Below, one piece after another: positions 1 through 64,000 of a DNA stretch of 64,000 bases. The stretch covers positions 1,504,001 to 1,568,000 of the forward strand of contig CBDESU010000001.1 in the NCBI GenBank assembly GCA_965242695.1. The letters run 5' to 3'. This stretch comes from Cenarchaeum sp. (GTDB lineage Archaea; Thermoproteota; Nitrososphaeria; Nitrososphaerales; Nitrosopumilaceae). The translations under genes were made by a program, and so were the position numbers. The notes beneath the pieces were generated by a model. It was not told the DNA's origin. It saw nothing but the letters and a program-made list of their open reading frames with translations, and made no database searches. Positions within the stretch are counted from its first letter, which is position 1. Each line of letters starts with the position of its first letter.

Positions 1-1317
1 AGTGTAGAGACCAAAACCCGAAGATCGAGAATGTTAAGAGATGATGGTCCCAAAAACATAGGGATGCTAACAAAATTTCTGAAACATGTGATAAGACAAA
101 ATTTTGTGGTGTCTGTAAAAGTAAGAAACGAGAGCGATGCATTTATGATTTTTGAGACATTAAATGCAAGAAACAAACCGCTATCAAAATCAGAGCTTAT
201 AAAAAATATGTGCTTTAAGGCAGTAAAAAATGAAAAAGAGATAATCGATCTGGACAATCAATGGATGGATATTTTCAGCGAGTTGGAAAATGGCGATCGG
301 TTTATTCGCGAGTCACTTCGTTCACGGTATTTTGATGATCATGAGAATCCTAACCCCAAACGAAAGAAAAAAGTCAAGGCAACAACGTCGAACCTCTTCG
401 TCATTATCAAGAGTATTGTTAATGACGACGATCGAAAGGCAAAAGATTACATTAATTGGTTGGAAACAGATTCAAAGTTTGTAAAATTTATGGACGACCC
501 CTTCAGTTATACCGATGACGAAGTAATTAAATCGAATTTGGTTTCGTTGAAACGACTGGATGCGGTTCATATCAGGATACCGCTTCTTACTGCCTACAGA
601 AGACTAAACTCGGGGGGAAAACGATATGGGTTTTCTGAGAAAGATTTTGAGGAGTTTTCGAGTATGTTGATAAAGTTTCACTTTCGAAACAGAACCATTG
701 GTAAGTTACATCCAAGTAAAATGGAAGACATCATGTTAGATGTGGCAAAAAAAATAGAGAGTGGAGAAAGTTTAGCAGACGTCACAAGTCTACTGCGTCA
801 AAAAGACATAGAGGATGACGAATTTGAGAGTGGGTTTCGCAAATTCAAACCAGACGAATCAGAAGTGATAAAGTATATCCTGTTGGAAATTGAGAAATAT
901 TTGCGTAACAGTCAAGATGTATTGCAACTTAAAACCGATGCTACCGTTGAACATATACTACCCAAGGACCCAGGAGGAAATTGGAATAAGAGTGAATTTT
1001 TCAACGAGGAGAGCGACGATGTTGAACATAATTTTGAGTCATATCATAACCGTATCGGAAACATGACGCTGTTAACAAAAGGACTCAATTCAAAAATTCA
1101 AAACAAGTCTTTTTGTGTAAAAAAAACTGAGGCGTACAAAAACGAAAAGACGTTACATATAACATTAGAAACTGTTTTAAAAATGGCAAAATGTGCCGAA
1201 GAATTGGGCCGTGGTGCTAAGCCAGAATTTAACGATGTAAAAGAATGGACAGCGAGAATCATTGATGAGAGAAGCGAGTGCTTTTCAAAACTGGCAAAAA
1301 TGATATGGAGTGTGTAA
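1..1317 (+). CDS. DUF262/DUF1524 (GmrSD-like) putative modification-dependent nuclease, 5'-truncated by window edge
   Basis: Frame open from base 1. Contains DUF262 C-terminal motif AFMIFETLNARNKPLS..LIKN and DUF1524/HNH-like motifs VEHILPK and NRIGNMTLL...LNS. Markedly AT-rich relative to the rest of the window. Confidence 0.85.
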   Translation, partial: SVETKTRRSRMLRDDGPKNIGMLTKFLKHVIRQNFVVSVKVRNESDAFMIFETLNARNKPLSKSELIKNMCFKAVKNEKEIIDLDNQWMDIFSELENGDRFIRESLRSRYFDDHENPNPKRKKKVKATTSNLFVIIKSIVNDDDRKAKDYINWLETDSKFVKFMDDPFSYTDDEVIKSNLVSLKRLDAVHIRIPLLTAYRRLNSGGKRYGFSEKDFEEFSSMLIKFHFRNRTIGKLHPSKMEDIMLDVAKKIESGESLADVTSLLRQKDIEDDEFESGFRKFKPDESEVIKYILLEIEKYLRNSQDVLQLKTDATVEHILPKDPGGNWNKSEFFNEESDDVEHNFESYHNRIGNMTLLTKGLNSKIQNKSFCVKKTEAYKNEKTLHITLETVLKMAKCAEELGRGAKPEFNDVKEWTARIIDERSECFSKLAKMIWSV

Positions 1318-1536
1318 ATTGTTAGAGTTTCAACGCACCTCACATATTTTAGATTAAAAAACAATATCCAACGTAGTTATCAACAAACGATCACCCATAT
1401 TTGGTATGAAGCGTTAAAATTTCAGAACTTTCGTCGCCAAAAAACAGGTCGTTCCCCCTCTACTGCACCCAACTCGCCACGCATGTGTTTACCGTGCCCA
1501 TGCTCGCATCACGCCCCTATAGAATGTTGCCAACGT

Positions 1537-1586
1537 GCCATGACCAGACGAACAGCGTGGCCATGACCAGACGAACAGCGTGGCCA
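1537..1586. repeat. 23-bp tandem duplication (gccatgaccagacgaacagcgtg x2)
   Basis: Exact adjacent copies at 1537-1559 and 1560-1582 plus partial gcca. Confidence 0.9.
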
Positions 1587-1770
1587 CAACAAAACGCTCT
1601 CGACGACCCCGAAATTCACAGCCCCCCCCCCAAGACGTGAACTGCCCACATGAGCACATCAAATGCTTAATACACTAACGAAGCCGGCCCGCCGTGTGGC
1701 TCCACAGCACGGATCATGCGGATGGATGCAAAGCGGCGTACCCGCAGGCGGAGGGGGTACGAAGCCTACC

Positions 1771-2844
1771 ATGCTTCAGATAGAGGACATAGACGAGGAT
1801 AAGAGCAGTTGTACAACACCGAAAAAATACAACGTGATGTACATGCCCTCAGACTATACTCTCGGCGAGCTCTACGACATGTGGAAAAAGAACGCCATCA
1901 CCGTACCCGAATTCCAGCGAGGTTATGTGTGGACACCCGCACAGGCATCACGGCTTATAGAGTCATTCTGGATGGATCTCCCCGTGCCGCCCGTGTTCCT
2001 AATGATGGACAAGGAAGAGAATGCACTAGTGATAGACGGCATGCAGCGGCTCCTGACCATCTTCTACTTTTTTGACGGGTGGTACGGGAAGAGGGGGCAT
2101 CAAGAGTCTAGGCAGGAGTTCAAGATCGTCGGCATAAGCAAGGACAACGAGATCTATGGAAAGAGGTTTGATGATCTGCCAGAATACATACAGAAAGAGC
2201 TAAAGAACCAGCTTCTTCGCGCCATACTTATTCGTCAGAACCCGCCCGTCACCGGTAGCGCCAACGGCACCGCCATCTACCACATATTCGAACGCCTGAA
2301 CATGGGCGGCACCGCACTGTCTGAGCAGGAGATCAGAAACTGCATCTACACAGGCAAGCTCAACGATCTTCTTCACGATGTCAACAGTGACAAGGACTGG
2401 AGAAAGATTATGGGCAAGGCTTATCCAGATTCCCGCATGAACGACCTACAGCTTGCCCTTCGCTGCATAGCGCTTGTCCACTGTAGTGACAGGTACCGAA
2501 AGCCCATGAAGGACTTTTTGTCAGGGTTCATGCACGACATGCGCAACCCGACAGATGTCTTCATCCTGCAGGAAAAAGATCGCTTCGGCAACGTCTGCAG
2601 GGACATAGTCGACCACCTCGGCGAGCGCCCATTCCACAACTCGCGGGGGGCCCTCAAGTCCACACTCCTGGATGCCGTATTCGTGGCGTTCGCGCACAAT
2701 GATAGCCATGCCCCAATCGACATAAAAGAAAGGTTCGAAAGCTTGAAAAGAGGCCCCCTATTTGCATCGCATTCTGGCGCGTCCACTGACACATCAGCGG
2801 TCGGAGGACGCCTAGAAATCGCCCGCAAGGTGATGTTCGGGTGA
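1771..2844 (+). CDS. DUF262 (ParB-like/GmrS) domain protein
   Basis: VPEFQRGYVW, LIES...LPVPP, VIDGMQRL and IFERLN.GG motifs. Start placed at ATG 1771 (ORF track starts at 1663). Confidence 0.85.
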   Translation: MLQIEDIDEDKSSCTTPKKYNVMYMPSDYTLGELYDMWKKNAITVPEFQRGYVWTPAQASRLIESFWMDLPVPPVFLMMDKEENALVIDGMQRLLTIFYFFDGWYGKRGHQESRQEFKIVGISKDNEIYGKRFDDLPEYIQKELKNQLLRAILIRQNPPVTGSANGTAIYHIFERLNMGGTALSEQEIRNCIYTGKLNDLLHDVNSDKDWRKIMGKAYPDSRMNDLQLALRCIALVHCSDRYRKPMKDFLSGFMHDMRNPTDVFILQEKDRFGNVCRDIVDHLGERPFHNSRGALKSTLLDAVFVAFAHNDSHAPIDIKERFESLKRGPLFASHSGASTDTSAVGGRLEIARKVMFG

Positions 2845-3100
2845 TGGCAGACGGCTCTCGACGCACCTGACAGTGAGCTGGCAGTATGGATCGACCACTT
2901 CGACAGGACGGGTCCCCGGCGCACAATCATCGAGTGCCACCTAACCGGATTCACGTCTGTCCACATATGGGTCACTATGAAAATGAAATAGTCAGGATCA
3001 TACCAGACAGGGTCCAAGTGTCGAGAGACGGAAGTCCGTTGCCGCACACGGCACCCCTGCATGAGTGTCGCGCTCCCATGCATCCCGACGCCCTCGGGGC
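2844..3100 (+). pseudogene. Probable frameshifted remnant of a HEPN-type partner of DUF262
   Basis: ATG overlaps the DUF262 stop (TGATG). Fragments across frames read ...ELAVWIDHFDRTG..TIIECHLTGFTSVHI / GHYENEIVRII.DRV, which resembles RiboL-PSP-HEPN N-termini. Tentative. Confidence 0.35.
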
Positions 3101-3617
3101 GCCCTGTCTGGATTTGCCCGGAGCGCCTAGACGAGTTCCGCTAGGGCATCGAGCGATGTTATCTGTGACACTACAGGGACATCATGGAGAATAGGAGCGG
3201 GAGCGTGCATGGGAGGCGCATTCAAGTGACCTTTGACGAGGCTTGCGCGCATCATGCAAGCGCAAAGCGCGTTATTGGCAATTCAGATGCTCCCGGCACC
3301 TAGCGCGGCGTACGAAGGGAGTGATGCAGTGGCAAAGGCCGCGCCCTGCCAGCAACGCTCTGCGTTGCCCCGCATGCGGCGGGGCATGCGCCCTTGACGC
3401 CGCCCCGCCGATCCCGCCCACAACGGCTGCGCCGCCAGGCGCTACACGGATCGCCGCCCCGCCGATCCCGCCCGCCGATCGCCGTAGCACCGATCGTCCG
3501 CGCGGCCCGCTCAGGCGACCAGACAGAGCCAGCCCCGCTCTCGCCGACGGAGCGCCCGCGCGGCCCCAAACAACACTCAAATTGCCTGACGATTTGTCGG
3601 GGCGCGTGAGCCAGGCG

Positions 3618-5327
3618 ATGGAGGAGCAGACCATGATCGGCGCGGCGGCCCTCATGAAGGCCATGTCCCGGGAGGGCGTCAAGCAGGTCTTCGGGCTGCC
3701 CGGCGGGGCCAACCTGCCCATGTACGACGAGCTGTTCAAGTCGGACATACGCCACATCCTGGTACGGCACGAGCAGTCGGCCGCCCACATGGCCGACGGG
3801 TTCGGCAGGGTCAGCCGCAAGCCCGGCGTGTGCTTTGCCACGTCCGGCCCCGGCGCTACGAACATCCTCACGGGGATCGCCACGGCCCAGGCCGACTCTG
3901 CCCCCATGGTCGCCGTCACCGGGCAGGTGCCCGTCAAGATGATCGGCAGGGACGCCTTCCAAGAGAGCGACATCATCGGCATGGCCAACCCCGTCGTAAA
4001 GTACGCGTTCCAGCCTCGCGACGCGGCCGAGATACCGGATGTGGTCCGCAAGGGGTTCTACATCGCCGAGACCGGCAGGCCCGGCCCCGTCCTGCTCGAC
4101 ATACCAAAGGACGTGCAGCAGAACGAGGCGCCCATGAAGTTTCCCGACGAGTTCAAGATAAGGGGGTACCACCCGTGGGCCGACCCCGACATCGCCAACA
4201 TCGAAAAGGCCATAGAGATGCTCATGGTCTCGGAAAAGCCCGTCATACTTGCGGGCGGCGGGACCATCATATCGATGGCGTTTGCCGAGCTGCAGGCCAT
4301 TGCAGAGGCGCTCGCAATCCCCGTCGTGACGACCTTCAAGGGCAAGGGGTCGTTCCCCGAGAACCACCCGCTCTCGCTCGGCCCCATCGGCATGCACGGG
4401 CATGCAGAGGCCAACAAGATAATGACCGAGGCCGACTGCGTGCTCGCCATCGGCACCAGGTTCTCGGACAGGTCGGTCGGAACGTTCGACGAGTTCGAGC
4501 GCAACCTAAAGATCATCCACATGGACGTCGACCCCGCCGAGATCGGCAAGAACCAGACGACAAAGGTCGCCGTCGTCGGAGACGTGCGCGCATCCCTGCG
4601 CATCATGGTAAAGATGGTCCTGGAGAGGCAGGAGAGGGCAGGCAAGAGCGCCGAGGGAGACGGGACGGAGTGGTTCAGGCACGTAAAGGAGGTGCGGCAG
4701 TACTGGAAGGACAACCTAAAGATACACCCCGGCGAGATGGCCGCGGCCCGCATACTGCGCAAGCTGCGCGAAGAGCTCCCCGCAGAGTCTATCATCACGA
4801 CCGAGGTGGGCCAGCACCAGATGTGGGCGTCGCTGTTCTACGACGTCGTGCAGCCCGGCACGTTCTTCAGCTCGACGGGCCTCGGCACGATGGGCTGGGG
4901 ATTCCCGGCGGCCATCGGCGCAAAGGTCGCAAGGCCGGACGTTCCCGTCGTAGACATCGCCGGCGACGGCTCGTTCAACATGACAGAGAACTCGCTGGCC
5001 ACGTCCGTCCTCGAGGACATACCCGTCATCGTCTTCCTGGTCAACAACTTTACGCTCGGCATGGTAGCGCAGTGGCAGCGCACGTTCTACGACCGCCGCA
5101 TGATCGGCGTCGACCAGAAGCACTGCCCCGACTACGTAAGGCTGGCAGAGTCGTACGGCGCGCAGGGCATACGCGCCGAGACGCTCGACGAGCTAGGCAG
5201 GGCGGTCCGCACGGCCCTGCGCAGCGAGGTGGCCACCGTCATCGACATACCGATCGACCCCGAGGAGGACGTCCTGCCGTTCGTCGCCCCGGGCACGTCC
5301 CTCAAGGAGATGATCCTCCCGTCCTAG
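3618..5327 (+). CDS. ilvB: Acetolactate synthase large subunit
   Basis: FGLPGGA, RHEQ, TSGPGATN, GRPGPV and TPP-binding GDGSFNM motifs. Start at ATG 3618 (alternative 3633). Confidence 0.97.
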   Translation: MEEQTMIGAAALMKAMSREGVKQVFGLPGGANLPMYDELFKSDIRHILVRHEQSAAHMADGFGRVSRKPGVCFATSGPGATNILTGIATAQADSAPMVAVTGQVPVKMIGRDAFQESDIIGMANPVVKYAFQPRDAAEIPDVVRKGFYIAETGRPGPVLLDIPKDVQQNEAPMKFPDEFKIRGYHPWADPDIANIEKAIEMLMVSEKPVILAGGGTIISMAFAELQAIAEALAIPVVTTFKGKGSFPENHPLSLGPIGMHGHAEANKIMTEADCVLAIGTRFSDRSVGTFDEFERNLKIIHMDVDPAEIGKNQTTKVAVVGDVRASLRIMVKMVLERQERAGKSAEGDGTEWFRHVKEVRQYWKDNLKIHPGEMAAARILRKLREELPAESIITTEVGQHQMWASLFYDVVQPGTFFSSTGLGTMGWGFPAAIGAKVARPDVPVVDIAGDGSFNMTENSLATSVLEDIPVIVFLVNNFTLGMVAQWQRTFYDRRMIGVDQKHCPDYVRLAESYGAQGIRAETLDELGRAVRTALRSEVATVIDIPIDPEEDVLPFVAPGTSLKEMILPS

Positions 5328-5336
5328 GGGGTGGCC

Positions 5337-5825
5337 ATGGTGTGGGCAATACTCTCGCTGCTCGTCGAGAACAAGCCGGGCATACTGTTCCAGGTGACGC
5401 ACCTGTTCAGGGCCCGCAACTTCAACATCGACAGCATATCGGTCGGCGTGACCGAGGACCCCGGGCTGTCGCGCATGACCATCACGACCTACGGCGACGA
5501 GAGGCAGGTGAGGCAGATCGTAAAGCAGCTCGACAAGATGATCGACACGATCGAGGTGATGCACCTAGACGAGCACAAGACCGTGTACAGGGAGCTCGTC
5601 CTGTTCAAGATACGCGTGTCCAGCGCCCAGGACAGCATGCGCATAAACGAGATGGCCAACGCGTACGGCGGCAAGGTGCACGACGTGCGCAGGGACTCCA
5701 TGATGGTCGAGCTGACGGCGACCCCCGACCAGATACGGGCGTTCGAGGAGCTCGCAAGGCCGTTCGGCATACTAGAGACGGCGCGCACTGGGATCGCCGC
5801 CATGCAGAGGAGCGGGTCGGATTGA
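5337..5825 (+). CDS. ilvH: Acetolactate synthase small (regulatory, ACT) subunit
   Basis: LVENKPGIL..V..LF..RNFNIDSISV, RELVLFK and ETARTG motifs. Directly follows ilvB. Confidence 0.95.
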   Translation: MVWAILSLLVENKPGILFQVTHLFRARNFNIDSISVGVTEDPGLSRMTITTYGDERQVRQIVKQLDKMIDTIEVMHLDEHKTVYRELVLFKIRVSSAQDSMRINEMANAYGGKVHDVRRDSMMVELTATPDQIRAFEELARPFGILETARTGIAAMQRSGSD

Positions 5826-7420
5826 GGGTGCGCGTGTTCGACACGACGCTGCGCGACGGCGAGCAGACGCCAGGCGTGTCGCTCTCGCCAGAGGACAAGG
5901 TGAGGATTGCCGGGATACTCGACGGCCTCGGCGTCGACGCGATAGAGGCGGGGTTCCCCGTCATATCCGACGGCGAGGCGAGGGCGGTCAGGATGATCTG
6001 CAGGGAGAGCCTGTCGGCGCAGGTGTGCGGGCTTGCGCGCGCCAACAAAAAGGACATCGACGCGGCCGCCGACGCCGGCCTGTCGTACGTGCACGCGTTC
6101 ATCGCGACGTCGGACATACACTTGGAGTACAAGCTAAAGATGAAGAGGGAAGAGGCGCTGGCAAGGGCCGTAGAGGCCGTAGAGTACGCAAAGTCGCGCG
6201 GCATGGAGGTAGAGTTCTCGGCAGAGGACGCGACGAGGACGGACAGGGCATTTCTGTCCGAGGTGTTTCGGGCAGTCGCGCAGGCCGGCGCCGACCGCGT
6301 AGACATACCCGATACCGTCGGGTACTCTACGCCGGCCTACATGGCCGAGATTACGAGGGACGCCGTAGAGGCCACAAGGGGCCTGCCCATCAGCGTCCAC
6401 TGCCACAACGACTTTGGCCTCGCCGTCGCCAACGCCATATCCGGCCTGCAGGCCGGCGCGCAGTGCGCCCACGTCACAGTCAACGGCATAGGCGAGAGGG
6501 CAGGCAACGCGTCGCTCGAGGAGCTTGTGATGGCCCTCCAGTGCCTCCAGTTCGGGGAAAGGTACGAGACGGGCGTGCACTCGGAGCGCATATACGACGC
6601 GTCAAGGGAGGTGTCCAGCCTGGTCGGCATACAGGTGCAGCCGAACAAGGCCATTGTAGGCGACAACGCGTTCGGCCACGAGTCGGGCATACACACGCAC
6701 GGCGTGCTGTCCAACCCGCTCACGTACGAGCCGATAAGCCCCGAGCTGGTCGGGCGCACCCGCTGGATGCAGGTCGGCAAGCATGCGGGGGTGCACGGCA
6801 TGAACGCGATGCTCGCCGAGTACGGCGTGAGGCCGACCGACGGGCAGGCAAGGGCGATACTTGCGAGGGTCAAGGGCATGGGCGACAGGGGGAGGCAGGT
6901 GACGGACGTCGAGCTGCTCTCGATGGCAAGCGAGGTCATGCAGGACGACGCGATACGGCGCATAGTGCGCCTCGACGGGTTCTCCGTATCGACGGGGATC
7001 GGGACGATGCCGTACGCGTTCGTGAGGCTCAACATCGACGGCAAGGAGTTCTCGGCGACGGACCACGGGGTCGGGCCCGTCGATGCCGCCCTCAGCGCGA
7101 TACAGAAGATTACCGGCGAGATCGCAAAGGTGCGCATACGCGACTACGCCCTTGCGTCGATATCGGGCGGGTCCAACGCCCTGTGCGAGGTCACGGTGCG
7201 GGTCGAGGACGCGGCCAAGAACAAGGTGACGGCAAAGGCGATCGGCGAGGATATAGTGACGACGAGCGTAAAGGCCGTCATCGACGGGATAAACAGGGTG
7301 ATGCTGCGCAAGATGCTCTGGTCTAGGGGGAGCGGGGCGTCGGCCGCGGGGGCGGGCGCGCCGGGGGACGCGGGGCCCGCCCCCGGCGGCGGGGCCGGCG
7401 ATGCCGGCGGCGTCTCCTAG
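5822..7420 (+). CDS. leuA: 2-isopropylmalate synthase (LeuA/CimA family)
   Basis: FDTTLRDGEQ, HCHND.G, NGIGERAGN and HESGIH motifs plus C-terminal regulatory domain. TTG start overlaps ilvH stop. LeuA versus CimA specificity not resolved. Confidence 0.88.
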   Translation: MRVRVFDTTLRDGEQTPGVSLSPEDKVRIAGILDGLGVDAIEAGFPVISDGEARAVRMICRESLSAQVCGLARANKKDIDAAADAGLSYVHAFIATSDIHLEYKLKMKREEALARAVEAVEYAKSRGMEVEFSAEDATRTDRAFLSEVFRAVAQAGADRVDIPDTVGYSTPAYMAEITRDAVEATRGLPISVHCHNDFGLAVANAISGLQAGAQCAHVTVNGIGERAGNASLEELVMALQCLQFGERYETGVHSERIYDASREVSSLVGIQVQPNKAIVGDNAFGHESGIHTHGVLSNPLTYEPISPELVGRTRWMQVGKHAGVHGMNAMLAEYGVRPTDGQARAILARVKGMGDRGRQVTDVELLSMASEVMQDDAIRRIVRLDGFSVSTGIGTMPYAFVRLNIDGKEFSATDHGVGPVDAALSAIQKITGEIAKVRIRDYALASISGGSNALCEVTVRVEDAAKNKVTAKAIGEDIVTTSVKAVIDGINRVMLRKMLWSRGSGASAAGAGAPGDAGPAPGGGAGDAGGVS

Positions 7421-7435
7421 GCGGGTGCCGCGCCG

Positions 7436-8539
7436 GTGAAGCCGCTCGACATTTCGCTCATACCGGGCGACGGGATAGGCCCCGAGCTTGCGGCATCGGC
7501 GCGCGCCGTCCTCGATGCGGCCGGCGACAGGTTCGGCGTGCGGATGGACGTGCGCGAGTGCGAGGCCGGCGATGCCGCGCTCGAGAGGACGGGCAGGGCG
7601 CTGCCGGACGAGACGTTCGAGGCCGTGCGCGGGTCGGACGCGTGCCTAAAGGCGCCGGTCGGCGAGAGCGCGGCCGACGTCATCGTGGCGCTGCGCCGCA
7701 GGCTCGGCCTGTACGCCAACGTCAGGCCGGCAAAGTCGTACCCCGGCATGCCGGCCCTGTCGGACCGAATGGACATGGTCGTCGTCCGCGAGAATACCGA
7801 GGACCTGTACACGGGCGCCGAGTTCTATGTGGACGGGCCGCTGCCGCTGGCCGGCGCGTACGGCGGGGATGCCGGGGCGGGGAAGGGGGGCGGCCGCACG
7901 GCCGTGGCCCTGCGGATCGTCTCGGATGCGGCCTCGGAGCGCATAGCCAGGTACGCCTTCGAGTCGGCCGTCGAGAGGGGCGGGGCGAAAAAGGTCACGT
8001 GCGTGCACAAGTCGAACGTGATGCGCGTGACGGACGGGGTGTTTGCCGGCGCGTGCGCGCGGGTGGCCGAAGAGTACCCCGGCGTCGAGTTCGAGCAGAT
8101 GTACGTCGACGCGTGCGCGATGAACCTCATACGTCGGCCCGAGTCGTTCGACGTCGTCGTGACGACAAACCTGTTCGGCGACATACTCTCCGACGAGTCC
8201 TCGCAGGCGGCAGGCGGCCTCGGCATGGCTCCGGCCGCCAACGTAGGCGACTCGTTCGCGCTGTTCGAGCCCGTGCACGGGGCGGCGTTCGACATTGCGG
8301 GCAGGGGGATCGCCAACCCGTCGTCGTTCATCCTGTCGGCGTCGATGATGCTCGGGTGGCTTGCGCGGAGGAGGGGCGGGGCGGAGGGCGAGGGGTGCGC
8401 CGCGGCCGGCAGGGCCGTCGAGGATGCCGTGCGCGGGGCGGTGGCGGCAGGAGCCAGCACCGCAGACGTGGGAGGTGCGATGACGACGGTGCAGTTTACG
8501 GAAGAGGTCGTGTCCAGGATGGGCAGGCGGAAGGCGTGA
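7436..8539 (+). CDS. leuB: 3-isopropylmalate/isocitrate dehydrogenase family
   Basis: PGDGIGPE, VRENTED.Y, NLFGDILSD and EPVHG.A.DIAG motifs. In the ilv/leu cluster. Confidence 0.88.
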   Translation: MKPLDISLIPGDGIGPELAASARAVLDAAGDRFGVRMDVRECEAGDAALERTGRALPDETFEAVRGSDACLKAPVGESAADVIVALRRRLGLYANVRPAKSYPGMPALSDRMDMVVVRENTEDLYTGAEFYVDGPLPLAGAYGGDAGAGKGGGRTAVALRIVSDAASERIARYAFESAVERGGAKKVTCVHKSNVMRVTDGVFAGACARVAEEYPGVEFEQMYVDACAMNLIRRPESFDVVVTTNLFGDILSDESSQAAGGLGMAPAANVGDSFALFEPVHGAAFDIAGRGIANPSSFILSASMMLGWLARRRGGAEGEGCAAAGRAVEDAVRGAVAAGASTADVGGAMTTVQFTEEVVSRMGRRKA

Positions 8540-8677
8540 GCCGCGCCGGGTCGGGCGGCGGCCCGAGGCGGCGGCAGGGCGGCCGGTACGGCAGGGGTGG
8601 CGCCCCCGGCGCCGCGGCCGGACGCGAGGTTTGACGAAAACTGTATGCTTAATGAGGGGCGATGGGCGTCCGGAATC

Positions 8678-9493
8678 GTGAAGGCGGGGCAAGGTCGGAT
8701 GCAGGGGGGACGAGGGGTGGCTCGGACGGGCCGCGGCGGGGCCGCCGTTGCTGCCGCCGCGCCAGCGGCGGCTGACGGCAGGGCCGAGTTCAGGGAGATG
8801 TTCGTGTCGCTTGTCGATCCGGCCGGCCTGCTCGACATGGAGAGGTGCGGCAGGACGGCCGCCCTGATGAGGGAGGCGGCGTCAAGGTCGGGGTACGAGT
8901 CGGGGGCCAGGATGGCGTCCATACTGGAGGACATCTTTGCCGACACGGCCGACATCGCGAACAGGCCCGTCGAGGACGGGGCACTGCGTCATACCCATGT
9001 CGCGTTTCGCAACATAATCTGGGTGCTGCGCAGCACCGCCGAGTTGTACAGAAATAGCAGGTGCGAAGAGCCAGTCTACAAGGAAAAAGACGGCACGCCG
9101 TTCCCGTTTTGGCGGCCTGTGAGCAACGATCCCGAGCCGGTCGCCAAGCTGGAAGAGGTGAGGAAGGCCGTTTCAGACCTCAGGTCAAAGGCGGACGCGC
9201 GCCGCGAAGAGTTGAGGGCGGCCGACCCGCCAGGCTCAGGCCTGGACATGTACACCGCGTCGTACAAGGGCAGCATCTGCAGGGATCTCGTGAGGGAAGA
9301 CATCGAAAAGGTACGCGCAGAGTACAGGGCAGAAGACGTCGATCCGATATTCCCGCCAAGGCCAAAGCCGCTCGACGAGCACTTCAAGAAGTGCGACGGC
9401 CCGATCTGGTCGTCGGCAGAGATAATCGCATGGGCTAGGGGCAACGGGCCCCCGGACGGGTACGAGGTGGTCAAGGTCGGGGACGACGAGTGA
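8678..9493 (+). CDS. Unknown ~270-aa protein, family A copy 1 (PIN-associated, putative antitoxin)
   Basis: Paralog of 10131..10910 and 62903..63643 (FVSLVDPAGLLDME.C, DIA.RPVEDG, FPP, PDGYE). TATA-like cttaatg at 8648-8654 precedes GTG 8678. Confidence 0.75.
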   Translation: MKAGQGRMQGGRGVARTGRGGAAVAAAAPAAADGRAEFREMFVSLVDPAGLLDMERCGRTAALMREAASRSGYESGARMASILEDIFADTADIANRPVEDGALRHTHVAFRNIIWVLRSTAELYRNSRCEEPVYKEKDGTPFPFWRPVSNDPEPVAKLEEVRKAVSDLRSKADARREELRAADPPGSGLDMYTASYKGSICRDLVREDIEKVRAEYRAEDVDPIFPPRPKPLDEHFKKCDGPIWSSAEIIAWARGNGPPDGYEVVKVGDDE

Positions 9494-9980
9494 CATCAAA
9501 CCCAAGGTGCTGGAGGCCTACTTCGACAGCACGTGATCGTAGCGCTTGCAGCCATGACGGACACCGCGCATTGCACGCGCGCACCCAGCGGCGGTCCACT
9601 CCCTACGCCACGCGCAACCGCACATCGACGACATCGAGTGCATGGCCGTCTGCATTGCGATCCGCTCGAGGTCGTGCGGTTCGATCGGCGGCGAGGGGGG
9701 GGGGCAACATGACCATGACGTCGAGCATGCGCAGGAACGGGTCGCGGTGGCATCCCTGCTCGCACGCAATCATGTCGAGAGGTACAGCACGATAGGTGCC
9801 ATGGCTGGTACGAGCGATGACGATATGGTGGGCGATGACGGCGGCGCAGACTACGGAAGAGTTGGAGACCAAGATGGCCAAGCGGTCGGCGCGAACCGCA
9901 CGGCCACAGCGGCGGCAGCACGGCAGACAGCGAGCGCCCCTGCCGACATCCTGCATGTCCTAAGCAACACGTGGCTGTAG
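9477..9980 (+). pseudogene. Degraded PIN-domain gene
   Basis: Same position and +1 frame as the intact PIN gene at 10894. Reads VLEAYFDST* then shifts frame to VIVALA. The codon equivalent to the TTG start is TCG. Confidence 0.6.
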
Positions 9981-10098
9981 CCGCGATCGGACTGTGCGGC
10001 GATCGGCGCCTCCGCACGCCCGGCCGGCCAAGACTACCCTTTTTGTCCCCGCGCTGGCGCCGCGGCCAGATGCGGAGCCTGCGCGGCGAAGGCGGTAT

Positions 10099-10106
10099 CT
10101 TTAATA
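10099..10106 (+). promoter_or_regulatory. Archaeal TATA box for family A copy 2
   Basis: ctttaata in GC-rich context, 25 nt upstream of GTG 10131. Equivalent boxes precede copies 1 and 3. Confidence 0.6.
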
Positions 10107-10130
10107 GGTGGTAAGTGGGCCTCCGGTATC

Positions 10131-10910
10131 GTGCAGGCTGTGCAGGGACAAAAGCAGAAGGCTCGCGAGGCGGCGCGGACAGGCCGCGGCAGGGCCGCCG
10201 CAGAGGCGGACGGCAGGGCCGAGTTCAGAGAGATGTTCGTGTCGCTCGTCGATCCGGCAGGTGTACTCGACATGGAGAGGTGCGGCAGGACGGCCGCCCT
10301 GATGAGGGAGGCGGCGTCAAGGTCGGGGTACGAGGCGGGGGCCAGGATGGCATCCATGCTGGAGGACATCTTTGCCGACACGGCCGACATTGCGAACAGG
10401 CCCGTCGAGGACGGGGCGCTGGGCCATACCCATGTCGCGTTTCGCAACATAATCGAGATACTGCACGACACGGCCGAGCTGTACAGGGAGGAATGGGGGA
10501 TCAAGCAGGAAGGCCCGCTCCCGTTCTGGAGGAATGTGAACAGAGATCCCGAGCCGGTCGCCAAGCTGGAGGAGGTGAGAAAGACCGTTGCAGACCTCAG
10601 GTCAAAGGCGGACGCGTACCGCGAAGAGCTGAGGGCCGCCGACCCTCCAGGCTCCGGCTTGGACAAATACGACGCGTCGTACAGGGGCAACATCTGTAGG
10701 GACCTCGTAAGGGAGGACATGGAAAAAATACGTGCGAATTGCAGGGCAAGGGGCGTCGATCCCATATTCCCGCCCAGGCCAAAGCCGCTCGACGAGCACT
10801 TCAAGAAGTGCGATGGTCCAATCTGGTCGTCGGCAGAGATAGTCGCATGGGCAAGGGGCAACGGCCCCCCTGACGGGTACGAGGTGGTCAAGGTTGAGGA
10901 CGACGAGTGA
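10131..10910 (+). CDS. Unknown 259-aa protein, family A copy 2
   Basis: Long near-identical stretches with copy 1 at DNA and protein level. Overlaps the downstream PIN gene. Confidence 0.8.
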   Translation: MQAVQGQKQKAREAARTGRGRAAAEADGRAEFREMFVSLVDPAGVLDMERCGRTAALMREAASRSGYEAGARMASMLEDIFADTADIANRPVEDGALGHTHVAFRNIIEILHDTAELYREEWGIKQEGPLPFWRNVNRDPEPVAKLEEVRKTVADLRSKADAYREELRAADPPGSGLDKYDASYRGNICRDLVREDMEKIRANCRARGVDPIFPPRPKPLDEHFKKCDGPIWSSAEIVAWARGNGPPDGYEVVKVEDDE

Positions 10911-11493
10911 CGTCAATGTCTTTAGAGTCTATCTTGACACCAGCGTTATTGTGGCGCTGGCAGTGGCGTTTGACCTGCACCACAACGATGCTGTCAGGAC
11001 GTGCGTTGCCCTGCTGCGAGGTGGGCATCAACTGATCACCTCGCGGCTGGCCATCATAGAGGCGATCGGCTCGGTTCGCAAGAAGATCACGATGTCGCAC
11101 AGGTACCAGTCGGGGAGCGAGGAGGAGCGGGCAGGTGTGGATGCGGATGCGGCCAAGGCCGTCAAGGACCTGCTCGGACTCATAGAATACATGACAAGGC
11201 ATGGCTTTCTAAAGATCACAGAGCCAAAACGCTGGTCGCCCGACTTTTCACTCTTGTACGACAGGGTGATCGAGCAGGTCGGCCGCGCCGTGCACACCGG
11301 CAAGGGCAAGAACTACAGGTACCGAGGCGTCGGGTCGTACGACTGGCTGAACTTCCTGCTCGCCCGGGACTCTGGCGCGTCCGTCATCTGCACGACTGAT
11401 GCGGCGTTCGCCGACATCGAGGGCAACGACAGTGAGTTTGGGCACATCAGGATACAGCTGGCCGGCGCCCCGTTGATCACCGGCGCCCTGTGA
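10894..11493 (+). CDS. PIN-domain (VapC-like) ribonuclease
   Basis: VYLDTSVIVA, H..A, ITSRLAIIEA, YDWLN and ICTTD.AF acidic PIN motifs. Confidence 0.85.
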   Translation: MRTTSDVNVFRVYLDTSVIVALAVAFDLHHNDAVRTCVALLRGGHQLITSRLAIIEAIGSVRKKITMSHRYQSGSEEERAGVDADAAKAVKDLLGLIEYMTRHGFLKITEPKRWSPDFSLLYDRVIEQVGRAVHTGKGKNYRYRGVGSYDWLNFLLARDSGASVICTTDAAFADIEGNDSEFGHIRIQLAGAPLITGAL

Positions 11494-11612
11494 GTAGCGC
11501 GCGCATGCCGCAATGCTGGCACCGCCAGGGAACAGGGGATTCCTGCAACCGTAGGCAGTATGCACGGTGCGCCAGAGCCCGCCGCGGCGCGCGTGCGCGC
11601 ACATCCGCCGCC

Positions 11613-13073
11613 CTACGCCGCGCCCAGCCGCGCATCGACGGCATCGAGCACGCGGGCCGTCCGCCGCACGATCCGCTCCAGGTCGTACGGCACGACGGCC
11701 AGCGGCGGGACCAGCATGATCATGTCGCCGAGCGTGCGCAGGAACACGTCGCGGCGGCGCCCCTCCTCGAACACCACCTTGTTGAGCGACGGGAGGCGGC
11801 GCGAGGCGGCGGGCGCATCGCCCCCGGCCCCGCTCCCGCCCCTGCCCCCCCTCCTGCCGGCCGGCCGCCCGTACGCCGCACCCGCGGCGGCCACGCAGAT
11901 CCCCGCTAGCATCCCCCTGTGGCGGACCGCCCCCGCCGAGGATAGCGGCCGGATGTGCCTGTCGAGCAGCCTGCCGAGCTCGGCCGACGAGTCGCGCACC
12001 CTGGCGATCAGCCCCTCGCTCTCGTACAGGGCCAGGTTGGCGTTGGCCGCGGCCGCGGCCAGCGGGTTTCCCGTGTACGTGTGGCCGTGGAACAGGTGGC
12101 GCCCCTCGTCGTGCCGCCCGAGGAACGACTCGTACACCCTACGCGTGGCCAGCGTGGCGGCCATCGGAAGGCAGCCGCCGGTGAGCATCTTGCCGTACGA
12201 GACGATGTCGGGCCTGCTGCCCTGCGCCCTGTGCTCGGCCATCGAGCCGAGGCGGCCGAGCCCCGTGGCCACCTCGTCAAGGACGAGCGCCACGCCGAAC
12301 CGGCGGCACAGCTCGGACGCCCCGCGCTCGAACCCGTCGGGGTACACGGCGACGCCGCCGGCGACCTGCGCGCCGCTCTCCATTACGAGCGCCGCAATGG
12401 ACGGGTCGGACTCGAAGGCGGCCCCCATCTTCTCGAGGCACCTGCGCGAGTCCTCCGCCGGCGTCATTCCCGCCGGCGGGTCGGCAAGGTCGGGCGCCGG
12501 CAGGCGCCTCACGCCGCGCAGCAGGAGCGGCTCGTACCCCCGCGTGAACGACGGCACGCCGCACAGCGACATCACGCCGAGCGTGTCGCCGTGGTACCCG
12601 CCCTCGAGTGCGGCGATCCTCGCGCGCCCCTCCTCGCCGCGGTTGGCCGCGTGCATGACGGCCATCTTCATGGCCGCCTCCATTGCGGTCGACCCGTCGT
12701 CCGAAAAGAACGCTCGGTGCATGCCCGGCGCGACATCCTCGACGAGCCTCAAGGCGAGCTCCTCGGCCGGCCGGTTCGTGAGGTTGAACAGCGTCGAGTG
12801 CGGCATGCGCCTGGCCTGCGCTACCATCGCATCGACGATCGGGCGCGGCGTCCTGCCCCACACGTTCGTCCACATGGATCCCACCGCGTCGAGCAGGTGG
12901 CGCCCGCCGGAGAGGAACAGGGTGGAGCCGACCATGCGGACGGCCTCGTCAAAGCCGTCCGGCCACTCGGACATCTGCGTGTTCGGGTGCCACACGCGGC
13001 TTTCGGACGGATCCTCGGCCGCATCGCAGGCTCCGCGCCCCGCGCCGCCCCGCCTCGCCGCCGCCGATCCCAT
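11613..13073 (-). CDS. bioA: Adenosylmethionine-8-amino-7-oxononanoate aminotransferase
   Basis: VWHPNTQM, DDGSTAME.A.K, GYHGDT, DEVATG.GR, GKMLTGG and HGHTYTGNP motifs. Confidence 0.93.
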   Translation of the reverse strand: MGSAAARRGGAGRGACDAAEDPSESRVWHPNTQMSEWPDGFDEAVRMVGSTLFLSGGRHLLDAVGSMWTNVWGRTPRPIVDAMVAQARRMPHSTLFNLTNRPAEELALRLVEDVAPGMHRAFFSDDGSTAMEAAMKMAVMHAANRGEEGRARIAALEGGYHGDTLGVMSLCGVPSFTRGYEPLLLRGVRRLPAPDLADPPAGMTPAEDSRRCLEKMGAAFESDPSIAALVMESGAQVAGGVAVYPDGFERGASELCRRFGVALVLDEVATGLGRLGSMAEHRAQGSRPDIVSYGKMLTGGCLPMAATLATRRVYESFLGRHDEGRHLFHGHTYTGNPLAAAAANANLALYESEGLIARVRDSSAELGRLLDRHIRPLSSAGAVRHRGMLAGICVAAAGAAYGRPAGRRGGRGGSGAGGDAPAASRRLPSLNKVVFEEGRRRDVFLRTLGDMIMLVPPLAVVPYDLERIVRRTARVLDAVDARLGAA

Positions 13074-13252
13074 GCGCCGGGCCGCGCCGCGCCGCTATAA
13101 AAGGCGCCCCCCTGCTGGCGCCTGCGCAATTGCGGCCGCTCCCGGCGCAGCCGCGGGGGCTTTCGATCCTGCACCCCTCCAGGCATGCGGGAGAACCGCG
13201 CCGATCGCATCCGCGCCCGGCGTGCGCCCGGCGCATGCCGGCGCGCCGCGCA

Positions 13253-13260
13253 GTTTATAC
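13253..13260 (+). promoter_or_regulatory. TATA box for the transposase-derived gene, divergent from the bioA TATA box at ~13096-13102
   Basis: gtttatac 29 nt upstream of ATG 13289. Confidence 0.55.
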
Positions 13261-13288
13261 CGCCCGCAGTCCGCCGCAAGGCGGGGCA

Positions 13289-14095
13289 ATGCCAGGCAGT
13301 CCGAGCAAGGGATCCCGCGTGGGGAGCGGCGCGCAGGGCGGCTGGTTCGATCGCATCCCCCCGCCGTCGCCGGACGCGCACGGCAGGAGGGTCGTAATGC
13401 TCGTCGTAGACTACAAGGTGGTAAGGATCGCCGAGCCGGGCGGCCGTGGGGCCGACGGCAGGGCGCGCGCCGCGAAGTACGGCGTGCTGGCCATTGCCCG
13501 CTCGGACGGCCTGATAATATTCCTGAGCAAGGCGCAGCGGGGGCTTGCCACCGGCGCAGCATCCCTCCGCTCCATCCTTCCGAAATTGGGCATCCTGACA
13601 GATTCGCTCGAAAATCCCGACACCCCTCCCGACGAGCGCGTCGTGGTGTGCGTCGACCGCGCCCTGCAGGAGATCAAAAAGGTCTGGCCCGGCGCCGATG
13701 TTCTCGTTCCGCACGGCGGGCGGCGGGCGGCCGGCGCCGCCCGGGCCGCAGACATTACAAAGGGCATGCAGTCCGCCGAGAGCAGGTCAGGCATAGAGAT
13801 GGCCTTCCGCGGGATCGACGGGTACAGGCTTGTCGGCGGGGTCTTTGCCGGGACGGCCGACGACTTTGACGAGACGCTCCAGGTCGTGGCCGGGATGGTC
13901 AACATGCGGGTGATAGCGCGCGCCAAGGAGGCGCGCAAGAAGGGATCCGGCAAGAAGGGATCCGGCAAGAAGGGATCCGGCAAGAAGGGATCCGGCAAGA
14001 AGGGATCCGGCAAGAAGGGATCCGGCCGGAAAGGCAGGAAAGGTGCAGGTATGGCGGCGGCGCGGGGCAGGGATGCGGCAGGGCTCCAAGGCTGA
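13289..14095 (+). CDS. Stand-alone IS5/DDE_Tnp_4-type transposase catalytic domain with (KKGSG)6 basic tail
   Basis: Aligns by eye with the transposase at 59967..61220: ILPKLGILTDSLENPDTP..RVVVCVDRA..WPGADV.VP vs TLPFLGDITRSMEDPATP..RMTVNVDKA..WPGADVRIP, and RSGIEMAFRGIDGYRLVGGVFAGT vs RSIAENEFRRIKIYPLVGGIFRGT. Confidence 0.8.
   Translation: MPGSPSKGSRVGSGAQGGWFDRIPPPSPDAHGRRVVMLVVDYKVVRIAEPGGRGADGRARAAKYGVLAIARSDGLIIFLSKAQRGLATGAASLRSILPKLGILTDSLENPDTPPDERVVVCVDRALQEIKKVWPGADVLVPHGGRRAAGAARAADITKGMQSAESRSGIEMAFRGIDGYRLVGGVFAGTADDFDETLQVVAGMVNMRVIARAKEARKKGSGKKGSGKKGSGKKGSGKKGSGKKGSGRKGRKGAGMAAARGRDAAGLQG
13937..14026 (+). repeat. 15-bp coding tandem repeat aagaagggatccggc x6 (KKGSG)
   Basis: Six perfect copies. 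Confidence 0.97.
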
Positions 14096-14331
14096 CCGGG
14101 CCCGCCGCGGCAGGGCCAGCCTTCCGGCTCTCGCCGGCGCGTGCGGCGCGTCTAAGCTGCACGTATGCGCGCGACGATGCATGTGATCCGCCGCCGAGTA
14201 TCTACGTGCGGCGCAGGGGCCTTGGGTGCAGGCCGCCCCGGATCTGTCCCGCCCGCAGAGGCGCCGCGGCGCCGTCTGCCCCGCGGCCGCAGGCGGCCGC
14301 GGCCGCCGTGCCCCCCCTCCCCCCCGCCCCG

Positions 14332-14946
14332 CTACGCGCGCCCGATCCCGCCCGACTCTATCGCCCTGTCACGGCCGCGCCTGGCCTCGTCGAGGGACGG
14401 ATCCAGCCGCAGCGCCTCGTCGTACGCCGCGGCCGCCTCGGCGTGCCTGCCCAGCGCGGCGAGCGAGTCGCCGCGCCCCCTGTGCGCATCGGGTATGCCT
14501 GGGTCGATCCCGAGCGCCGCCTCGAACCTTGCGAGCGCCTCCTCGAACCTGCCCAGCGAGACGAGCGACTCGCCGGCGCCCCAGTGGGATCCCGCAAACC
14601 CCGGCGCAAGCCGCGCCGATGCATCGGATGCGGCCAGCGCCTCCTCGAACCTGCCCTCGTGGATCAGGACCGTCGAGCGCCCCCAGTGGGCCGCGGCCAT
14701 GTCGGGGTCGCAGGCAAGCGCGCGTTCGTACGCGGCCATCGCATCCCCGTACATGCAAAGCTCGCCCAGGCAAAAGCCGCGGCCCCAGTGCGCCCATGCG
14801 TTGGACGGGTCGGCCTCCACGGCGCGGTCGTACGCATCGATGGCCTCGCCGTATGCGCCGCGAAGTGTCAGCCTCCTGGCCTCTTCCACGAGGCGTTCCG
14901 CGCCGCCAAAGATGCCCACAGCGCCGGGGCCGGGCCGCCGGCACAT
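14332..14946 (-). CDS. TPR repeat protein
   Basis: About five 34-aa repeats (AH..RG..L..LGR.EEA.A.Y..AL..DP). Start uncertain. Confidence 0.88.
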   Translation of the reverse strand: MCRRPGPGAVGIFGGAERLVEEARRLTLRGAYGEAIDAYDRAVEADPSNAWAHWGRGFCLGELCMYGDAMAAYERALACDPDMAAAHWGRSTVLIHEGRFEEALAASDASARLAPGFAGSHWGAGESLVSLGRFEEALARFEAALGIDPGIPDAHRGRGDSLAALGRHAEAAAAYDEALRLDPSLDEARRGRDRAIESGGIGRA

Positions 14947-15079
14947 AGCGGTTGCGGATCGGCAGGCCCGGTTGCGCGGCCGCCCGGCCGCCCGGCCGCC
15001 CTGCAGGGAAGGGCGGAGGAGGGCGGGGCGCCGTGCGATCCCGCCCGCAGGCGCCGGCAGGGCGGCCCATGCCCCCGCC

Positions 15080-17587
15080 CTAGTTCCCGTTGCCGCTTCC
15101 GCCGCCGCTGTTATGCCTGCCGCTCACTCCGAGCAGGTCGGTCGCAACGGCAAACTCGAACCGCCTCATCCTCTCGGAGAGCGGCAGGACGGCAGACCCG
15201 AGGGCCCACTCTCGGGCCTCGGAGCCGACGGGCATGTCGAGCGCGCCGCTGCCGCATATGATCGCGTACTCGGCGTGGGTGTACTCGCACAGCAGCCCCT
15301 CGTTGCTGATGCACGCCTCGGCCTCGGCGCATGCATAGTCGAGCGATCCGCGCTCCATGTCGACGATCATCTCCCTGGTGATCGACGCGTCGGGGACCGT
15401 CGGCAGGAGCGCCCACAGGCCGGCCCGCGCGTCGCGCACGGCCGGCATCCCGTGCCGCATGGACACGTCGCGCTCGGCGAACGCGGTGGCCCGCACGCCG
15501 TGCAGGCGCTCGCACTCGTCGGGCCCCGCAGCGGCAAGGGGCGAGTCGGCCACGCCCTCGAGCGGGTTGGCCGTAAACCACAGGCGCGCGTCGGGATCGT
15601 GCCACGCGTCGCCGTGCACGCCCCCGCGCGGCGCGGACGGCGGCACGGCCGGCCCGGCTGCTCGCGCCCTCGCCTCCTGCGAGCGGGCATGCGCCTCGCG
15701 CAGCATCCTCGACAGGGTCTTGCCGTCCCCCCGCCTGATGCGGATGAGCTCGTCGGCGGTGCGCGACATGTTGTCGATCAGGTACTGGATCCAGGAATAG
15801 TCGTAGGGGTCGTCGAACGGCGGGAGGCTGCGCGCTCGCAGCTCGCCCGGGGCCGCGCCGCCGGCGCCGCCGGACGCGCCGGCGCCCCCTGACGCCCACG
15901 CCTCGTACACGCGGGCGGCGCGCACGCGCGCCCCCTCGAGCAGGCGCCGCCCGGCAAGGACCGACAGCGCGCGCGGCGAGACGATGTCTAGCATGCCGTA
16001 CTCGGCCCTGACCGCATCGCACTCGGCGAGCGCCTCGGCGTACCCGGGCCTGGCCAGCACGCGGGCCGCCTCGCCGGGCGTCCACGGGCACGGCGAGGAC
16101 CACCCGGAGCGGCCCGCGCCGAGGACCCTCCTGCCGGCGTCCGCGTCCCAGTCCTCCTCGCCGCCGCCGACCCTCCTCGCCCCGATGTCGGCGGCGAGCA
16201 GCTCGTACCGCCTCGCCGTCGGCGGGACGAACGAGGAGTCTGGGCGCCGGCCCGACCCTGCCGCCTCCTCTATCGTCTCGTGTATGATGCGCCAGTGGGG
16301 GACGGACAGCAGCGCGCGCTTTTCAGACTCTGGGAGGCCGTCCGTCTGCAGGCCGAACAGGTCGGCGAGCAGCGGCCGTATGCGCTCCTCGTACTCGGCG
16401 CGCGCCTCGGCGTGGCCGCGCAGCGCGCCGTGGAGCCTGCGGTCGCCCTCGGTCATGCCGCCGGCCGCCTCGACGGGGACGCCGGCGAGCACGCAGGCGG
16501 CCGCGACCCTGTGGTCGTACAGCACGGATCCCGATCCGTACCACGCGCCCCACCTCCTCGCCGCCAGGAGCTTTGCATACTCGTCCAGGACGCGCTCGCC
16601 CTCCCACTCGCGCTGCTTGCCGTACGCCTCGACGAGCAGCTCGGTCGGCGCAAGGCGCCCAAACTTTGCCTCCAGCTCCTCGAGGCGGCGCGCATCGGCC
16701 TCGCCGCACCGCGAGTACGCCTCGCGTATGTCGCCGGCGAGGGACTCGGCGCCGGCGCCCGGCACGCGTAGGTCGAACGAGCCGCCCCTCTCCTCCTCGG
16801 GGCTGCGGCCCGCGCTAGCGCGGCCGCCGGCGTACCTGAGGGACACGGTCCGGTTCGAGACGGAGCATCCGACGAACATCTCGAACGGGAGGTCCAGGCA
16901 CATCCCCCTGCCGGGGTCGACCAGGTACACGCCGCGGCTCGTCACGCAGGCCGTGCCGTCCCCCTGCAGCCACTGCACGCCGTCGTACTCGCCGAAGACG
17001 CGCTCGCCGGGGCCGACGACGAGCCTGCCCGAGCACGGGCCCCCCGCGGGGGACCCGCCGGACTCTGGGCCCGCGGCCCCTCCGGCCTCGCGGGCCGCCG
17101 CCCCGAGAAGATCCGCCGCGTCGGCCCGCCACCTCCTGCCGGCCAGGGCCGCCAGCCTTGCCCTTGCGACGGCGACTATCGCCCTTGCGAGCGAGGGCGC
17201 CTCGGACGCCTCCGCGGCGCGCCGGTCGGCCCTGTCCGGGTACATCCTCTTCATGTCCAGCTCCAGGTCGCAGTACGTCCGGCCGCCGCCCTCCCCGGCC
17301 TCGGGGCCGCCGGCGCCAGGGGACCACGTCACTCTGACCGTGCGGGCGCCCGGCGCGACGGCGCTGCGCACGTCCTGCGCGCCAATCTCCAGGATCGCCC
17401 TGCCGTCCCTGTCGGAGACCGCCAGGGCGTCGCTGCGCACGTACAGCTCGCGGCCCCCCTTGAGGTACGCCGAGACGACCTGGCTGGCCGGCGGCGCTCC
17501 GCTGCCGCCGCTGCCGGCATCTTCGTCCGCCTTCCGCTCGCGGCGCAGTACTGCCTGCCGCTGGATCCGCCCTAGGGGGCCGTGCAT
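15080..17587 (-). CDS. Large hypothetical protein with possible N-terminal PH/GRAM-like domains
   Basis: 835-aa ORF with host-like codon usage and an upstream TATA-like box. G..ACVTSRGVYLV...LDLPF is reminiscent of a PH fold. Confidence 0.65.
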   Translation of the reverse strand: MHGPLGRIQRQAVLRRERKADEDAGSGGSGAPPASQVVSAYLKGGRELYVRSDALAVSDRDGRAILEIGAQDVRSAVAPGARTVRVTWSPGAGGPEAGEGGGRTYCDLELDMKRMYPDRADRRAAEASEAPSLARAIVAVARARLAALAGRRWRADAADLLGAAAREAGGAAGPESGGSPAGGPCSGRLVVGPGERVFGEYDGVQWLQGDGTACVTSRGVYLVDPGRGMCLDLPFEMFVGCSVSNRTVSLRYAGGRASAGRSPEEERGGSFDLRVPGAGAESLAGDIREAYSRCGEADARRLEELEAKFGRLAPTELLVEAYGKQREWEGERVLDEYAKLLAARRWGAWYGSGSVLYDHRVAAACVLAGVPVEAAGGMTEGDRRLHGALRGHAEARAEYEERIRPLLADLFGLQTDGLPESEKRALLSVPHWRIIHETIEEAAGSGRRPDSSFVPPTARRYELLAADIGARRVGGGEEDWDADAGRRVLGAGRSGWSSPCPWTPGEAARVLARPGYAEALAECDAVRAEYGMLDIVSPRALSVLAGRRLLEGARVRAARVYEAWASGGAGASGGAGGAAPGELRARSLPPFDDPYDYSWIQYLIDNMSRTADELIRIRRGDGKTLSRMLREAHARSQEARARAAGPAVPPSAPRGGVHGDAWHDPDARLWFTANPLEGVADSPLAAAGPDECERLHGVRATAFAERDVSMRHGMPAVRDARAGLWALLPTVPDASITREMIVDMERGSLDYACAEAEACISNEGLLCEYTHAEYAIICGSGALDMPVGSEAREWALGSAVLPLSERMRRFEFAVATDLLGVSGRHNSGGGSGNGN

Positions 17588-17840
17588 GGCTCCACTGTAC
17601 CGTCATCACATATAAGGACGGTACACGGACGTAGGGTTTATATCTGGGTACCGTTTCGCCCGGAGGCCCAGATCCTGCCCCCGGGGGCGCCGGCGAGGGC
17701 CAGGCAGGGGGCCGCCGCGCCGGCCTCTTCGTGCCGCGCCGCGGCGCCCCCGTCTCCGCCCGGACGCGCCGGCCTCCCCCGGCGCCGCGATCCCCCTCCC
17801 CGGCAAAGCCCTTTAACTGAGCCCGCCCCCCTCGCCGCCC

Positions 17841-18602
17841 GTGGCGGACACGATCCTGGCCGTCTCCGGCGCGGCCAAGCGCTTTGCCGGCCCGCCCGTC
17901 CTGGTGGACATAAGCATGGAGGTCGAGCGCGGCGGAATATTCCAGCTGATCGGGCCCAACGGCAGCGGCAAGACGACGCTGATCAACGTCGTATCCGGCC
18001 TGCTGCGCCCCGACTCTGGGCGCGTCGAGTTCGACGGCGTCGACATTACGGAGATGGGCCTGTACGAGACGTACCGGCAGGGCCTGGTGCGCACGTGGCA
18101 GATACCGCAGCCGTTCTACGACCTCACGACGGCCGAGAACGTCCTGGTGTCGAGCGCGACAAACTCGGGCGAGTCGTTCCTGCTCGCCCCGCTGGCCCCA
18201 AAGTGGGCCGGCGACGAGCGCCGCGTCTCGGACGAGGCCGTCGCGGTCATGAGGACCGTCGGCCTGGAGGAAAAGGCGGACGTCCCCAGCAAGAACCTCA
18301 GCGGGGGGCAGCAAAAGCTGCTAGAGCTCGCCCGCGCCCTCATGTCCGGCGCGACGATGATACTCATGGACGAGCCGATCGCCGGCGTCAACCCGGCCCT
18401 GGCGCACAGCATATTTGAAAAGATCACCTCGATATGCAGGGACAGGGGGGTCACGTTCCTTATCGTGGAGCACCGCCTGGACATATCGCTGCAGTACGTC
18501 GAGAGGGTATTCGCGATGGACAGGGGGCGCATAATCGCGGAGGGATCCCCGGACGAGGTCGTGCGGCACCCCGCCGTCGTCGACTCGTACCTGGGAAGGT
18601 GA
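17841..18602 (+). CDS. livG: Branched-chain amino acid ABC transporter ATPase (LivG-like)
   Basis: GPNGSGKTT, LSGGQQK, LMDEP.AG and VEH motifs. Confidence 0.88.
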   Translation: MADTILAVSGAAKRFAGPPVLVDISMEVERGGIFQLIGPNGSGKTTLINVVSGLLRPDSGRVEFDGVDITEMGLYETYRQGLVRTWQIPQPFYDLTTAENVLVSSATNSGESFLLAPLAPKWAGDERRVSDEAVAVMRTVGLEEKADVPSKNLSGGQQKLLELARALMSGATMILMDEPIAGVNPALAHSIFEKITSICRDRGVTFLIVEHRLDISLQYVERVFAMDRGRIIAEGSPDEVVRHPAVVDSYLGR

Positions 18603-18607
18603 GGGGC

Positions 18608-19348
18608 GTGGCCGAGGCGGGCGGGTCCGGAGGAGGCGCCGTCGTCCGCGTCGACTCGCTCGACTCGGGCTACATGGGCAACCACATCCTGTTCGGCGTC
18701 GACTTTGAGGCGCTCGAGGGCCTCATAACCGTCATCGTGGGGCCCAACGGGAGCGGCAAGAGCACGCTCCTCAAGAGCATGTTCGGGCTGTGCACGATAC
18801 ACTCTGGGACGATCAGGGTGCGCGGGGTCGACATTACGGGGATGGCCCCCCACGAGGTGGCCCGCCAGAGGATCGCGTACCTCCCGCAGGTCAACAACGT
18901 CTTTGCCAACCTGACGGTCCTCGAGAACCTCGCGATGGCCGGATACACGCTCGGCCGCCAGGATGCGGGGGAGCGCATACCGCCGCTGCTCGAGACGTTT
19001 CCCGTCCTCGGCCGCCTCCGGTCGTCAAAGGCCGGCGTGCTCAGCGGCGGCGAGCGGCAGATGCTCGGAATGGCGATGGCGCTGGTCCGCCGCCCGACCG
19101 TCATGCTGTTCGACGAGCCTACTGCGAGCCTCTCGCCGCGCCTTGCCGGCGAGGTGCTCGCCAAGATACGCGAGATGAAGGAGGAGTTTGGGATAACGGT
19201 GGTCCTGGTCGAGCAGAACGTGGAGCGGGCGCTCGGCATCGGCGACCGCGTATACCTGCTGGCCAACGGCAAGAACGTGTTCGACGGCAGTCCCGACGAC
19301 CTGCGAAGGCAGCCCGACCTCGGCAGGCTGTACCTGGGGATCGGATAG
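18608..19348 (+). CDS. livF: Branched-chain amino acid ABC transporter ATPase (LivF-like)
   Basis: GPNGSGKST, LSGGERQML, FDEPTA.L and VEQN motifs, ending LYLG. Confidence 0.88.
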   Translation: MAEAGGSGGGAVVRVDSLDSGYMGNHILFGVDFEALEGLITVIVGPNGSGKSTLLKSMFGLCTIHSGTIRVRGVDITGMAPHEVARQRIAYLPQVNNVFANLTVLENLAMAGYTLGRQDAGERIPPLLETFPVLGRLRSSKAGVLSGGERQMLGMAMALVRRPTVMLFDEPTASLSPRLAGEVLAKIREMKEEFGITVVLVEQNVERALGIGDRVYLLANGKNVFDGSPDDLRRQPDLGRLYLGIG

Positions 19349-19547
19349 GCTCGCGGGGCCCGCGGCAGCGCATGCGCCGCGGCATCGCCCCGCCATCCTG
19401 GGGAGAGGCGGCGCATCGGGAAGGGTCGCCGGGGGCGCGCCCCGCGGCGCGGGGAGGGGCAGGGGGCGGCCGCGACGGGCCCCCCACCGGCGAAGCGAAA
19501 AATGGCGGAACCGCTACCCGGGTGTCCGCCTTGGGTAGTCGGCCTTG

Positions 19548-20357
19548 CTAGCCGACCTTTGCCCTGAACTTCTTGTAGTACTGTGCAGGTATCTTCTTGC
19601 TCATCTCGTCGAGCGTGCCCTTCGCCGGGAGGCGAGGCGCGCCGCCGACTGCCTTGACGAGCTTTTTGTTGACCCCGATGGTCCTTTCGTTGTCGTCGTA
19701 GGAGCGACCGAACTTGTCCCGGATGGCCTTGGTGATGACCACGACCCTCGGCGAGTATGGCGGCCTGCCAGGCTTTTTCCTGGCCTTCCACGGGTCGCCC
19801 ATCTTGTCTGCCACCGTCCTAGCCTTTGTGGCGTATGCGACAGCCGCCTTCACCTTGAACGGCGGTGCGGCTGCTGCCTTGCGCCCGGGCTTCGGGCCGG
19901 GCTTGCGCCCAGCCGTCTTGCGGCCTGGCTTCGGGCCGGGCTTGCGCCCGGGCTTGCGCCCAGCCGTCTTGCGGCCTGGCTTCGGGCCGGGCTTGCGCCC
20001 AGCCGTCTTGCGGCCTGGCTTCGGGCCGGGCTTGCGCCCAGCCGTCTTGCGGCCTGGCTTCGGGCCGGGCTTGCGCCCGGGCTTCGGGCCGGGCTTGCGC
20101 CCAGCCGTCTTGCGGCCTGGCTTCGGGCCGGGCTTGCGCCCAGCCGTCTTGCGGCCTGGCTTCGGGCCGGGCTTGCGCCCGGGCTTCGGGCCGGGCTTGC
20201 GCCCAGCCGTCTTGCGGCCTGGCTTCGGGCCGGGCTTGCGCCCCGTCTTCTTTCCTGACCCCTTGGAGCCGGAACTGGAGGCGCGCCCCTCCCTTGCCAA
20301 GACCGTGGTTTGCCTGGATGTAGATGTGAGACTGCGTCGTACTGGTGTCTTGTTCAT
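19548..20357 (-). CDS. Lys/Arg/Pro-rich repeat protein with C-terminal transposase-N-terminus-like DNA-binding domain
   Basis: Repeats of KPGPKPGR(KTAGR). C-terminus GRPPYSPR...RSY..NE...G.PRLP.KGTL....KIP..Y resembles IS4/IS5-superfamily N-terminal helical domains. TATA-like ttaaaag upstream. Confidence 0.7.
   Translation of the reverse strand: MNKTPVRRSLTSTSRQTTVLAREGRASSSGSKGSGKKTGRKPGPKPGRKTAGRKPGPKPGRKPGPKPGRKTAGRKPGPKPGRKTAGRKPGPKPGRKPGPKPGRKTAGRKPGPKPGRKTAGRKPGPKPGRKTAGRKPGRKPGPKPGRKTAGRKPGPKPGRKAAAAPPFKVKAAVAYATKARTVADKMGDPWKARKKPGRPPYSPRVVVITKAIRDKFGRSYDDNERTIGVNKKLVKAVGGAPRLPAKGTLDEMSKKIPAQYYKKFRAKVG
19877..20243 (-). repeat. Coding minisatellite (39-bp and 24-bp units encoding KPGPKPGRKTAGR / KPGPKPGR)
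   Basis: Repeated cccagccgtcttgcggcctggcttcgggccgggcttgcg units on the + strand. Confidence 0.95.
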
Positions 20358-20496
20358 GGGCCGCCGATGATCGGGATTCTTTTAACTGTGCTGTGTCTAA
20401 TGTTTTTTTGCGGCGGGTCTATTTTATTTCACCCCTTTTGCGGCCCGGCGCCCTGAACGCGATCGCAAGTCGGGGGCAGGGGCGCCGTCCGCCCCC

Positions 20497-20938
20497 GAAT
20501 CGCGCCCAAAAAGCGCCCCAGAATGCGATCGCATCGGGCAGGGGCGCGATTTGGCGCCGGATCAGCCGCCGATTGCGGGTCGAACGCGCGATTTGTGCCG
20601 CGCGGGTCGATTTTATTTCACCATTTTCGGGGCCGGGCGCGGCCGGAAATGCGATCGCCAGCCTGGCAGGAGCCTCGGATCGGGCAGAATCGCGCCCAAA
20701 AAGCGCCCCAGAATGCGATCGCATCGGGCAGGGGCGCGATTTGGCGCCGGATCAGCCGCCGATTGCGGGTCGAACGCGCGATTTGTGCCGCGCGGGTCGA
20801 TTTTATTTCACCATTTTCGGGGCCGGGCGCGGCCGGAAATGCGATCGCCAGCCTGGCAGGAGCCTCGGATCGGGCAGAATCGCGCCCAAAAAGCGCCCCA
20901 GAATGCGATCGCATCGGGCAGGGGCGCGATTTGGCGCC
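20497..20938. repeat. 190-bp non-coding tandem repeat, ~2.3 exact copies (plus degenerate part-copy at ~20411-20467)
   Basis: Unit starts gaatcgcgcccaaaaagcg at 20497, 20687 and 20877. Period of 190 is not a multiple of 3. Confidence 0.95.
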
Positions 20939-21010
20939 AAGTCCGCGCGGCTGCAATCGATCGCATGATTTGGCGCCGCTACGGGAAATTCACCAGCGGG
21001 TTGCTTTTTT

Positions 21011-21117
21011 GCGCGGATGCGATCGCCCTGCTTTCCGGCATGCGATCGCCTAACGTCCCGCCGAACCGGCCCATTTTCGCGCGGATGCGATCGCCCTGCT
21101 TTCCGGCATGCGATCGC
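21011..21117. repeat. 39-bp direct repeat x2, each copy carrying two GCGATCGC palindromes
   Basis: gcgcggatgcgatcgccctgctttccggcatgcgatcgc at 21011-21049 and 21079-21117. Confidence 0.95.
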
Positions 21118-21185
21118 ATGCCTTGGCGTCAGATAGATTCGTCGGAAGGCCGCGCCGCCATGCCGGTGCGCCGGCGCCTGCGGCG

Positions 21186-23369
21186 CTACATCCGGGGCGG
21201 CGCATCTATGCCGATCAGTCCGAGCGCCTTTTTCAGGGCAGACGTGAACGAGGCCACCAGGCACAGGCGGGAGTTGGTCAGCGCGGCGTCCGATGCGTCT
21301 ATGACCCTGACGTGCTCGTAGAAGGCGTTGAACGCAACTGCCAGGTCTCGGCAGTACCTTGCAATCACCTTTGGCGACAGGTTTGCCGACGCCTCGGCGA
21401 CGCGGACGTCGAGCATGCCGATTGTCCTGACGAGCGCCATCTCGCGCTCGCCCGCAAGGCGGCCAAAGTCGGCCGCGTCCAGATCGGGCGCCCTGCCGGC
21501 CTTTTCAAGGACTCGGGCGGCGCGCGCGTGCGCGTACTGGATGTACGATGCCGTGTCGCCCTCGAGGCTTAGCGACTTTGCGGCGTCGAACGCGATCACC
21601 TTGTCGAGATCCTGCCTGACCATCTCGTAGCGCACGGTCGCCACCGCCACGGCATCGGCTATGCGCCCGACCTCGCCGGCGTCTAGGGCGCTGTTGCGCT
21701 TGAGCGTCTCGGCGCTGGCCCTCTCGCGCAGCATCGAGAGGATCGACTCGGCGCTCACGTACAGCCCCCGCCGGCCCGACATCTGCGCCGCCTTGCCGCC
21801 GGTGTCCAGCCCGAGCGACGCCGCGGTCGAGGCGCTGAGCGTGACCGACTCGTACGACAGGTGCATGTGGCCGCCGCCCTCCCCGGGATCCCGCCCGCCG
21901 CCCGCGCCTTCCGCGGGACACATTCCGCCGACTACCCCCGCGACGATCTGCTGGAGGCGCGACTGGCGCGAGTCTATGACCGCGATGGACGTGGATCCCG
22001 AAAACGGCGAGGTTCCGGTGCCGCCGCCGCCGCTGCCGTTGTCGGCGCTGCCGCCCTGCCCATCCTTGCGCAGGACGGTGCGCACGAGCCGCCTGCCCGG
22101 CTGCCTTGCGCCGTCGGACGTGGCGTACTCTTCGTACGCGAAAGGGTCGCCTACGAGCCCCAGCTTCCATGCCGCGTACGGAATGTCCTTTGCGACGTAC
22201 GTGGCGGTTCCGTCGCTCCTCACGATCACCTTGTCCGCCGAAAATTCGTCGCCCTTGTCGTCCTTGGCGGATGCGTCGTCCTTGTCGTCCTTGGCGGATG
22301 CATCGTCCTTGGCGGATGCATCGTCCTTGGCGGATGCATCGTCCTTGGCGGATGCATCATCCTTGGCGGATGCATCGTCCTTGTCGTCCTTGGCGGATGC
22401 GTCGTCCGCCCGAAACACCCAACATCCGGCGTTCTTCTCGGCCGTCGCCGGCTCTAGCTCGACGATCCCGCCCGCCCTCATCGCATCGAACGCGTTCGCC
22501 CACATGCCCGACCTGACGATCTGCGACTCGTAGTTGAGGCAGTCGTACGAGGCGCCGAGCGACCAGCACGTGCGCAGCTGGCACTCCAGAACCCGCGACG
22601 TCACGGCCTCGGCCGTGCGGGCCGACTCGGTCCCGCCGGACTCGATCTCCCTCAGGACCTCTGACCGCCTGGCAGACAGGCCCGGATCCGAGTCGTACCG
22701 GGCCGTCACCGCAACGTACACCTCGTCGCCGCAGTACGCATCGAACGGCATTCCCTCGGGCGGCTCCCGCGCAAGACCGAGGTTCTCGAACCCGACGACG
22801 ACGTCGGCCACCTGCGCGCCCGAGTCGTCAATGTAGTTGAGGACGCGCACGTCGTGCCCAGAGTACGACAGTATGCGCGCGACCGAGTCGCCGACGACCA
22901 CGTTCCTTACGTGCCCTATGTGCAGCGCCTTGTTCGGGTTGACGCTCGTGTGCTCGACGACGACAGGCCGGCCCCGGCCGATCTCGGCGCGGCCGTACCC
23001 CTCGCGGACGGACTCGCGTATGATGCTCCCCGCAAGGGCGCCGGCCTCCGCCTCTAGGTTGACGTACCCCGACCGGTGGGCCGAGGCGCGCATGAGCGGC
23101 GGCGATCCGTCCCCGCCGTCGCCGTCGCCCTCCGCGGCCGCGGCCGCCCGGTTGTACTCTTCTGCGATCGCCTCCGCGATCTCGGCGGGCCTCCTGCCTG
23201 CGCCCCTGGCAAGGACGAACGCCGCGTTGCACGACAGGTCGCCGAACCCGGGCCTCGCCGGAGACACCGCGTACGGGGCCGAGTCGGCCGCCGCGCCGGC
23301 AAGCCCCGCGGCCTTGACGGCCCTTTCGATCGCCGCCTCGGCGGCCTCAATCATGGCGCGGTACGCCAT
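21186..23369 (-). CDS. argS: Arginine--tRNA ligase
   Basis: VEHTSVNPNKALHIGH.RN (HIGH motif), RSDGTATY..KDI, QMSGRRG and YIQYAHARA (DALR domain). Confidence 0.96.
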   Translation of the reverse strand: MAYRAMIEAAEAAIERAVKAAGLAGAAADSAPYAVSPARPGFGDLSCNAAFVLARGAGRRPAEIAEAIAEEYNRAAAAAEGDGDGGDGSPPLMRASAHRSGYVNLEAEAGALAGSIIRESVREGYGRAEIGRGRPVVVEHTSVNPNKALHIGHVRNVVVGDSVARILSYSGHDVRVLNYIDDSGAQVADVVVGFENLGLAREPPEGMPFDAYCGDEVYVAVTARYDSDPGLSARRSEVLREIESGGTESARTAEAVTSRVLECQLRTCWSLGASYDCLNYESQIVRSGMWANAFDAMRAGGIVELEPATAEKNAGCWVFRADDASAKDDKDDASAKDDASAKDDASAKDDASAKDDASAKDDKDDASAKDDKGDEFSADKVIVRSDGTATYVAKDIPYAAWKLGLVGDPFAYEEYATSDGARQPGRRLVRTVLRKDGQGGSADNGSGGGGTGTSPFSGSTSIAVIDSRQSRLQQIVAGVVGGMCPAEGAGGGRDPGEGGGHMHLSYESVTLSASTAASLGLDTGGKAAQMSGRRGLYVSAESILSMLRERASAETLKRNSALDAGEVGRIADAVAVATVRYEMVRQDLDKVIAFDAAKSLSLEGDTASYIQYAHARAARVLEKAGRAPDLDAADFGRLAGEREMALVRTIGMLDVRVAEASANLSPKVIARYCRDLAVAFNAFYEHVRVIDASDAALTNSRLCLVASFTSALKKALGLIGIDAPPRM
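22254..22406 (-). repeat. In-frame 18-bp repeat (DDASAK x7) inside argS
   Basis: Repeated tcgtccttggcggatgca units. Confidence 0.95.
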
Positions 23370-24086
23370 TCAGCCCGCCGCCTGCCCTGCCGAGGCGGAC
23401 AGGAGCAGCCCCTCGAGCCTGCCGATCGCCTCGATCACGCCGCCGCCTGCGGCCGCCTCGGTGGTCATCGTGGCCGCCGCCCTTGTCGAGTCCGGCGCGT
23501 TGGCAAGGGCCACGCTCGTGCCGGCCCTCCTGAACATGGCCTCGTCGGTCTCGCTGTCCCCTATGGCGATTATGTCGGGCCTCTCGGCTCCGAGCATGCG
23601 CGCGGCGTGCTCTAGCCCCGTCCCCTTGTCGACGCCGGCCGAGTTGATGTGGTACGCAAAGAGGCTGTCTGACAGGGAGACTCCGAGGCCCCTCTCGGAG
23701 ACTATGCGCCTTGCCGCGCCGAGATCGAACGTCCGCTCGAGGACGACCTCGGTGAGCCTCGGAAACACGGGCTTTTGCCGGACGCCGGCGATCTCGGACT
23801 CTATTATCCGCAGCGCCTCGATGCAGGCGGCCTGGTCGCCGACCAGGGCGTGCTCGTCCGGGCCGGTCGTAATGCAGCCGCCGTTCTCGCCGACGGCGAC
23901 CCTCGTCGTCCCGCCGAACACGGCGAGCAGGTACGCCTCGACCGACGACCTGCCCGAGACGAACACGACGTTGTGGCCTGCCGAGACGACGTCGCGGAGG
24001 GCGCCGAGCGCGGCAAGGTCTATCGTGCCGGCGCCGTCGACGGTTATAGTCCCGTCTATATCGACGGCAAGCGTTGCGCGCCCCAC
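23370..24086 (-). CDS. HAD-superfamily phosphoglycolate phosphatase (archaeal SPP-like)
   Basis: AVDIDGTIT, VSGR, ENGG, VDKG and GDSETD motifs. GTG start inferred from an upstream TATA-like box. Confidence 0.9.
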   Translation of the reverse strand: MGRATLAVDIDGTITVDGAGTIDLAALGALRDVVSAGHNVVFVSGRSSVEAYLLAVFGGTTRVAVGENGGCITTGPDEHALVGDQAACIEALRIIESEIAGVRQKPVFPRLTEVVLERTFDLGAARRIVSERGLGVSLSDSLFAYHINSAGVDKGTGLEHAARMLGAERPDIIAIGDSETDEAMFRRAGTSVALANAPDSTRAAATMTTEAAAGGGVIEAIGRLEGLLLSASAGQAAG

Positions 24087-24141
24087 GGCCCGCGGGTGGC
24101 CGGGGCGGCGGTAATAACGGTTTGCGCGGCGGCCTGCGCGG

Positions 24142-24834
24142 TCAGGCGGGCGGGCGCGTCCGCCTGTCCTCGTACGTGTCCACCTTGCCGGTCCGGCTGT
24201 CCGAGTAGTGCGGCTGATGGCCGAACTCGAGGTACATCCTGAAGAACAGGGCGTACCTCTTGATCTCGGGGCGCCGGTCGGACCCCTTCTCGAGCCGGCG
24301 GTACGCCGACAGGGCCCGCCCGACGTCCTGCGGCGCAAATATTGCCGAGGCGCCGGCCGTCATCGAGATGCTCGGCAGTGCGATGATCCTCGCAAAGACG
24401 CCCAGTCCTGCATGCTCCGTCATGCTCATGCCGCGGTCGCAGATCGTGACGGTTCCGCCGCCGAGCATGTCGGCAAGCTCGACGGTGCAGGCCGCGGGAT
24501 CCGCTCGGCCGACCCTGTAGAGCGACGTCTTGGCCGACAGCATGGCCCTGAGCAGGCGCCTGCGCGCCGCGCTCGCCACGCTCTCGATCCCCCCGATGCC
24601 CTCGACGTAGCTCTCGAGCGCCGTCTTCCCGCCGCGCCGCACATCGCTGATGGAAAAGTCGTACAGGCCTGGAATGTCGTTCCCATCGATCTCGATCTTG
24701 CCCCCGCGGATTCCCAGGCCGAGCAGCCCCGCCGCGGCCCTGAGCCGGTCCTCGTCGACGTAGTTCGCCAGGACGTCCTCGCCTATCTCCACCTGCATGT
24801 CGCGGTACCTGAGGTACTTTTCAAAGGGCTTCAA
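24142..24834 (-). CDS. Hypothetical protein
   Basis: Protein-like C-terminal 230 aa of the long ORF (LKPFEKYLRYR...SLYRV....VELADML). TTG start inferred. Confidence 0.65.
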   Translation of the reverse strand: MKPFEKYLRYRDMQVEIGEDVLANYVDEDRLRAAAGLLGLGIRGGKIEIDGNDIPGLYDFSISDVRRGGKTALESYVEGIGGIESVASAARRRLLRAMLSAKTSLYRVGRADPAACTVELADMLGGGTVTICDRGMSMTEHAGLGVFARIIALPSISMTAGASAIFAPQDVGRALSAYRRLEKGSDRRPEIKRYALFFRMYLEFGHQPHYSDSRTGKVDTYEDRRTRPPA

Positions 24835-25003
24835 CGGGGGCGCGGCAGCGGGGGCGGATATGACCCTAGCGCCGCCGCCCCTTGGGTTCCGCGGCCCCCG
24901 GCGCCGCGGGCCCCGGCCCCGGGCAGGAACGGCGGCCCGGCTCTGCGGCCGCGCGGCGCGCTCGAATGGTATTAAGCGGCCGGCCGGCCGCGCGCGGGCC
25001 CCC

Positions 25004-26107
25004 ATGGGCATACCCGAAAAGATCAAGGCCATACAGGACGAGATGGCCCGCACGCAGGTCAACAAGGCTACCGAGCACCACCTCGGGCTGCTCAAGGCAA
25101 AGGTCGCAAAGCTGCGGCGCGAGCAGGACGACCAGCAGGCCAAAAAGTCCGGCGGGCAGTCCGACGGCTTCGACGTCAGGCGCGCCGGCGATGCGACCGT
25201 CGTGTTCATCGGGCTGCCGAGCGTCGGCAAGTCGACGCTGCTCAACAGGCTCACCGGCGCAAAGTCGGCCGTCGGCGCCTTCCAGTTCACGACCCTTACG
25301 GTCGTCCCCGGCATGATGGAGTACAAGGGGGCCCGCATACAGGTCCTCGACCTGCCGGGCATCATAAAGGGCGCCTCGTCGGGGCGGGGCCTCGGAAAGC
25401 GCATACTGTCGGTCGCGCGCAGCGCCGACCTCGTCCTGCTCGTCCTCGACGTATTCCAGCCGTACCACGAGGACGTGCTCGTCGGCGAGCTCGGCAACAT
25501 GGGAATACGGCTCAACCAGAGCCCGCCGGACGTGGTGATCGAAAAGACGCACACCGGCGGCATATCAATAGCGCAGCAGCGGCCGCTGACGCTCACGACC
25601 GAGAGGTTCGTGCGCGACCTGCTGCGGCTGTACGGGTACACTAGCGCGCGCGTCGTCATACGCGAGGACGTCACGTCCGAGCAGCTCGTCGACAGGCTCA
25701 CCGGCAACAAGACGTACGCAAAGGCGCTCACCGTCATCAACAAGATCGACCTCGTCGACGACGCGTTCGTCGAGTCGCTGCGCTCGCGCGTCCGGCCGGG
25801 GTTCGTCCAGGTCTCGGCCGACTCGGACCGCAACATCGACGTGCTGCGCGAGGAGATATACCGGAGGCTAGAGTTCATACGCGTGTACATGCGCCCAAAG
25901 GGCGGGCAGACCGACTACGACGAGCCGCTGATAATGCGGCGCGGGGCCACCATCGGGGCCGTGTGCGACAAGCTCCACCGGAGCATGAGGCGCGAGTTCA
26001 GGTACGCCCTCGTGTGGGGCGGCAGCGTAAAGTTCGGCGGGCAGCGCGTCGGGATAGGGCACGTCCTGGACGACGAGGATGTGCTGACGATCGTAAAGGC
26101 GAGGTAG
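25004..26107 (+). CDS. DRG/OBG-family GTP-binding protein with TGS domain
   Basis: TQVNKATEHH, GLPSVGKS, FTT, DLPG, NKID and GQRVG..H.L.DEDV motifs. Confidence 0.96.
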   Translation: MGIPEKIKAIQDEMARTQVNKATEHHLGLLKAKVAKLRREQDDQQAKKSGGQSDGFDVRRAGDATVVFIGLPSVGKSTLLNRLTGAKSAVGAFQFTTLTVVPGMMEYKGARIQVLDLPGIIKGASSGRGLGKRILSVARSADLVLLVLDVFQPYHEDVLVGELGNMGIRLNQSPPDVVIEKTHTGGISIAQQRPLTLTTERFVRDLLRLYGYTSARVVIREDVTSEQLVDRLTGNKTYAKALTVINKIDLVDDAFVESLRSRVRPGFVQVSADSDRNIDVLREEIYRRLEFIRVYMRPKGGQTDYDEPLIMRRGATIGAVCDKLHRSMRREFRYALVWGGSVKFGGQRVGIGHVLDDEDVLTIVKAR

Positions 26108-26323
26108 GGCCGCGGCCGCCCCCGGCGCCGCGCGCGCCGCCGCCAATCCCCCTCCCCCGCCCGCCGCGCGCGGCCGGGCCGGCCGATGGGGTTAAATGAA
26201 GGCGGCCGTGGCCAAAGACATGGAGCACAGCGCTGGATTGGCGCCGCCGCCGCCGCGCGCGGCCGGGCCGCCGCCGCGCTGCGCACGGGCGGTGCACGGG
26301 GGGGTGCTAGCGGGTTGATCAGG

Positions 26324-27964
26324 GTGCCCGCGGCGTTCAAGACGGCCCCGCGCGTGCCCCCGAGGGACGGCCGCTACCCGTGCAAGGAGTGCGGGTCGCG
26401 CACGTGGATGGCGTACAGGAGCGGCGAGACCAAGCGCGGCACAAAGGGGGTGATGCCGGCGCCCATACGGTGGTGCATGTACTGCAAGGGCCTGCGGCAC
26501 TGGTCGGGCCGCAAGATAGAGGAGCAAAAGGCGTGGGCCAACCACTACTCGTGCCTGACGTGCTCTAGCTCGACGTACCGCCTGCGGCTGTGGGTCTCGG
26601 ACGGGCTGACGCTGACGCTGCCGTACGCGTACTGCGTGACGTGCGATGCCGTGGCGGACAGGCCGATCGAGACGCGCGGCGAGCGCAAGACGGACGGGGT
26701 AAAGAAGTGCGCCGGGTGCAACGCGAGCATATCCGACAGGTACAAGTGGTGCTCGAACTGCAAGCTGCGCCAGATATACGGGCACGGCCGCCTCGGCCCC
26801 CCGCAGCGCCGCGTGCGCGCCGACGAGGCCCACATAAAGCGCAACTGCGTCGAGTGCGGGGAAGAGTACCTGCCAAACTCCGGCACGCAGCGGTTCTGCA
26901 CCGAGTGCGCGGCCGCGCGCCTGCGCACGTCGCGCCGCAAGCCGACGCCCAAGAAGAAGCCGGCCAACGAGCTAGAGGTCGAGATCGATTTTTCGGCGGT
27001 CGTCGACGACGGGGCGGAGGCCGAGGCCGAGGCCGCCGCGGCCGCGGCCGCCCGGCCGGGACGCGGAGGCAAGGGGCGGCGGAGGGGGCGCGGAGCCGCA
27101 GCCAGCGCCATCGGCGCGCTGTCGTTGATTGCGCTGGAGGCCGGCGGCGGGGCGGCCCCGGCATCGCCGATACCGCCGCCCGTGTTTGACGCATCGCTGC
27201 CATACGTGCTGTGCAGGCCGTCGAGCCTGGAGGATGTGTTTCCGGGATCGGCCGACAGGGGCGGCTCTGGGCGCGCCGCTTCCGATCCTGCCGCCGCCGA
27301 CTCGGACGGCGGGGCGGCCGCGGAGCCGGGCGCCGATGCGCCCGCAAAGCGCCGTCCCGGGAGGCCGAGGAAGACGGAGGCGGCGGCGGCCGGTTCCGAT
27401 GCGCCCGCAAAGCGCCGCCCCGGGAGGCCGAGGAGGGCGGAGGTCGAGGCGGCGGCCGGTTCCGATGCGCCCGCAAAGCGCCGCCCCGGGAGGCCGAGGA
27501 GGGCGGAGGTCGAGGCGGCGGCGGCGGCGGCGGGCACCGATGCGCCCGCAAAGCGCCGCCCCGGGAGGCCGAGGAAGACGGAGGCGGCGGCGGGCACCGA
27601 TGCGCCCGCAAAGCGCCGCCCCGGGAGGCCGAGGAGGACGGAGGTCGAGGCGGCGGCCGGTTCCGATGCGCCCGCAAAGCGCCGCCCCGGGAGGCCGAGG
27701 AGGACGGAGGCGGCGGGCGAGGCGGCGGACAGTACCGGTGCGGCCCCGGGCCTCAGGGACGCTGATACGACAGCCGGCAAGCCGCGGCGCCGCGGCCGCG
27801 GCCGGCCTTCCGGCGCCGCGGCGCCTCCAAGGGCCTCGCCGTCCGCGGCAAGGCGGCGGCCCGCCAAGGCCACGCCCCCCGCAAGGGCGGCAGGGGGGAG
27901 CAAAAAGGGTCGCACCGCATCCGGCAGGGCTGCCGCAAAAGGGGCATCGGGCCGCCGATCCTGA
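26324..27964 (+). CDS. Multi-zinc-ribbon protein with six AT-hook-like repeats
   Basis: Eight CxxC pairs (CKEC, CMYC, CLTC, CVTC, CAGC, CSNC, CVEC, CTEC) followed by DAPAKRRPGRPR x6. Start uncertain (ORF open from 26186). Confidence 0.75.
   Translation: MPAAFKTAPRVPPRDGRYPCKECGSRTWMAYRSGETKRGTKGVMPAPIRWCMYCKGLRHWSGRKIEEQKAWANHYSCLTCSSSTYRLRLWVSDGLTLTLPYAYCVTCDAVADRPIETRGERKTDGVKKCAGCNASISDRYKWCSNCKLRQIYGHGRLGPPQRRVRADEAHIKRNCVECGEEYLPNSGTQRFCTECAAARLRTSRRKPTPKKKPANELEVEIDFSAVVDDGAEAEAEAAAAAAARPGRGGKGRRRGRGAAASAIGALSLIALEAGGGAAPASPIPPPVFDASLPYVLCRPSSLEDVFPGSADRGGSGRAASDPAAADSDGGAAAEPGADAPAKRRPGRPRKTEAAAAGSDAPAKRRPGRPRRAEVEAAAGSDAPAKRRPGRPRRAEVEAAAAAAGTDAPAKRRPGRPRKTEAAAGTDAPAKRRPGRPRRTEVEAAAGSDAPAKRRPGRPRRTEAAGEAADSTGAAPGLRDADTTAGKPRRRGRGRPSGAAAPPRASPSAARRRPAKATPPARAAGGSKKGRTASGRAAAKGASGRRS
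27333..27712 (+). repeat. ~60-bp coding repeat x6 (KRRPGRPR AT-hook-like units)
   Basis: ccgatgcgcccgcaaagcgccg.cccgggaggccgagg repeated six times with variable Ala linkers. Confidence 0.93.
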
Positions 27965-28011
27965 GCCTCGGCGCCGCGGCGGGATCGGGCCGCCGCGCAG
28001 TCCGGCCGCAG

Positions 28012-29070
28012 GTGCCGCACGCAGCGCGGATCGCCTTGCAGTCTCGGACGGCGGCAACCCATATACTCGCGCGCAGGCGCCGCGCGCCACTGACCGCCCT
28101 CATGCACGGGCCGCTGTTCGGCCCCGTCCGCGCGTACCTGTCCGGAAACGACACGGGCCGCGGCATGACGTACGTCTTCTCGCCGCACATAGAGGCGCCC
28201 GTCCTGGAAAGGCTGGCAAAGGGGCTGCGCAACCCGCTCGTCGTCGTCACCACATGGGATCCCGCCGACATCCTCGCGGGCGCATCGGATATCGGGGCGT
28301 ACCGCGTATGCAGGGATGCGGGGGCCGCGCTGTACGTGTCCGACCGCCTGCACTTCACCCTCTACTCGGCGGGCCTGTCGACGGCGATCGTCTCGACGGC
28401 CGAGGCGACCGAGGACGGCATGGCGCCTGGCGGGACCCTGGACATGTCGACGGCCGTCGAGCCGCTGTCGGCCGGCGACCGCCTGTTCATCGAGGGCATA
28501 CGCCGCGGCGCGCGGCTGGTAGACGACTATGCGCACGGGGCGCTCGCCGAGTGGGCGTCCCGCGCTGGCGCCGCGGGCGGGAGGAGTGGGCGGGATGCGC
28601 CCTCGCTGGCCGACCTCGCCCCCCTGCCGGCGCCGGGCGCAAGGCCGTTCCTAGCATCCGACCTGCCGATGACGGCGACCGTCAAGGACCTGGAGACCGC
28701 CTACAGGAGGATAGTGTCGGGCCGCGAGGCGGCGCGCGACGAGGCCGACGCCGCATGCGCGTTCCACGACCTGGCAAACTACATGGTCGGCCCCGACCTT
28801 TCGAAGGGCGGATTTCGGGAGGAGCTTGCAAGGAGGTTCTTTGATCATCCCCTCACGGCGGCTGCGGCAAGGGCAATCGGCGCGGGCTCGGACCTGGACA
28901 AGGTCCACGAGTGGGTCGGGTCGAGCTGCGAGCCCGTCCCCGTGCCGAGCGCGCTCGGCCCCGAGGGTCGCACGCGCGTCCTGCTCGAGTGGATGGCCGA
29001 GCTCGGCGGCGGCGCGTACCGGCTCGACGCCTCGGGTGGCGGCCCCGTGCGGATTGCGGCGGCGCGGTGA
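28012..29070 (+). CDS. Phospholipase D-like nuclease fold protein with degenerate active site
   Basis: FSPHI...GASD...RLHFTLY...AIVSTAEAT..GM parallels the PLD-nuclease pattern SP.I...LHAKLY...GSANLT..GL. Confidence 0.6.
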   Translation: MPHAARIALQSRTAATHILARRRRAPLTALMHGPLFGPVRAYLSGNDTGRGMTYVFSPHIEAPVLERLAKGLRNPLVVVTTWDPADILAGASDIGAYRVCRDAGAALYVSDRLHFTLYSAGLSTAIVSTAEATEDGMAPGGTLDMSTAVEPLSAGDRLFIEGIRRGARLVDDYAHGALAEWASRAGAAGGRSGRDAPSLADLAPLPAPGARPFLASDLPMTATVKDLETAYRRIVSGREAARDEADAACAFHDLANYMVGPDLSKGGFREELARRFFDHPLTAAAARAIGAGSDLDKVHEWVGSSCEPVPVPSALGPEGRTRVLLEWMAELGGGAYRLDASGGGPVRIAAAR

Positions 29071-29161
29071 GCCGGTCCCGCCGCCCGGGCTCGGCGGGCC
29101 CGCATGGGGCGCATGCGCCCCGCGCGGCACGGTTTATTTATCGAGTGGCGGCCGGACGGCC

Positions 29162-29599
29162 ATGGCGGTGGAAAAGTACATTGCCGCGGCCGGCCTGGGG
29201 CTGTTTGCGATGTTTGCCGGCGAGATCATCACCGTATACAACTTCATGCAGGACGAGCCGGTGCAGGCCGGCGCGTTCATACTCGAGCCCGACCCCAAGA
29301 TACTCCAGTTCATCTCGATCGGCGCCGCGCCGGCCCTCGTCATGGCCGGCGTCTCGTTCATGATGGCGCGCCGGTACGGCTCGCGCCCGATAGGGGCCAT
29401 GATAATCGGCGGCGGCGGCATCATGCTGGCCGGCATGGCCGTCGCCCACTCGATGATCGACGGGATAGACCCCGTGTACGAGAGCGAGTTTGTCCCCATT
29501 GTGACGCCGCTGTTCATGGCCGCATCGGTGCCGGTAATGGCCGTCGGCGCGGCGCTGCTGCGCACGCGCGCCCGCCGGCCCAAGAAGGAGTACGTCTAG
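29162..29599 (+). CDS. Four-TM membrane protein (conserved thaumarchaeal type)
   Basis: Hydrophobic helices, PDPKILQFISIG.AP motif and upstream TATA-like tttatttat. Confidence 0.8.
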   Translation: MAVEKYIAAAGLGLFAMFAGEIITVYNFMQDEPVQAGAFILEPDPKILQFISIGAAPALVMAGVSFMMARRYGSRPIGAMIIGGGGIMLAGMAVAHSMIDGIDPVYESEFVPIVTPLFMAASVPVMAVGAALLRTRARRPKKEYV

Positions 29600-30020
29600 G
29601 ACACGCGGCGGGCCGAGTCGCTGTGTGTGCCCCGTGTTGGCCCGGCGAAGGCTGGCAGCGGGCTGCCACATGGCGCCAGAAACGGGCGCCTTTCGGGAGC
29701 AGGGTTCGTCGGGGCGGGCCGGCACCTCCCGCTTGCGGATGGGATCCAATGCCGGGATCCGGATACGCGCCGGCTAGGCTGTGCTAGCCTGCGCTGCTTC
29801 CGGTCTCGCTTGCCGGCACGGCCGGCGCCTCGACGCGGGTGCCCGTGCGGCCGTCGCATTTCCCGAGAGCATGCGCCCGCGCGGCAGCAATACCGCGGCC
29901 GCACCTCCTATGGAGGGGGCAGGGAATCGCCCCGTGCGGCAGGGTGCACTATCCAGCCGCCTGCACCTCTTCCGCGGCGGCGGCCGCCGTTTCGCGCGCT
30001 ACGCCCGTGCCGCGGCCTGC

Positions 30021-30254
30021 CTAGTCTGGGAGCCCGTATGCGATCTTTATTATTAGCGACTCCCTCATGGACACAGGCTCTATCGGCTCGTCCAGCTTGA
30101 ATCCCTTCTTGTCTAGCTTGACAAGCTGGCCGCCGTCGTGCCGGCTGGAGTCTATGATCGTCTGGGCCATCGCAAGATCTACGGCGTTCGTATCTAGCGC
30201 CAGTCCGGGGCCGTGTTCCATCCGGACAATCTCTTCTGGCCGGGATTCCGTCAA
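30021..30254 (-). CDS. Small hypothetical protein coupled to the SocA-like gene
   Basis: TTG start overlaps the upstream TGA. No recognisable motif. Confidence 0.4.
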   Translation of the reverse strand: MTESRPEEIVRMEHGPGLALDTNAVDLAMAQTIIDSSRHDGGQLVKLDKKGFKLDEPIEPVSMRESLIIKIAYGLPD

Positions 30255-30730
30255 ATCAGCCCCGCCCTCGACATGTCGTCCCACGCCTGCTCCACCTGCC
30301 CCGCCGTGAACTCGGGCCGTTTTTCTTCGACCTTTTTCTTTATGCGATCGTCGGGGTCGCCCACTCCGCTGTGTTTGAGGTGGTGCAGGGATGCGGCGAT
30401 CTCCAGGTATGCCGCACCCCTGCCGCGCACAAACGAGCAGAACCTGTCGAACAGCTCGTTGGCCCTATAGGTCGTGAACGGCTTTCCGCCTTCGGGTATC
30501 CGGTCGTACACGCCGCGCAGGTCAAAGCCGTCCATGGCCACCAACGAGCAATACGGGCCGCGCATGTACCACCCAAACTCGTAGCCGCGGTTTATGCCAA
30601 ACGCCTGCAGGAAATAGACCGTTTTTTGAAGCCGCATGCGATCGTCGAACCTGTCCACCGAGAACTTGTAGTCAGGTATATGCTTGAGGATGTAGCCCAG
30701 CTCTACGGCGCTGCGGTTTGTGTTGAACAT
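30251..30730 (-). CDS. SocA/Panacea(DUF4065)/YwgA-like antitoxin-family protein
   Basis: RMRLQKTVYFLQ..G...GYEFGWY.RGPY and LEIAASL motifs. Confidence 0.7.
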   Translation of the reverse strand: MFNTNRSAVELGYILKHIPDYKFSVDRFDDRMRLQKTVYFLQAFGINRGYEFGWYMRGPYCSLVAMDGFDLRGVYDRIPEGGKPFTTYRANELFDRFCSFVRGRGAAYLEIAASLHHLKHSGVGDPDDRIKKKVEEKRPEFTAGQVEQAWDDMSRAGLI

Positions 30731-31024
30731 GCCTACCACATCCTCACATGCGCCCGGGCGGGCGCTGGCACGGGGGCGGCACCTGCATTGTCCGGACAAC
30801 GCGGCGGGGGATAATAAGCGCAGCGCGTATAGGCGCGGGCCCAGGCGCCCGCGTGCCGCGGGCGCATTGCAAGCGATGCTAGACCCTGCCGCCCCGATGA
30901 GCTGCACCCATGGCGGCACGGTCGGCAGCCGCACATGGGAGGGCCGCCTGCGGGTCCATCCGAGTGCCGCACGGCTGGAGGAGTGGATCTGCAGGGTGTG
31001 CCGTAACGAAGGTGTCGGTGCGGG

Positions 31025-31564
31025 CTACGCCAGGCCGCCTGCGCGCCGCCTGCGCGCCGCATTCTTGGCCTGACCCTGCGCCCCGCCCCCTGCATGGTCG
31101 TACCTCATCTCGCTTGCGTGCCGCGCGAACCCGATCCCCTCGTAGAACGGCCGGACATCCTCGGCGCAGTCCAGGATGGTCTTGTAGCACCCGCGCCGCC
31201 CGGCCTCCTCAAGGCACGCCCTGACAAGGGCCGCGCCGATGCCGCGCCCCTGCGCCCGACCGAGCACCGACACGTCCTCTATGTGGCCCACGCGGCTGCC
31301 GCCGTGTATCAGCTTTGGCTCGACGAGGAGGGTCGACGCACCGACCACCCGGTCCCCCTGCCCCCCGTCCTCCTCGACGGCGACCATGACGACATGGTTC
31401 GGGTTGGCCGCAATCTCTGCCATCGCGTCCCGCACGGGGCCGCGAGGCGCCGAGGCGGCGCCGGGGCTTAGGCTCTCTAGCGCCTCGGGCAGGCCGCGGT
31501 CGACGTCGGCCGGCGCGGCGGGGCGCACGGCAAAGGGCGCCCCTCCGCCCCCGCTGGAACCCAA
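31025..31564 (-). CDS. GNAT acetyltransferase (glucosamine-6-phosphate N-acetyltransferase-like)
   Basis: VEPKLIHGG..VGHIEDV.V...QGRGIG and GCYKTILDC...PFYE..GF motifs. Confidence 0.9.
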   Translation of the reverse strand: MGSSGGGGAPFAVRPAAPADVDRGLPEALESLSPGAASAPRGPVRDAMAEIAANPNHVVMVAVEEDGGQGDRVVGASTLLVEPKLIHGGSRVGHIEDVSVLGRAQGRGIGAALVRACLEEAGRRGCYKTILDCAEDVRPFYEGIGFARHASEMRYDHAGGGAQGQAKNAARRRRAGGLA

Positions 31565-31567
31565 GCG

Positions 31568-32281
31568 TCACACCCTCCCGAGCTTTTCGACAAAGTGCTG
31601 GTGCGCCCTCTTGTACGACGCGCGGTCGCCGATGTCCATGAACCCCCTCTTCGTCACGTAGCTTGCCACCTTCCTGCCGTCGGCTATGGCCGATCGGACG
31701 ACGTCGTCCATGCCGTACGGCCTGCCCTCGGGTATGTACCCGAACACGCCGGGGTCGAATATGTAGCAGCCCATGTTTATCTTGGCGCGTATCTCGGGCT
31801 TTTCGTTCCACTCGGTGACGCGCCCTCCCCTGCCGGTCTCGATCACGCCGTACGGCAGGTTGGTCGAGTAGTCGTGCAGGCTTATCGTAGCGAACGGGCC
31901 GTCGCGGCGGTGCTGCCGGGCCATCGCGCGCAGCCCGAACCCGTATATCGAGTCGCCGTACATGCAGACGAACGGCGAGTCGCTCCGGCCGCCGACGAGC
32001 GGCTCGGCAGTGCGGAGCTGTCCGGCCGTCGCGAGCGGCCTCTCGGATGCGGCGTACTCGATCTCGACGCCGAACCTAGAGCCGGACTCGAAGTAGTCCT
32101 CGATGGCGCGGCGCATGTAGCTCACGCACAGCACGATGGACTTTATCCCGTTGGACCTGTTCCACTCGACGAGGTGCTCGAGGAGCGGCTTTTCGCCGAG
32201 CGGCAGCATCGGCTTTGGCAGGAAGAGCGTGTACGGCTGCAGGCGCGTCCCGAGGCCGCCGGCGAGTATTACGGACCTCAC
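31568..32281 (-). CDS. Sugar-phosphate nucleotidyltransferase
   Basis: VILAGGLGTRLQPYT..LPKPMLP, EKP and DIG motifs. Confidence 0.92.
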   Translation of the reverse strand: MRSVILAGGLGTRLQPYTLFLPKPMLPLGEKPLLEHLVEWNRSNGIKSIVLCVSYMRRAIEDYFESGSRFGVEIEYAASERPLATAGQLRTAEPLVGGRSDSPFVCMYGDSIYGFGLRAMARQHRRDGPFATISLHDYSTNLPYGVIETGRGGRVTEWNEKPEIRAKINMGCYIFDPGVFGYIPEGRPYGMDDVVRSAIADGRKVASYVTKRGFMDIGDRASYKRAHQHFVEKLGRV

Positions 32282-32301
32282 GGCGCGGCGCGGGACGGCG
32301 C

Positions 32302-33930
32302 CTATTTAATTTCAGCGGGGGCATCGGGGCCGCGGCCCCGGCGGCGCCCTGCCGCGGCCGCGATTCGGGCGACCTTTGAGACTACGTCGCGCGGGCCCGT
32401 CCCGAACACGATCACCATCGGCTCCTTGCCGAGGTCCCCCGTATGGTACACGATGTCGCGCGGGCGGCGCGCGCCGCGCAGGGCCGCGCTCACTCCCCAC
32501 GACACGGACGACCCCTCGGACCGCTTGACGGCCTCTGGCTCGCGCGCCCTGTCGTACTGCGAGGCGGCCATGCCGAGCGACCTGGCGGCGGCGATCGTCC
32601 GCGGATCGTACCGCATGTTGGCCGCCGCGCGCAGCGCCGGAAACCTGCGCGATGCCTCGACGAGGGCCGCGGCCACGTGCCTCGATGCGCCAAGGGCGGC
32701 GAGGCCCGGGACGATTGCCCCGCCGGACATTGTAGAGACTATGCGGCCGTCAAGGCCGAGCACCTCGTCCGGGGATGCGGCCGGCCTGGGCGCGTATGCG
32801 ATGTTCGTCTGGCACTCTGGTATGTGCCTGCCTATGCCAGGTATGGCGGCAAGCGAGGCCGCGGCGGCCTCGAGTCGTCCGGCCGCAGCCCAATCGGATG
32901 CCCCCGGCCCGGCCTGCTCCAAGCCCGGGCCTGCGGCCGGCAGGGCCCGGGCCGGTGCCGCCACGGGCAGTCCGGCGCCGCGCCGCGCCGCTTCGCTCAC
33001 CGACCTGTGCGCAATGGCGGCCGCCCCGCGCGCCGCCTCTGCAAGCCCCGCCCCCGATGCGAGCAGGGCGGCCAGGGCGGCAGAGTGCGTGCATCCGGAT
33101 CCCCGCAGCCTGCCTCGCACGGCCGGCATGCCTGCGGCGGCGGCCGGATACGGATCCCCCCCGCCGTCAAACACCAGGTCCCTTACCGCCGCGCCGTCCC
33201 GGATGCCGGTGACAATGACGCTGCCGGCGCCCATGCCAAGCACCGCCCGCGCCGCCTCCTCCACCGCGCCTTCCGCGGCGGCCCGCGCCCGCCCCGCCGC
33301 CTCCTCCACCGCGCGCGCCAGGCGCCGGCTGCCGGCGAGCATCCCTAGCTCGTAGACGTTCGGCGTGACGGCGGCGGCGAGCGGCACGATCTCTTCCCTG
33401 TACGCGCCGAGCGACCGCGCGTCAAGCAGCCTCCCGCCCGTGGTCGACCTTACGACGGGATCCACGACGACGGGGACGTCCCTCCTCTGGCCCCTCTTTT
33501 TCTGCCGCGCGAGCCCGCGCAGCAGGGCGGCGCGGACCGCCGACATGGCCTCTGCGCCGCGCACCATCCCAATCTTGACGGCCCCGACCTCAAAGTCCTC
33601 GAATACCGCGCCGATCTGGCCAGATATCATCCGCGCCGAGACGGGCTCCGCCGAGACGAACCTCGACGTGTTCTGGGCGGTAAGTGCGGTTATCGCGGCG
33701 GCGCCGGCGCAGCCGAGCGCCTCGAACGTGGCAATGTCCCTGTACACGCCGGACGCGCCCGAAGGGTCGGCGCCGGCGACCGTCAGCACGACGGCCCCCT
33801 GGCGCCCGCGGCCGCCCTTGGCGCCCCGCCCGGCCCCGGCCCCGATGCGCGGCGCCCGCCCGCGGCCGCCCGCCGCGGCCGCCCCTGCCGGCGCCGCCGC
33901 GCCACTACTCTTGGCCATCGCCGTCCTCAT
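32302..33930 (-). CDS. thiD: Bifunctional HMP/HMP-P kinase - thiamine-phosphate synthase (ThiD-ThiN)
   Basis: VAGADPSGASG, TAQNT, VKIGM, VDPV, TPN..E and GSGCT motifs, plus C-terminal ThiN (IPECQTN, GAS.HVA, GD.GKEPM). Confidence 0.92.
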   Translation of the reverse strand: MRTAMAKSSGAAAPAGAAAAGGRGRAPRIGAGAGRGAKGGRGRQGAVVLTVAGADPSGASGVYRDIATFEALGCAGAAAITALTAQNTSRFVSAEPVSARMISGQIGAVFEDFEVGAVKIGMVRGAEAMSAVRAALLRGLARQKKRGQRRDVPVVVDPVVRSTTGGRLLDARSLGAYREEIVPLAAAVTPNVYELGMLAGSRRLARAVEEAAGRARAAAEGAVEEAARAVLGMGAGSVIVTGIRDGAAVRDLVFDGGGDPYPAAAAGMPAVRGRLRGSGCTHSAALAALLASGAGLAEAARGAAAIAHRSVSEAARRGAGLPVAAPARALPAAGPGLEQAGPGASDWAAAGRLEAAAASLAAIPGIGRHIPECQTNIAYAPRPAASPDEVLGLDGRIVSTMSGGAIVPGLAALGASRHVAAALVEASRRFPALRAAANMRYDPRTIAAARSLGMAASQYDRAREPEAVKRSEGSSVSWGVSAALRGARRPRDIVYHTGDLGKEPMVIVFGTGPRDVVSKVARIAAAAGRRRGRGPDAPAEIK

Positions 33931-35443
33931 CCTCGCCGCCCGCCCCGTCGGGGCCCCCGGGCGGCGGGCCGGCCGGCACGACCGCGCCTATGTCGCACAG
34001 GTTCGTCCCCGTCTGCCCCGTGATCACCGGCCCGCCCGATATGGCCGCCCTTTCCCCTCTTCCCCCTGCCGCCCTTCCGGCCTGGACGGCCCATGTCGAT
34101 CGCTCCTCGAACAGGGCCCCCGTGTCGCTCCCCTCGATGTGCGACCTGACGGCGGCCGCATCGGCGGCGGCCGTCTCGGCGACGGCGCCGGCCGACGACG
34201 TCGTCCCGTCGATGCCGTCCGTTCCGATCGCGGCGACGACGGCCGGCTCGGCGGCCATCGCCGCGCCGCCCTCGGCGATCTCCAGCACTATCCGGGCCAC
34301 AATCTCCTGGCACCGTCCGCCCCTCCCCGATGCCTTCCCGCCGCGCGCCCGGCGCACCCTCACCGTAGTCTCGCCCCCGAACAGCACGCATGCATCGCCG
34401 CCCCCGCCGAGCTTCTCCCAGGCGGACGCGACGCGGGCTGCCGCATCCCCGACGTCGCCGCCTATCGAGATCGTCCTGGCCGAGTACCCCATCCCCCGCG
34501 CCCTCGACTCCATGGCCTCTAGGCAGGCCGTGTTCGTCGCCACGACGGCGTTTGGTATGACGGGGCCCTCGGGCGTGTCCGGCACGCGGCCGGCCGCCCC
34601 GTCGCGCAGCCTCTCGAGGACGGGCCGCGGCATGCGCCTGGACAGGCCGCGGCTCCGCGCGGCGGCGAGCGCGTCGGCAAACGTCGTCGGGTCCCCGTAC
34701 GTGGCGCCCGATGCCACTACGGCCGGATCGTCGCCCGGCACGTCGGACATGAGCAGGGCCGCCGCATCGCACGATGCGCCGGCGGCCAGCCTGCCGCCCT
34801 TTATCCGGGACAGGTGCTTTCGCACGCAGTTGATCTCGGATATTGGCGCGCCGGCGGCGGCGAGCAGATCCGCCGCCCGGGCCTTGTCGCCAAGGTCGAC
34901 GCCGTCGGGCATGCACAAGAGCGACGAGCCTCCCCCCGACACCAGGAACAGCAGCAGCTCCGACCCGCCCCTGTGCGCGACGTACCTCTCGACGGCGCGA
35001 GCCGCCTCGACGCTAGAGCGGTCGGGCTCGGGGTGCGCGGCCCTGAGCACCCTGAACCCGCGCCCCGGAGCCGCTCCCGGCGCGCCGGCCGGCGCCACGA
35101 CTATGCCGCCGTCGACCTTTGGCCCAAGCCACTCGCGCGCCGCCGCGGCCATGCCGAGCGCCGCCTTGCCGAACGCGACGACCTTTACGGAGCGGTACGG
35201 CGAGAGGTCGATCGGCCCGCTGCGCGGCGATCCTGGGCACCAGTCGGCGGCTATCTGCCCCGGCGTGGCGCCGGCCCTGCGCACGGCCTCGCGCGGGGAC
35301 GCGGCCTCTAGCCCCGCCATGAGCAGCTTGAGGGCGCGCCTGCGGGCCCTGCCCGTTGCCAGGGCGCGGTAGTTTGAGATGCCCGGCGGCCAGGTCAGGG
35401 CCGCCGCGCGCCGCGCGCCGCCGCCCCTGCCGGCCCCGGCCAT
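33905..35443 (-). CDS. Glycerate kinase (MOFRL family)
   Basis: AFGKAA, HPEPD, VSGGGS, RKHLS.IKGG, SDVPGD, GGETTV, GTDGIDG and TGTN motifs. Confidence 0.92.
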   Translation of the reverse strand: MAGAGRGGGARRAAALTWPPGISNYRALATGRARRRALKLLMAGLEAASPREAVRRAGATPGQIAADWCPGSPRSGPIDLSPYRSVKVVAFGKAALGMAAAAREWLGPKVDGGIVVAPAGAPGAAPGRGFRVLRAAHPEPDRSSVEAARAVERYVAHRGGSELLLFLVSGGGSSLLCMPDGVDLGDKARAADLLAAAGAPISEINCVRKHLSRIKGGRLAAGASCDAAALLMSDVPGDDPAVVASGATYGDPTTFADALAAARSRGLSRRMPRPVLERLRDGAAGRVPDTPEGPVIPNAVVATNTACLEAMESRARGMGYSARTISIGGDVGDAAARVASAWEKLGGGGDACVLFGGETTVRVRRARGGKASGRGGRCQEIVARIVLEIAEGGAAMAAEPAVVAAIGTDGIDGTTSSAGAVAETAAADAAAVRSHIEGSDTGALFEERSTWAVQAGRAAGGRGERAAISGGPVITGQTGTNLCDIGAVVPAGPPPGGPDGAGGEDEDGDGQE

Positions 35444-35495
35444 GCCGGCCCCGCCGCCTGCAACGTATAATAATGGTCGGCCGGCCGGCCGGCGC

Positions 35496-36440
35496 GTGCA
35501 CACCCTCAGGGTACCCCGCGACATACGGTTCGGCGCGGACGCGCTCGCCGAGACCGAGTACCCGGCCAACGCGCTCATCGTGACGACGGCGCCCCCAGAG
35601 ATGTCGTCCCGCTGGATCGACCGCATGGGCATACGCGACTACATGCTCTACGACAAGGTCACGCCCGAGCCGTCCATCGGGGACGTCGAGAGGCTCGTCT
35701 CCGAGTTCAAGCCGAGGTCGCCGTCGGCGCTGATCGGCCTCGGCGGCGGCAGCTCGCTCGACGTCGTAAAGTACTCGGCAGAGTCGTTCGGGGTGCCAAA
35801 GATACTCATCCCGACCACGTTCGGCACCGGCGCCGAGATGACCACGTACTGCGTCCTAAAGTTCGACGGCAAGAAAAAGCTCCTCCGCGAGGACCGCTTC
35901 CTGGCGGACACGGCCGTGATCGACTCTTTCTTCATGGACGGGACGCCCGAGCAGATCGTAAAGAACTCCGTATGCGACGCATGCGCGCAGGCGACCGAGG
36001 GGTACGACAGCAGGCTCGGCAACGACCTGACGCGGACGCTGTGCGGGCAGGCGTTCGACGTCCTGTACGACGCCATCATGAACGGCAAGCCCGAAAACTA
36101 CCCGTACGGGTCGATGCTGTCGGGCATGGGGTTCGGCAACTGCTCGACGACGCTCGGCCACGCCCTGTCGTACGTGTTTTCCAACGAGGGCGTGCCGCAC
36201 GGCTACTCGCTGTCGTCGTGCACGACGGTCGCCCACAGGCACAACAAGTCAAAGTTCTACGGGAGGTTCAAGGAGTGCATGGAAAAGCTCGGGTTCGACC
36301 GCCTCGACCTAAAGGCGGACGTGTCCGAGGCGGCAGACACCGTAATGACCGACCGCGGCCACCTCGACCCCAACCCCGTCCCGATCTCAAAGGAGGACGT
36401 GGTAAGGTGCCTCGAGGACATAAAGGCCGGCAGTCTCTAG
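35496..36440 (+). CDS. Iron-containing alcohol dehydrogenase, Nitrosopumilus-type (likely malonic semialdehyde reductase of the 3HP/4HB cycle)
   Basis: GLGGGSS.D, PTTFGTGAE and GHALSY...HG motifs. From memory the sequence closely resembles N. maritimus Nmar_1110. Substrate assignment is inferred. Confidence 0.85.
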   Translation: MHTLRVPRDIRFGADALAETEYPANALIVTTAPPEMSSRWIDRMGIRDYMLYDKVTPEPSIGDVERLVSEFKPRSPSALIGLGGGSSLDVVKYSAESFGVPKILIPTTFGTGAEMTTYCVLKFDGKKKLLREDRFLADTAVIDSFFMDGTPEQIVKNSVCDACAQATEGYDSRLGNDLTRTLCGQAFDVLYDAIMNGKPENYPYGSMLSGMGFGNCSTTLGHALSYVFSNEGVPHGYSLSSCTTVAHRHNKSKFYGRFKECMEKLGFDRLDLKADVSEAADTVMTDRGHLDPNPVPISKEDVVRCLEDIKAGSL

Positions 36441-36755
36441 TGGGCCGGCATGCGGCGCGGCGGCGCTCGGCGGCACGCCCACCATCCAATGCAAAACCGT
36501 TGCGCCATGAGTCTACCCGAGTACATGTCCCTCTTCCTCTCGTCCCTCCGCGCATGCCAGGCCCCCTCCGTCCCCGCACAGCGCCATCCCACGCCGCGTC
36601 GCCGCCTGCCGTCCCCCGCACAACTTTAATGTATCGACCACGAGTCCCCGCCGAGGGGGGTGTGCCAGGCATGGAGAATCGGGCAGCACACAGGCGTTCC
36701 GCAGGGCATGCGGACAGGAGGGTTGCGGTGGTGGCGGCGAGGTGCCGCGGCGGCA

Positions 36756-36863
36756 ATGCCGCGGGTGCATGCATCCCGGCCATGGTATGCACGCCTTCCG
36801 GCAAAGGGCACGCTCGACGAGATGAGGATGCCGCGGGTGCATGCATCCCGGCCATGGCATGCA
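36756..36863. repeat. 36-bp direct repeat x2 enclosing a 36-bp spacer (mini-array-like)
   Basis: atgccgcgggtgcatgcatcccggccatggYatgca at 36756-36791 and 36828-36863 (1 mismatch). Spacer 36792-36827 matches the reverse complement of 19599-19634 at 33/36. Confidence 0.9.
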
Positions 36864-36876
36864 GGGGGCGTACAGA

Positions 36877-38022
36877 ATGACCGCAATCCGAAGGCTCCCC
36901 AAGGTCAGCACGAGGAGAGAGTTCATACGCGTCCTCGAGGGCTGGATGGCCCCGTCAGGAGACGATGCGCCGGACGGCGGCGAGGATGCCGCCGCGGGCC
37001 GTCCGACGGACCTCAAGGCGTATGTGCTCGAGTCGAACGCCCCCCTCCGCAGGCGGGCCAAGACGGAACGGGCTAGATGGAGCATGTCCGATACGGGCAT
37101 CCCCGATCTAAAAATCATGAACGTCACGCTGGGCGCCGATGCCCCCGTGCAGTTTTTTGTCGATGTCAGCGACAATAGATTCATCACCATCCATACGAAC
37201 AACAGGGCCGAGGATATGGAGAAGGTCGTCGGCGCGCTAGTCGACGAGTCGTACGGCACGTTCGACAACATGTGGATGTACCATGGCATGCTCGACCACA
37301 TAGCAAAAAAAGTAGGAAGCGCCTTTGTGGGGTTTTCCATAAAGTATACCGACAGGCTGCTCGCCCGCACTGAAGCGAAGCACGATGCGTCAGTTCTTGA
37401 AGATCTGTACATAAATATCAGCGGCCGGAAGGCCACCCGCCTAAGGAACCTCGTAAAAAACGATCGAGACTTTCAAGATATAATGGCATACAAGAAGGTT
37501 CGTATCATGCGGGGCCCTCGCGGTGACGAGAAGGGCTATGTGCACGACGACATCGCAAGCACTGGATACTTTGCCGTCAAACACGGCAAATCGGTCCAAA
37601 ACCATCTGAGCATCGTCGAGGAATCCAAGGAGATATACTCTCGCGCCGTCAGAGGGGTGGAGGACTGCCGGCTAGGCATAGACAAATCCGGCGGCATGGC
37701 GATCGTCAAGGGACAGGCGCTCAATTTCACACTGTCAAAGCAGATAACCAACGTCGAGCAGTTTATCGACGTGGTCTTTAACACCGCCAAGCCGTTTCGG
37801 ATGAGCGGAATAAAATCCGTGATTCAGCCGGGGTATTACCGGGTCCTGGCCGTGGATCTGCACACGGGGGATCCCATGACGTTCGAAATTGCAAGGGGCA
37901 TCATGCGCGTCTACCTCTCGCAGCACAGCTGCGGCAACACGATCATGCGCCTGCTGACAAACCTGCAGTCGTCGTACGGAACAGATACGCGTTGCATGGA
38001 GGTGGATCAGATTGTTGGCTAG
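36877..38022 (+). CDS. Unknown ~380-aa protein, first gene of a lower-GC two-gene unit
   Basis: Clean ORF with atypical codon usage and globular composition (AVDLHTG..FEI...RVYL...CGN...RLLTNLQ). Overlaps the next gene. Confidence 0.8.
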   Translation: MTAIRRLPKVSTRREFIRVLEGWMAPSGDDAPDGGEDAAAGRPTDLKAYVLESNAPLRRRAKTERARWSMSDTGIPDLKIMNVTLGADAPVQFFVDVSDNRFITIHTNNRAEDMEKVVGALVDESYGTFDNMWMYHGMLDHIAKKVGSAFVGFSIKYTDRLLARTEAKHDASVLEDLYINISGRKATRLRNLVKNDRDFQDIMAYKKVRIMRGPRGDEKGYVHDDIASTGYFAVKHGKSVQNHLSIVEESKEIYSRAVRGVEDCRLGIDKSGGMAIVKGQALNFTLSKQITNVEQFIDVVFNTAKPFRMSGIKSVIQPGYYRVLAVDLHTGDPMTFEIARGIMRVYLSQHSCGNTIMRLLTNLQSSYGTDTRCMEVDQIVG

Positions 38023-38875
38023 CGGGCACACCCGGCTTCTGAACATGTTCATAGGCCTGTGCAACAGTAGCCCCACGTGGCCCACATTGCTCTACGACAT
38101 GGACTATGACATCATATTGATCGAGGAGAAGATAGCAGTGGGCAGGCATGCTACGGCTACCCCCGACCTTGTCGCATACTCTGGAAAGCATTCACATGCG
38201 ATCGTGGTCGAGTCCAAAAGTGGCCGCTCCATACAGTCCCACCAAGACGGATCCTATTCCATGCTTTCCACATCAGACCTTAAGCGGGGGGTCGTGGCCA
38301 CGGACTCGAAATTGAGCGGGCACGTAGCATGCTACGTCGTCAACCGCGACAACTATCCCAAGCTTGCAAGGCAGACGCGGCTTCCCTTCATAGTGTTCGG
38401 GAACGCCGTGGAGGGGCACGGCAACTTCGGAGAGAAGTCCCTCGACAAGGCCCTACACGCCGGAGCGCCGCTAAAAGGAATGCTAGAGCCGATTGCATAC
38501 TATCCGTTTTCCCACGGAGAGGATATCCGCATCATTGTTCCCCATGTGATCTCGGCGGTGATCTCCCTCATCCGGAATCCGGCAACCCGCTTAACCTTTG
38601 ACATAAATCGCCCCGATGCCGCCCACTCCGTTCTGACCATGGTGCATCCATACCACTCGGTGCTGGGACGCAAAGAAAAGACAGCGCTGACAAGAAAGAT
38701 ACGAAAGATCATCAAACAACTAATGCGTGAGAACCCAGAGCTTGCCGAGCAGGCCAAAAAAGTGCAGGGGCAAAGATCGACTCCGCAAGCGATCCATATG
38801 TTTGTGTCCGCGTGCCAGAAGGTAGGCAAGGACTACGCCGATCAGGGCAGGATCGACGGCGAGCGCTGGCAGTAG
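38012..38875 (+). CDS. PD-(D/E)xK-superfamily nuclease-like protein
   Basis: E...TPDLVAY......IVVESKSG.....Q...Y motif arrangement. Confidence 0.7.
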   Translation: MLASGHTRLLNMFIGLCNSSPTWPTLLYDMDYDIILIEEKIAVGRHATATPDLVAYSGKHSHAIVVESKSGRSIQSHQDGSYSMLSTSDLKRGVVATDSKLSGHVACYVVNRDNYPKLARQTRLPFIVFGNAVEGHGNFGEKSLDKALHAGAPLKGMLEPIAYYPFSHGEDIRIIVPHVISAVISLIRNPATRLTFDINRPDAAHSVLTMVHPYHSVLGRKEKTALTRKIRKIIKQLMRENPELAEQAKKVQGQRSTPQAIHMFVSACQKVGKDYADQGRIDGERWQ

Positions 38876-39278
38876 CACGTGGCCGCCAATCTAGCGGGCA
38901 CATCGCAGTGCGAATAGGCAAAGTCGACGGGCGATCCCAAGGCACAATGCGCCCCCCCCCCTCCCTCCACGCCCGCTTGCCGTCCGCTCCGCATGCGGCG
39001 CCGCATGTCGGCAAATGTGGGCAGGATGCGTTCCAGTCCTCCGTCTGCCTCCGATTTTGCCGGTGGCCTTGCCGCGCCGGGCGCCGCGTCCTGCGCGCCT
39101 ACGCGAGATCTTGCCCACTACACGGGGTCCGGCGCCTTGGCAGGCCCTGCCGCCGCCATGGGCCGCGTGCGCCACATGAGCGCCTCCCCGCCATCGGCCA
39201 GCCCTGCGCCCCGCCCGCAAGCCGCCGGGCGCCGGCCGGCCGCACAGACTTATTTACCCGCGCTCGGCGGGCCGCCCA

Positions 39279-40373
39279 ATGGCGGGCCTCAAGTTCGGCA
39301 TCCAGAACGGCCTGAACGTGGCCCGCGCCGGCTACACCGAGGACCAGATACTGACGGCCTGCGTGCTAGCCGACAAGACGGGGTACGACTCGATCTTCTA
39401 CATGGACCACACGAACGTCCCGCAGTGGCGCAACGCGATCGTCCTGGACCCGTGGGTCATGCTCTCGTCGATCGCGGCCATGACGCGCAACGTAGAGCTC
39501 GGCACGTGCGTCACGGACGCCATACGCCGCCACCCGTCGAACATAGCCCTGGCCTCAATCACGCTCGACCGCGTCTCGCAGGGGCGCGCCATCCTCGGCA
39601 TCGGCGCCGGCGAGGCGCAGAACCTCAAGGAGTTTTGCATACCGTTCGAAAAGCCCGTCAGCAAGTGGGCCGAGCAGATCGAGGTCATCCGCTCCCTGTA
39701 CGGCTCGTCGCCGGACAACACGGTCGACTACAAGGGCAAGTACTACGAGCTCCAGGGTGCGTGCCTCCAGGCGCCGCCCATACGCAAGCCGCACCCGCCG
39801 ACGTACATGGCCGCCGGCGGCAAGCGCACGCTCGAGCTGACCGGCAAGCTCGGCGACGGCTGGCTGCCCATCGGGTACACGCCCGAGCTGTTCGAGGACC
39901 ACCGCCGCCAGATCGAGGCGTCGATGGAAAAGCACGGGCGGCCGCAGCAGGAGAGGGACGACTTCCAGATGGCCCTGGACATCGACGTGTACTTTTCCGA
40001 GGACGCCGAAGAGTCGTGGGCCAAGATGAAGGAGGCCGTAAAGGTGAGCCTGTTCAAGCCCGAGGTGCTGCGCGTGCACGGCCTAAAGGAGATCGAAGGA
40101 TTCGACTTTGTCAAGTACTTTACAGAGTACTCGATGTCCAACCAGGAGTGGATCGTAAAGATGCGCGAGGCGGCCCGCAAGATACCCGACGCGATAGCCC
40201 GCTCGTCGACCGCGATCGGCACGCCCGACGACATCATACCGACGTTCGAGCGGTTCGTAGAGGCAGGCGTCAACCACTTTGTCATACGGTTCTGGGGCAA
40301 GGACTACTTTGGCAGCATACACAAGTTCTCGACGTACGTGATGCCGCGCCTCCGCGAGGCGTACGCAAAGTAG
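39279..40373 (+). CDS. LLM-class (probably F420-dependent) oxidoreductase
   Basis: GYDSIFYMDH, DPWV.L, LGTCVT..IRRHP, GRAILGIGAGE and GDGWLP motifs. Confidence 0.92.
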   Translation: MAGLKFGIQNGLNVARAGYTEDQILTACVLADKTGYDSIFYMDHTNVPQWRNAIVLDPWVMLSSIAAMTRNVELGTCVTDAIRRHPSNIALASITLDRVSQGRAILGIGAGEAQNLKEFCIPFEKPVSKWAEQIEVIRSLYGSSPDNTVDYKGKYYELQGACLQAPPIRKPHPPTYMAAGGKRTLELTGKLGDGWLPIGYTPELFEDHRRQIEASMEKHGRPQQERDDFQMALDIDVYFSEDAEESWAKMKEAVKVSLFKPEVLRVHGLKEIEGFDFVKYFTEYSMSNQEWIVKMREAARKIPDAIARSSTAIGTPDDIIPTFERFVEAGVNHFVIRFWGKDYFGSIHKFSTYVMPRLREAYAK

Positions 40374-40403
40374 CGCGCAGCCGGTGCCGGCCGGCGTCGG
40401 CGC

Positions 40404-40655
40404 CTACGCATTGCGCGGCCCGATCAGCAGGCGGATCATCTCTGGGGTGAACGACGCGGCATGCCTGTTGCGCGTGCGCAGGATGCGCTCTCCTAGCGCG
40501 GCCATGTCCGTGCACTTTTCGGCCATCTCGTTGGCCTCCCTCTCCTCGGCAGAGAGCGTTGCCGGCAGGGGCGTCTCGCGGGCCATGTAGTCGAAGAATG
40601 CCCTGTTCTCGTCTATGATGCGGCGGACGGCATCCTCAAATGGTTTATCTCCCAT
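40404..40655 (-). CDS. Small protein downstream of Fic/Doc gene (putative antitoxin)
   Basis: 83-aa ORF overlapping the Doc-like gene by 11 nt. Confidence 0.55.
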   Translation of the reverse strand: MGDKPFEDAVRRIIDENRAFFDYMARETPLPATLSAEEREANEMAEKCTDMAALGERILRTRNRHAASFTPEMIRLLIGPRNA

Positions 40656-41070
40656 GCCGCCTCAGCCGAGGCCACAGGTATATCTGTGTTTTCGCCACCG
40701 TGTCGGGATCTAGGTACGCCCTGCGCCCCTGTATTTCGAAAAGTAGGCGCCGGAGGTGATCATCACCACCATCACCTCCCGGGCAGTCAAAGTCGAACCC
40801 GTTGCGGTTCAGCATCAACCTTGCTAGCGCCACGCCGGTCCTCTTGTTGGCGCCAGCGAACGGCTGGGCCCACGCGGTGCCGCACATAACGGTTGCAGCC
40901 TTGGCGCAGATGCCAGATGCCTTGTCGGTAAGATCAAGCACCTCTTGCATCCGTTCAGCGGCGAACGCAACGGCCTCGAAGGCCCCGGGGTTAGACTCGA
41001 GGTATGCCTCGACTATGACCTCATTGATGCGCCTAGCCTCGTCCAAGGTTGGCAGTCCACCGCCGTCCAT
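40645..41070 (-). CDS. Fic/Doc-family protein
   Basis: KAA......WAQPFAGANKRTG.......L..NG motif (Doc-type, His replaced by Gln). Confidence 0.85.
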   Translation of the reverse strand: MDGGGLPTLDEARRINEVIVEAYLESNPGAFEAVAFAAERMQEVLDLTDKASGICAKAATVMCGTAWAQPFAGANKRTGVALARLMLNRNGFDFDCPGGDGGDDHLRRLLFEIQGRRAYLDPDTVAKTQIYLWPRLRRHGR

Positions 41071-41360
41071 CTAGTCGCGGGGCGGAAGCGGGCGCTATAT
41101 TGCTTTTGTTCGGCACATGTCGCATAGCGCGCGTGGTGCCGTCACAAGCACACTCCGTTCGCCCCGGCCCACAAGGCTGTAGATCGCTCGCCGCATGCAG
41201 TGAGGGGGGTGCATGTGGGTTCTGACAAACAGGTAGCCAAGATTCCGCAATGGAATTGCATCGCGGGCAGGATGCCCCACCGCGCGACATCCAGCCGGAC
41301 GCCCGATGCAAGCGCCGCGGCCCGCCAAGCATTATAACGCGCGCGCCGGCCGCGGGCCGC

Positions 41361-42653
41361 GTGGCATTCGGGCGCACGCACGACATGGCCGGCCTCGACG
41401 AGTCGCTCGTCGGGCAGGAGGTCGGCATCGGCGGGTGGGTCGAGGACGTGCGCGGCATGGCGCGCATGACGTTCCTCGCCCTGCGCGACTCGACGGGCAG
41501 GGCGCAGGTCGTCGTAAAGGGCGACGATGCCGCCGTGTCGGCGGCAGCCTCCATCCCGCGCCAGAGCGCCGTCGTCGCAAGGGGAAGGGTCCAGGCCACG
41601 CGGGCGCGCGGCCTGTCAGTCGAGGTCGCCGCCGACTCTGTCGACGTGCTCGGCAGGGCATCGCCCCGCCTCCCGATCGACCCGACCGGCCGCCTCGAGA
41701 GCGGCCTGGACCTGCGCCTTGACGCGCGCGCGCTCGACATGCGCGGGCGCCGCGCGCCGGCCGTCTTTCGCATGCGGCACCACGCGCTTGCCGCGATCCG
41801 TGACGAGCTGTCGTCGGCCGGATTCACCGAGATTACGACGCCAAAGATCATCGGCAGCGCGAGCGAGGGCGGGGCCAACCTGTTCTCGCTAGAGTACTTT
41901 GGCAGGACGGCGTACCTGGCGCAGAGCCCGCAGCTGTACAAGGAGCAGATGACGATGGGGCTCGAGCGCGTCTACGAGATCGCCAACTTTTACCGGGCCG
42001 AAAAGTCGCACACGGGTCGGCACCTGACCGAGTTTACATCCGTAGACATAGAGGCCGCATTCATGGACTATACCGACGTCATGGACGTGCTCGAGGGGCT
42101 CGTCTCGGCAGTCTGCGCCCGCCTGTCCTCCAGGTGCGGGGCCGAGGCAGGGGAGCTGGGCGCGAGCATACCGAGCCCGAAGAGGCCGTTCGAGCGCGTA
42201 ACATACGGGCAGGCCGTGGCCGAGCTTGCAGAGGCCGGCGAGCCCGTAGAGTCCGGCGCAGACCTGCTCGACTCGCACCTGCGCATCATCGGCAGGAACC
42301 ACCCGGGGTTCTTCTTCCTGACCGACTGGCCGACGGCGCTAAAGCCGTTCTACATACGCGCAAAGGACGACGATCCGTCCCTGTCGAGGTCGTTCGACCT
42401 GCAGCACGGGTACCTCGAGCTGTCCTCGGGCGGGACGCGCCTGCACGACCCCGGCGCGATCGAGGAGCGCCTGCGCGGGCAGGGGCTCGACCCCGCGCAG
42501 TTCGCCGGCCACCTGAAGACGTTCGAGTGGGGCATGCCGCCGCACTCTGGGTGGGGGATGGGCCTGGACAGGCTCGTAGCCGTAATGGCCGGCCTGGACA
42601 ACGTGCGCGAGGCCGTCCTGTACCCGCGCGACCCCGACAGGCTCTCGCCGTAG
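41361..42653 (+). CDS. aspS: Aspartate--tRNA(Asp/Asn) ligase, archaeal type
   Basis: OB-fold GWV...R, SEGGA.LF, LAQSPQLYK, YRAE....RHL.EF and GMPPH.GWG.G.DR motifs. Confidence 0.95.
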   Translation: MAFGRTHDMAGLDESLVGQEVGIGGWVEDVRGMARMTFLALRDSTGRAQVVVKGDDAAVSAAASIPRQSAVVARGRVQATRARGLSVEVAADSVDVLGRASPRLPIDPTGRLESGLDLRLDARALDMRGRRAPAVFRMRHHALAAIRDELSSAGFTEITTPKIIGSASEGGANLFSLEYFGRTAYLAQSPQLYKEQMTMGLERVYEIANFYRAEKSHTGRHLTEFTSVDIEAAFMDYTDVMDVLEGLVSAVCARLSSRCGAEAGELGASIPSPKRPFERVTYGQAVAELAEAGEPVESGADLLDSHLRIIGRNHPGFFFLTDWPTALKPFYIRAKDDDPSLSRSFDLQHGYLELSSGGTRLHDPGAIEERLRGQGLDPAQFAGHLKTFEWGMPPHSGWGMGLDRLVAVMAGLDNVREAVLYPRDPDRLSP

Positions 42654-42713
42654 CGCGCGGGCCCCCGCATACTTGGGAATATCCTTTAATGCAAAACGGG
42701 GCGGCCGCTCTGC

Positions 42714-43547
42714 ATGGGCGCGGACGTGACCCTGGCGATAGCGGCCCTTGCGGGCCTCGGCTCGTTCGTCGCCCCGTGCGTCCTGCCGATGATCCCCGCG
42801 TTCCTTGCGTACATATCGGGCACGACCGTCTCGGAGATGGCGCGCGCGGCGCCAGGCGGGGCCGCCTCGGGGGGGACCCCGAGGCGCGGCATGGATGGCC
42901 CCGGCAGGACGGCGGCGGCCGCGGCGGGGGCGGCGGCGGCGACCGTGCCCGACCCCGCCGCCTCTGTGAGCCGCGCCGGCATCATGCTCAACACGGCGTT
43001 CTTCGTCCTCGGCTTTTCCGTCGTGTTCGCAGCCGTCGGGGCCCTGATAAACAGCGTCCTGGCCGAGTCCGCCTCGGGGTTCGTGTCGGGGTTCAACCAG
43101 GTCGGAGGCGCCATCATAATCGCGTTCGGCGCGTTCATGCTGCTCTCGACGCGCGTGCGCTTCCTCAACCTCGAGAGGCGCCTCGTCCCCAGGAGGGCGG
43201 GCGCGAGCTACCCGATGTCGTTCGTGTTCGGCCTGTCGTTTGCCGCCGGATGGACGCCGTGCGTGGGGCCCGTCCTGGGCACGATACTGACCCTTGCGGC
43301 GGCGACGCCGTCGACTGCGTTCGGGCTGCTGCTCGCGTACTCGCTCGGCCTGGGCGTGCCGTTCCTGCTGATGGGGGCGTTCTTCTCGCGGGCCACCCCC
43401 GTCATACGCGCCATGGGCCGCCACATGAGGCACTACACGGTCGCCGTCGGCCTGCTCATAGTGCTGCTCGGCGCGCTTGTGATCACGGGCCAGCTCTCGC
43501 ACCTGGCCAGCTTTCCCCTCCTCAACGAGCTGGTGCTGCTCGGATGA
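42714..43547 (+). CDS. ccdA: Cytochrome c biogenesis CcdA/DsbD-like membrane protein
   Basis: SFVAPCVLPMIP and GWTPCVGP cysteine motifs with TM helices. Confidence 0.9.
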   Translation: MGADVTLAIAALAGLGSFVAPCVLPMIPAFLAYISGTTVSEMARAAPGGAASGGTPRRGMDGPGRTAAAAAGAAAATVPDPAASVSRAGIMLNTAFFVLGFSVVFAAVGALINSVLAESASGFVSGFNQVGGAIIIAFGAFMLLSTRVRFLNLERRLVPRRAGASYPMSFVFGLSFAAGWTPCVGPVLGTILTLAAATPSTAFGLLLAYSLGLGVPFLLMGAFFSRATPVIRAMGRHMRHYTVAVGLLIVLLGALVITGQLSHLASFPLLNELVLLG

Positions 43548-44797
43548 CCGGCGAAAAAAGGCCGGCGGGCAGGGCCGCGCTCTACACGGGGATCGGCGTG
43601 GCCGCGACGGTCGCCGCGCTCGCCGTCGGCCTTGCCGCGCTCGACGACCAGGCGGCGACCGTCGGCGGCCCCGGGGGATCCGCAACGGGAATGCCGCCCG
43701 ACGCGCCCGTCACCGCGGCCGGCACGATAGACAAGTCGCGGTTCCGCCAGGCGCCCGGGCTTGCCGGCATCGCCGCCTACATCAACACGGCCGGCGCCGA
43801 CGAGCTCGCCGCCGAGATCGACGGCAAGGTCGTCCTGTACGACATCTGGACGTACTCTTGCATCAACTGCATCCGGACGCTCCCGCACCTGACGGCCTGG
43901 TCCGAAAAGTACGCCGAGGACGGCCTCGTCGTCGTCGGCGTGCACTCGCCCGAGTTCGAGTTCGAAAAGGACGAGTCGAACGTGCGCCGCGCCGTGGAAA
44001 AGCACGGGATAGCATACCCCGTCGTAATGGACAACGACATGGAGACGTGGGACGCCTTCAAGAACCGCTACTGGCCGCACCGCTTCCTGGCCGACCACGA
44101 GGGGTACATCCGGTACGACCACATCGGCGAGGGCGCGTACCCCGAGACCGAGCGCGTCCTGCAGGGGCTGCTCGCCGAGAGGTCTGCCGCGCTCGGCGCG
44201 GCTGCCGGGGAGGCTCCCGAGCCAGTCGGCGCATCCGATGCCGCCGGCATGGATCTCGTCGACCTCGAGGCTTTCGAGCACACGCGGTTCATGACGCCCG
44301 AGCTGTACCTCGGGTACGCGTTCGCGTACGGCCGCAGCCACCTCGGAAACGCCGAGGGGTTCTCGCCCGGCTCGGACGTAGAGTACGCGCTGCCCGCGGC
44401 GGCCGGCGAGCGGCGCGACCTGTTCTACGTCGGCGGCACGTGGGCCAACGAGGAGGGCCACATGCGGCTCGTCTCCGAGTCCGGCTCGATCGTCGTCCGC
44501 TACTATGCAAAGGAGGTCAATATAGTCGCCGGCGGCGATGCCGAGATCGAGGTCACCGTCGACGGCAGGCCGGTTCCCGAGGGGCTGCGCGGATCGGACA
44601 TGGGCGTACCGGCGGCGCCCGGAGCCCCCGCGGGCGGCCAGGCGCAGGCCGAGGTGTCGGACGCCCCAGCCACCGTCGTCCCCGTCGCGGGCCACGACCT
44701 GTACAACGTCGTCAGCGGCGGGCAGGCCGAGGAGCACGTCCTGCGGCTCGACGTGAGGGGGCCCGGCCTGGCGGTGTACACGTTCACGTTCGGGTAG
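43544..44797 (+). CDS. DipZ-like membrane-anchored thioredoxin/redoxin
   Basis: N-terminal TM, WTYSCINC.RT, GVHSPEF.FEK, NRYWP, HIGEG.Y, TPELYLG and C-terminal YTFTFG. Confidence 0.9.
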   Translation: MTGEKRPAGRAALYTGIGVAATVAALAVGLAALDDQAATVGGPGGSATGMPPDAPVTAAGTIDKSRFRQAPGLAGIAAYINTAGADELAAEIDGKVVLYDIWTYSCINCIRTLPHLTAWSEKYAEDGLVVVGVHSPEFEFEKDESNVRRAVEKHGIAYPVVMDNDMETWDAFKNRYWPHRFLADHEGYIRYDHIGEGAYPETERVLQGLLAERSAALGAAAGEAPEPVGASDAAGMDLVDLEAFEHTRFMTPELYLGYAFAYGRSHLGNAEGFSPGSDVEYALPAAAGERRDLFYVGGTWANEEGHMRLVSESGSIVVRYYAKEVNIVAGGDAEIEVTVDGRPVPEGLRGSDMGVPAAPGAPAGGQAQAEVSDAPATVVPVAGHDLYNVVSGGQAEEHVLRLDVRGPGLAVYTFTFG

Positions 44798-44911
44798 GGC
44801 CGCCGGCGGGCGGCGCGACCGCCCTGTCACCGCCGCCCGTGTATCCGCGGATACGCCGGCCGCGGATACACCGCGCATTAAAGCCGGCCCCGCCACCAAG
44901 CGCGGACGCGC

Positions 44912-45583
44912 ATGCACACCAAATGGACGGACTCTGGGAGGCGGGCGAACCTGTCGGGCAGGGTAATGTCCAGGGTGCGCCACGAGGCGCCCCTCAAGAG
45001 CCGCATAGCGGCCGCCCGCGGCGGCCTCGGTTCGCAGGTCGAAAAGCTCGCATCCCTTGACGAAAAGCTCAGGCGCAAGGAGCGGGGCATATTCGAGAGG
45101 ATCGTCGCGGCCACAAAGTCCAACGACCACGCGCACGCGCGCATGTACGCGTCGGAGCTAGCCGAGGTGCGCAAGATACTGCGCATCGTGGACAACGCAA
45201 AGCTGTCGCTCGAGCAGATACGGATACGCCTCGACACCATCTCCGAGATGGGCGACATCGTCGTGACGCTCACGCCGTGCATGGCCGTCATCAAGGACGT
45301 GAGCGCGTCAGTCGGCGGGCTCATCCCCGAGGCGAACTCTTCCATAGGCGACCTCTCGCGCATACTCGGCGAGGTCCTGTCCGACTCGCAGGTCGGCGAC
45401 GCGGCCGTCTCGGCCGCCGGCGCGGCCGTCTCGGCCGGCGCGGCCGGCGGCGCGAGCCCCGAGGCGTCTAGCATACTCGACGAGGCGCAGGCGCTCGTCG
45501 CCGGCCAGGCCAAGGCGAGCCTGCCCGACCTGCCCGACAACCTCAAGCAGGACATACTGAGCCGGCGCGAGGCGTACGCCTAG
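44912..45583 (+). CDS. cdvB: ESCRT-III/Snf7-family protein (CdvB paralog)
   Basis: Coiled coil with A.MYASELAEVRK, LSLEQI.IRL.TI.E.GD, IPEA and ILDEA...LP.LP. Confidence 0.85.
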   Translation: MHTKWTDSGRRANLSGRVMSRVRHEAPLKSRIAAARGGLGSQVEKLASLDEKLRRKERGIFERIVAATKSNDHAHARMYASELAEVRKILRIVDNAKLSLEQIRIRLDTISEMGDIVVTLTPCMAVIKDVSASVGGLIPEANSSIGDLSRILGEVLSDSQVGDAAVSAAGAAVSAGAAGGASPEASSILDEAQALVAGQAKASLPDLPDNLKQDILSRREAYA

Positions 45584-45924
45584 GGATCGGGGACCTTTTC
45601 GGCAAGCGCCTTCTTTATCCGGGATATGGTCGGGTAGCTGTACCCCTTGCGGCGGTAGCTCTGTATCATCGTCTTCCAGTTGTCCAGGCGCCACCTCGCC
45701 TGCTCGCCCGTCACCGAGTGCACCTCGCGCCGTATGATGCTCTTGCGGCCGACCCTCAGGGCGCCGGCCTCGCTGGCCGCGCGGCGGCTCTCGGCGAACT
45801 TTAGGCCGGCGAGTATGTCCTCGACCGGCATCGCCTCAAAGTAGCGCCGCAGCTGCGCCTCCTGCTCGGGCGAGGGCCCGCCGCCGCGGACGGGCAGCTC
45901 GACGGTGCGCCGCTCGGGTTCCAC
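45580..45924 (-). CDS. Conserved hypothetical protein (thaumarchaeal)
   Basis: LRVGRKSII..EVHSVT.EQA.WRL.NWK.MI..YRRKGYSYPTISRIKK. GTG start inferred. Confidence 0.75.
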   Translation of the reverse strand: MEPERRTVELPVRGGGPSPEQEAQLRRYFEAMPVEDILAGLKFAESRRAASEAGALRVGRKSIIRREVHSVTGEQARWRLDNWKTMIQSYRRKGYSYPTISRIKKALAEKVPDP

Positions 45925-46115
45925 GGATGCGGCCGAATGCGCCCCGCTAAAAAGGGCGCCGGCGCAGCGGCCCGCCGCCGCGCAGGCGCCCGCACCCGCG
46001 ATCCTGCGGCCCGTGTTCCCGGCCGGCGCACGCCCGGATGCCGGAACAGGGCGCGCCCTTTTCACCCCTGCCGCCGGCCCCGGGCATATGCAGGGCGAGG
46101 AATCGTACCGCCGCG

Positions 46116-47396
46116 TCACGCCGGCCCGCGGGCCGATGCCGCAATCCGCCCGGCATCATCCCTCTCCGCATCCCTGGCTGCCCACTCGTCGGGCACCTGC
46201 AGCAGCTCGCCCCTCTCGACCCTCTCGATGAACTCGCCCATTGGAATCGACTCGTCGTTCTTCCTGCTGCGGATCACCTCTTCGCGGTGCCTCCTGAACT
46301 CGTCGCGCGCCCTGCGCCCCTTGGCGGTGATGCGGTAGACGTCGAACCTGCTGTACCCGGACGGGTTCCTGCAGTGCAGCTCGATCAGGCCGTCCCTCAC
46401 GGCCTCCCTTAGGCGCTCGTCCGCATCGTCGCCGACCCACTCCGCCACGTACTTTAGGTCTTCCTCCTGCATCAGCTCCACCCCGCGCAGGGCGGGAATG
46501 ACGGGGTTCAGGGGGCGCGGCAACGAGCGCATGTACCGGCTGTATAGCTTTAGCTGCTCACCGAATGACACCCGCTTTTCCATACTTGGCAATGATCTCC
46601 GCCTTCCTACGCCTAGTAGTAGTATATTAACATGATCCGACGGCGGAATCGGACACCCCGCATGAAGGTGAACTTCCCCTTCACCGGCGTAGGTGGCGTC
46701 CTTTTCAGTGCCAAACCGTTCTTTTGGGCTTATTTGCATGCGCGGGTACGGAGAGTAGCGGACGGGTTGGATCCAGCCCCTGAGTGATCGCACGTCGTAT
46801 GTGATCTGGGCGGCGGCGTCCGCGTCCAAGGACGGATTCGACTCTCCCACTGTGGTGGACACCCTATCCTGCGAGTCGCCTGCTTTCCGCCATCGCCCGT
46901 GCAGGTAGTTGCCAAGTTCGTCCACATCCCCTATGAACCGGTGCAGTTTGTCCGCCTTTTTTGTGGCCCTGACATGAGCCACGTTAAAACCTTCTAGGCA
47001 CTATACGAGATGCCGCCACTCGCCGTAGATGCTCTTGCCGTCTGCGTCTGTGATCCGGCCGCTTTTGAGCCATTCGCTCATGATGCTGTCGGCTGTCGAA
47101 TGTTCCGACGTAGATAGCGCCTTTGCAAATACTGTCATGTCCGTGTCAAATGCCAACTGGGCATTCGCCACATTAACGAGATTCTTTCCCAAGGGCGCAT
47201 TGGCAAAGTCCACATCCGGCGCCTTGTTGAAGTCGACGCCTTCTTTGATGCCGTAGTAGTCAGCCGCATCCATGATCTTGTTTATGCTCAGGTTGTGGTC
47301 TTTGATGACTACACGCGCGTCTTGTGATATGCCATCACCATTATGTTGCCGCCAGCCGGATGACTCGTGCCTTGGGATGTATTTTCGAATGTCCAT
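46116..47396 (-). pseudogene. ADP-ribosyltransferase-like domain fused to a winged helix, interrupted by one in-frame TAG (47001-47003)
   Basis: ORFs 47001..47480 and 46116..46982 share a frame and are separated only by TAG. R-S-E-like motifs KLHRF / VSTT / YAGEGEV, then C-terminal GLIE...YRITAKGR wHTH. The wHTH part may also be expressed alone from ATG 46583. Confidence 0.5.
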
Positions 47397-47547
47397 TTTT
47401 TGGCGCCCGTGCGGCCACAATTTAAGCCAAGCGTGTCGCGCTTTCGGCCCTCTCTGCGCACCTGCCCTCTTCGGCGCCATGTCGACTTGGGCGCACGACA
47501 GCCATGCGCCGCCGCGCGTGTCCGCTATACTTGGACTGGAATGGCGC

Positions 47548-50500
47548 CTACCAGTCGCACGAGGCCGTGTACTCTATGGACTGAGACATCTCGCCCATGC
47601 CGTCAAGCGACTGCACCGCCCTGAGGTTGAGGCGGAGCAGGAGGCCCGCCTCGGCGGCCGGCTCGAGCCCCCGCGCGACCAGGGTCGGCTTTGACGGATC
47701 GCCCGACACGGCGGCAAACCTGGCCGCCGGGGCCGACAGCTCGTCGACGTACTCGGTCAGCGTCGCCGGGAGGGCCGGCACGGCGCCGCCCGTCCCCGTG
47801 TCCCACTCGCCCGGGCCGAGCGCGACGCGCGCGAGATCCAGCGTGCCCGTGTTGGCCATGGACTGGCGCACCGGACTCGATGCGGCGCGCGCCTTGACGG
47901 GGCCAAAGTCCAGGTCGGGGCTTGCAAGGGACATGGAGCACGTGTCGATGCCGCGCTCGGCGTGCGCGCGAAGCCATGCGCCGGTCTCGGCATCCATCCT
48001 CCACACGTCGTACGTGATGGGCAGGCCCAGGTAGCCCGTCGCCGCATCGAGCCGCACGTTTCCGAGCGCGCCAGCGTACGCCAGGGCCGCATCGCCCATG
48101 TGCCGCGATATCTCGGTCGCGGACGGGGCTGATGCGGAGGCGTTCGTTCCGTTCGCGCCCTCCGCCCGCTCGGCGGCAAGCGCCGCGGCCCGCCCGACCA
48201 CCTGCACCGCATCGTACGCCGAGTACGCCCTGGCCGCCCCGCCCTGGCCGGGGCCGACAAGGGCATCGACGCGGAGGGCGGCGGGGGTAGCCGCATACCC
48301 CTCTATGGAAGAGCCCGCCGCGGCCCCGGCCCCGATCCCTCCGCCCCCTACGCCGAACGCGACCGCATCAAGGCCCGTCGATGCCGCCAGCGCCGCGGCC
48401 GCCGGCGAGGCCTCGACGAGCGGCGAGGCGGCCACGCCGCCGGCCGCAAGCCATCTCGTGCCCGACAGGGACGGCAGGCCGCCCGGCGCCGACGCGGCGG
48501 CCTCGGCGATCTTTACGTACTCTGCGGCGGACCCGAGGTACAGCACGGCGACTCGGTTGTCGCCGACCTGCCCCTTTAGCAGGGCCAGGTTCAGGTCGAG
48601 GTCGGGCGCGTCCGCGGCCCATCCGGCGTGCGGGGCGGTAAAGTTGAACTCGGCCCGCCTCGTGCGGTCGTAGTTTAGCGCGCCCGCGTCGAATCCGTTG
48701 ACGATGCCGCCGGCGTCGCGCAGGTGCCCGAGTACGATCCCGTACAGCCCGTGCGAGAACGGCGCGGCGCCGGACCTTGCCGGCGCCGGCTCGCCGAACG
48801 CGTCGGACTGGATTATGGGAAACAGCACGTCGATCTCGGGGCCGATCGCCGCCGAGAGCGCGTACGCGAGGTGCTCGCCGCCTGGCGCGAGGCGGTACAG
48901 CGTTTCGCCGCCGGCGTACCCCGCGGGCGGGGACGGCGCCGACGAGGCCGCGGTGGCGACGAGCACGGCGCCCATGCCGGCGGCATGCCCCAATACGGTC
49001 GAGTTTTGCAGCGGGCCGACGGGGGTGGCAAGGACCTCGTCGGGCAGGGTCGTCACGTACGCGGCCGGGCCGAGCCCTGCGCCGCGGCTCTCCCGCAGGG
49101 CCGCGATCGCCAGCGCCGCCCTGCGGTCGGCCCAGCCGCCGGACGCCTCGACATCGAGCGCGCCGGGCGCCTCGACAGCGGCAAGCGACAGGAACGGGCC
49201 GGCCGATGGCGCGCCGGCGCCCGGATCCCGGGCGGACGCCCGCTCCCTGTTGAAGTCGCACGCGGCCAGGGCGGCCGCCCTCGAGTCGGCATCCGTCGCG
49301 TTGGCCGCAAGCAGTCCGATGCCGACGAACGCGCCGGCGCCGCCGTTTACCGCCACGCTCCCCCCTGCAGCCGCAGCCGCGGCCGAGAACGAGCCGGGCC
49401 CTCCCGGCGCCGCCGGCATCGACAGATCGGCCCTGTTGCCGGCTGCATCGGTAATCGACGAGCCGCGCGAATCAAGGGGGTGCTCCGACGCGTAGTCGAG
49501 CTCCGGCGCAGACTCGCCGGGCAGGACCGTATACGAAAAGAGCAGCGAGGCCGTCCCCGATCCCGACCCGTACGCGGCAGTGCCGTTCCCCGGCCCGCAA
49601 AACTCGTCGGATGCGGGCGGTGCGCGCCCTTCGCCGCCGCCGGCGATTCCCAGGGCCAGGGTCGGCGGCAGGCCGGCCGATGCGCCCCCTGCCGCAGGGG
49701 GCGCCGCCCTCACGACCACCGGCTCGGTGAATGTCACGTTGGCGGCGATCTGCGAGTACGGGCCGAGCGTGTGCGCGGCGCCCCCCGCGGCGAGCGGCAT
49801 CGGCGCGGCGGCATCTCCGCCGAACATGCCAAACGACTCGACGGCAGGCGCCTCGGAGTCGAGCGATGCAAACGTGCGCACCGCTCCGCCGCCGCCTCCG
49901 GATGCGGCGCCTGCGGCCAGTATCGAGCCGTCGGGGGCCGCGCCGAGGCCGTACGGCGCGCCGTACGAGGCGGCATGCCTGGCGCCGTAGGGATCGGCCC
50001 CGCCGGTTCCGCCCCCGTCCCTGTCGAACTGCGAGACGGGCCGGCCCGCATAGTCGAATACCTGCACGCGGGGCCCGAATGCGGCCGAGCCTCCTGCATC
50101 GGCCACGATGATCCTGTCGCCGCCGTCTACCGCTACGGCCTCTGGCATGAACACGCCCCCGGCGCCGAGCCCGAAGGATGCGACCGTGCCGGCCGGGCCG
50201 CCCTGCGCGCCGCCCTCCCAAGAGCCGGCGCCAAACACTCGCACCGCATGCGCGCCGCGCTCGGCGACGACCAGGGACCCGTCGGACATGAACGCGGCAT
50301 CGACGGGATCGTCAAGGCCCGCTATGCGTCCGATCTGCGCGCCGTCCGCGGCGACCAGGCGGACCGATCCGGCCGAGGGGTCGGCGATTGCGGCCGTGCC
50401 GCCCGGGCCGACGGCGACTCCGGCCGGCCTCCCCGGGTCGCCGCCCTCGTAGAGGACGCCCGCGGAAGAGCCGTCGCCGGCAGACAGCATGCCTACCGCA

Positions 50501-51918
50501 ACGCCTCCCGAGCCGCCGCGGTGCGCGACGAGTACTCGGCCGGCATCGGCATCGACTGCGATGCCGGCGGGGCCAGGGACGGATCCCGACGTCCAGAGGT
50601 GCGGGCGCGCCCCCGACGGCGGGACGGGGCCATACGCGGATACCGTTCCTGCGGCCGCATCGGCCGCGTACGCGGCCCCGCCCGCTCCGGCGGCCGCATC
50701 GGCGGGTGCGAACGGAGGCGTTCCCGCCGCGCCCCCGGCAACCGTCGTGTGCATCGTGCCGTTGGGGTGCGCCAGCACCGCCCTCCCGTTGGCCGCGTCC
50801 GTGACCAGCAGGAGCCCGTCGCCGCGGGCCGCAACGGACAGGAGGCGCGGCGGCAGCGCGCCATCCGGCGCCGCGCCCTGCCGCGGCGAAAGCTGTACGG
50901 GCGCGCCGGCCGGCGCCCCCGACGAATCGTACGAGTGCAGCGCCCCCTGGAGGAGCGACGCCGCGTACAGGGCGCCGCTGCCCGGATCCACGGCCACGCC
51001 GTGCGGGCTGCCGCGCGCCCCGTCCAGTGGAGGCACGTCGATTCTGCGCGCGTATTCGCCGCCGGCGCCGAACACGTGCACGGCATCGGCGGCCGCATCC
51101 GCGACGTACACCTCGCCCGATGCGGCGCCGACCGCGACGCCGTGCGGCGCGAGCAGGCGGACCGCGGATCCCGCCCGCGGGATCGACTCTAGGTACTCCC
51201 CGCCTGCGCCGAACACGATCACGCGCCCCGCGTTTCGCTCGGCGACGTAGACGCGGCCGTCCGGGGCGGCAGCCGCGCCGGCCGGCCAGTCCATCGTACC
51301 CGCGCCGGCGCCGGGCGCGCGGGCGCTTTCCGGCACGCGCAGCTCGCCGGCCCGCTCGCCGCCGGGGCCGATCACCGCGACGCTCCCCGATGCAGGATCC
51401 GACACGAACAGGTGGCCCGTGCCGTTGACGGCAATTCCGTGCGGGGATCCCCGCACCGCGATGACCGCTTCCAGTGTCCCTAGGCCCGCCGGTCCCGAGC
51501 CGATCTCGAATGCAAGCACGCGCCCGCCGCCCCCGCTGCCGTTCCCTGCATCGACTACGAACATGTGGGTCGAGTTGGCGGCGGCCGCGCCGGGCGCAAG
51601 ATGGGATGACGCGGGGGCGGGGGCAGGGCTGCCGGCGCCCAGCACCGTCCCCTGCGGAACGGCAACGTGCGTTGCGGCCGGCGCAGGCGCGCCGCCTCCA
51701 TCCGCCCCGCCGCCGGCGGCAGCGGCCCACGCCGGCGGCAGCGGCGCGGCAATGAGGCCGGCCGAGGCGGCAGCGGCGGCGGCAAGCACGACGGCAAGCG
51801 GAATGCAGAGTGCGAAGGCGGAATGCGCGGCCGATGCCCTCCGCGCCGCCCCGGCCGGCAGCGCCCCGCCCCGGCCGCCTCCAATGCCGCCACGGCGCAG
51901 CCTGCCGCAACGGCCCAT
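47548..51918 (-). CDS. Large secreted NHL-repeat (beta-propeller) protein with periplasmic-binding-like and Ig-like domains
   Basis: Signal-like hydrophobic N-terminus, many P.G.AV...G.VYVAD....V.VF repeats, VTFTEPVVV/YGSGSGT..L.F.Y.V/ITDAAGN.A module and AYSAYDAV ligand-binding-type segment. Confidence 0.85.
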   Translation of the reverse strand: MGRCGRLRRGGIGGGRGGALPAGAARRASAAHSAFALCIPLAVVLAAAAAASAGLIAAPLPPAWAAAAGGGADGGGAPAPAATHVAVPQGTVLGAGSPAPAPASSHLAPGAAAANSTHMFVVDAGNGSGGGGRVLAFEIGSGPAGLGTLEAVIAVRGSPHGIAVNGTGHLFVSDPASGSVAVIGPGGERAGELRVPESARAPGAGAGTMDWPAGAAAAPDGRVYVAERNAGRVIVFGAGGEYLESIPRAGSAVRLLAPHGVAVGAASGEVYVADAAADAVHVFGAGGEYARRIDVPPLDGARGSPHGVAVDPGSGALYAASLLQGALHSYDSSGAPAGAPVQLSPRQGAAPDGALPPRLLSVAARGDGLLLVTDAANGRAVLAHPNGTMHTTVAGGAAGTPPFAPADAAAGAGGAAYAADAAAGTVSAYGPVPPSGARPHLWTSGSVPGPAGIAVDADAGRVLVAHRGGSGGVAVGMLSAGDGSSAGVLYEGGDPGRPAGVAVGPGGTAAIADPSAGSVRLVAADGAQIGRIAGLDDPVDAAFMSDGSLVVAERGAHAVRVFGAGSWEGGAQGGPAGTVASFGLGAGGVFMPEAVAVDGGDRIIVADAGGSAAFGPRVQVFDYAGRPVSQFDRDGGGTGGADPYGARHAASYGAPYGLGAAPDGSILAAGAASGGGGGAVRTFASLDSEAPAVESFGMFGGDAAAPMPLAAGGAAHTLGPYSQIAANVTFTEPVVVRAAPPAAGGASAGLPPTLALGIAGGGEGRAPPASDEFCGPGNGTAAYGSGSGTASLLFSYTVLPGESAPELDYASEHPLDSRGSSITDAAGNRADLSMPAAPGGPGSFSAAAAAAGGSVAVNGGAGAFVGIGLLAANATDADSRAAALAACDFNRERASARDPGAGAPSAGPFLSLAAVEAPGALDVEASGGWADRRAALAIAALRESRGAGLGPAAYVTTLPDEVLATPVGPLQNSTVLGHAAGMGAVLVATAASSAPSPPAGYAGGETLYRLAPGGEHLAYALSAAIGPEIDVLFPIIQSDAFGEPAPARSGAAPFSHGLYGIVLGHLRDAGGIVNGFDAGALNYDRTRRAEFNFTAPHAGWAADAPDLDLNLALLKGQVGDNRVAVLYLGSAAEYVKIAEAAASAPGGLPSLSGTRWLAAGGVAASPLVEASPAAAALAASTGLDAVAFGVGGGGIGAGAAAGSSIEGYAATPAALRVDALVGPGQGGAARAYSAYDAVQVVGRAAALAAERAEGANGTNASASAPSATEISRHMGDAALAYAGALGNVRLDAATGYLGLPITYDVWRMDAETGAWLRAHAERGIDTCSMSLASPDLDFGPVKARAASSPVRQSMANTGTLDLARVALGPGEWDTGTGGAVPALPATLTEYVDELSAPAARFAAVSGDPSKPTLVARGLEPAAEAGLLLRLNLRAVQSLDGMGEMSQSIEYTASCDW

Positions 51919-52299
51919 GCAGGGTCGCCGGATGCGATCGCTATAAGACTTGCAGGGCGCCCTGCGCCCCCGGCACGGGGCGGCGCGGCCCCGATGCCCG
52001 GCTCGCCACGCCTCCCGCTCCTGCGCCGCCGGCCGGCCGCGCGCCCGGGCCTGCAGCCCGCTGCGAACTGCGGCGCGGCGGCGCCGACACGCCGGCGCAG
52101 GCGCTGGGCGCGCCCCGAACAGGCCCCCCAAGTCCCGGCACGGGGCATTGTCGAGGGGCCGAGTGCCGCCCCGACCCCCGGCGCGGCCTTGCGGCACGGG
52201 TGGCGCCAGGGGGCGTCCGCCATCGGCACGCCTATGGCCATCCATTTTTTATATACAAAAATTCAATGTCTATATACCGCAAAAAAGCGGATGCGGACA

Positions 52300-53526
52300 A
52301 TGGCGCGCAAGAAGGGATGGCTTGGGAGGATATCCAAGTATCTTATCGGCGGCAACATGGCAATGATGTTTGACGTGTACTGCGACATGGAAGAGGACGT
52401 CGACAAGCCCTACAGGCCCATCGAGTGGTACTTTTCGATCGCGGGCACAACGTGCGTCGAGCTGCTCTACAGGCAGGTCGGCCAGCACAAGTTCGATCCG
52501 ACGGATCGCATGGACACTCCCGTCTACCTGCGCGTCACTGCCGCCGACCTCCCCGAGCTCGCAAAGACCATACCGTGCCTTGGCCCCGCGGACCTGATCT
52601 GGCTCGACAGGCCCGTGCAGGGGATCGACATTCGGCAGATCCAGTACGAGCTGAAGATGAGGAGCGTATTCAAGGACGACCCCGCCCTGCTCAACGGGAC
52701 GCGCAGGATGCACGACGTGCGCAACGGCCATGTGCACGGGGCAGGAACCCTGCGGTGCCCAAGGCGGATAATCCTGTGGGTTGTCCTGCGCCACATCGAA
52801 AAGAACCTTGTGCAGATACCGCCCCTTCTTGCCATGTTTAGGCTGCACGGCGGGCACAGGGCGGACCTGCGCGGCGACCACGATCTCGCCGCGGCCCGCT
52901 ATCGCGAGGCAATCGAAGAGGCGGACAGGTCGGAGGAGGATCCGTCAGCGCGGCACGTGATTGCGGGCAAGGCCTTCGAGGGGCTCGGAGAGTACGACAA
53001 TGCGGTCGAGAGGTACGAGAGGGCCGTCTCTGCCGACCCAGAAAATGCGAGTGCCCATGTCGCCATGGGCCAGATCCTTGCGCAGATGGGGCGCGGCATG
53101 GATGCGCTGGCAAGGTACGACAAGGCGGTCAAGGTCGAGCCGCGCCATGCAAACGCGCACATAGGCAGGGCCAAAATCCTGCTGCATCTTGGCCGCCCGG
53201 ACGAGGCGCTCAAGAGCTACCTGCTGGCCGCCGAGGCCGACCCGTCCGACGCCGGCGCGCACACCGCGGCCGGAAAGCTTCACGAGTCGCAGGGCCGCCC
53301 GGGCGAGGCGCTCAAGAGATACCTGCTGGCCGCCGAGGCCGACTCGTCCGACATCCGCTCGTACGTGGCGACCGGGGCATTCAACGAAGAGCGGGGCAAC
53401 CTTGCCGAGTCCATGCGAGACTACAGCGCGGCGGCCTCGCTCGCAGGGGGGCAGGAGGCGGCCAGCCGCGCACAAGCCAGGCCCTCAAGCGACAGGGGCG
53501 GCCGAGCGAAGCGGGCGGCATCATAA
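52300..53526 (+). CDS. TPR-repeat protein with N-terminal HEPN-like (RxxxxH) domain
   Basis: C-terminal TPR repeats. N-terminal helical domain with MHDVRNGHVHG. TATA-like tatata at ~52271. Confidence 0.75.
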   Translation: MARKKGWLGRISKYLIGGNMAMMFDVYCDMEEDVDKPYRPIEWYFSIAGTTCVELLYRQVGQHKFDPTDRMDTPVYLRVTAADLPELAKTIPCLGPADLIWLDRPVQGIDIRQIQYELKMRSVFKDDPALLNGTRRMHDVRNGHVHGAGTLRCPRRIILWVVLRHIEKNLVQIPPLLAMFRLHGGHRADLRGDHDLAAARYREAIEEADRSEEDPSARHVIAGKAFEGLGEYDNAVERYERAVSADPENASAHVAMGQILAQMGRGMDALARYDKAVKVEPRHANAHIGRAKILLHLGRPDEALKSYLLAAEADPSDAGAHTAAGKLHESQGRPGEALKRYLLAAEADSSDIRSYVATGAFNEERGNLAESMRDYSAAASLAGGQEAASRAQARPSSDRGGRAKRAAS

Positions 53527-53559
53527 GGCGTATTAAGCGCACAAGGGTGCGGCGGCACT

Positions 53560-53988
53560 ATGGGCGAAAGGAATGATGCCGCATATTCGGGGCCGCTCAG
53601 CCCCGAGGAAAAGGCCGAGTGCGACAGGGAGCTTGCCGAGATGCGGCGCAAGCTGTTTGAAGATCTGGACAAGTCGCTAGACGAGCGCATCCAGCAGACA
53701 ATCGACAGGACAATCGACAGGACAATCGACAGGACAATCGACAGGACAATCGACAGGACAATCGACAGGACCCTCTACGACTGCATCGACTTTGAAGCCC
53801 CTCCCGCCCTGGCCAAGGCGCTGCGCAGGGACTTTCCCAACTCGCCCCTGAACGATACGCGGCGCCCGCCGGCACGGCGGCCCGGCCTGCGGCGGCAGGC
53901 GCGTGACGGTTCGGCGCCGCAGGCAGTGGCAGCAGTCGACGTCGTGGCCGCCCGACAGCCGCGGCCCCAAGCGGCGCGGGGCGCATAG
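53560..53988 (+). CDS. Small unknown protein, paralog 1, with (TIDR)6 expansion
   Basis: Shares YSGPLSPEEKAECDRELAEM.RK.FEDLDK.LD with 54000..54245. Confidence 0.7.
   Translation: MGERNDAAYSGPLSPEEKAECDRELAEMRRKLFEDLDKSLDERIQQTIDRTIDRTIDRTIDRTIDRTIDRTLYDCIDFEAPPALAKALRRDFPNSPLNDTRRPPARRPGLRRQARDGSAPQAVAAVDVVAARQPRPQAARGA
53698..53769 (+). repeat. 12-bp coding tandem repeat acaatcgacagg x6
   Basis: Six perfect copies. Confidence 0.97.
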
Positions 53989-53999
53989 GTGGCGCCAAG

Positions 54000-54245
54000 A
54001 TGGCCGAAAGCGGCAGCGCCTCCTATTCGGGGCCGCTCAGCCCCGAGGAAAAGGCAGAGTGCGACAGGGAGCTTGCCGAGATGCACCGCAAGTTCTTTGA
54101 AGATCTTGACAAGGATCTTGACGACTGCGTCAGGGAGTGCACGGAGTGGAACTTTGAGAGGGAGTTTGAACTGCGCGCTATCGGCGGAATGTCCCCCGCC
54201 ATGGCCAAGCGGCTGCGCGGCAGGGTTCCCAAGCACGCCTCCTGA
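54000..54245 (+). CDS. Small unknown protein, paralog 2
   Basis: Tandem paralog of 53560..53988. Shared P..AK.LR..P tail. Confidence 0.7.
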   Translation: MAESGSASYSGPLSPEEKAECDRELAEMHRKFFEDLDKDLDDCVRECTEWNFEREFELRAIGGMSPAMAKRLRGRVPKHAS

Positions 54246-54679
54246 CTGCGTCCGACGCCGGCGCAGCGCGGGCAGCGTCCCGCAGGCTGCAGCTGCCATC
54301 GAGCCGGAATACCAGACTGCCGGCCGATCGCCGCCTCGAGTGGCGGCCGGCAACAGGCCGCGCTTTTGGGCAGGCCCCCCAGATGCCGGCGCCGCCGCAT
54401 CCGGCGGCGGGTGCGCGCCGGAGGAGGCGGCTCGGAACCGGTTCCGTGCGCGCCACCCCGCCTCCAGGTCGATCGCCTGCCCCGCACACCTGCCTGCCAG
54501 CCGCGGCGCAGGGCGCGCGGGGAAGGAGCACCGTCCAGGCGGCGGGCGGATCGACCGCATGGGCTGCGCGGCAGGCCGTCCCGGCCGGCAGCGCGGCAGT
54601 GCCGGCAGCGCGCCGCCGTCGGGCACCTCCCGGCGATCGCCCCGCCTACCATTAAATAGCGCCGCCCGAATGCGCCGCC

Positions 54680-55492
54680 GTGCTCCCGGCGCAGCAGGGC
54701 TACGACAGGGCCATTACGGTCTTCTCGCCCGACGGCAGGCTGTACCAGGTCGAGTATGCGATCGAGACCGTCCGCCGCGGCACGGCAGCCGTCGGCGTAA
54801 GGTGCGCCGGCGGGGTGGTGCTCGCCGGCGAGGAGAGGCACCGCAAGCTCCAGGTGGCCGACGTGCCGCAAAAGATGTTCCAGGTCGACGACCACCTCGG
54901 GGCCGTCGCGGCCGGCTACATACCGGACGCGCGCAGCCAGGTCGACAACGCCCGCTTCTTCTCGCAGAGCAACCGGCTCATCTACGACGAGCCCGTCGAG
55001 GCAGAGGCCGTGGCAAAGCACCTTGCCGACCAGTGCCAGCAGTTCACGCAGTACGCGGGCGTCCGGCCGCTCGGAGTCTCGCTCATACTCGGCGGGATCG
55101 ACTCTGGCGGCGAGCCGCGCATGTTCCTTACCGACCCGAGCGGGACGTACATACAGTACGACGCGATCGCGATCGGATCGGGCGCCGACAGGGCCTCGCC
55201 GTTCCTTGAAAAGTCGTACCGCGCCGACATGGATCTGGCCGAGGCGGCCGTGCTGGCGGCAGCCGGCATCCGCGCCGCCGGCAGCCAGTCGGGGGCGCCG
55301 CCCGAGAACTCGCGCGTGCGGCTGGCAAGGATACCGGCATCCACCGGGTCGTTCGAGTCCGTTCCCGACGAAGAGGCCGCCTCCACATACGAAGAGGCGG
55401 CCAAAAAGTACCCCCTCCCGGGCGATGCAAAGCGGGAGGAGGATGGCAGGAAGGGCCCCGAGGCCGCGCCGGATCCCGGCGACGGCCGCTGA
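54680..55492 (+). CDS. psmA: Proteasome alpha subunit
   Basis: GYDRAITVFSPDGRLYQVEYA, RPLGVSL and TDPSG motifs. Confidence 0.96.
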   Translation: MLPAQQGYDRAITVFSPDGRLYQVEYAIETVRRGTAAVGVRCAGGVVLAGEERHRKLQVADVPQKMFQVDDHLGAVAAGYIPDARSQVDNARFFSQSNRLIYDEPVEAEAVAKHLADQCQQFTQYAGVRPLGVSLILGGIDSGGEPRMFLTDPSGTYIQYDAIAIGSGADRASPFLEKSYRADMDLAEAAVLAAAGIRAAGSQSGAPPENSRVRLARIPASTGSFESVPDEEAASTYEEAAKKYPLPGDAKREEDGRKGPEAAPDPGDGR

Positions 55493-55592
55493 CCTGCGCC
55501 CGCCGCCGCCGGCATCCAGGCGCCTGCCGCCGATGCCGCATGTTGCCGCCCCTCCTGCACGCTTTATACGCGGCCCGCGGCGCGCGGACGCA

Positions 55593-56684
55593 GTGGCATC
55601 GGCGCAGGGCCGCGGGCGGGGCGGCAGAAAGGGAAGGGGGCGGCCGGAAAGGCCGCCGCGCCGCGACCGCGGCCCGGGCGCTCGGGCAGGCGGGAGGCGA
55701 ACGGGGCGCCGGGAGGTGCGCGGGCAGGCGGAAGGCGGGAAGCGCGCGGGCCCGAACGCGGCCCGCCGGCGCCCCGCCGCGGGCGGCAGGCGGGAGAAGC
55801 CGCGGCAGGGGGCGGCGCGGCCGGAGCGGCAGGATCGCGCCGCCGCGCGGCCCCCTCCCCCTCCCCCGGCCGCGCGCCTGGCGATAGCGATACCCGACTC
55901 GTGCCTTGCCGACGAGTCGACGCGGCTAGACAAGTCTCGCAAGATATCGTCGATCGCGCGCGCATGCGCCGTGTTCGGCGTCTCCGAGGTGTGCGTGTAC
56001 GAGGAGGGAGGGGCGCCGCCGGACCGCCGCCTGCTCTCGTCCGTCCTGCGGTACGCCGAGACGCCGCCGTTCCTGCGCCGCCGCCTGTACGGGATGGACG
56101 ACGACCTGCGGTACGCCGGCGCGCTCAAGCCGCTCAGGATACCGAGCCACTCGGCCCCGGCGGACCTGTCCATGGCAAGGCCCGGAGACGTGCGCGAGGG
56201 CGTCGTGCTCGCCGGGCGCGGCGAGCCGCGCGCGGACGTCGGCGCAGGCGAGCCGGTCGCGTACAGGGGAGGCGGGCGGCCGGGCGAGCGCGTCACGCTG
56301 CGGCTCGGCCGCTCCGCCGACGGGGCCCTCGAGTCGCGCGAGATCGGGCGCGACGAGGCCGGCGCGTACTGGGGGTACAGGGTGCGGGCGCGCGGCCCGC
56401 TCGCCCATCTGCTGTCGTCCTGGAAGGGTCGCATCATACTCACGTCGCGGCTCGGGCGGCCGGCCACGGCGGCCGACGTGCGCCTGCATGCGGCGCCCGG
56501 CGCCGAGCCGGCGCTCGTCGCGTTCGGCTCGACGGACCGGGGAATCCACGAGATACTCGGCGCATCGATCAGGACGGTCCAGAACGCGCGCACGCTCAAC
56601 TTCTTTCCGGGCCAGCAGACCGAGACCGTCCGCCTGGAAGAGGCCGTGATCGGCGTCCTGTCCGTCCTGCGGTCGGGCCTCTAG
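55593..56684 (+). CDS. SPOUT-class RNA methyltransferase (DUF171/Methyltrn_RNA_3) with basic N-terminal extension
   Basis: IAIPDS, IARAC.VFGV, ETPPFLRR, YWGY.V and N.FP.Q.T.TVRLEEA motifs. Confidence 0.9.
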   Translation: MASAQGRGRGGRKGRGRPERPPRRDRGPGARAGGRRTGRREVRGQAEGGKRAGPNAARRRPAAGGRREKPRQGAARPERQDRAAARPPPPPPAARLAIAIPDSCLADESTRLDKSRKISSIARACAVFGVSEVCVYEEGGAPPDRRLLSSVLRYAETPPFLRRRLYGMDDDLRYAGALKPLRIPSHSAPADLSMARPGDVREGVVLAGRGEPRADVGAGEPVAYRGGGRPGERVTLRLGRSADGALESREIGRDEAGAYWGYRVRARGPLAHLLSSWKGRIILTSRLGRPATAADVRLHAAPGAEPALVAFGSTDRGIHEILGASIRTVQNARTLNFFPGQQTETVRLEEAVIGVLSVLRSGL

Positions 56685-57198
56685 CGCCGCCCTGCCGTGA
56701 AGCCGGCCCGCGCCGGCGCAGGGCGCGGGAAGGCGCGGCCGCCGCGGCCCGCATCGCCGCGCCGGCAGGCCGCGAAAGCGCGGCGCGCAAGAGTCATAGG
56801 TGCCGTGCCAGGGCCGGTGCCGTGCCAGGGCCGGCAAAAAAGAGGCGGGCGAAAGAGCCCGGCGGGGGCGGCGAAGGGCGCCTGCACGGCCTGTACGAGC
56901 GCATAGAGCGCGCGCGGCCTGCCGCCCGAAGAGGCCGTCCGCATATGCAAGTCGATCGTAAACGACGCGATCCGCGACGCTGGGATGGACCCCGGAGACA
57001 TGGAGGGACCGAGGGGCGAGCGCTGGCGCCGGCGCCCCCATGGCGGTTCCCAAGGCAGATGAGATGGCCCGCAGCCCTCGACGCGCCTGCCGCGCACGCC
57101 CGTCCCGGCCGCACACGGAGGCGGCCGCGGGGGCCGCATGCGGCGCCGCCGGCGCGGCCGCGCGGTAGGTTTAACGGGGCCCCCGCGCAGGGCCCCGC

Positions 57199-58167
57199 AT
57201 GGGGACGGTGTTCGTGGCCGGCACGGAGATCGGCGTCGGAAAGACGGTCGTGGCCGGTGCGCTCGTCCACGCGGCCATCGCGGCCGGCGCCAGGCCCGCG
57301 TTCATCAAGCCGTTCGTCACGGACGACATGGAGGACATGCACGCCGTCCTCCTCGCATCCATAGGCGCGATGGGGCGGCCTGCCAAGGGAGTCGCCGTCT
57401 CCCCCGCGGCCTGCACGGCCGAGTACACCTTCAACTCGCAGGCCTCGCCGTACGCGGGGATGTCCGGATCGGGGGAAGGCGTCGACGTCGGCGCCGTCCT
57501 CGGCACGATCTCGGAGATGTGCGGCGACACGGGGACGGTCATAGTAGAGGGCAGCGGCGGCGTGATGACGCCCATACGCAGGGGCTACCACATGGCGGAC
57601 CTTATGGCCGACGCCGCAATGTCGCCCATAGTGGTCACGACAAACAGGATCGGCGCCCTCGGCCTGGCCGCAATGTCGGCCGAGGCGTGCAAGGAGCGCA
57701 GGGCGCCGCCGATCGGCTTTGTGGTAAACTGCATCGACCCCGACGGGTACGAGCCGGACCGGATCGCCGGCGACATAAGGGACGTTACGGGGGCGCCCGT
57801 GCTGGCGGTGCTCGGCATGCACGGGGAGCGCCCCGCGCAGGGGAGAAAGGGGAGCCTGTTCGGCTCGCTCCCCCCGGAAAAGGGCGCGGACGGCATGATC
57901 GAGGGCGGGTTCCTCGGGGCGCGCATGCCTGAGGGGGCGAAGAGATCCGCGGCCGCCGCCGGCGCGATCCACGAGGGCGGGCTGCTGAAGGGCATTGCGG
58001 ACGTGCTCCTGGCCGAGGAGGACCGTCGCGCGCAGGAGGTCAGGGACAGCGCCATAGAGAGGCGCAGGTGGCGGCTCGTCCCGGCCGCGGGAGGGGGCCG
58101 CGGCGGGGCCGGCGCGCAAAAGGGCGGGCGGAAGAAAAGGAAGAAGAGGGGGTCGGGGGCGCCATGA
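57199..58167 (+). CDS. bioD: Dethiobiotin synthase family, copy 1
   Basis: FVAGTEIGVGKT, KPF.T, ASPY, VEGSGG.MTP and FVVN motifs. Confidence 0.82.
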   Translation: MGTVFVAGTEIGVGKTVVAGALVHAAIAAGARPAFIKPFVTDDMEDMHAVLLASIGAMGRPAKGVAVSPAACTAEYTFNSQASPYAGMSGSGEGVDVGAVLGTISEMCGDTGTVIVEGSGGVMTPIRRGYHMADLMADAAMSPIVVTTNRIGALGLAAMSAEACKERRAPPIGFVVNCIDPDGYEPDRIAGDIRDVTGAPVLAVLGMHGERPAQGRKGSLFGSLPPEKGADGMIEGGFLGARMPEGAKRSAAAAGAIHEGGLLKGIADVLLAEEDRRAQEVRDSAIERRRWRLVPAAGGGRGGAGAQKGGRKKRKKRGSGAP

Positions 58168-59078
58168 GGCCCGTGTTCGTGTCGGGCACCGACACCGGCG
58201 TCGGAAAGACCGTCGTGGCCGGCGCGCTCGCCCGCACGGCCGCGGCCGCCGGCTGCAGTACCGCCGTGTACAAGCCGTTCATGGCCGGCGGGACGGGCGA
58301 CATTGCGGTCCTGGCTGCGGCGGCTGCGGCCGCCCCCGCTGCGGGGCCCTCCGGCGCGCCCGGAAAGGACGGCGAGAACGCGGCTGGGCCCGTCGCGGCC
58401 CACTACGAGTACGCGTTCCGCACCCCCGCCTCGCCCTACACGGCCGCCCGCCTGGAGGGGTCCGCGATCGACATCGGGGCCGTCCTGGACAGGCTTGCGC
58501 AGCTGCGGCGGGACTACGAGGCGGTCGTCGTAGAGGGCATAGGGGGAGCCATGACGCCCCTCCTCAGGGACTACTTTGTGGCCGACCTGGCAAGGGACAT
58601 GGTCGCGCCGGTCGTCATAGTCACGTCCAACGGGTTCGACGCGGCCGGCCACTCGGCCATGGCCGAGTCGAGCTGCAGGCGGCGCGGGGCCCGCGTGGCC
58701 GGATTCGTGATCAACTCCATCAGCGAGTACGGGTACGTGCCGGCCGCGCTGCGAGGCGAGATCGGCGCCGTCGCCGAGGCGCCGGTCCTCGCGACGGTCA
58801 AGAAGCAGAAAACCGGCGCGCCAAAAGGCGGCGGGTACGACATTGCGGGCGCGCTGCGCGCCCTGGGGGTCGACGTTCCGGCCGGCACAGATGGCGCAGA
58901 GTCGAGCGCGCATGCGGCCATCCGCGCGTTCGAGGGCGGGTACGTGGACGGGGCGGCGCGCATCATGTTCGGCGACGGGCGCTGGGGCGGCGCGGCCGCG
59001 CGTTGGCGGGAGCAGAGGCGCAAGAGGCGCATGCGGAGGAAGAAGGCGCGCGAGTCGAGGCGGCCGGCGGCCGGGTAG
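58164..59078 (+). CDS. bioD: Dethiobiotin synthase family, copy 2
   Basis: FVSGTDTGVGKT, YKPF, PASPY.AA, VEGIGG.MTP and FVIN motifs. ATGA overlap with copy 1. Confidence 0.85.
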   Translation: MRPVFVSGTDTGVGKTVVAGALARTAAAAGCSTAVYKPFMAGGTGDIAVLAAAAAAAPAAGPSGAPGKDGENAAGPVAAHYEYAFRTPASPYTAARLEGSAIDIGAVLDRLAQLRRDYEAVVVEGIGGAMTPLLRDYFVADLARDMVAPVVIVTSNGFDAAGHSAMAESSCRRRGARVAGFVINSISEYGYVPAALRGEIGAVAEAPVLATVKKQKTGAPKGGGYDIAGALRALGVDVPAGTDGAESSAHAAIRAFEGGYVDGAARIMFGDGRWGGAAARWREQRRKRRMRRKKARESRRPAAG

Positions 59079-59344
59079 CCCGCAGGGCGGGCGGGGCGGC
59101 CGGCGGCAGGGCGCCATGTTCCGGCGACTCCCGACAAAGATGAGGACGGCGCACATTCGAACGCCAATGGTGGCGGGCCGGCACGGCGGCGGCGCGGCAG
59201 GGCGGGGCGGCAATAGCGAGCGGCGGGGCTGGATCAACGGCCATCTTCACCGCACTCCAAGGCGGCTCCGGCCGTTCAGCGCGGGCCCGGGGGACGCCAG
59301 GTCGCGCGGCGGCACTACAGAGGAGGGACGAGGTCCAGAGTCTC

Positions 59345-59617
59345 TTGGACGTGCTCGTTCCGATGAGCCTGCATCTCAGGGACGCATCCTACCTTGATCT
59401 TCACGTCGTCTGGGAAAAAATTTCAGAGTTCCTACGCCGCCGCCGCGAGGACTGGCCGGCGGCGAGGGGCGAGGTCATCGCCCTCGCATCAAGGCTTGAA
59501 AAAAGCGACGGGCGTAGGGTGGACCTCTCGGCGGAAGACATGTCCGTCCTGGGCAGCGTTGCCGGCGCCCTTGACAGCGAGTGCTCTCGCCTGTTCGGGA
59601 AGTTGTACAGGAGATGA
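59345..59617 (+). CDS. Small hypothetical protein or gene fragment
   Basis: 90-aa ORF with protein-like composition. Frame is open further upstream without a start codon. Confidence 0.4.
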   Translation: MDVLVPMSLHLRDASYLDLHVVWEKISEFLRRRREDWPAARGEVIALASRLEKSDGRRVDLSAEDMSVLGSVAGALDSECSRLFGKLYRR

Positions 59618-59718
59618 GCGTCCAGTATCTGAAGCGTTTGATTCGCGATCAAATCAACAGGGCACAGTCGCTAAAAGAGATCCCGCACAGCCCAAGGCAT
59701 ACGGCCCTAGAAGACCTG
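59614..59718 (+). pseudogene. 5' part of a small ORF interrupted by the IS
   Basis: MSVQYLKRLIRDQINRAQSLKEIPHSPRHTALEDL continues as VEEFSV* at 61304 once the IS and one TSD copy are removed. Confidence 0.5.
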
Positions 59719-61300
59719 GGTAGTTATGCGTATTCGAATCGTACTGTTATAATACGTACCAATTGACGAGATTTGCGCGGAACATCCCGCGATGTTTTGC
59801 GAAATTGAAGAAACTCTGATCGAATTACGGACTTCGATCGCAGAAATGCGTCAAATCGGGGCGAAATTTCCGGGCAGAGGTCGAAATCGGGGCCGTTTTC
59901 GGCATGCCGTCCGGCGGCATGCGCCCTGCGAAACTATTTTGCATGCGGCGCAACGGCCGCGGCGCGCTATCCGAACGTCTTGTACGGCTTTCTGCCGACC
60001 CAGCCGATCTCGGGCCGCTCTCCCTTCGGGCCCTTTGCGTGCGACCTCCCGGGGTCGATGCACCCCATCAGCCTCTGGAGGTTGACGACCCCCGTGATGA
60101 ACACGACCATGTTTCCCAGGCCGACGATGGTCCCGCGGAATATCCCGCCGACCAGGGGGTAGATCTTTATCCTGCGGAACTCGTTCTCTGCGATCGACCT
60201 TGGCGCGTCGATGCTGTAGTTGTACGCGCAGTCCTCGGCGGACAGCTCCTTCTGCCCCTTGGCCTTCTTCCGGGGGATCCTGACGTCGGCGCCGGGCCAC
60301 TCCTTGTCGGCCGTCAGCATGGCCTTGTCGACGTTGACCGTCATGCGCAGCTCCTCCGGCGTGGCGGGGTCCTCCATGCTCCTTGTGATGTCGCCCAGGA
60401 AGGGGAGGGTCTCGCGGAGCGCGACTATGTTGTGCTTGCGGCCCTCCATGATCTCGCCCATGGCCAGGAGCAGGCCGGCCTGGGCGCACAGGAACACCGC
60501 CTTTGCGGTCGTCGTCTGGGCCTTGCCCGAGAACGCCGCCTCGTTGGACTCCCTGTCGCCCGGCGCCTCGATCTCAAACTCGGTGACGTCGCAGTTGATC
60601 ACGCGGCCGATCGCCTCGATGACCTCGTCGCCGGGAGTCTCGGCGATCTCGTCGGCAACGGCCACGATCGTCGGCATCGTCCGGGGGTTCGTCAGGAGCG
60701 CCAGGGTCAGGCTCAGGTACCGCGATATGGTCGTCTGGTCTATGCCGAACTTGCTCTCGAGCATCTCCTGCGGGTTGCCGCTGCGGGCCGCATGCAGGAT
60801 GAGGAAGGGCATGTGGGCCGGAAGGATCCTGCACCGGTTGCCCTGCCAGCCGGCCCTGTGCTCGTCGACGCCGCCCCGGGCCAGCGGCATGGCCAGGTTC
60901 CCCCTCAGGCCGTCCTTGACGCATGCGACCATGTAAAAGTAGGGGCGCGGATCCACGCCCGTCTCGGCGCGCAGCCGGGCCGGGTCGCGTATCACGTTGT
61001 CTAGCATGACGGTGCATGCGGCGCGATCGTACTCGTCCGGATCGGCGTGCCCCTTCATGGCATCGGCCTTGCGCGCATCCGCCTCCGCCTCGAACAGCTT
61101 CTGCTCGGGCAGGGCATACTCGTCGAGCATGGCGCGCTCGACGGTGAGCCACTTGAATGCGGGCATCTTTTCGTACTTGCATCCCATGATGCTTCGGATG
61201 ACGTACCTTTCTTCCGCCATGCCGCCTGTCGCGGCCGTCCTTGTACCCCACAGTGGTCAATAATTTTTTACCTGCGGTCAGCTCTTTACGCATGACTGCC
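59719..61300 (-). mobile_element. Complete IS5-family (ISL2/PIF-Harbinger-like) insertion sequence, 1582 bp
   Basis: 14-bp imperfect TIRs ggtagttatgcgta (59719-59732) and tacgcatgactgcc (61287-61300), 12/14 match. Flanked by 3-bp direct repeat CTG at 59716-59718 and 61301-61303. Confidence 0.88.
59967..61220 (-). CDS. DDE_Tnp_4-type transposase
   Basis: HTH (LESKFGIDQTTISRYL) plus INCDVTE..IEAP, FSGK, VDKA and YN....PRSIAEN.F.RIK motifs. Confidence 0.92.
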   Translation of the reverse strand: MAEERYVIRSIMGCKYEKMPAFKWLTVERAMLDEYALPEQKLFEAEADARKADAMKGHADPDEYDRAACTVMLDNVIRDPARLRAETGVDPRPYFYMVACVKDGLRGNLAMPLARGGVDEHRAGWQGNRCRILPAHMPFLILHAARSGNPQEMLESKFGIDQTTISRYLSLTLALLTNPRTMPTIVAVADEIAETPGDEVIEAIGRVINCDVTEFEIEAPGDRESNEAAFSGKAQTTTAKAVFLCAQAGLLLAMGEIMEGRKHNIVALRETLPFLGDITRSMEDPATPEELRMTVNVDKAMLTADKEWPGADVRIPRKKAKGQKELSAEDCAYNYSIDAPRSIAENEFRRIKIYPLVGGIFRGTIVGLGNMVVFITGVVNLQRLMGCIDPGRSHAKGPKGERPEIGWVGRKPYKTFG

Positions 61301-61381
61301 CTGGTCGAAGAGTTCTCCGTCTGAATCATTCCAGAAGTCGAGCCGGCGCCAGGCCCCTTGCAAGCGTCGCCCCGGATGCCG

Positions 61382-62254
61382 CTACTGCCGGCCGCCGCCG
61401 GCGTCCTCTTCCCGCGCCGCCTCGTCCCGCTCCCGCGCCGCAGACGCGAGCGCCCTAGCGAAAGAGTCGATCGCCGCGGCGCGGTTCTTTGCCTTTACTA
61501 TCCCGCTTGCGACGAGTATCCCGGTCGAGCCGAGGAGGACGGCCTGGCGGACGTCCTCGGCCGTCACGATGCCCGCGCCGCACAGCAGGCGCGGCCGGGG
61601 CGAGGCCGGCTTCCCCCTTGCCTTTGGCGGCAGCACGGCCCGGTCCACCACCTTGGCGGCCCGCATGATCAGGCCCGGCCTCTCCTTCGAGACGGCGCGC
61701 CCCGTCCCGATCAGCGCAGGCGGCTCGAGCGCCACGTAGTCGGGGGCGAACGTCGACACCGTCCCCACCTCGGCCCCCGTGGCGGCGCACATGACCGACA
61801 AGAGGCCCTGCCCGCGCAGGCGCTCGACTGCGCGCCTCCTGTGCCTCGGGAGTATCCGAAACTCGCTGTGGTTTACGATGGATCCGTCGGCCCCGGTGGC
61901 CCTTACGGCCTCGGCCGTCGTCTGGCCCGTCGTGCTACCCAGGTCGGCCGCATCCGTGTGCTGCGCCAGTATGAGCGGCCTGTTCGGGGCCCTAGAGCGC
62001 CGGCGGCCCTGCATCGCCGTCTCGAGCGCCGCGCCCGTGTCGAGGGCCGCGCCGCCGCCTAGCGCCCACGACGGCACCTCGGCCGACGGCGTAGCGCCGG
62101 CCGCCTCTGCCGCCATGGCAAGCATCGTCGCCGGCGGGGCGACGGCGATCGGGATGCCGTGCCTGGCCGACGATCGGCGCGCCTGCTCGATGAGTGTGCG
62201 CATGTCCCGCGGCGCCATGACCTCGGCATAGTTCTTGCAGTTGATTATGAACAC
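61382..62254 (-). CDS. tpiA: Triosephosphate isomerase, archaeal type
   Basis: MFIINCKNY, AQH.D, GSTTG, NHSE, ALEPP.LIGTG, CGAGI and GILVASGIVKA motifs. TATA-like box 27 nt upstream of GTG 62254. Confidence 0.95.
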   Translation of the reverse strand: MFIINCKNYAEVMAPRDMRTLIEQARRSSARHGIPIAVAPPATMLAMAAEAAGATPSAEVPSWALGGGAALDTGAALETAMQGRRRSRAPNRPLILAQHTDAADLGSTTGQTTAEAVRATGADGSIVNHSEFRILPRHRRRAVERLRGQGLLSVMCAATGAEVGTVSTFAPDYVALEPPALIGTGRAVSKERPGLIMRAAKVVDRAVLPPKARGKPASPRPRLLCGAGIVTAEDVRQAVLLGSTGILVASGIVKAKNRAAAIDSFARALASAARERDEAAREEDAGGGRQ

Positions 62255-62902
62255 GGTCGGGGCCGCGCCAAGCACGGCGTATTTTATCGCTTTGGGGCGC
62301 GGCCAGGCGGCGCGCCCGGCCCCGCGCGCCCGCCCTGCCCGCGGCCAGCAGGCGGCATCTCGCAGGCGAGCTAGGCTGCGCTCCGGCGCCATGCGCCCGT
62401 ACAGGCCGCACATACTGGCGGCGGGGCCGGAAGGGCGCGGCGCCGCATGCCGGCCGGCCCGGTGCCGCCCGCGGCGGCGCTGAAGGAGGCGCCAGTGACG
62501 GCACGGCCGGCGCGGCAGGCGTGCAGCGTGACGGCGGCATGGTCGAGCCCCGCGCGCCACCGCCCGCGGCCGAGCCCCCGCGCGCAGGGCCCGCGGCCCG
62601 TGGCGAACTGCAGTCCGGCCGGCCCGCGGCCAGCGCCGGCCGGATGCCGGCCATGCCCGGGCGCCCTGCGCGAGGATGGGCGTCGCGGCGGGCCGCCGAT
62701 CCCTTTGGCATCGTGTGGCCCGCATCACCGGCAGGCGCCAGGTGCCAAACCGTCCGGTTATGACACAAAGCATTCCCCGGCGGGCACGAGTGGGTTCGGA
62801 TTGGCAAGGCGCCAGGTAGTACGGCAGTGAGGCATGTCGGTCCAATTATTACCCGATCGGCGCGCAAGATCGCTTATATCGAACGCAGATGCCTCCCGCG
62901 CC

Positions 62903-63643
62903 GTGCAGGCTGCAAGGCAGGAACAGCAAACAGGCCACGCAGTGCTGGGGAGTAGTAGCAGGCTAGCCGGGGCGGCAACCGCTACCAACGGCGTCGCCGG
63001 GTTCAAGGACATGTTCATCTCGCTCGTCGATCCGGCCGGCCTGCTCGACATGGAGGCGTGCCGCAGGATGGCCGGCAGAATGGAAGAGGCGGCGTCGAGG
63101 ACGGGGCACAGGGCCGGCGCCAGGATGGCGGCCATCCTGTCCGACATGTTTGCCGCCGCGGACGACATTGCGGACAGGCCCGTCGAGGACGGGTCGCTGG
63201 GCCACACGTGGGTATCCCACGGGTTCATGATGGGCGCGCTGTACGATACTGCAGAGGCGTACAGGGACGGCGGGGACGCCGAGCCGGTCGGCGAGCTGGA
63301 GGATGCAAGGGACATGATCGAGCGCCAGAGGGCCAGGGCCAACAGGCGCCGCGAGCAGCTGAGGGCTGCCGGCGGCCCGCCCGGCGCTAGCCTTCCGGGG
63401 ATCGAAAGGATGCACGTGGGCAGGGTGTGCAGGGACGTGGCAAGGGAAGGGCAGGAAAAGGTGCGAGCGCAACAGAGGGAATGGGGCAATGATTCCGTGT
63501 TCCCGCCGAAGGCAAGGGCGCCCGGCGAGGAGTGTAAGGAATGCAAGGATGCCGGCATATCGGCGGCCGCAATTCTGGAGATGATGAGGGGCAACATCCC
63601 CGACGGGTACGAGCTGGTGCGGGCTGGCAGGGGAGACAGGTAG
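62903..63643 (+). CDS. Unknown protein, family A copy 3 (divergent)
   Basis: FKDMFISLVDPAGLLDMEAC, DIADRPVEDG, FPPK and PDGYE motifs. TATA-like cttatat at 62873-62879. Confidence 0.8.
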   Translation: MQAARQEQQTGHAVLGSSSRLAGAATATNGVAGFKDMFISLVDPAGLLDMEACRRMAGRMEEAASRTGHRAGARMAAILSDMFAAADDIADRPVEDGSLGHTWVSHGFMMGALYDTAEAYRDGGDAEPVGELEDARDMIERQRARANRRREQLRAAGGPPGASLPGIERMHVGRVCRDVAREGQEKVRAQQREWGNDSVFPPKARAPGEECKECKDAGISAAAILEMMRGNIPDGYELVRAGRGDR

Positions 63644-64000
63644 GAAGAGGGCGGCGGAAGCCGCTGGCGCCGAGGCCGGAGACTCCGGCCTGCTCGCCGG
63701 GCTTGAAACGGGGGTCAACGGCAGCTTCGAGACCGTATACACCTGCCTAGACGGCAGCATGCTCGTGGTGCTGCCAAATCCAGGCGGCATGCACCGCGAC
63801 GACGCGCTCGGGGCGCTCCGCGCGATAGTGAGGAGCGGGTACAAGATGATCACCTCGCTGCTGGCCGTCATGGAGGCAGTCGCCGCCGTCCGCAGAAGAA
63901 TCGCAGGTTCGCACAAGTGCAGATCGGGAAGCGCCGAGGAGCTGGCCGGCGTCGAGGCGCACGTGCAGAGCATGGCCAACAGGGTGTCCGAACATTCGTA
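63624..64000 (+). CDS. PIN-domain protein paralog, 3'-truncated by window edge (absent from the ORF track)
   Basis: Open frame reads VYTCLDGSMLVVL...MHRDDA...SGYKMITSLLAVMEAVAAVRRRIAGSHKCRSGSAEELAGVEA, colinear with the PIN gene at 10894. Start codon unclear (CTG 63624). Confidence 0.75.
   Translation, partial: MAGETGRKRAAEAAGAEAGDSGLLAGLETGVNGSFETVYTCLDGSMLVVLPNPGGMHRDDALGALRAIVRSGYKMITSLLAVMEAVAAVRRRIAGSHKCRSGSAEELAGVEAHVQSMANRVSEHS

Follow-up and report, generated by a model that had tools for sequence, protein, structure and literature searches.

An amplified gene pair of an ammonia-oxidising archaeon probably encodes a PIN ribonuclease toxin and a fused, lineage-specific antitoxin

The gene pair that recurs in the window (the whole stretch of 64,000 nucleotides analysed here) is probably a type II toxin-antitoxin (TA) system, in which the downstream gene would encode an RNase toxin of the PIN type and the upstream gene, family A, a lineage-specific antitoxin that represents a fusion of two proteins encoded separately elsewhere, here named X and Y, and that has no known DNA-binding domain. 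If the antitoxin reading holds, the A-PIN pair would be an undescribed version of the toxin-antitoxin pair. The genome that holds the window (3.89 Mb in 2 contigs, 67-68% GC) is that of an ammonia-oxidising archaeon, with a match to archaeal AmoA at E 2e-118. A 13.7-kb contig from a run labelled as sponge metagenome (X10) spans the A/PIN locus with few differences, and a close relative of this archaeon therefore lives in a sponge.

A preliminary description of the window had reported three family A open reading frames, each with a GTG start and a TATA box, and this is borne out by the present analysis, which located the following features.

8649..8653 (-29 to -25), plus strand: TATA-like box of copy 1, from the sequence and from positional enrichment across copies
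8678..9493, plus strand: family A copy 1, 271 aa, GTG start, an intact orphan whose PIN has been deleted
9477..9572, plus strand: 5' PIN remnant with the start codon lost, a stop at 9534-9536 and a frameshift, in the position and frame of the intact PIN of copy 2
9601..9779, no strand given: decayed duplicate of the downstream bioA-like 3' end, 75% to 11611-11786, a trace of tandem duplication
9832..9899, no strand given: decayed duplicate of the upstream leuB-like 3' end, 78% to 8477-8544, from sequence comparison
10100..10106, plus strand: TATA-like box of copy 2, on the same grounds as that of copy 1
10131..10910, plus strand: family A copy 2, 259 aa, GTG start, intact, predicted antitoxin
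10209..10637, plus strand: X-like five-helix domain (copy 2 residues 27-169), from HHalign, HMM and structure models
10752..10865, plus strand: low-confidence C-terminal tail (copy 2 residues 208-245), predicted PIN-binding segment by homology to the tails of other PIN-preceding genes
10881..10886, plus strand: Shine-Dalgarno-like GAGGTG within the last A codons, 7 nt upstream of the TTG that starts the PIN gene, its function inferred
10894..11493, plus strand: PIN-domain nuclease, 199 aa, predicted toxin, with D15, E56, D150 and D169 present
62874..62879, plus strand: TATA-like box of copy 3, on the same grounds as that of copy 1
62903..63643, plus strand: family A copy 3, 246 aa, GTG start, intact
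63624..64000, plus strand: PIN frame behind copy 3, which in the genome sequence runs ~300 nt past the window

Copies 1 and 2 of family A are 79% identical, and either is 43-45% identical to copy 3. The genes flanking copies 1 and 2 are called leuB-like and bioA-like here, names which we take from a reading of their sequences. The AT-rich boxes of the three copies fall between -31 and -24 relative to the start, and at least six of seven A/T nucleotides occupy this position in 13 of 21 A copies genome-wide compared with 43 of 978 background sites (the 21 being the copies with a called start; one was mis-called by the rule and one was without a call).

The PIN gene at 10894-11493 had been described as intact and as overlapping the 3' end of A in the +1 frame, and both points stand: the overlap is 17 nt, and the protein scores above the Pfam PIN cut-off (27 bits versus 23.6). 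The PIN sequence at 9477 is degraded, as had been stated, but to a greater extent, with only a 5' remnant of ~95 nt left, which carries TCG where the copy 2 PIN has TTG and which is weak evidence when taken alone (nhmmer E 0.01, a level also reached in 4 of 400 random windows). The third PIN, at 63624, is indeed cut by the window and is of full length in the genome, but the cut is not its only defect: no ATG, GTG or TTG precedes the first catalytic Asp, there being only a CTG at 63624, and the stop codon is lost, so that this gene is probably also decaying. Among 70 PIN sequences, the catalytic columns are occupied by D/E15 in 65, E56 in 69, D150 in 66 and D169 in 68, with the first acidic residue being Glu rather than Asp in 22 of the 70. 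Many PINs may have little activity or none.

The copy number goes beyond the three that the window alone had suggested. In the genome, 22 A genes, together with one partial duplicate, are distributed over 11 clusters, and a sister species contains 16 A genes. A PIN gene or remnant is found directly behind A in 17 of 22 cases in the former and in 16 of 16 in the latter (33 of 38 together), in agreement with the linkage to PIN genes proposed earlier. The A genes of the window-bearing genome are followed by 11 intact PINs, 2 that are full-length and broken, and 4 remnants (one of them weak), with none detected at 5 loci, and those of the sister species, where all 16 A loci were inspected, by 8 intact PINs and 8 remnants (again one weak). 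Across the 38 loci there are 19 intact PINs, only one of which lies behind a broken A, and at least 13 intact-looking A genes are followed by a damaged PIN or by none; these loci are non-independent events, and the counts stand without a p-value. At the one exception (locus L015 of the sister species) an IS110-like insertion splits A, the tail half of which stays as a 109-aa open reading frame with its own ATG. The IS110-like transposase was named by eye from its motifs. The sister species also carries the arrays A-A-A-PIN and A-A-A-A-PIN, in which the internal PINs are deleted and one whole PIN comes last. The direction of this one-sided decay, in which PIN is lost and A is kept, is that expected for a toxin and its antidote.

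The same decay might instead reflect a largely spent selfish element, whose duplications are neutral, whose PINs are mostly inactive and whose orphan A genes have not yet decayed. PIN is broken or missing at 19 of the 38 loci, the window duplication varies among strains and some A genes are broken as well, all of which would be in keeping with such an element. We nevertheless regard it as very improbable, because the decay is one-sided despite the similar length of A and PIN, the orphan A genes retain promoter boxes and a dN/dS near 0.3, and active-site residues are retained in the 19 intact PINs. Close A paralogs, orphans included, give dN/dS values of 0.26-0.54 (19 pairs with dS <0.5; 0.31 for copy 1 versus copy 2) and close PIN pairs values of 0.32-0.56 (n=5 pairs); those of more distant A or PIN pairs are higher, and saturation makes these estimates unreliable. 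With A as an antidote, the family would have spread by local tandem duplication and dispersal, the extra PINs being deleted and the extra A genes retained by purifying selection, likely as antitoxins held in reserve or able to cross-protect.

Local duplication is documented in the window itself: the decayed 3' ends of both flanking genes follow the remnant at 9477, and the segment 8678-11493 is thus a tandem duplication from which the first PIN was deleted. In one contig of run X10, from a related strain, 9494 is directly connected with 10928, so that a single cassette remains in the order leuB-A-PIN-bioA, and the sister species likewise has a single cassette at this leuB site. In three further genomes (G001-G003), a different gene comes after leuB, and the 1.5 kb inspected there contains neither A nor PIN. 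As to dispersal, a mobile element carrying the cassette finds no support in shared ends or flanks, since blastn (E 1e-4) found no match among the 22 flanks of ~550-590 nt from the 11 clusters.

Family A itself is narrowly distributed, occurring in 2 of 251 genomes of the family (the window-bearing genome and the sister species) and in 2 of 41 relatives. A protein search returned 151 matches, and the 120 listed are all at least 46% identical and unnamed; a search of 50% clusters returned 28, of which one long outlier was inspected and proved to be repetitive and apparently matched by chance. The earlier remark that A could not be assigned holds for Pfam and NCBIfam, apart from DinB_2 at E 0.096, for PHROGs, PDB sequences and the Atlas, and for PADLOC 2.0 (library of 2023), where 0 of 4 proteins were matched at E up to 1. 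A literature search found no description of an A/PIN family. A term search of a 2026 preprint on archaeal duplications found neither toxins nor Nitrosopumilaceae. Two sponge-archaeon genome papers are, in their main text, split on TA enrichment (PMC9289680, PMC7848895), and searches of that main text found neither PIN nor VapC; the supplements may hold PIN counts.

The paralogs might also be seen as a diversified repertoire of sensor-effector defence pairs, in which a cue from a virus or from stress would be sensed by the helical domain of A, which would then switch on the PIN protein. The retention of many divergent A paralogs suits such a role, as do the X-domain proteins that precede three unrelated toxin types (see below) and the exposure of symbionts to many viruses in filter-feeding hosts, a point made in the main text of PMC7848895. 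This explanation is quite unlikely, however, given that no PADLOC or PHROGs match was found, that the helical domain, far from evolving fast, is better conserved than the rest of A (mean distance 0.48 versus 0.53-0.60 elsewhere), that window copies 1 and 2 lie between leuB-like and bioA-like housekeeping genes rather than in a defence island, and that PINs have been deleted repeatedly. A sensor-effector role is compatible with A also being an antitoxin.

The antitoxin reading draws further support from the C-terminal tail of A, whose antitoxin-like character had been noticed from the window alone and is sustained by comparison with other genomes. With the PIN profile, 7 further genomes of the family yield PINs of a more distant kind, and at 9 of 10 such loci the PIN is directly preceded by a gene of 86-178 aa, named Y, the tenth PIN lying behind a transposase-like open reading frame. 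The Y proteins share a tail of the form L-x-G-L-L...S-x-E-x-V-R-x-x-R, with which the C-terminal 40-50 residues of A align at an HHalign probability of 81% and a score of 34.9, compared with 13.0 +/- 2.8 (maximum 26.0) for 60 block shuffles. Comparison of the A tail with tails of PemK-linked or toxin-less Y genes, and of the tail profile with solved VapB structures, gave no match. Furthermore, an HMM built solely from the tails of 12 PIN-preceding genes of other genomes placed six PIN-associated open reading frames (E 9e-6 to 6e-4) at the top of the 59,312 of the window-bearing genome. Three of them are divergent A genes, and the other three are short genes upstream of another PIN. The N-terminus of one gene with such a tail weakly resembles AbrB (Pfam E 0.015, NCBIfam E 0.014). 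In this search the main A clade, to which the window copies belong, comes in at rank 167 or lower, so that the window copies are tied to the Y tails through the divergent A clade. PIN distance correlates with that of the tail (rho 0.48) no better than with that of the A N-domain (rho 0.60). In the model of copy 2 (pLDDT 84.7, pTM 0.75), a confident helical core extends to residue 206 and is followed by a tail of pLDDT 63-79 with two short helices (220-225 and 234-244), and residues 208-245 are predicted from these alignments to be the PIN-binding segment.

In front of Y, at 5 of the 10 distant PIN loci, stands gene X (~135 aa). Among 400 other genomes of the class, 29 were found to carry it (10 of 81 genera), and a sample of 400 genomes from the phylum added two that belong to another family; a search of the window-bearing genome, the sister species and G001-G003 found no X match. 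The 30 X loci that were read comprise 9 X-Y-PIN, 4 X-Y-PemK, 1 X-Y-HEPN-like, 13 toxin-less X-Y and 3 cut-off or unclear arrangements, with PemK being Pfam-confirmed in the 3 scanned loci and the HEPN-like gene being called by eye. X is therefore not tied to toxins: at the 13 toxin-less loci, the second gene is present with no toxin gene in ~1.5 kb, and the Y proteins have winged-helix-like ends in 9 cases (judged by eye, apart from one weak GntR match), hydrophobic ends in 2 and other ends in 2. Database and structure searches assigned no family or fold to X.

The helical domain of A and X are likely homologous, on matches that are weak yet agree with one another. The HHalign score of A against X is 28.8, compared with 12.9 +/- 2.4 (maximum 20.8) for 100 shuffles and 16.8 for the reversed control, and the reciprocal search with an HMM of A residues 27-169 places 12 X proteins, mostly from PIN-linked loci, first among 245 sequences and above all 207 decoys (best E 2e-5). 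Five helices make up the model of X, which has a pLDDT of 94 (4-20, 24-40, 44-66, 71-93 and 97-120), and in the HHalign register they correspond one for one to those of A (13-44, 48-65, 68-88, 97-121 and 143-169); the confident model of copy 2 is free of strands, with bundled helices of 18-27 residues. A Cys in helix 2 is common to both (41 of 46 A and 25 of 38 X sequences). A five-helix bundle is a common shape.

It might be argued that A is an antitoxin by virtue of its tail and that its helical domain is lineage-specific and unrelated to X, with only the likeness of one generic bundle to another. The HHalign probability for the main A clade is just 28% (that for the divergent clade being 62%), the X HMM has no significant match on A genome-wide (best E 15, with ranks 3, 4, 5, 7, 17, 21 and 26 of 59,312), and helical bundles reach middling Z values by chance. 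Against this, the shuffled and reversed controls are far below the real score, the reciprocal HMM ranks PIN-linked X proteins first, the PIN that lies two genes downstream of X belongs to the subfamily that A precedes, and the helix register and helix-2 Cys match, which together make an unrelated domain unlikely. The reading as an atypical TA system accordingly retains, from the preliminary description, the PIN linkage, the lack of a known family and the antitoxin-like tail, and parts from it over the novel helical domain of ~200 aa, which is helical, measures ~140 residues plus one packed helix and probably has a relative in X.

With A and X as homologs, a fusion of X and Y rather than a fission is inferred, X being widely spread with many partners and A narrowly spread; the PIN tree does not discriminate between the two orders, and the direction is thus argued from distribution alone. 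Helix 189-206 of A aligns with the pre-tail helix of Y, and the high model confidence of this block (pLDDT 92-96) suggests that it packs on the bundle; at a guess, X would hold Y in the same manner in the three-gene operons.

In the proposed mechanism, a leaderless message would be translated into A and then, by coupled translation, into PIN, and A residues ~208-245 would wrap and block PIN in the manner of VapB tails. If the tail were lost or released, or A itself lost, the PIN RNase would be freed and growth slowed. Since the X domain is acidic and without a DNA-binding fold, the usual autorepression of the operon is likely absent. Our favoured guess, which has less than an even chance, is that the domain stabilises or controls the antitoxin from within, holding helix 189-206 and thereby setting the lifetime or release of the antitoxin; as a speculation, C51 and C189 (conserved in 41 and 43 of 46 A sequences, respectively) might make it redox-sensitive. 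A wider and more doubtful proposal is that X is an undescribed, toxin-independent control domain of archaeal TA operons (a sensor or thiol switch that times the release of the toxin), gripping the partner that precedes PIN, PemK or a HEPN-like toxin, and that in the sponge-associated lineage it was fused and amplified to ~20 sensor-antitoxins, half of them toxin-less, cross-protecting spares.

What is known of TA systems in ammonia-oxidising archaea comes almost wholly from counting domains, an approach that misses the predicted A antitoxin entirely. If confirmed, the present reading would add an antitoxin family without a DNA-binding domain, point to a wider, undescribed X-Y-toxin three-gene family with exchangeable toxins, and provide a natural series (separate, fused, orphan and a tail-only insertion mutant) for control by a third component and for surplus antitoxins. 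The predicted toxin is an ordinary PIN nuclease and implies no new biochemical activity; the wider family of operons headed by X offers the best lead.

Compared with known systems, the helical domain first recalls the five-helix bundle of CheA P1/HPt, which both the A and X models return among their top natural-protein matches, with scores that are not significant and fall within the range of unrelated helical bundles. A phosphotransfer function of this kind is contradicted by the lack of a conserved His, since no alignment column has His in more than 7 of 38 X or 21 of 46 A sequences. In toxin-antitoxin-chaperone (TAC) systems, a third, SecB-like component may control antitoxin stability; SecB is a beta-rich tetramer, whereas X is a five-helix bundle, and a chaperone role for X is a guess.

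Tripartite type II loci include pasABC, omega-epsilon-zeta, paaR-paaA-parE and SpoIIS (PMC4803016), and the sections covered of that review contain nothing like A or X. The relatives resemble them in having a third gene, X, before a predicted antitoxin and a toxin, but X lies outside the known regulator families, occurs with PIN, PemK, a HEPN-like gene or no toxin, and is likely fused to the antitoxin tail in the lineage of the window. The window locus is not itself tripartite, having two genes, and three genes are found at 14 of the 30 X loci of relatives.

The closest comparison is with VapBC, in which a PIN toxin (PF01850) is paired with an RHH, AbrB, PHD, COG2442, COG2886, COG2880 or COG1753 antitoxin (PMC2701414), a catalogue whose covered sections list nothing like A or X. 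In addition to the acidic active site that is kept in the PIN protein, the likeness extends to the gene order, with A directly upstream of PIN, overlapping it by 17 nt and predicted to be co-transcribed from one TATA-like box, and to the flexible C-terminal tail of the partner, as in VapB, where C-terminal extensions inhibit VapC (PMC5389673). The differences are that A is an all-helical, acidic protein of 240-270 aa with no RHH, AbrB, PHD or HTH match, that the PIN protein is ~200 aa with insertions, and that A genes outnumber intact PIN genes by ~2:1. A canonical VapB is ruled out by the absence of an N-terminal DNA-binding domain (from Pfam and NCBIfam, the strandless model and a mean net charge of -5). 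Judged by its sequence, A is likely to work like a VapB although it is not a canonical one.

In related archaea, the helical domain of A, the predicted antitoxin family of about 250 residues, is weakly matched by a separate gene, X, of about 135 amino acids, which is the first gene of its operons (X loci of other genomes: L063-L092, L094, L097, L098 and L104) and encodes a five-helix protein with conserved residues E51, E54, L104, R108 and T112. Gene X is undescribed, and no family or fold assignment was obtained for it. The second gene in these X-headed operons encodes a coiled-coil protein of variable C-terminus: a PIN-type tail, a W-D-N-x-x-D tail 5' of PemK, a winged-helix-like end or a hydrophobic one. 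At one locus (L077:1903-2722), X is followed by a 157-aa gene and then a 114-aa gene, whose product looks HEPN-like by eye, with no support from Pfam or NCBIfam.

Three tandem genes of about 117 aa, carrying the PIN-type tail without the X domain, lie 5' of one PIN gene of the same broad subfamily as the A-linked PINs (G000:C1:1864408-1866393; L113, L120, L123), and this is a second case of predicted antitoxin-gene multiplication with a single PIN. Another PIN locus (L027:585-1070) is headed not by X but by a 161-aa protein, which matches the DarG antitoxin model weakly (E 4e-5, far below the cut-off).

Two ORFs near A-PIN copies in the window have the look of decayed mobile genes or of genes related to transposases:
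13130-14095, plus strand, with KKGSG repeats
59967-61220, minus strand

In the sister-species genome G004, an IS110-like transposase, with tandem repeats of 90 nt, splits one A gene (L015:680-3422). The half of A with the tail carries an ATG of its own and is followed by an intact PIN, and is a natural tail-only variant. In the genome of the window (G000:C2:894304-894723), part of the C-terminal region of A is duplicated, and the duplicate sits between an A gene that is intact and the PIN belonging to it, so the PIN start overlaps the duplicate. Behind a broken A gene at C2:1467528, a short ORF takes the PIN's place (G000:C2:1466700-1467500, L011); its C-terminal end, judged by eye, appears to carry a RelB/HigA-like antitoxin pattern.

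Follow-up and report, generated by a model that had tools for sequence, protein, structure and literature searches.

Architecture of the gene at 19548-20357

The sequence analysed here, referred to as the window, is a 64,000-bp stretch (C1:1504001-1568000) of a 3.89-Mb archaeal assembly in two contigs, G000, with a GC content of 67-68%. An archaeal amoA gene was found in this genome, and five of the ten sequencing runs that hold half or more of its sampled words are labelled as sponge metagenomes (no RNA run was among those listed, which speaks neither for nor against expression); we infer that G000 represents a sponge-associated ammonia-oxidising archaeon. For archaeal symbionts of this type, the accessible text of one study describes raised GC content and more transposases (PMC7848895). 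Throughout, G004 designates the sister genome, G001, G002, G009 and G051 the genomes of relatives, and P-numbers metagenomic or database proteins.

The gene under study occupies positions 19548..20357 of the window on the reverse strand, starts with ATG and encodes 269 aa with a net charge of +75; the open reading frame call is accompanied by a syntenic orthologue in G004. A leader (aa 1-38; 20244..20357, reverse strand), which can be aligned by eye across the three full-length orthologues (G000, G004 and P0006), is followed by a basic tandem-repeat tail (aa 39-160; 19878..20243, reverse strand) and by a DUF772-like helical domain of ~98 aa (aa 172-269; 19551..19844, reverse strand), which carries D221 and E251 at positions where related transposases have conserved arginines. 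The tail, with 10 KPGPKP motifs in 122 aa composed solely of P, G, K, R, T and A and a net charge of +48, is a low-complexity basic segment of the kind that characterises H1-like and nucleoid-associated proteins. The C-terminal part (~109 aa) bears the motif GRPPYSPR..SY..NE..LP.KGTL..KIP..YY and ends at the stop codon, with no catalytic domain. The layout proposed by the sequence-only reading, namely ~120 aa of K/P/G/R repeats followed by a motif-bearing C-terminal domain, a stop and no DDE region, is therefore borne out by the reading frame.

The DNA encoding the tail forms a tandem array at 19878-20250 with periods of 39, 63 and 102, and the other frames across the gene are also almost free of stops. 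Since basic tandem tracts are present in at least eight open reading frames of G000, the tail may in part reflect a genome-wide tendency towards repeat amplification. One further open reading frame in the window (26186-27964) combines zinc-ribbon-like Cys pairs with repeated KRRPGRPR motifs, which we take to be AT-hook-like; its repeats are also found in G004. Upstream of the gene, an AT-rich, TATA-like block ~25-50 nt 5' of the ATG (20380..20407, reverse strand) is kept in G004, by eye, and is a putative promoter; a sigma-70 scan of this region, using a model not made for archaeal promoters, called none. Right after the stop codon, a stem followed by a T-run (19498..19530, reverse strand), similar in G004 by eye, is a putative terminator that a terminator scan did not call. 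The convergent ABC ATPase gene ends at 19348, ~200 bp past the stop codon (the gap is shorter in G004), and hence there is no DDE frame behind the gene.

The C-terminal domain is related to the N-terminal domain of IS5-type transposases

Direct searches against family models did not identify the domain. Pfam and NCBIfam scans of the protein and a Pfam scan of the domain returned no match, and neither the protein nor the domain reached the curated cut-off of Pfam DUF772 (PF05598; 23.1 bits); the deepest orthologue, P0003, scored 12.8 bits (E 0.12), also below that cut-off. A phmmer search of 1.84 billion proteins returned 25 matches, of which three were orthologues (P0001, P0003 and P0006) and three were proteins above the DUF772 cut-off (P0017, P0021 and P0022; E 1e-5 to 3e-4). 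The other 19 were discarded: 18 were Tudor/Agenet multi-repeat proteins, set aside as summed-repeat artefacts because the predicted model of the domain is all-helical, and one more was unrelated. In the ESM Atlas, the top cluster (score 0.94) is annotated as 'transposase family protein' and 19% of its members carry DUF772. In G009, the domain matches the N-terminus of eight copies of a ~326-aa transposase composed of DUF772 and DDE_Tnp_1, for which the best NCBIfam model, IS5 NF033579, gives 124 bits against a cut-off of 140.

The relationship was assessed by comparing a profile of 12 orthologue sequences with one of 24 full-length transposase N-terminal domains. The hhalign comparison gave a probability of 97.7% (E 1.4e-12) over 88 columns, against 0.3% for a reversed control; the independence of this test is limited, the 24 transposases having been fetched with profiles that contained the query. 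A transposase-only profile searched against G000 matched the 19548-20357 gene alone (E 1e-8; next match E 0.14). The AlphaFold model of the domain (pLDDT 82) gave no Foldseek match at E ≤0.001, and the best structural match reported by VIA, DnaA domain IV (Z 4.5, rmsd 3.5, 77 aligned), lies within background; the lack of a closer match says nothing for or against a helix-turn-helix fold. A PDB sequence search reached only E 0.45, a single-sequence word search found nothing among 214 candidates, and a search for related loci in metagenome and genome contigs likewise returned nothing.

Judged by this homology evidence, an IS5-type (IS4/IS5-clan) transposase was the source of the C-terminal domain, which corresponds to the N-terminal domain of that enzyme and is homologous to DUF772 yet lies outside the Pfam model. 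The DUF772-like N-terminal domain of the IS5 family is present and colinear over 88 columns with DUF772 (PF05598) of IS5/IS1182-type DDE transposases. Unlike in those enzymes, it lies in a single-copy gene with no DDE frame, no frameshift site and no detected element ends, and it differs further in its long branch, the loss of two conserved arginines, the 122-aa repeat tail and a score below the Pfam cut-off. The similarity to transposase N-terminal domains predicted by the sequence-only reading was thus recovered at the profile level, and the proposed IS4/IS5-type origin stands; the 'end-binding' part of that proposal is weakened, because the two conserved arginines are replaced and no parent element was found in G000. 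In transposases, the N-terminal DUF772-type domain presumably binds DNA. A literature search that left most subscription journals outside its reach found no paper testing DUF772 function or dealing with solo DUF772 proteins, and a small, catalytically empty, conserved protein of this kind offers a direct route to what the domain binds.

The gene is single-copy, syntenic and under purifying selection

If the gene were part of a mobile element, a DDE domain (either in the same frame or reached by a -1 frameshift), terminal inverted repeats, and multiple copies or a variable position would be expected, and none of these was found. Searches of G000 by tblastn with the G009 and G004 transposases returned no parent element, no exact inverted repeat of at least 12 nt connects the downstream 200 bp with the upstream 830 bp of the gene, and a profile of the orthologue domain, run against all six frames of G000, recovered the gene itself only (E 1e-39; next match E 0.55). 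A weak match at C2:635848 runs antisense to a different gene and is interrupted by two stops, and another at C1:1610151 lies inside an unrelated open reading frame. The genome-wide paralog search therefore leaves a single copy, contrary to the paralog family proposed from the sequence alone, and the gene falls outside the IS5 transposases, since it shows neither their catalytic domain nor their ends nor their copy number.

The gene has instead the attributes of a fixed host gene. Its orthologue in G004 is syntenic, lying between argS and the ABC ATPases, and shares 70% identity in the C-terminal part. For this one pair (G000-G004), dN/dS is 0.32 at a dS of 0.53 over 99 codons; six neighbouring genes range from 0.12 to 0.30, so that the 19548-20357 gene has the highest value of the seven compared. 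The orthologue profile matched eight of 401 genomes of the family, strongly only G000 and G004; a broader profile matched 61 of the 401, mostly multi-copy transposases. Metagenomic orthologues extend down to 44% identity, and across eight orthologues spanning that range 26 columns are invariant. The three full-length orthologues share the leader and 8-13 KPGPKP motifs, with a conserved core motif in units whose length varies (13/8 aa in G000, 20 aa in G004 and 16 aa in P0006); P0006 seems to be frameshifted near its end, in the last helices. A search for longer forms among 8000 scored candidates returned only P0006, with the same architecture and no fused longer form, which is weak evidence on that point. 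In a tree built from 48 of 88 extracted domains (the other 40 rows, being near-duplicate, short or broken, were left out), the orthologues form a clade with 100/99 support on a long stem.

Synteny, the dN/dS of the single pair and the 100/99 clade together describe a gene that is fixed, orthologous and under purifying selection, and there is little doubt that it arose from a transposase and was domesticated. The competing view, of a neutral relic, a decaying element fragment whose open frame is a chance product of the GC-rich and repeat-prone genome, could draw on the narrow distribution (strong in 2 of 401 genomes), the apparent P0006 frameshift and the nearly stop-free alternative frames over the gene. 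It is improbable, and already largely refuted, given a dN/dS of 0.32 at a dS of 0.53, the joint conservation of leader, tail motif, domain, promoter-like block and stop position, and the 26 invariant columns in orthologues as divergent as 44% identity. The domesticated gene finds partial parallels elsewhere. OrfA/InsA-type products of IS3 and IS1 are catalytically dead N-terminal transposase pieces that are made alone and bind element ends; the protein studied here is likewise a lone N-terminal piece, but no element remains around it and its gene has become a fixed part of the chromosome. CENP-B, a domesticated DNA-binding domain of a eukaryotic transposase, shows a host keeping part of a transposase without transposition; here the transposase family is another one, the host is archaeal and the catalytic domain has been deleted rather than merely inactivated. 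Few domestications of transposase parts are well supported in prokaryotes.

The 13289 gene and the neighbouring tandem array

The sequence-only reading had placed the gene in two local relationships, as the mirror image of the 13289 gene, which would have kept only a catalytic half, and as a possible binder of the adjacent 190-bp array. The first does not hold. The 13289 protein matches the resident transposase at 59967-61220 with 31% identity (E 1e-23) and the IS5-type parent of the domain at E 0.52 only, and the IS5 N-domain profile scores -0.7 bits on the 59967 protein. Because 13289 belongs with the 59967-type transposase and not with the IS5-type parent, the two genes are, on these comparisons, parallel cases rather than halves of one enzyme. 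A split transposase, in which the domain and the DDE-only 13289 protein would cooperate in trans, could appeal to the position of both genes within the same 7 kb and to the basic repeat tail that each encodes; with the families so different by all three of these measures, its probability is close to negligible.

The 190-bp array (20497..20938) lies between the gene and argS and consists of 2.3 copies that are 100% identical and rich in an 8-bp palindrome. No copy was found elsewhere in G000 by blastn, G004 has a different, 104-bp array at the same site, and the array is one of 124 large-period arrays (period ≥90) in G000, for which reasons it is not supported as a special target of the protein. 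Farther along, argS itself contains an in-frame, low-complexity acidic repeat insertion built of 18- and 27-nt units (window 22247-22383), in place of which G004 has a different short repeat.

Residue and charge shifts and the proposed function

Comparison of the domain with its transposase relatives revealed two opposing shifts. In seven orthologues the domain has a net charge of +14 to +17, whereas 24 full-length transposases range from +3 to +9. Conversely, position 221 is R in 16/24 full-length transposases and 13/13 OrfA proteins but in 0/7 orthologues, and position 251 is R or K in 17/24 and 12/13, respectively, and again in 0/7 orthologues; in all seven, both positions hold D/E or other non-basic residues. 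The loss of these arginines, together with the gain in net charge, would favour low-specificity coating of DNA over recognition of element ends. Under this mechanism the disordered +48 tail would neutralise and condense DNA in the manner of an H1 tail, and the helical domain, with more basic charge than its transposase counterparts but without the two conserved arginines, would serve as a folded anchor that no longer reads element ends. We therefore lean, at somewhat better than even odds, towards a low-specificity, nucleoid-associated, DNA-coating protein.

Proteins that pair a folded domain with a long low-complexity basic tail of K/A/P repeats include AlgP, Hc1/Hc2, HupB (in its tails) and linker histone H1. 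The likeness, which extends to variable repeat number, is one of design only: the tail here is K/P/G/R and N-terminal, the fold is transposase-derived and no homology by sequence is apparent. G000 also carries a histone-fold gene, and therefore nothing is missing that the 19548-20357 protein must replace. By origin, then, the protein combines a transposase domain that has been domesticated with a tail of histone-like character; its proposed function stands at about even odds. Such a solo gene bears on the question of mobile elements as a source of archaeal chromatin proteins.

Two other functions were weighed against DNA coating. In the first, the protein would be a sequence-specific regulator whose domain reads a changed motif and represses incoming IS5-type elements, its own promoter or dispersed 8-bp palindromes, the tail adding affinity. 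The fold-defining residues P189, G197, P244, T248 and Y260 are kept, and the absence of a parent element from G000 is what silencing would produce. The 1 kb 5' of the gene is, moreover, the densest stretch of the 8-bp palindrome in the genome (10 copies, out of 574 genome-wide), G004 has six copies upstream in its differently sized array, and the palindrome occurs in 0/7 argS/livF loci of relatives that lack the gene. Tandem duplication inflates this count, however, and the palindromes near the gene (window 20459-21117) recur in several unrelated intergenic tandem arrays (C1:1603101, C2:1078548 and C2:1184296); genome-wide, observed over expected is just 1.1-1.3, and a HIP1-like excess was accordingly discarded. 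With the two conserved arginines replaced, and with G004 carrying the gene alongside an IS5-type element whose DDE frame is open, regulation is unlikely, and the upstream palindrome cluster is best treated as a lead towards it. In the second, the ligand would be RNA, other polyanions or partner proteins, as in a condensate or in ribosome association, with the transposase domain as a passive scaffold. The acidic replacements at two presumptive DNA contacts agree with this, and a disordered tail of +48 is not expected to discriminate between polyanions. The domain has gained, not lost, basic charge and descends from an enzyme that acts on DNA, and we consider this reading less likely still than regulation. 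DNA coating remains our preferred function, and the complete account, of a domesticated IS5-type remnant with a low-specificity DNA-coating function and an off-target CRISPR spacer derived from it at 36.8 kb, is given a probability of roughly 0.55.

Solo tail-plus-domain genes and their possible source in first frames

DUF772 occurs as a separate first frame in frameshifted transposase genes, according to the accessible part of one report (PMC3711429). An element in G004 (L010 / L019; G004:C1 near 225500) shows this layout: a tail rich in K/R precedes the domain, after which come an A-run and DDE_Tnp_1 one base off. First frames of the family to which it belongs (P0063-P0073) begin with an N-terminal tail of ~70 aa rich in K/R and stop at the A-run, where the frameshift leads into the DDE frame. 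The motif that closes the first frame of the G004 element also closes several metagenomic proteins, and the stop of the 19548-20357 gene lies close to the point at which related first frames finish. A plausible route would thus begin with an ancestral IS5-type element in which a first frame of its own (OrfA) encoded the domain and a -1 frameshift gave access to the DDE frame. Once the second frame was lost, a ready-made protein of basic tail plus domain would remain, and its tail would then have been re-amplified, as many repeats are in G000. Descent of the tail from the K-tailed OrfA family itself was considered and is unproven, the sister relation being borderline (p-AU 0.05).

Other solo genes of this form were found. 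In G051, a 135-aa protein with a K/A-rich tail and a DUF772 domain (L024:1375-1782; P0017) has no DDE frame downstream and is encoded between bioB-like and bioA-like genes, inside a biotin cluster. G002 encodes a solo DUF772 protein of 145 aa (L004:1405-1866), followed by an open reading frame that by eye is DNA-methyltransferase-like, and P0075, P0076 and P0078, known from protein sequence alone, resemble solo tail-plus-domain proteins. Since a single clade for all solo lineages was rejected (p-AU 0.021), such genes probably have more than one origin, a tentative result owing to the long branches. A broader reading is that IS5-type first frames have become H1-like chromatin proteins several times, and each time independently, among symbiotic ammonia-oxidising archaea, with at least two and perhaps four origins visible. 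The layout with a programmed frameshift would in effect pre-cut the transposase, and OrfA frames would be a recurring source of nucleoid proteins in high-GC, repeat-rich symbiont genomes. We advance this only tentatively and hold it at less than even odds.

A piece of the gene at 36.8 kb is framed by direct repeats

The sequence-only reading had noted a related fragment at 36792-36827 and taken it as evidence of a gene family. The match itself is real: positions 36792-36826 agree with the 19548-20357 gene at 33/35 nt, and the blastn E value of 2.5e-8 for a genome of 3.89 Mb is not expected by chance. It does not speak for a family, being a 36-nt piece enclosed by 36-nt direct repeats. On the forward strand, the first repeat (36756..36791), a probable target-site duplication, is followed by the 36-nt insert from the gene (36792..36827), a probable off-target CRISPR spacer, and by the second repeat (36828..36863), which is identical to the first at 35 of 36 positions. 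The source, or protospacer, lies in the domain-coding region (19600..19634, reverse strand), with TTG directly 5' on the opposite strand. This fits TTN, which the consulted part of PMC6547450 gives as the PAM of I-U/I-G Cas4/1.

The insert matches the G000 and G004 alleles equally well, at 33/35 nt each, with mismatches at different positions: the two differences from the G000 allele are synonymous and both show the G004 state, and the two from the G004 allele both show the G000 state. Because the states are mixed at the differing sites, the source would have been an older or sister allele of the gene.

The 36/36/36-nt geometry of the unit (36756-36863) is that of spacer integration, the CRISPR array of this genome having a 36-nt repeat and a modal spacer of 36 nt. 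A true CRISPR repeat or a processed regulatory mini-array is unlikely at 36.8 kb, as no other copy of the repeat exists within 9 substitutions. An assembly artefact is also unlikely, since contigs from two different studies (X5 and X6) span the unit gap-free and unchanged; X7 contigs break at the repeats of the unit, and the listed X4 contig departs at 36440. No empty, single-repeat site was seen in the four runs (X4-X7). The unit very probably arose by off-target Cas4/1-Cas2 integration with a target duplication of repeat length. The probable spacer scar lies in a lower-GC block of two genes (window 36440-38875) that is absent at the corresponding place in G004.

Repeat-insert-repeat units across the genome

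The machinery for such an event is present in G000. A CRISPR array of 329 repeats and 326 spacers (317 distinct) spans G000:C1:1072616-1096404 and C1:1097063-1097920 (L079), with a 36-nt repeat and periods of 70-74 (mode 72). Beside it lie a 653-aa open reading frame of Cas4/1-fusion type and a cas2-like one, the latter recognised by eye, so that the genome combines Cas1-Cas2 with a canonical array of the same geometry as the 36.8-kb unit. Two array spacers match G000 perfectly, each with TTA 5' in the + orientation, and the leader-like end is on the right; these two may be flipped integrations.

A search for isolated repeat-insert-repeat units outside the array identified 98 at periods of 67-74, peaking at 71-72, of which 91 remained after a tandem filter. 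Other periods yielded mostly 0-4 units each, apart from 24 at period 102, which possibly represent 34-aa TPR-type repeats. Of the 98 inserts, 19 match another genomic site and stop at the repeat borders; the ten controls gave 1-6 of 98. The contrast was weaker when self-matches were counted more crudely (13/91 for inserts versus 2-9/91 for flanks). TT/AA was present near an end in 5 of the 19 self-matching inserts, not clearly above chance, and the targets resemble the CRISPR repeat only slightly (13.8/36 versus 13.2-13.3/36). For 82 of the 91 units, a crude gene call places no coding-like open reading frame across the unit. Samples of related genomes contained seven units in 245 kb of the Cas1-positive G004, a density similar to that of G000, none in 200 kb of the Cas1-negative G001, whose GC content also differs, and none in 21 kb of the Cas1-positive G002.

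It is thus probable that the ~90 units in G000 are off-target spacer integrations. A precedent, in the part of the work that could be consulted, is the formation of 'neo-CRISPR' loci in E. coli overproducing Cas1-Cas2 (Nivala, Shipman and Church 2018; 10.1101/148544, PMC7054753), in which, as here, a spacer-sized insert comes to lie between repeat-sized duplications of ordinary DNA outside the array. Unlike the case described there, the G000 units are natural, number ~90 in one assembly and occur beside a Cas4/1 fusion, and many of their inserts are self-derived, mostly without a clear TTN PAM. A short gene match between equal-length direct repeats in G000 is hence most likely a CRISPR integrase scar, at ~90 per genome, and, if so, spacer acquisition would be a natural insertional mutagen. 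Separately, an orphan two-repeat unit was observed at G000:C2:312248-312345, the 30-nt repeat of which is similar to the canonical CRISPR repeat when the latter is read in reverse complement.
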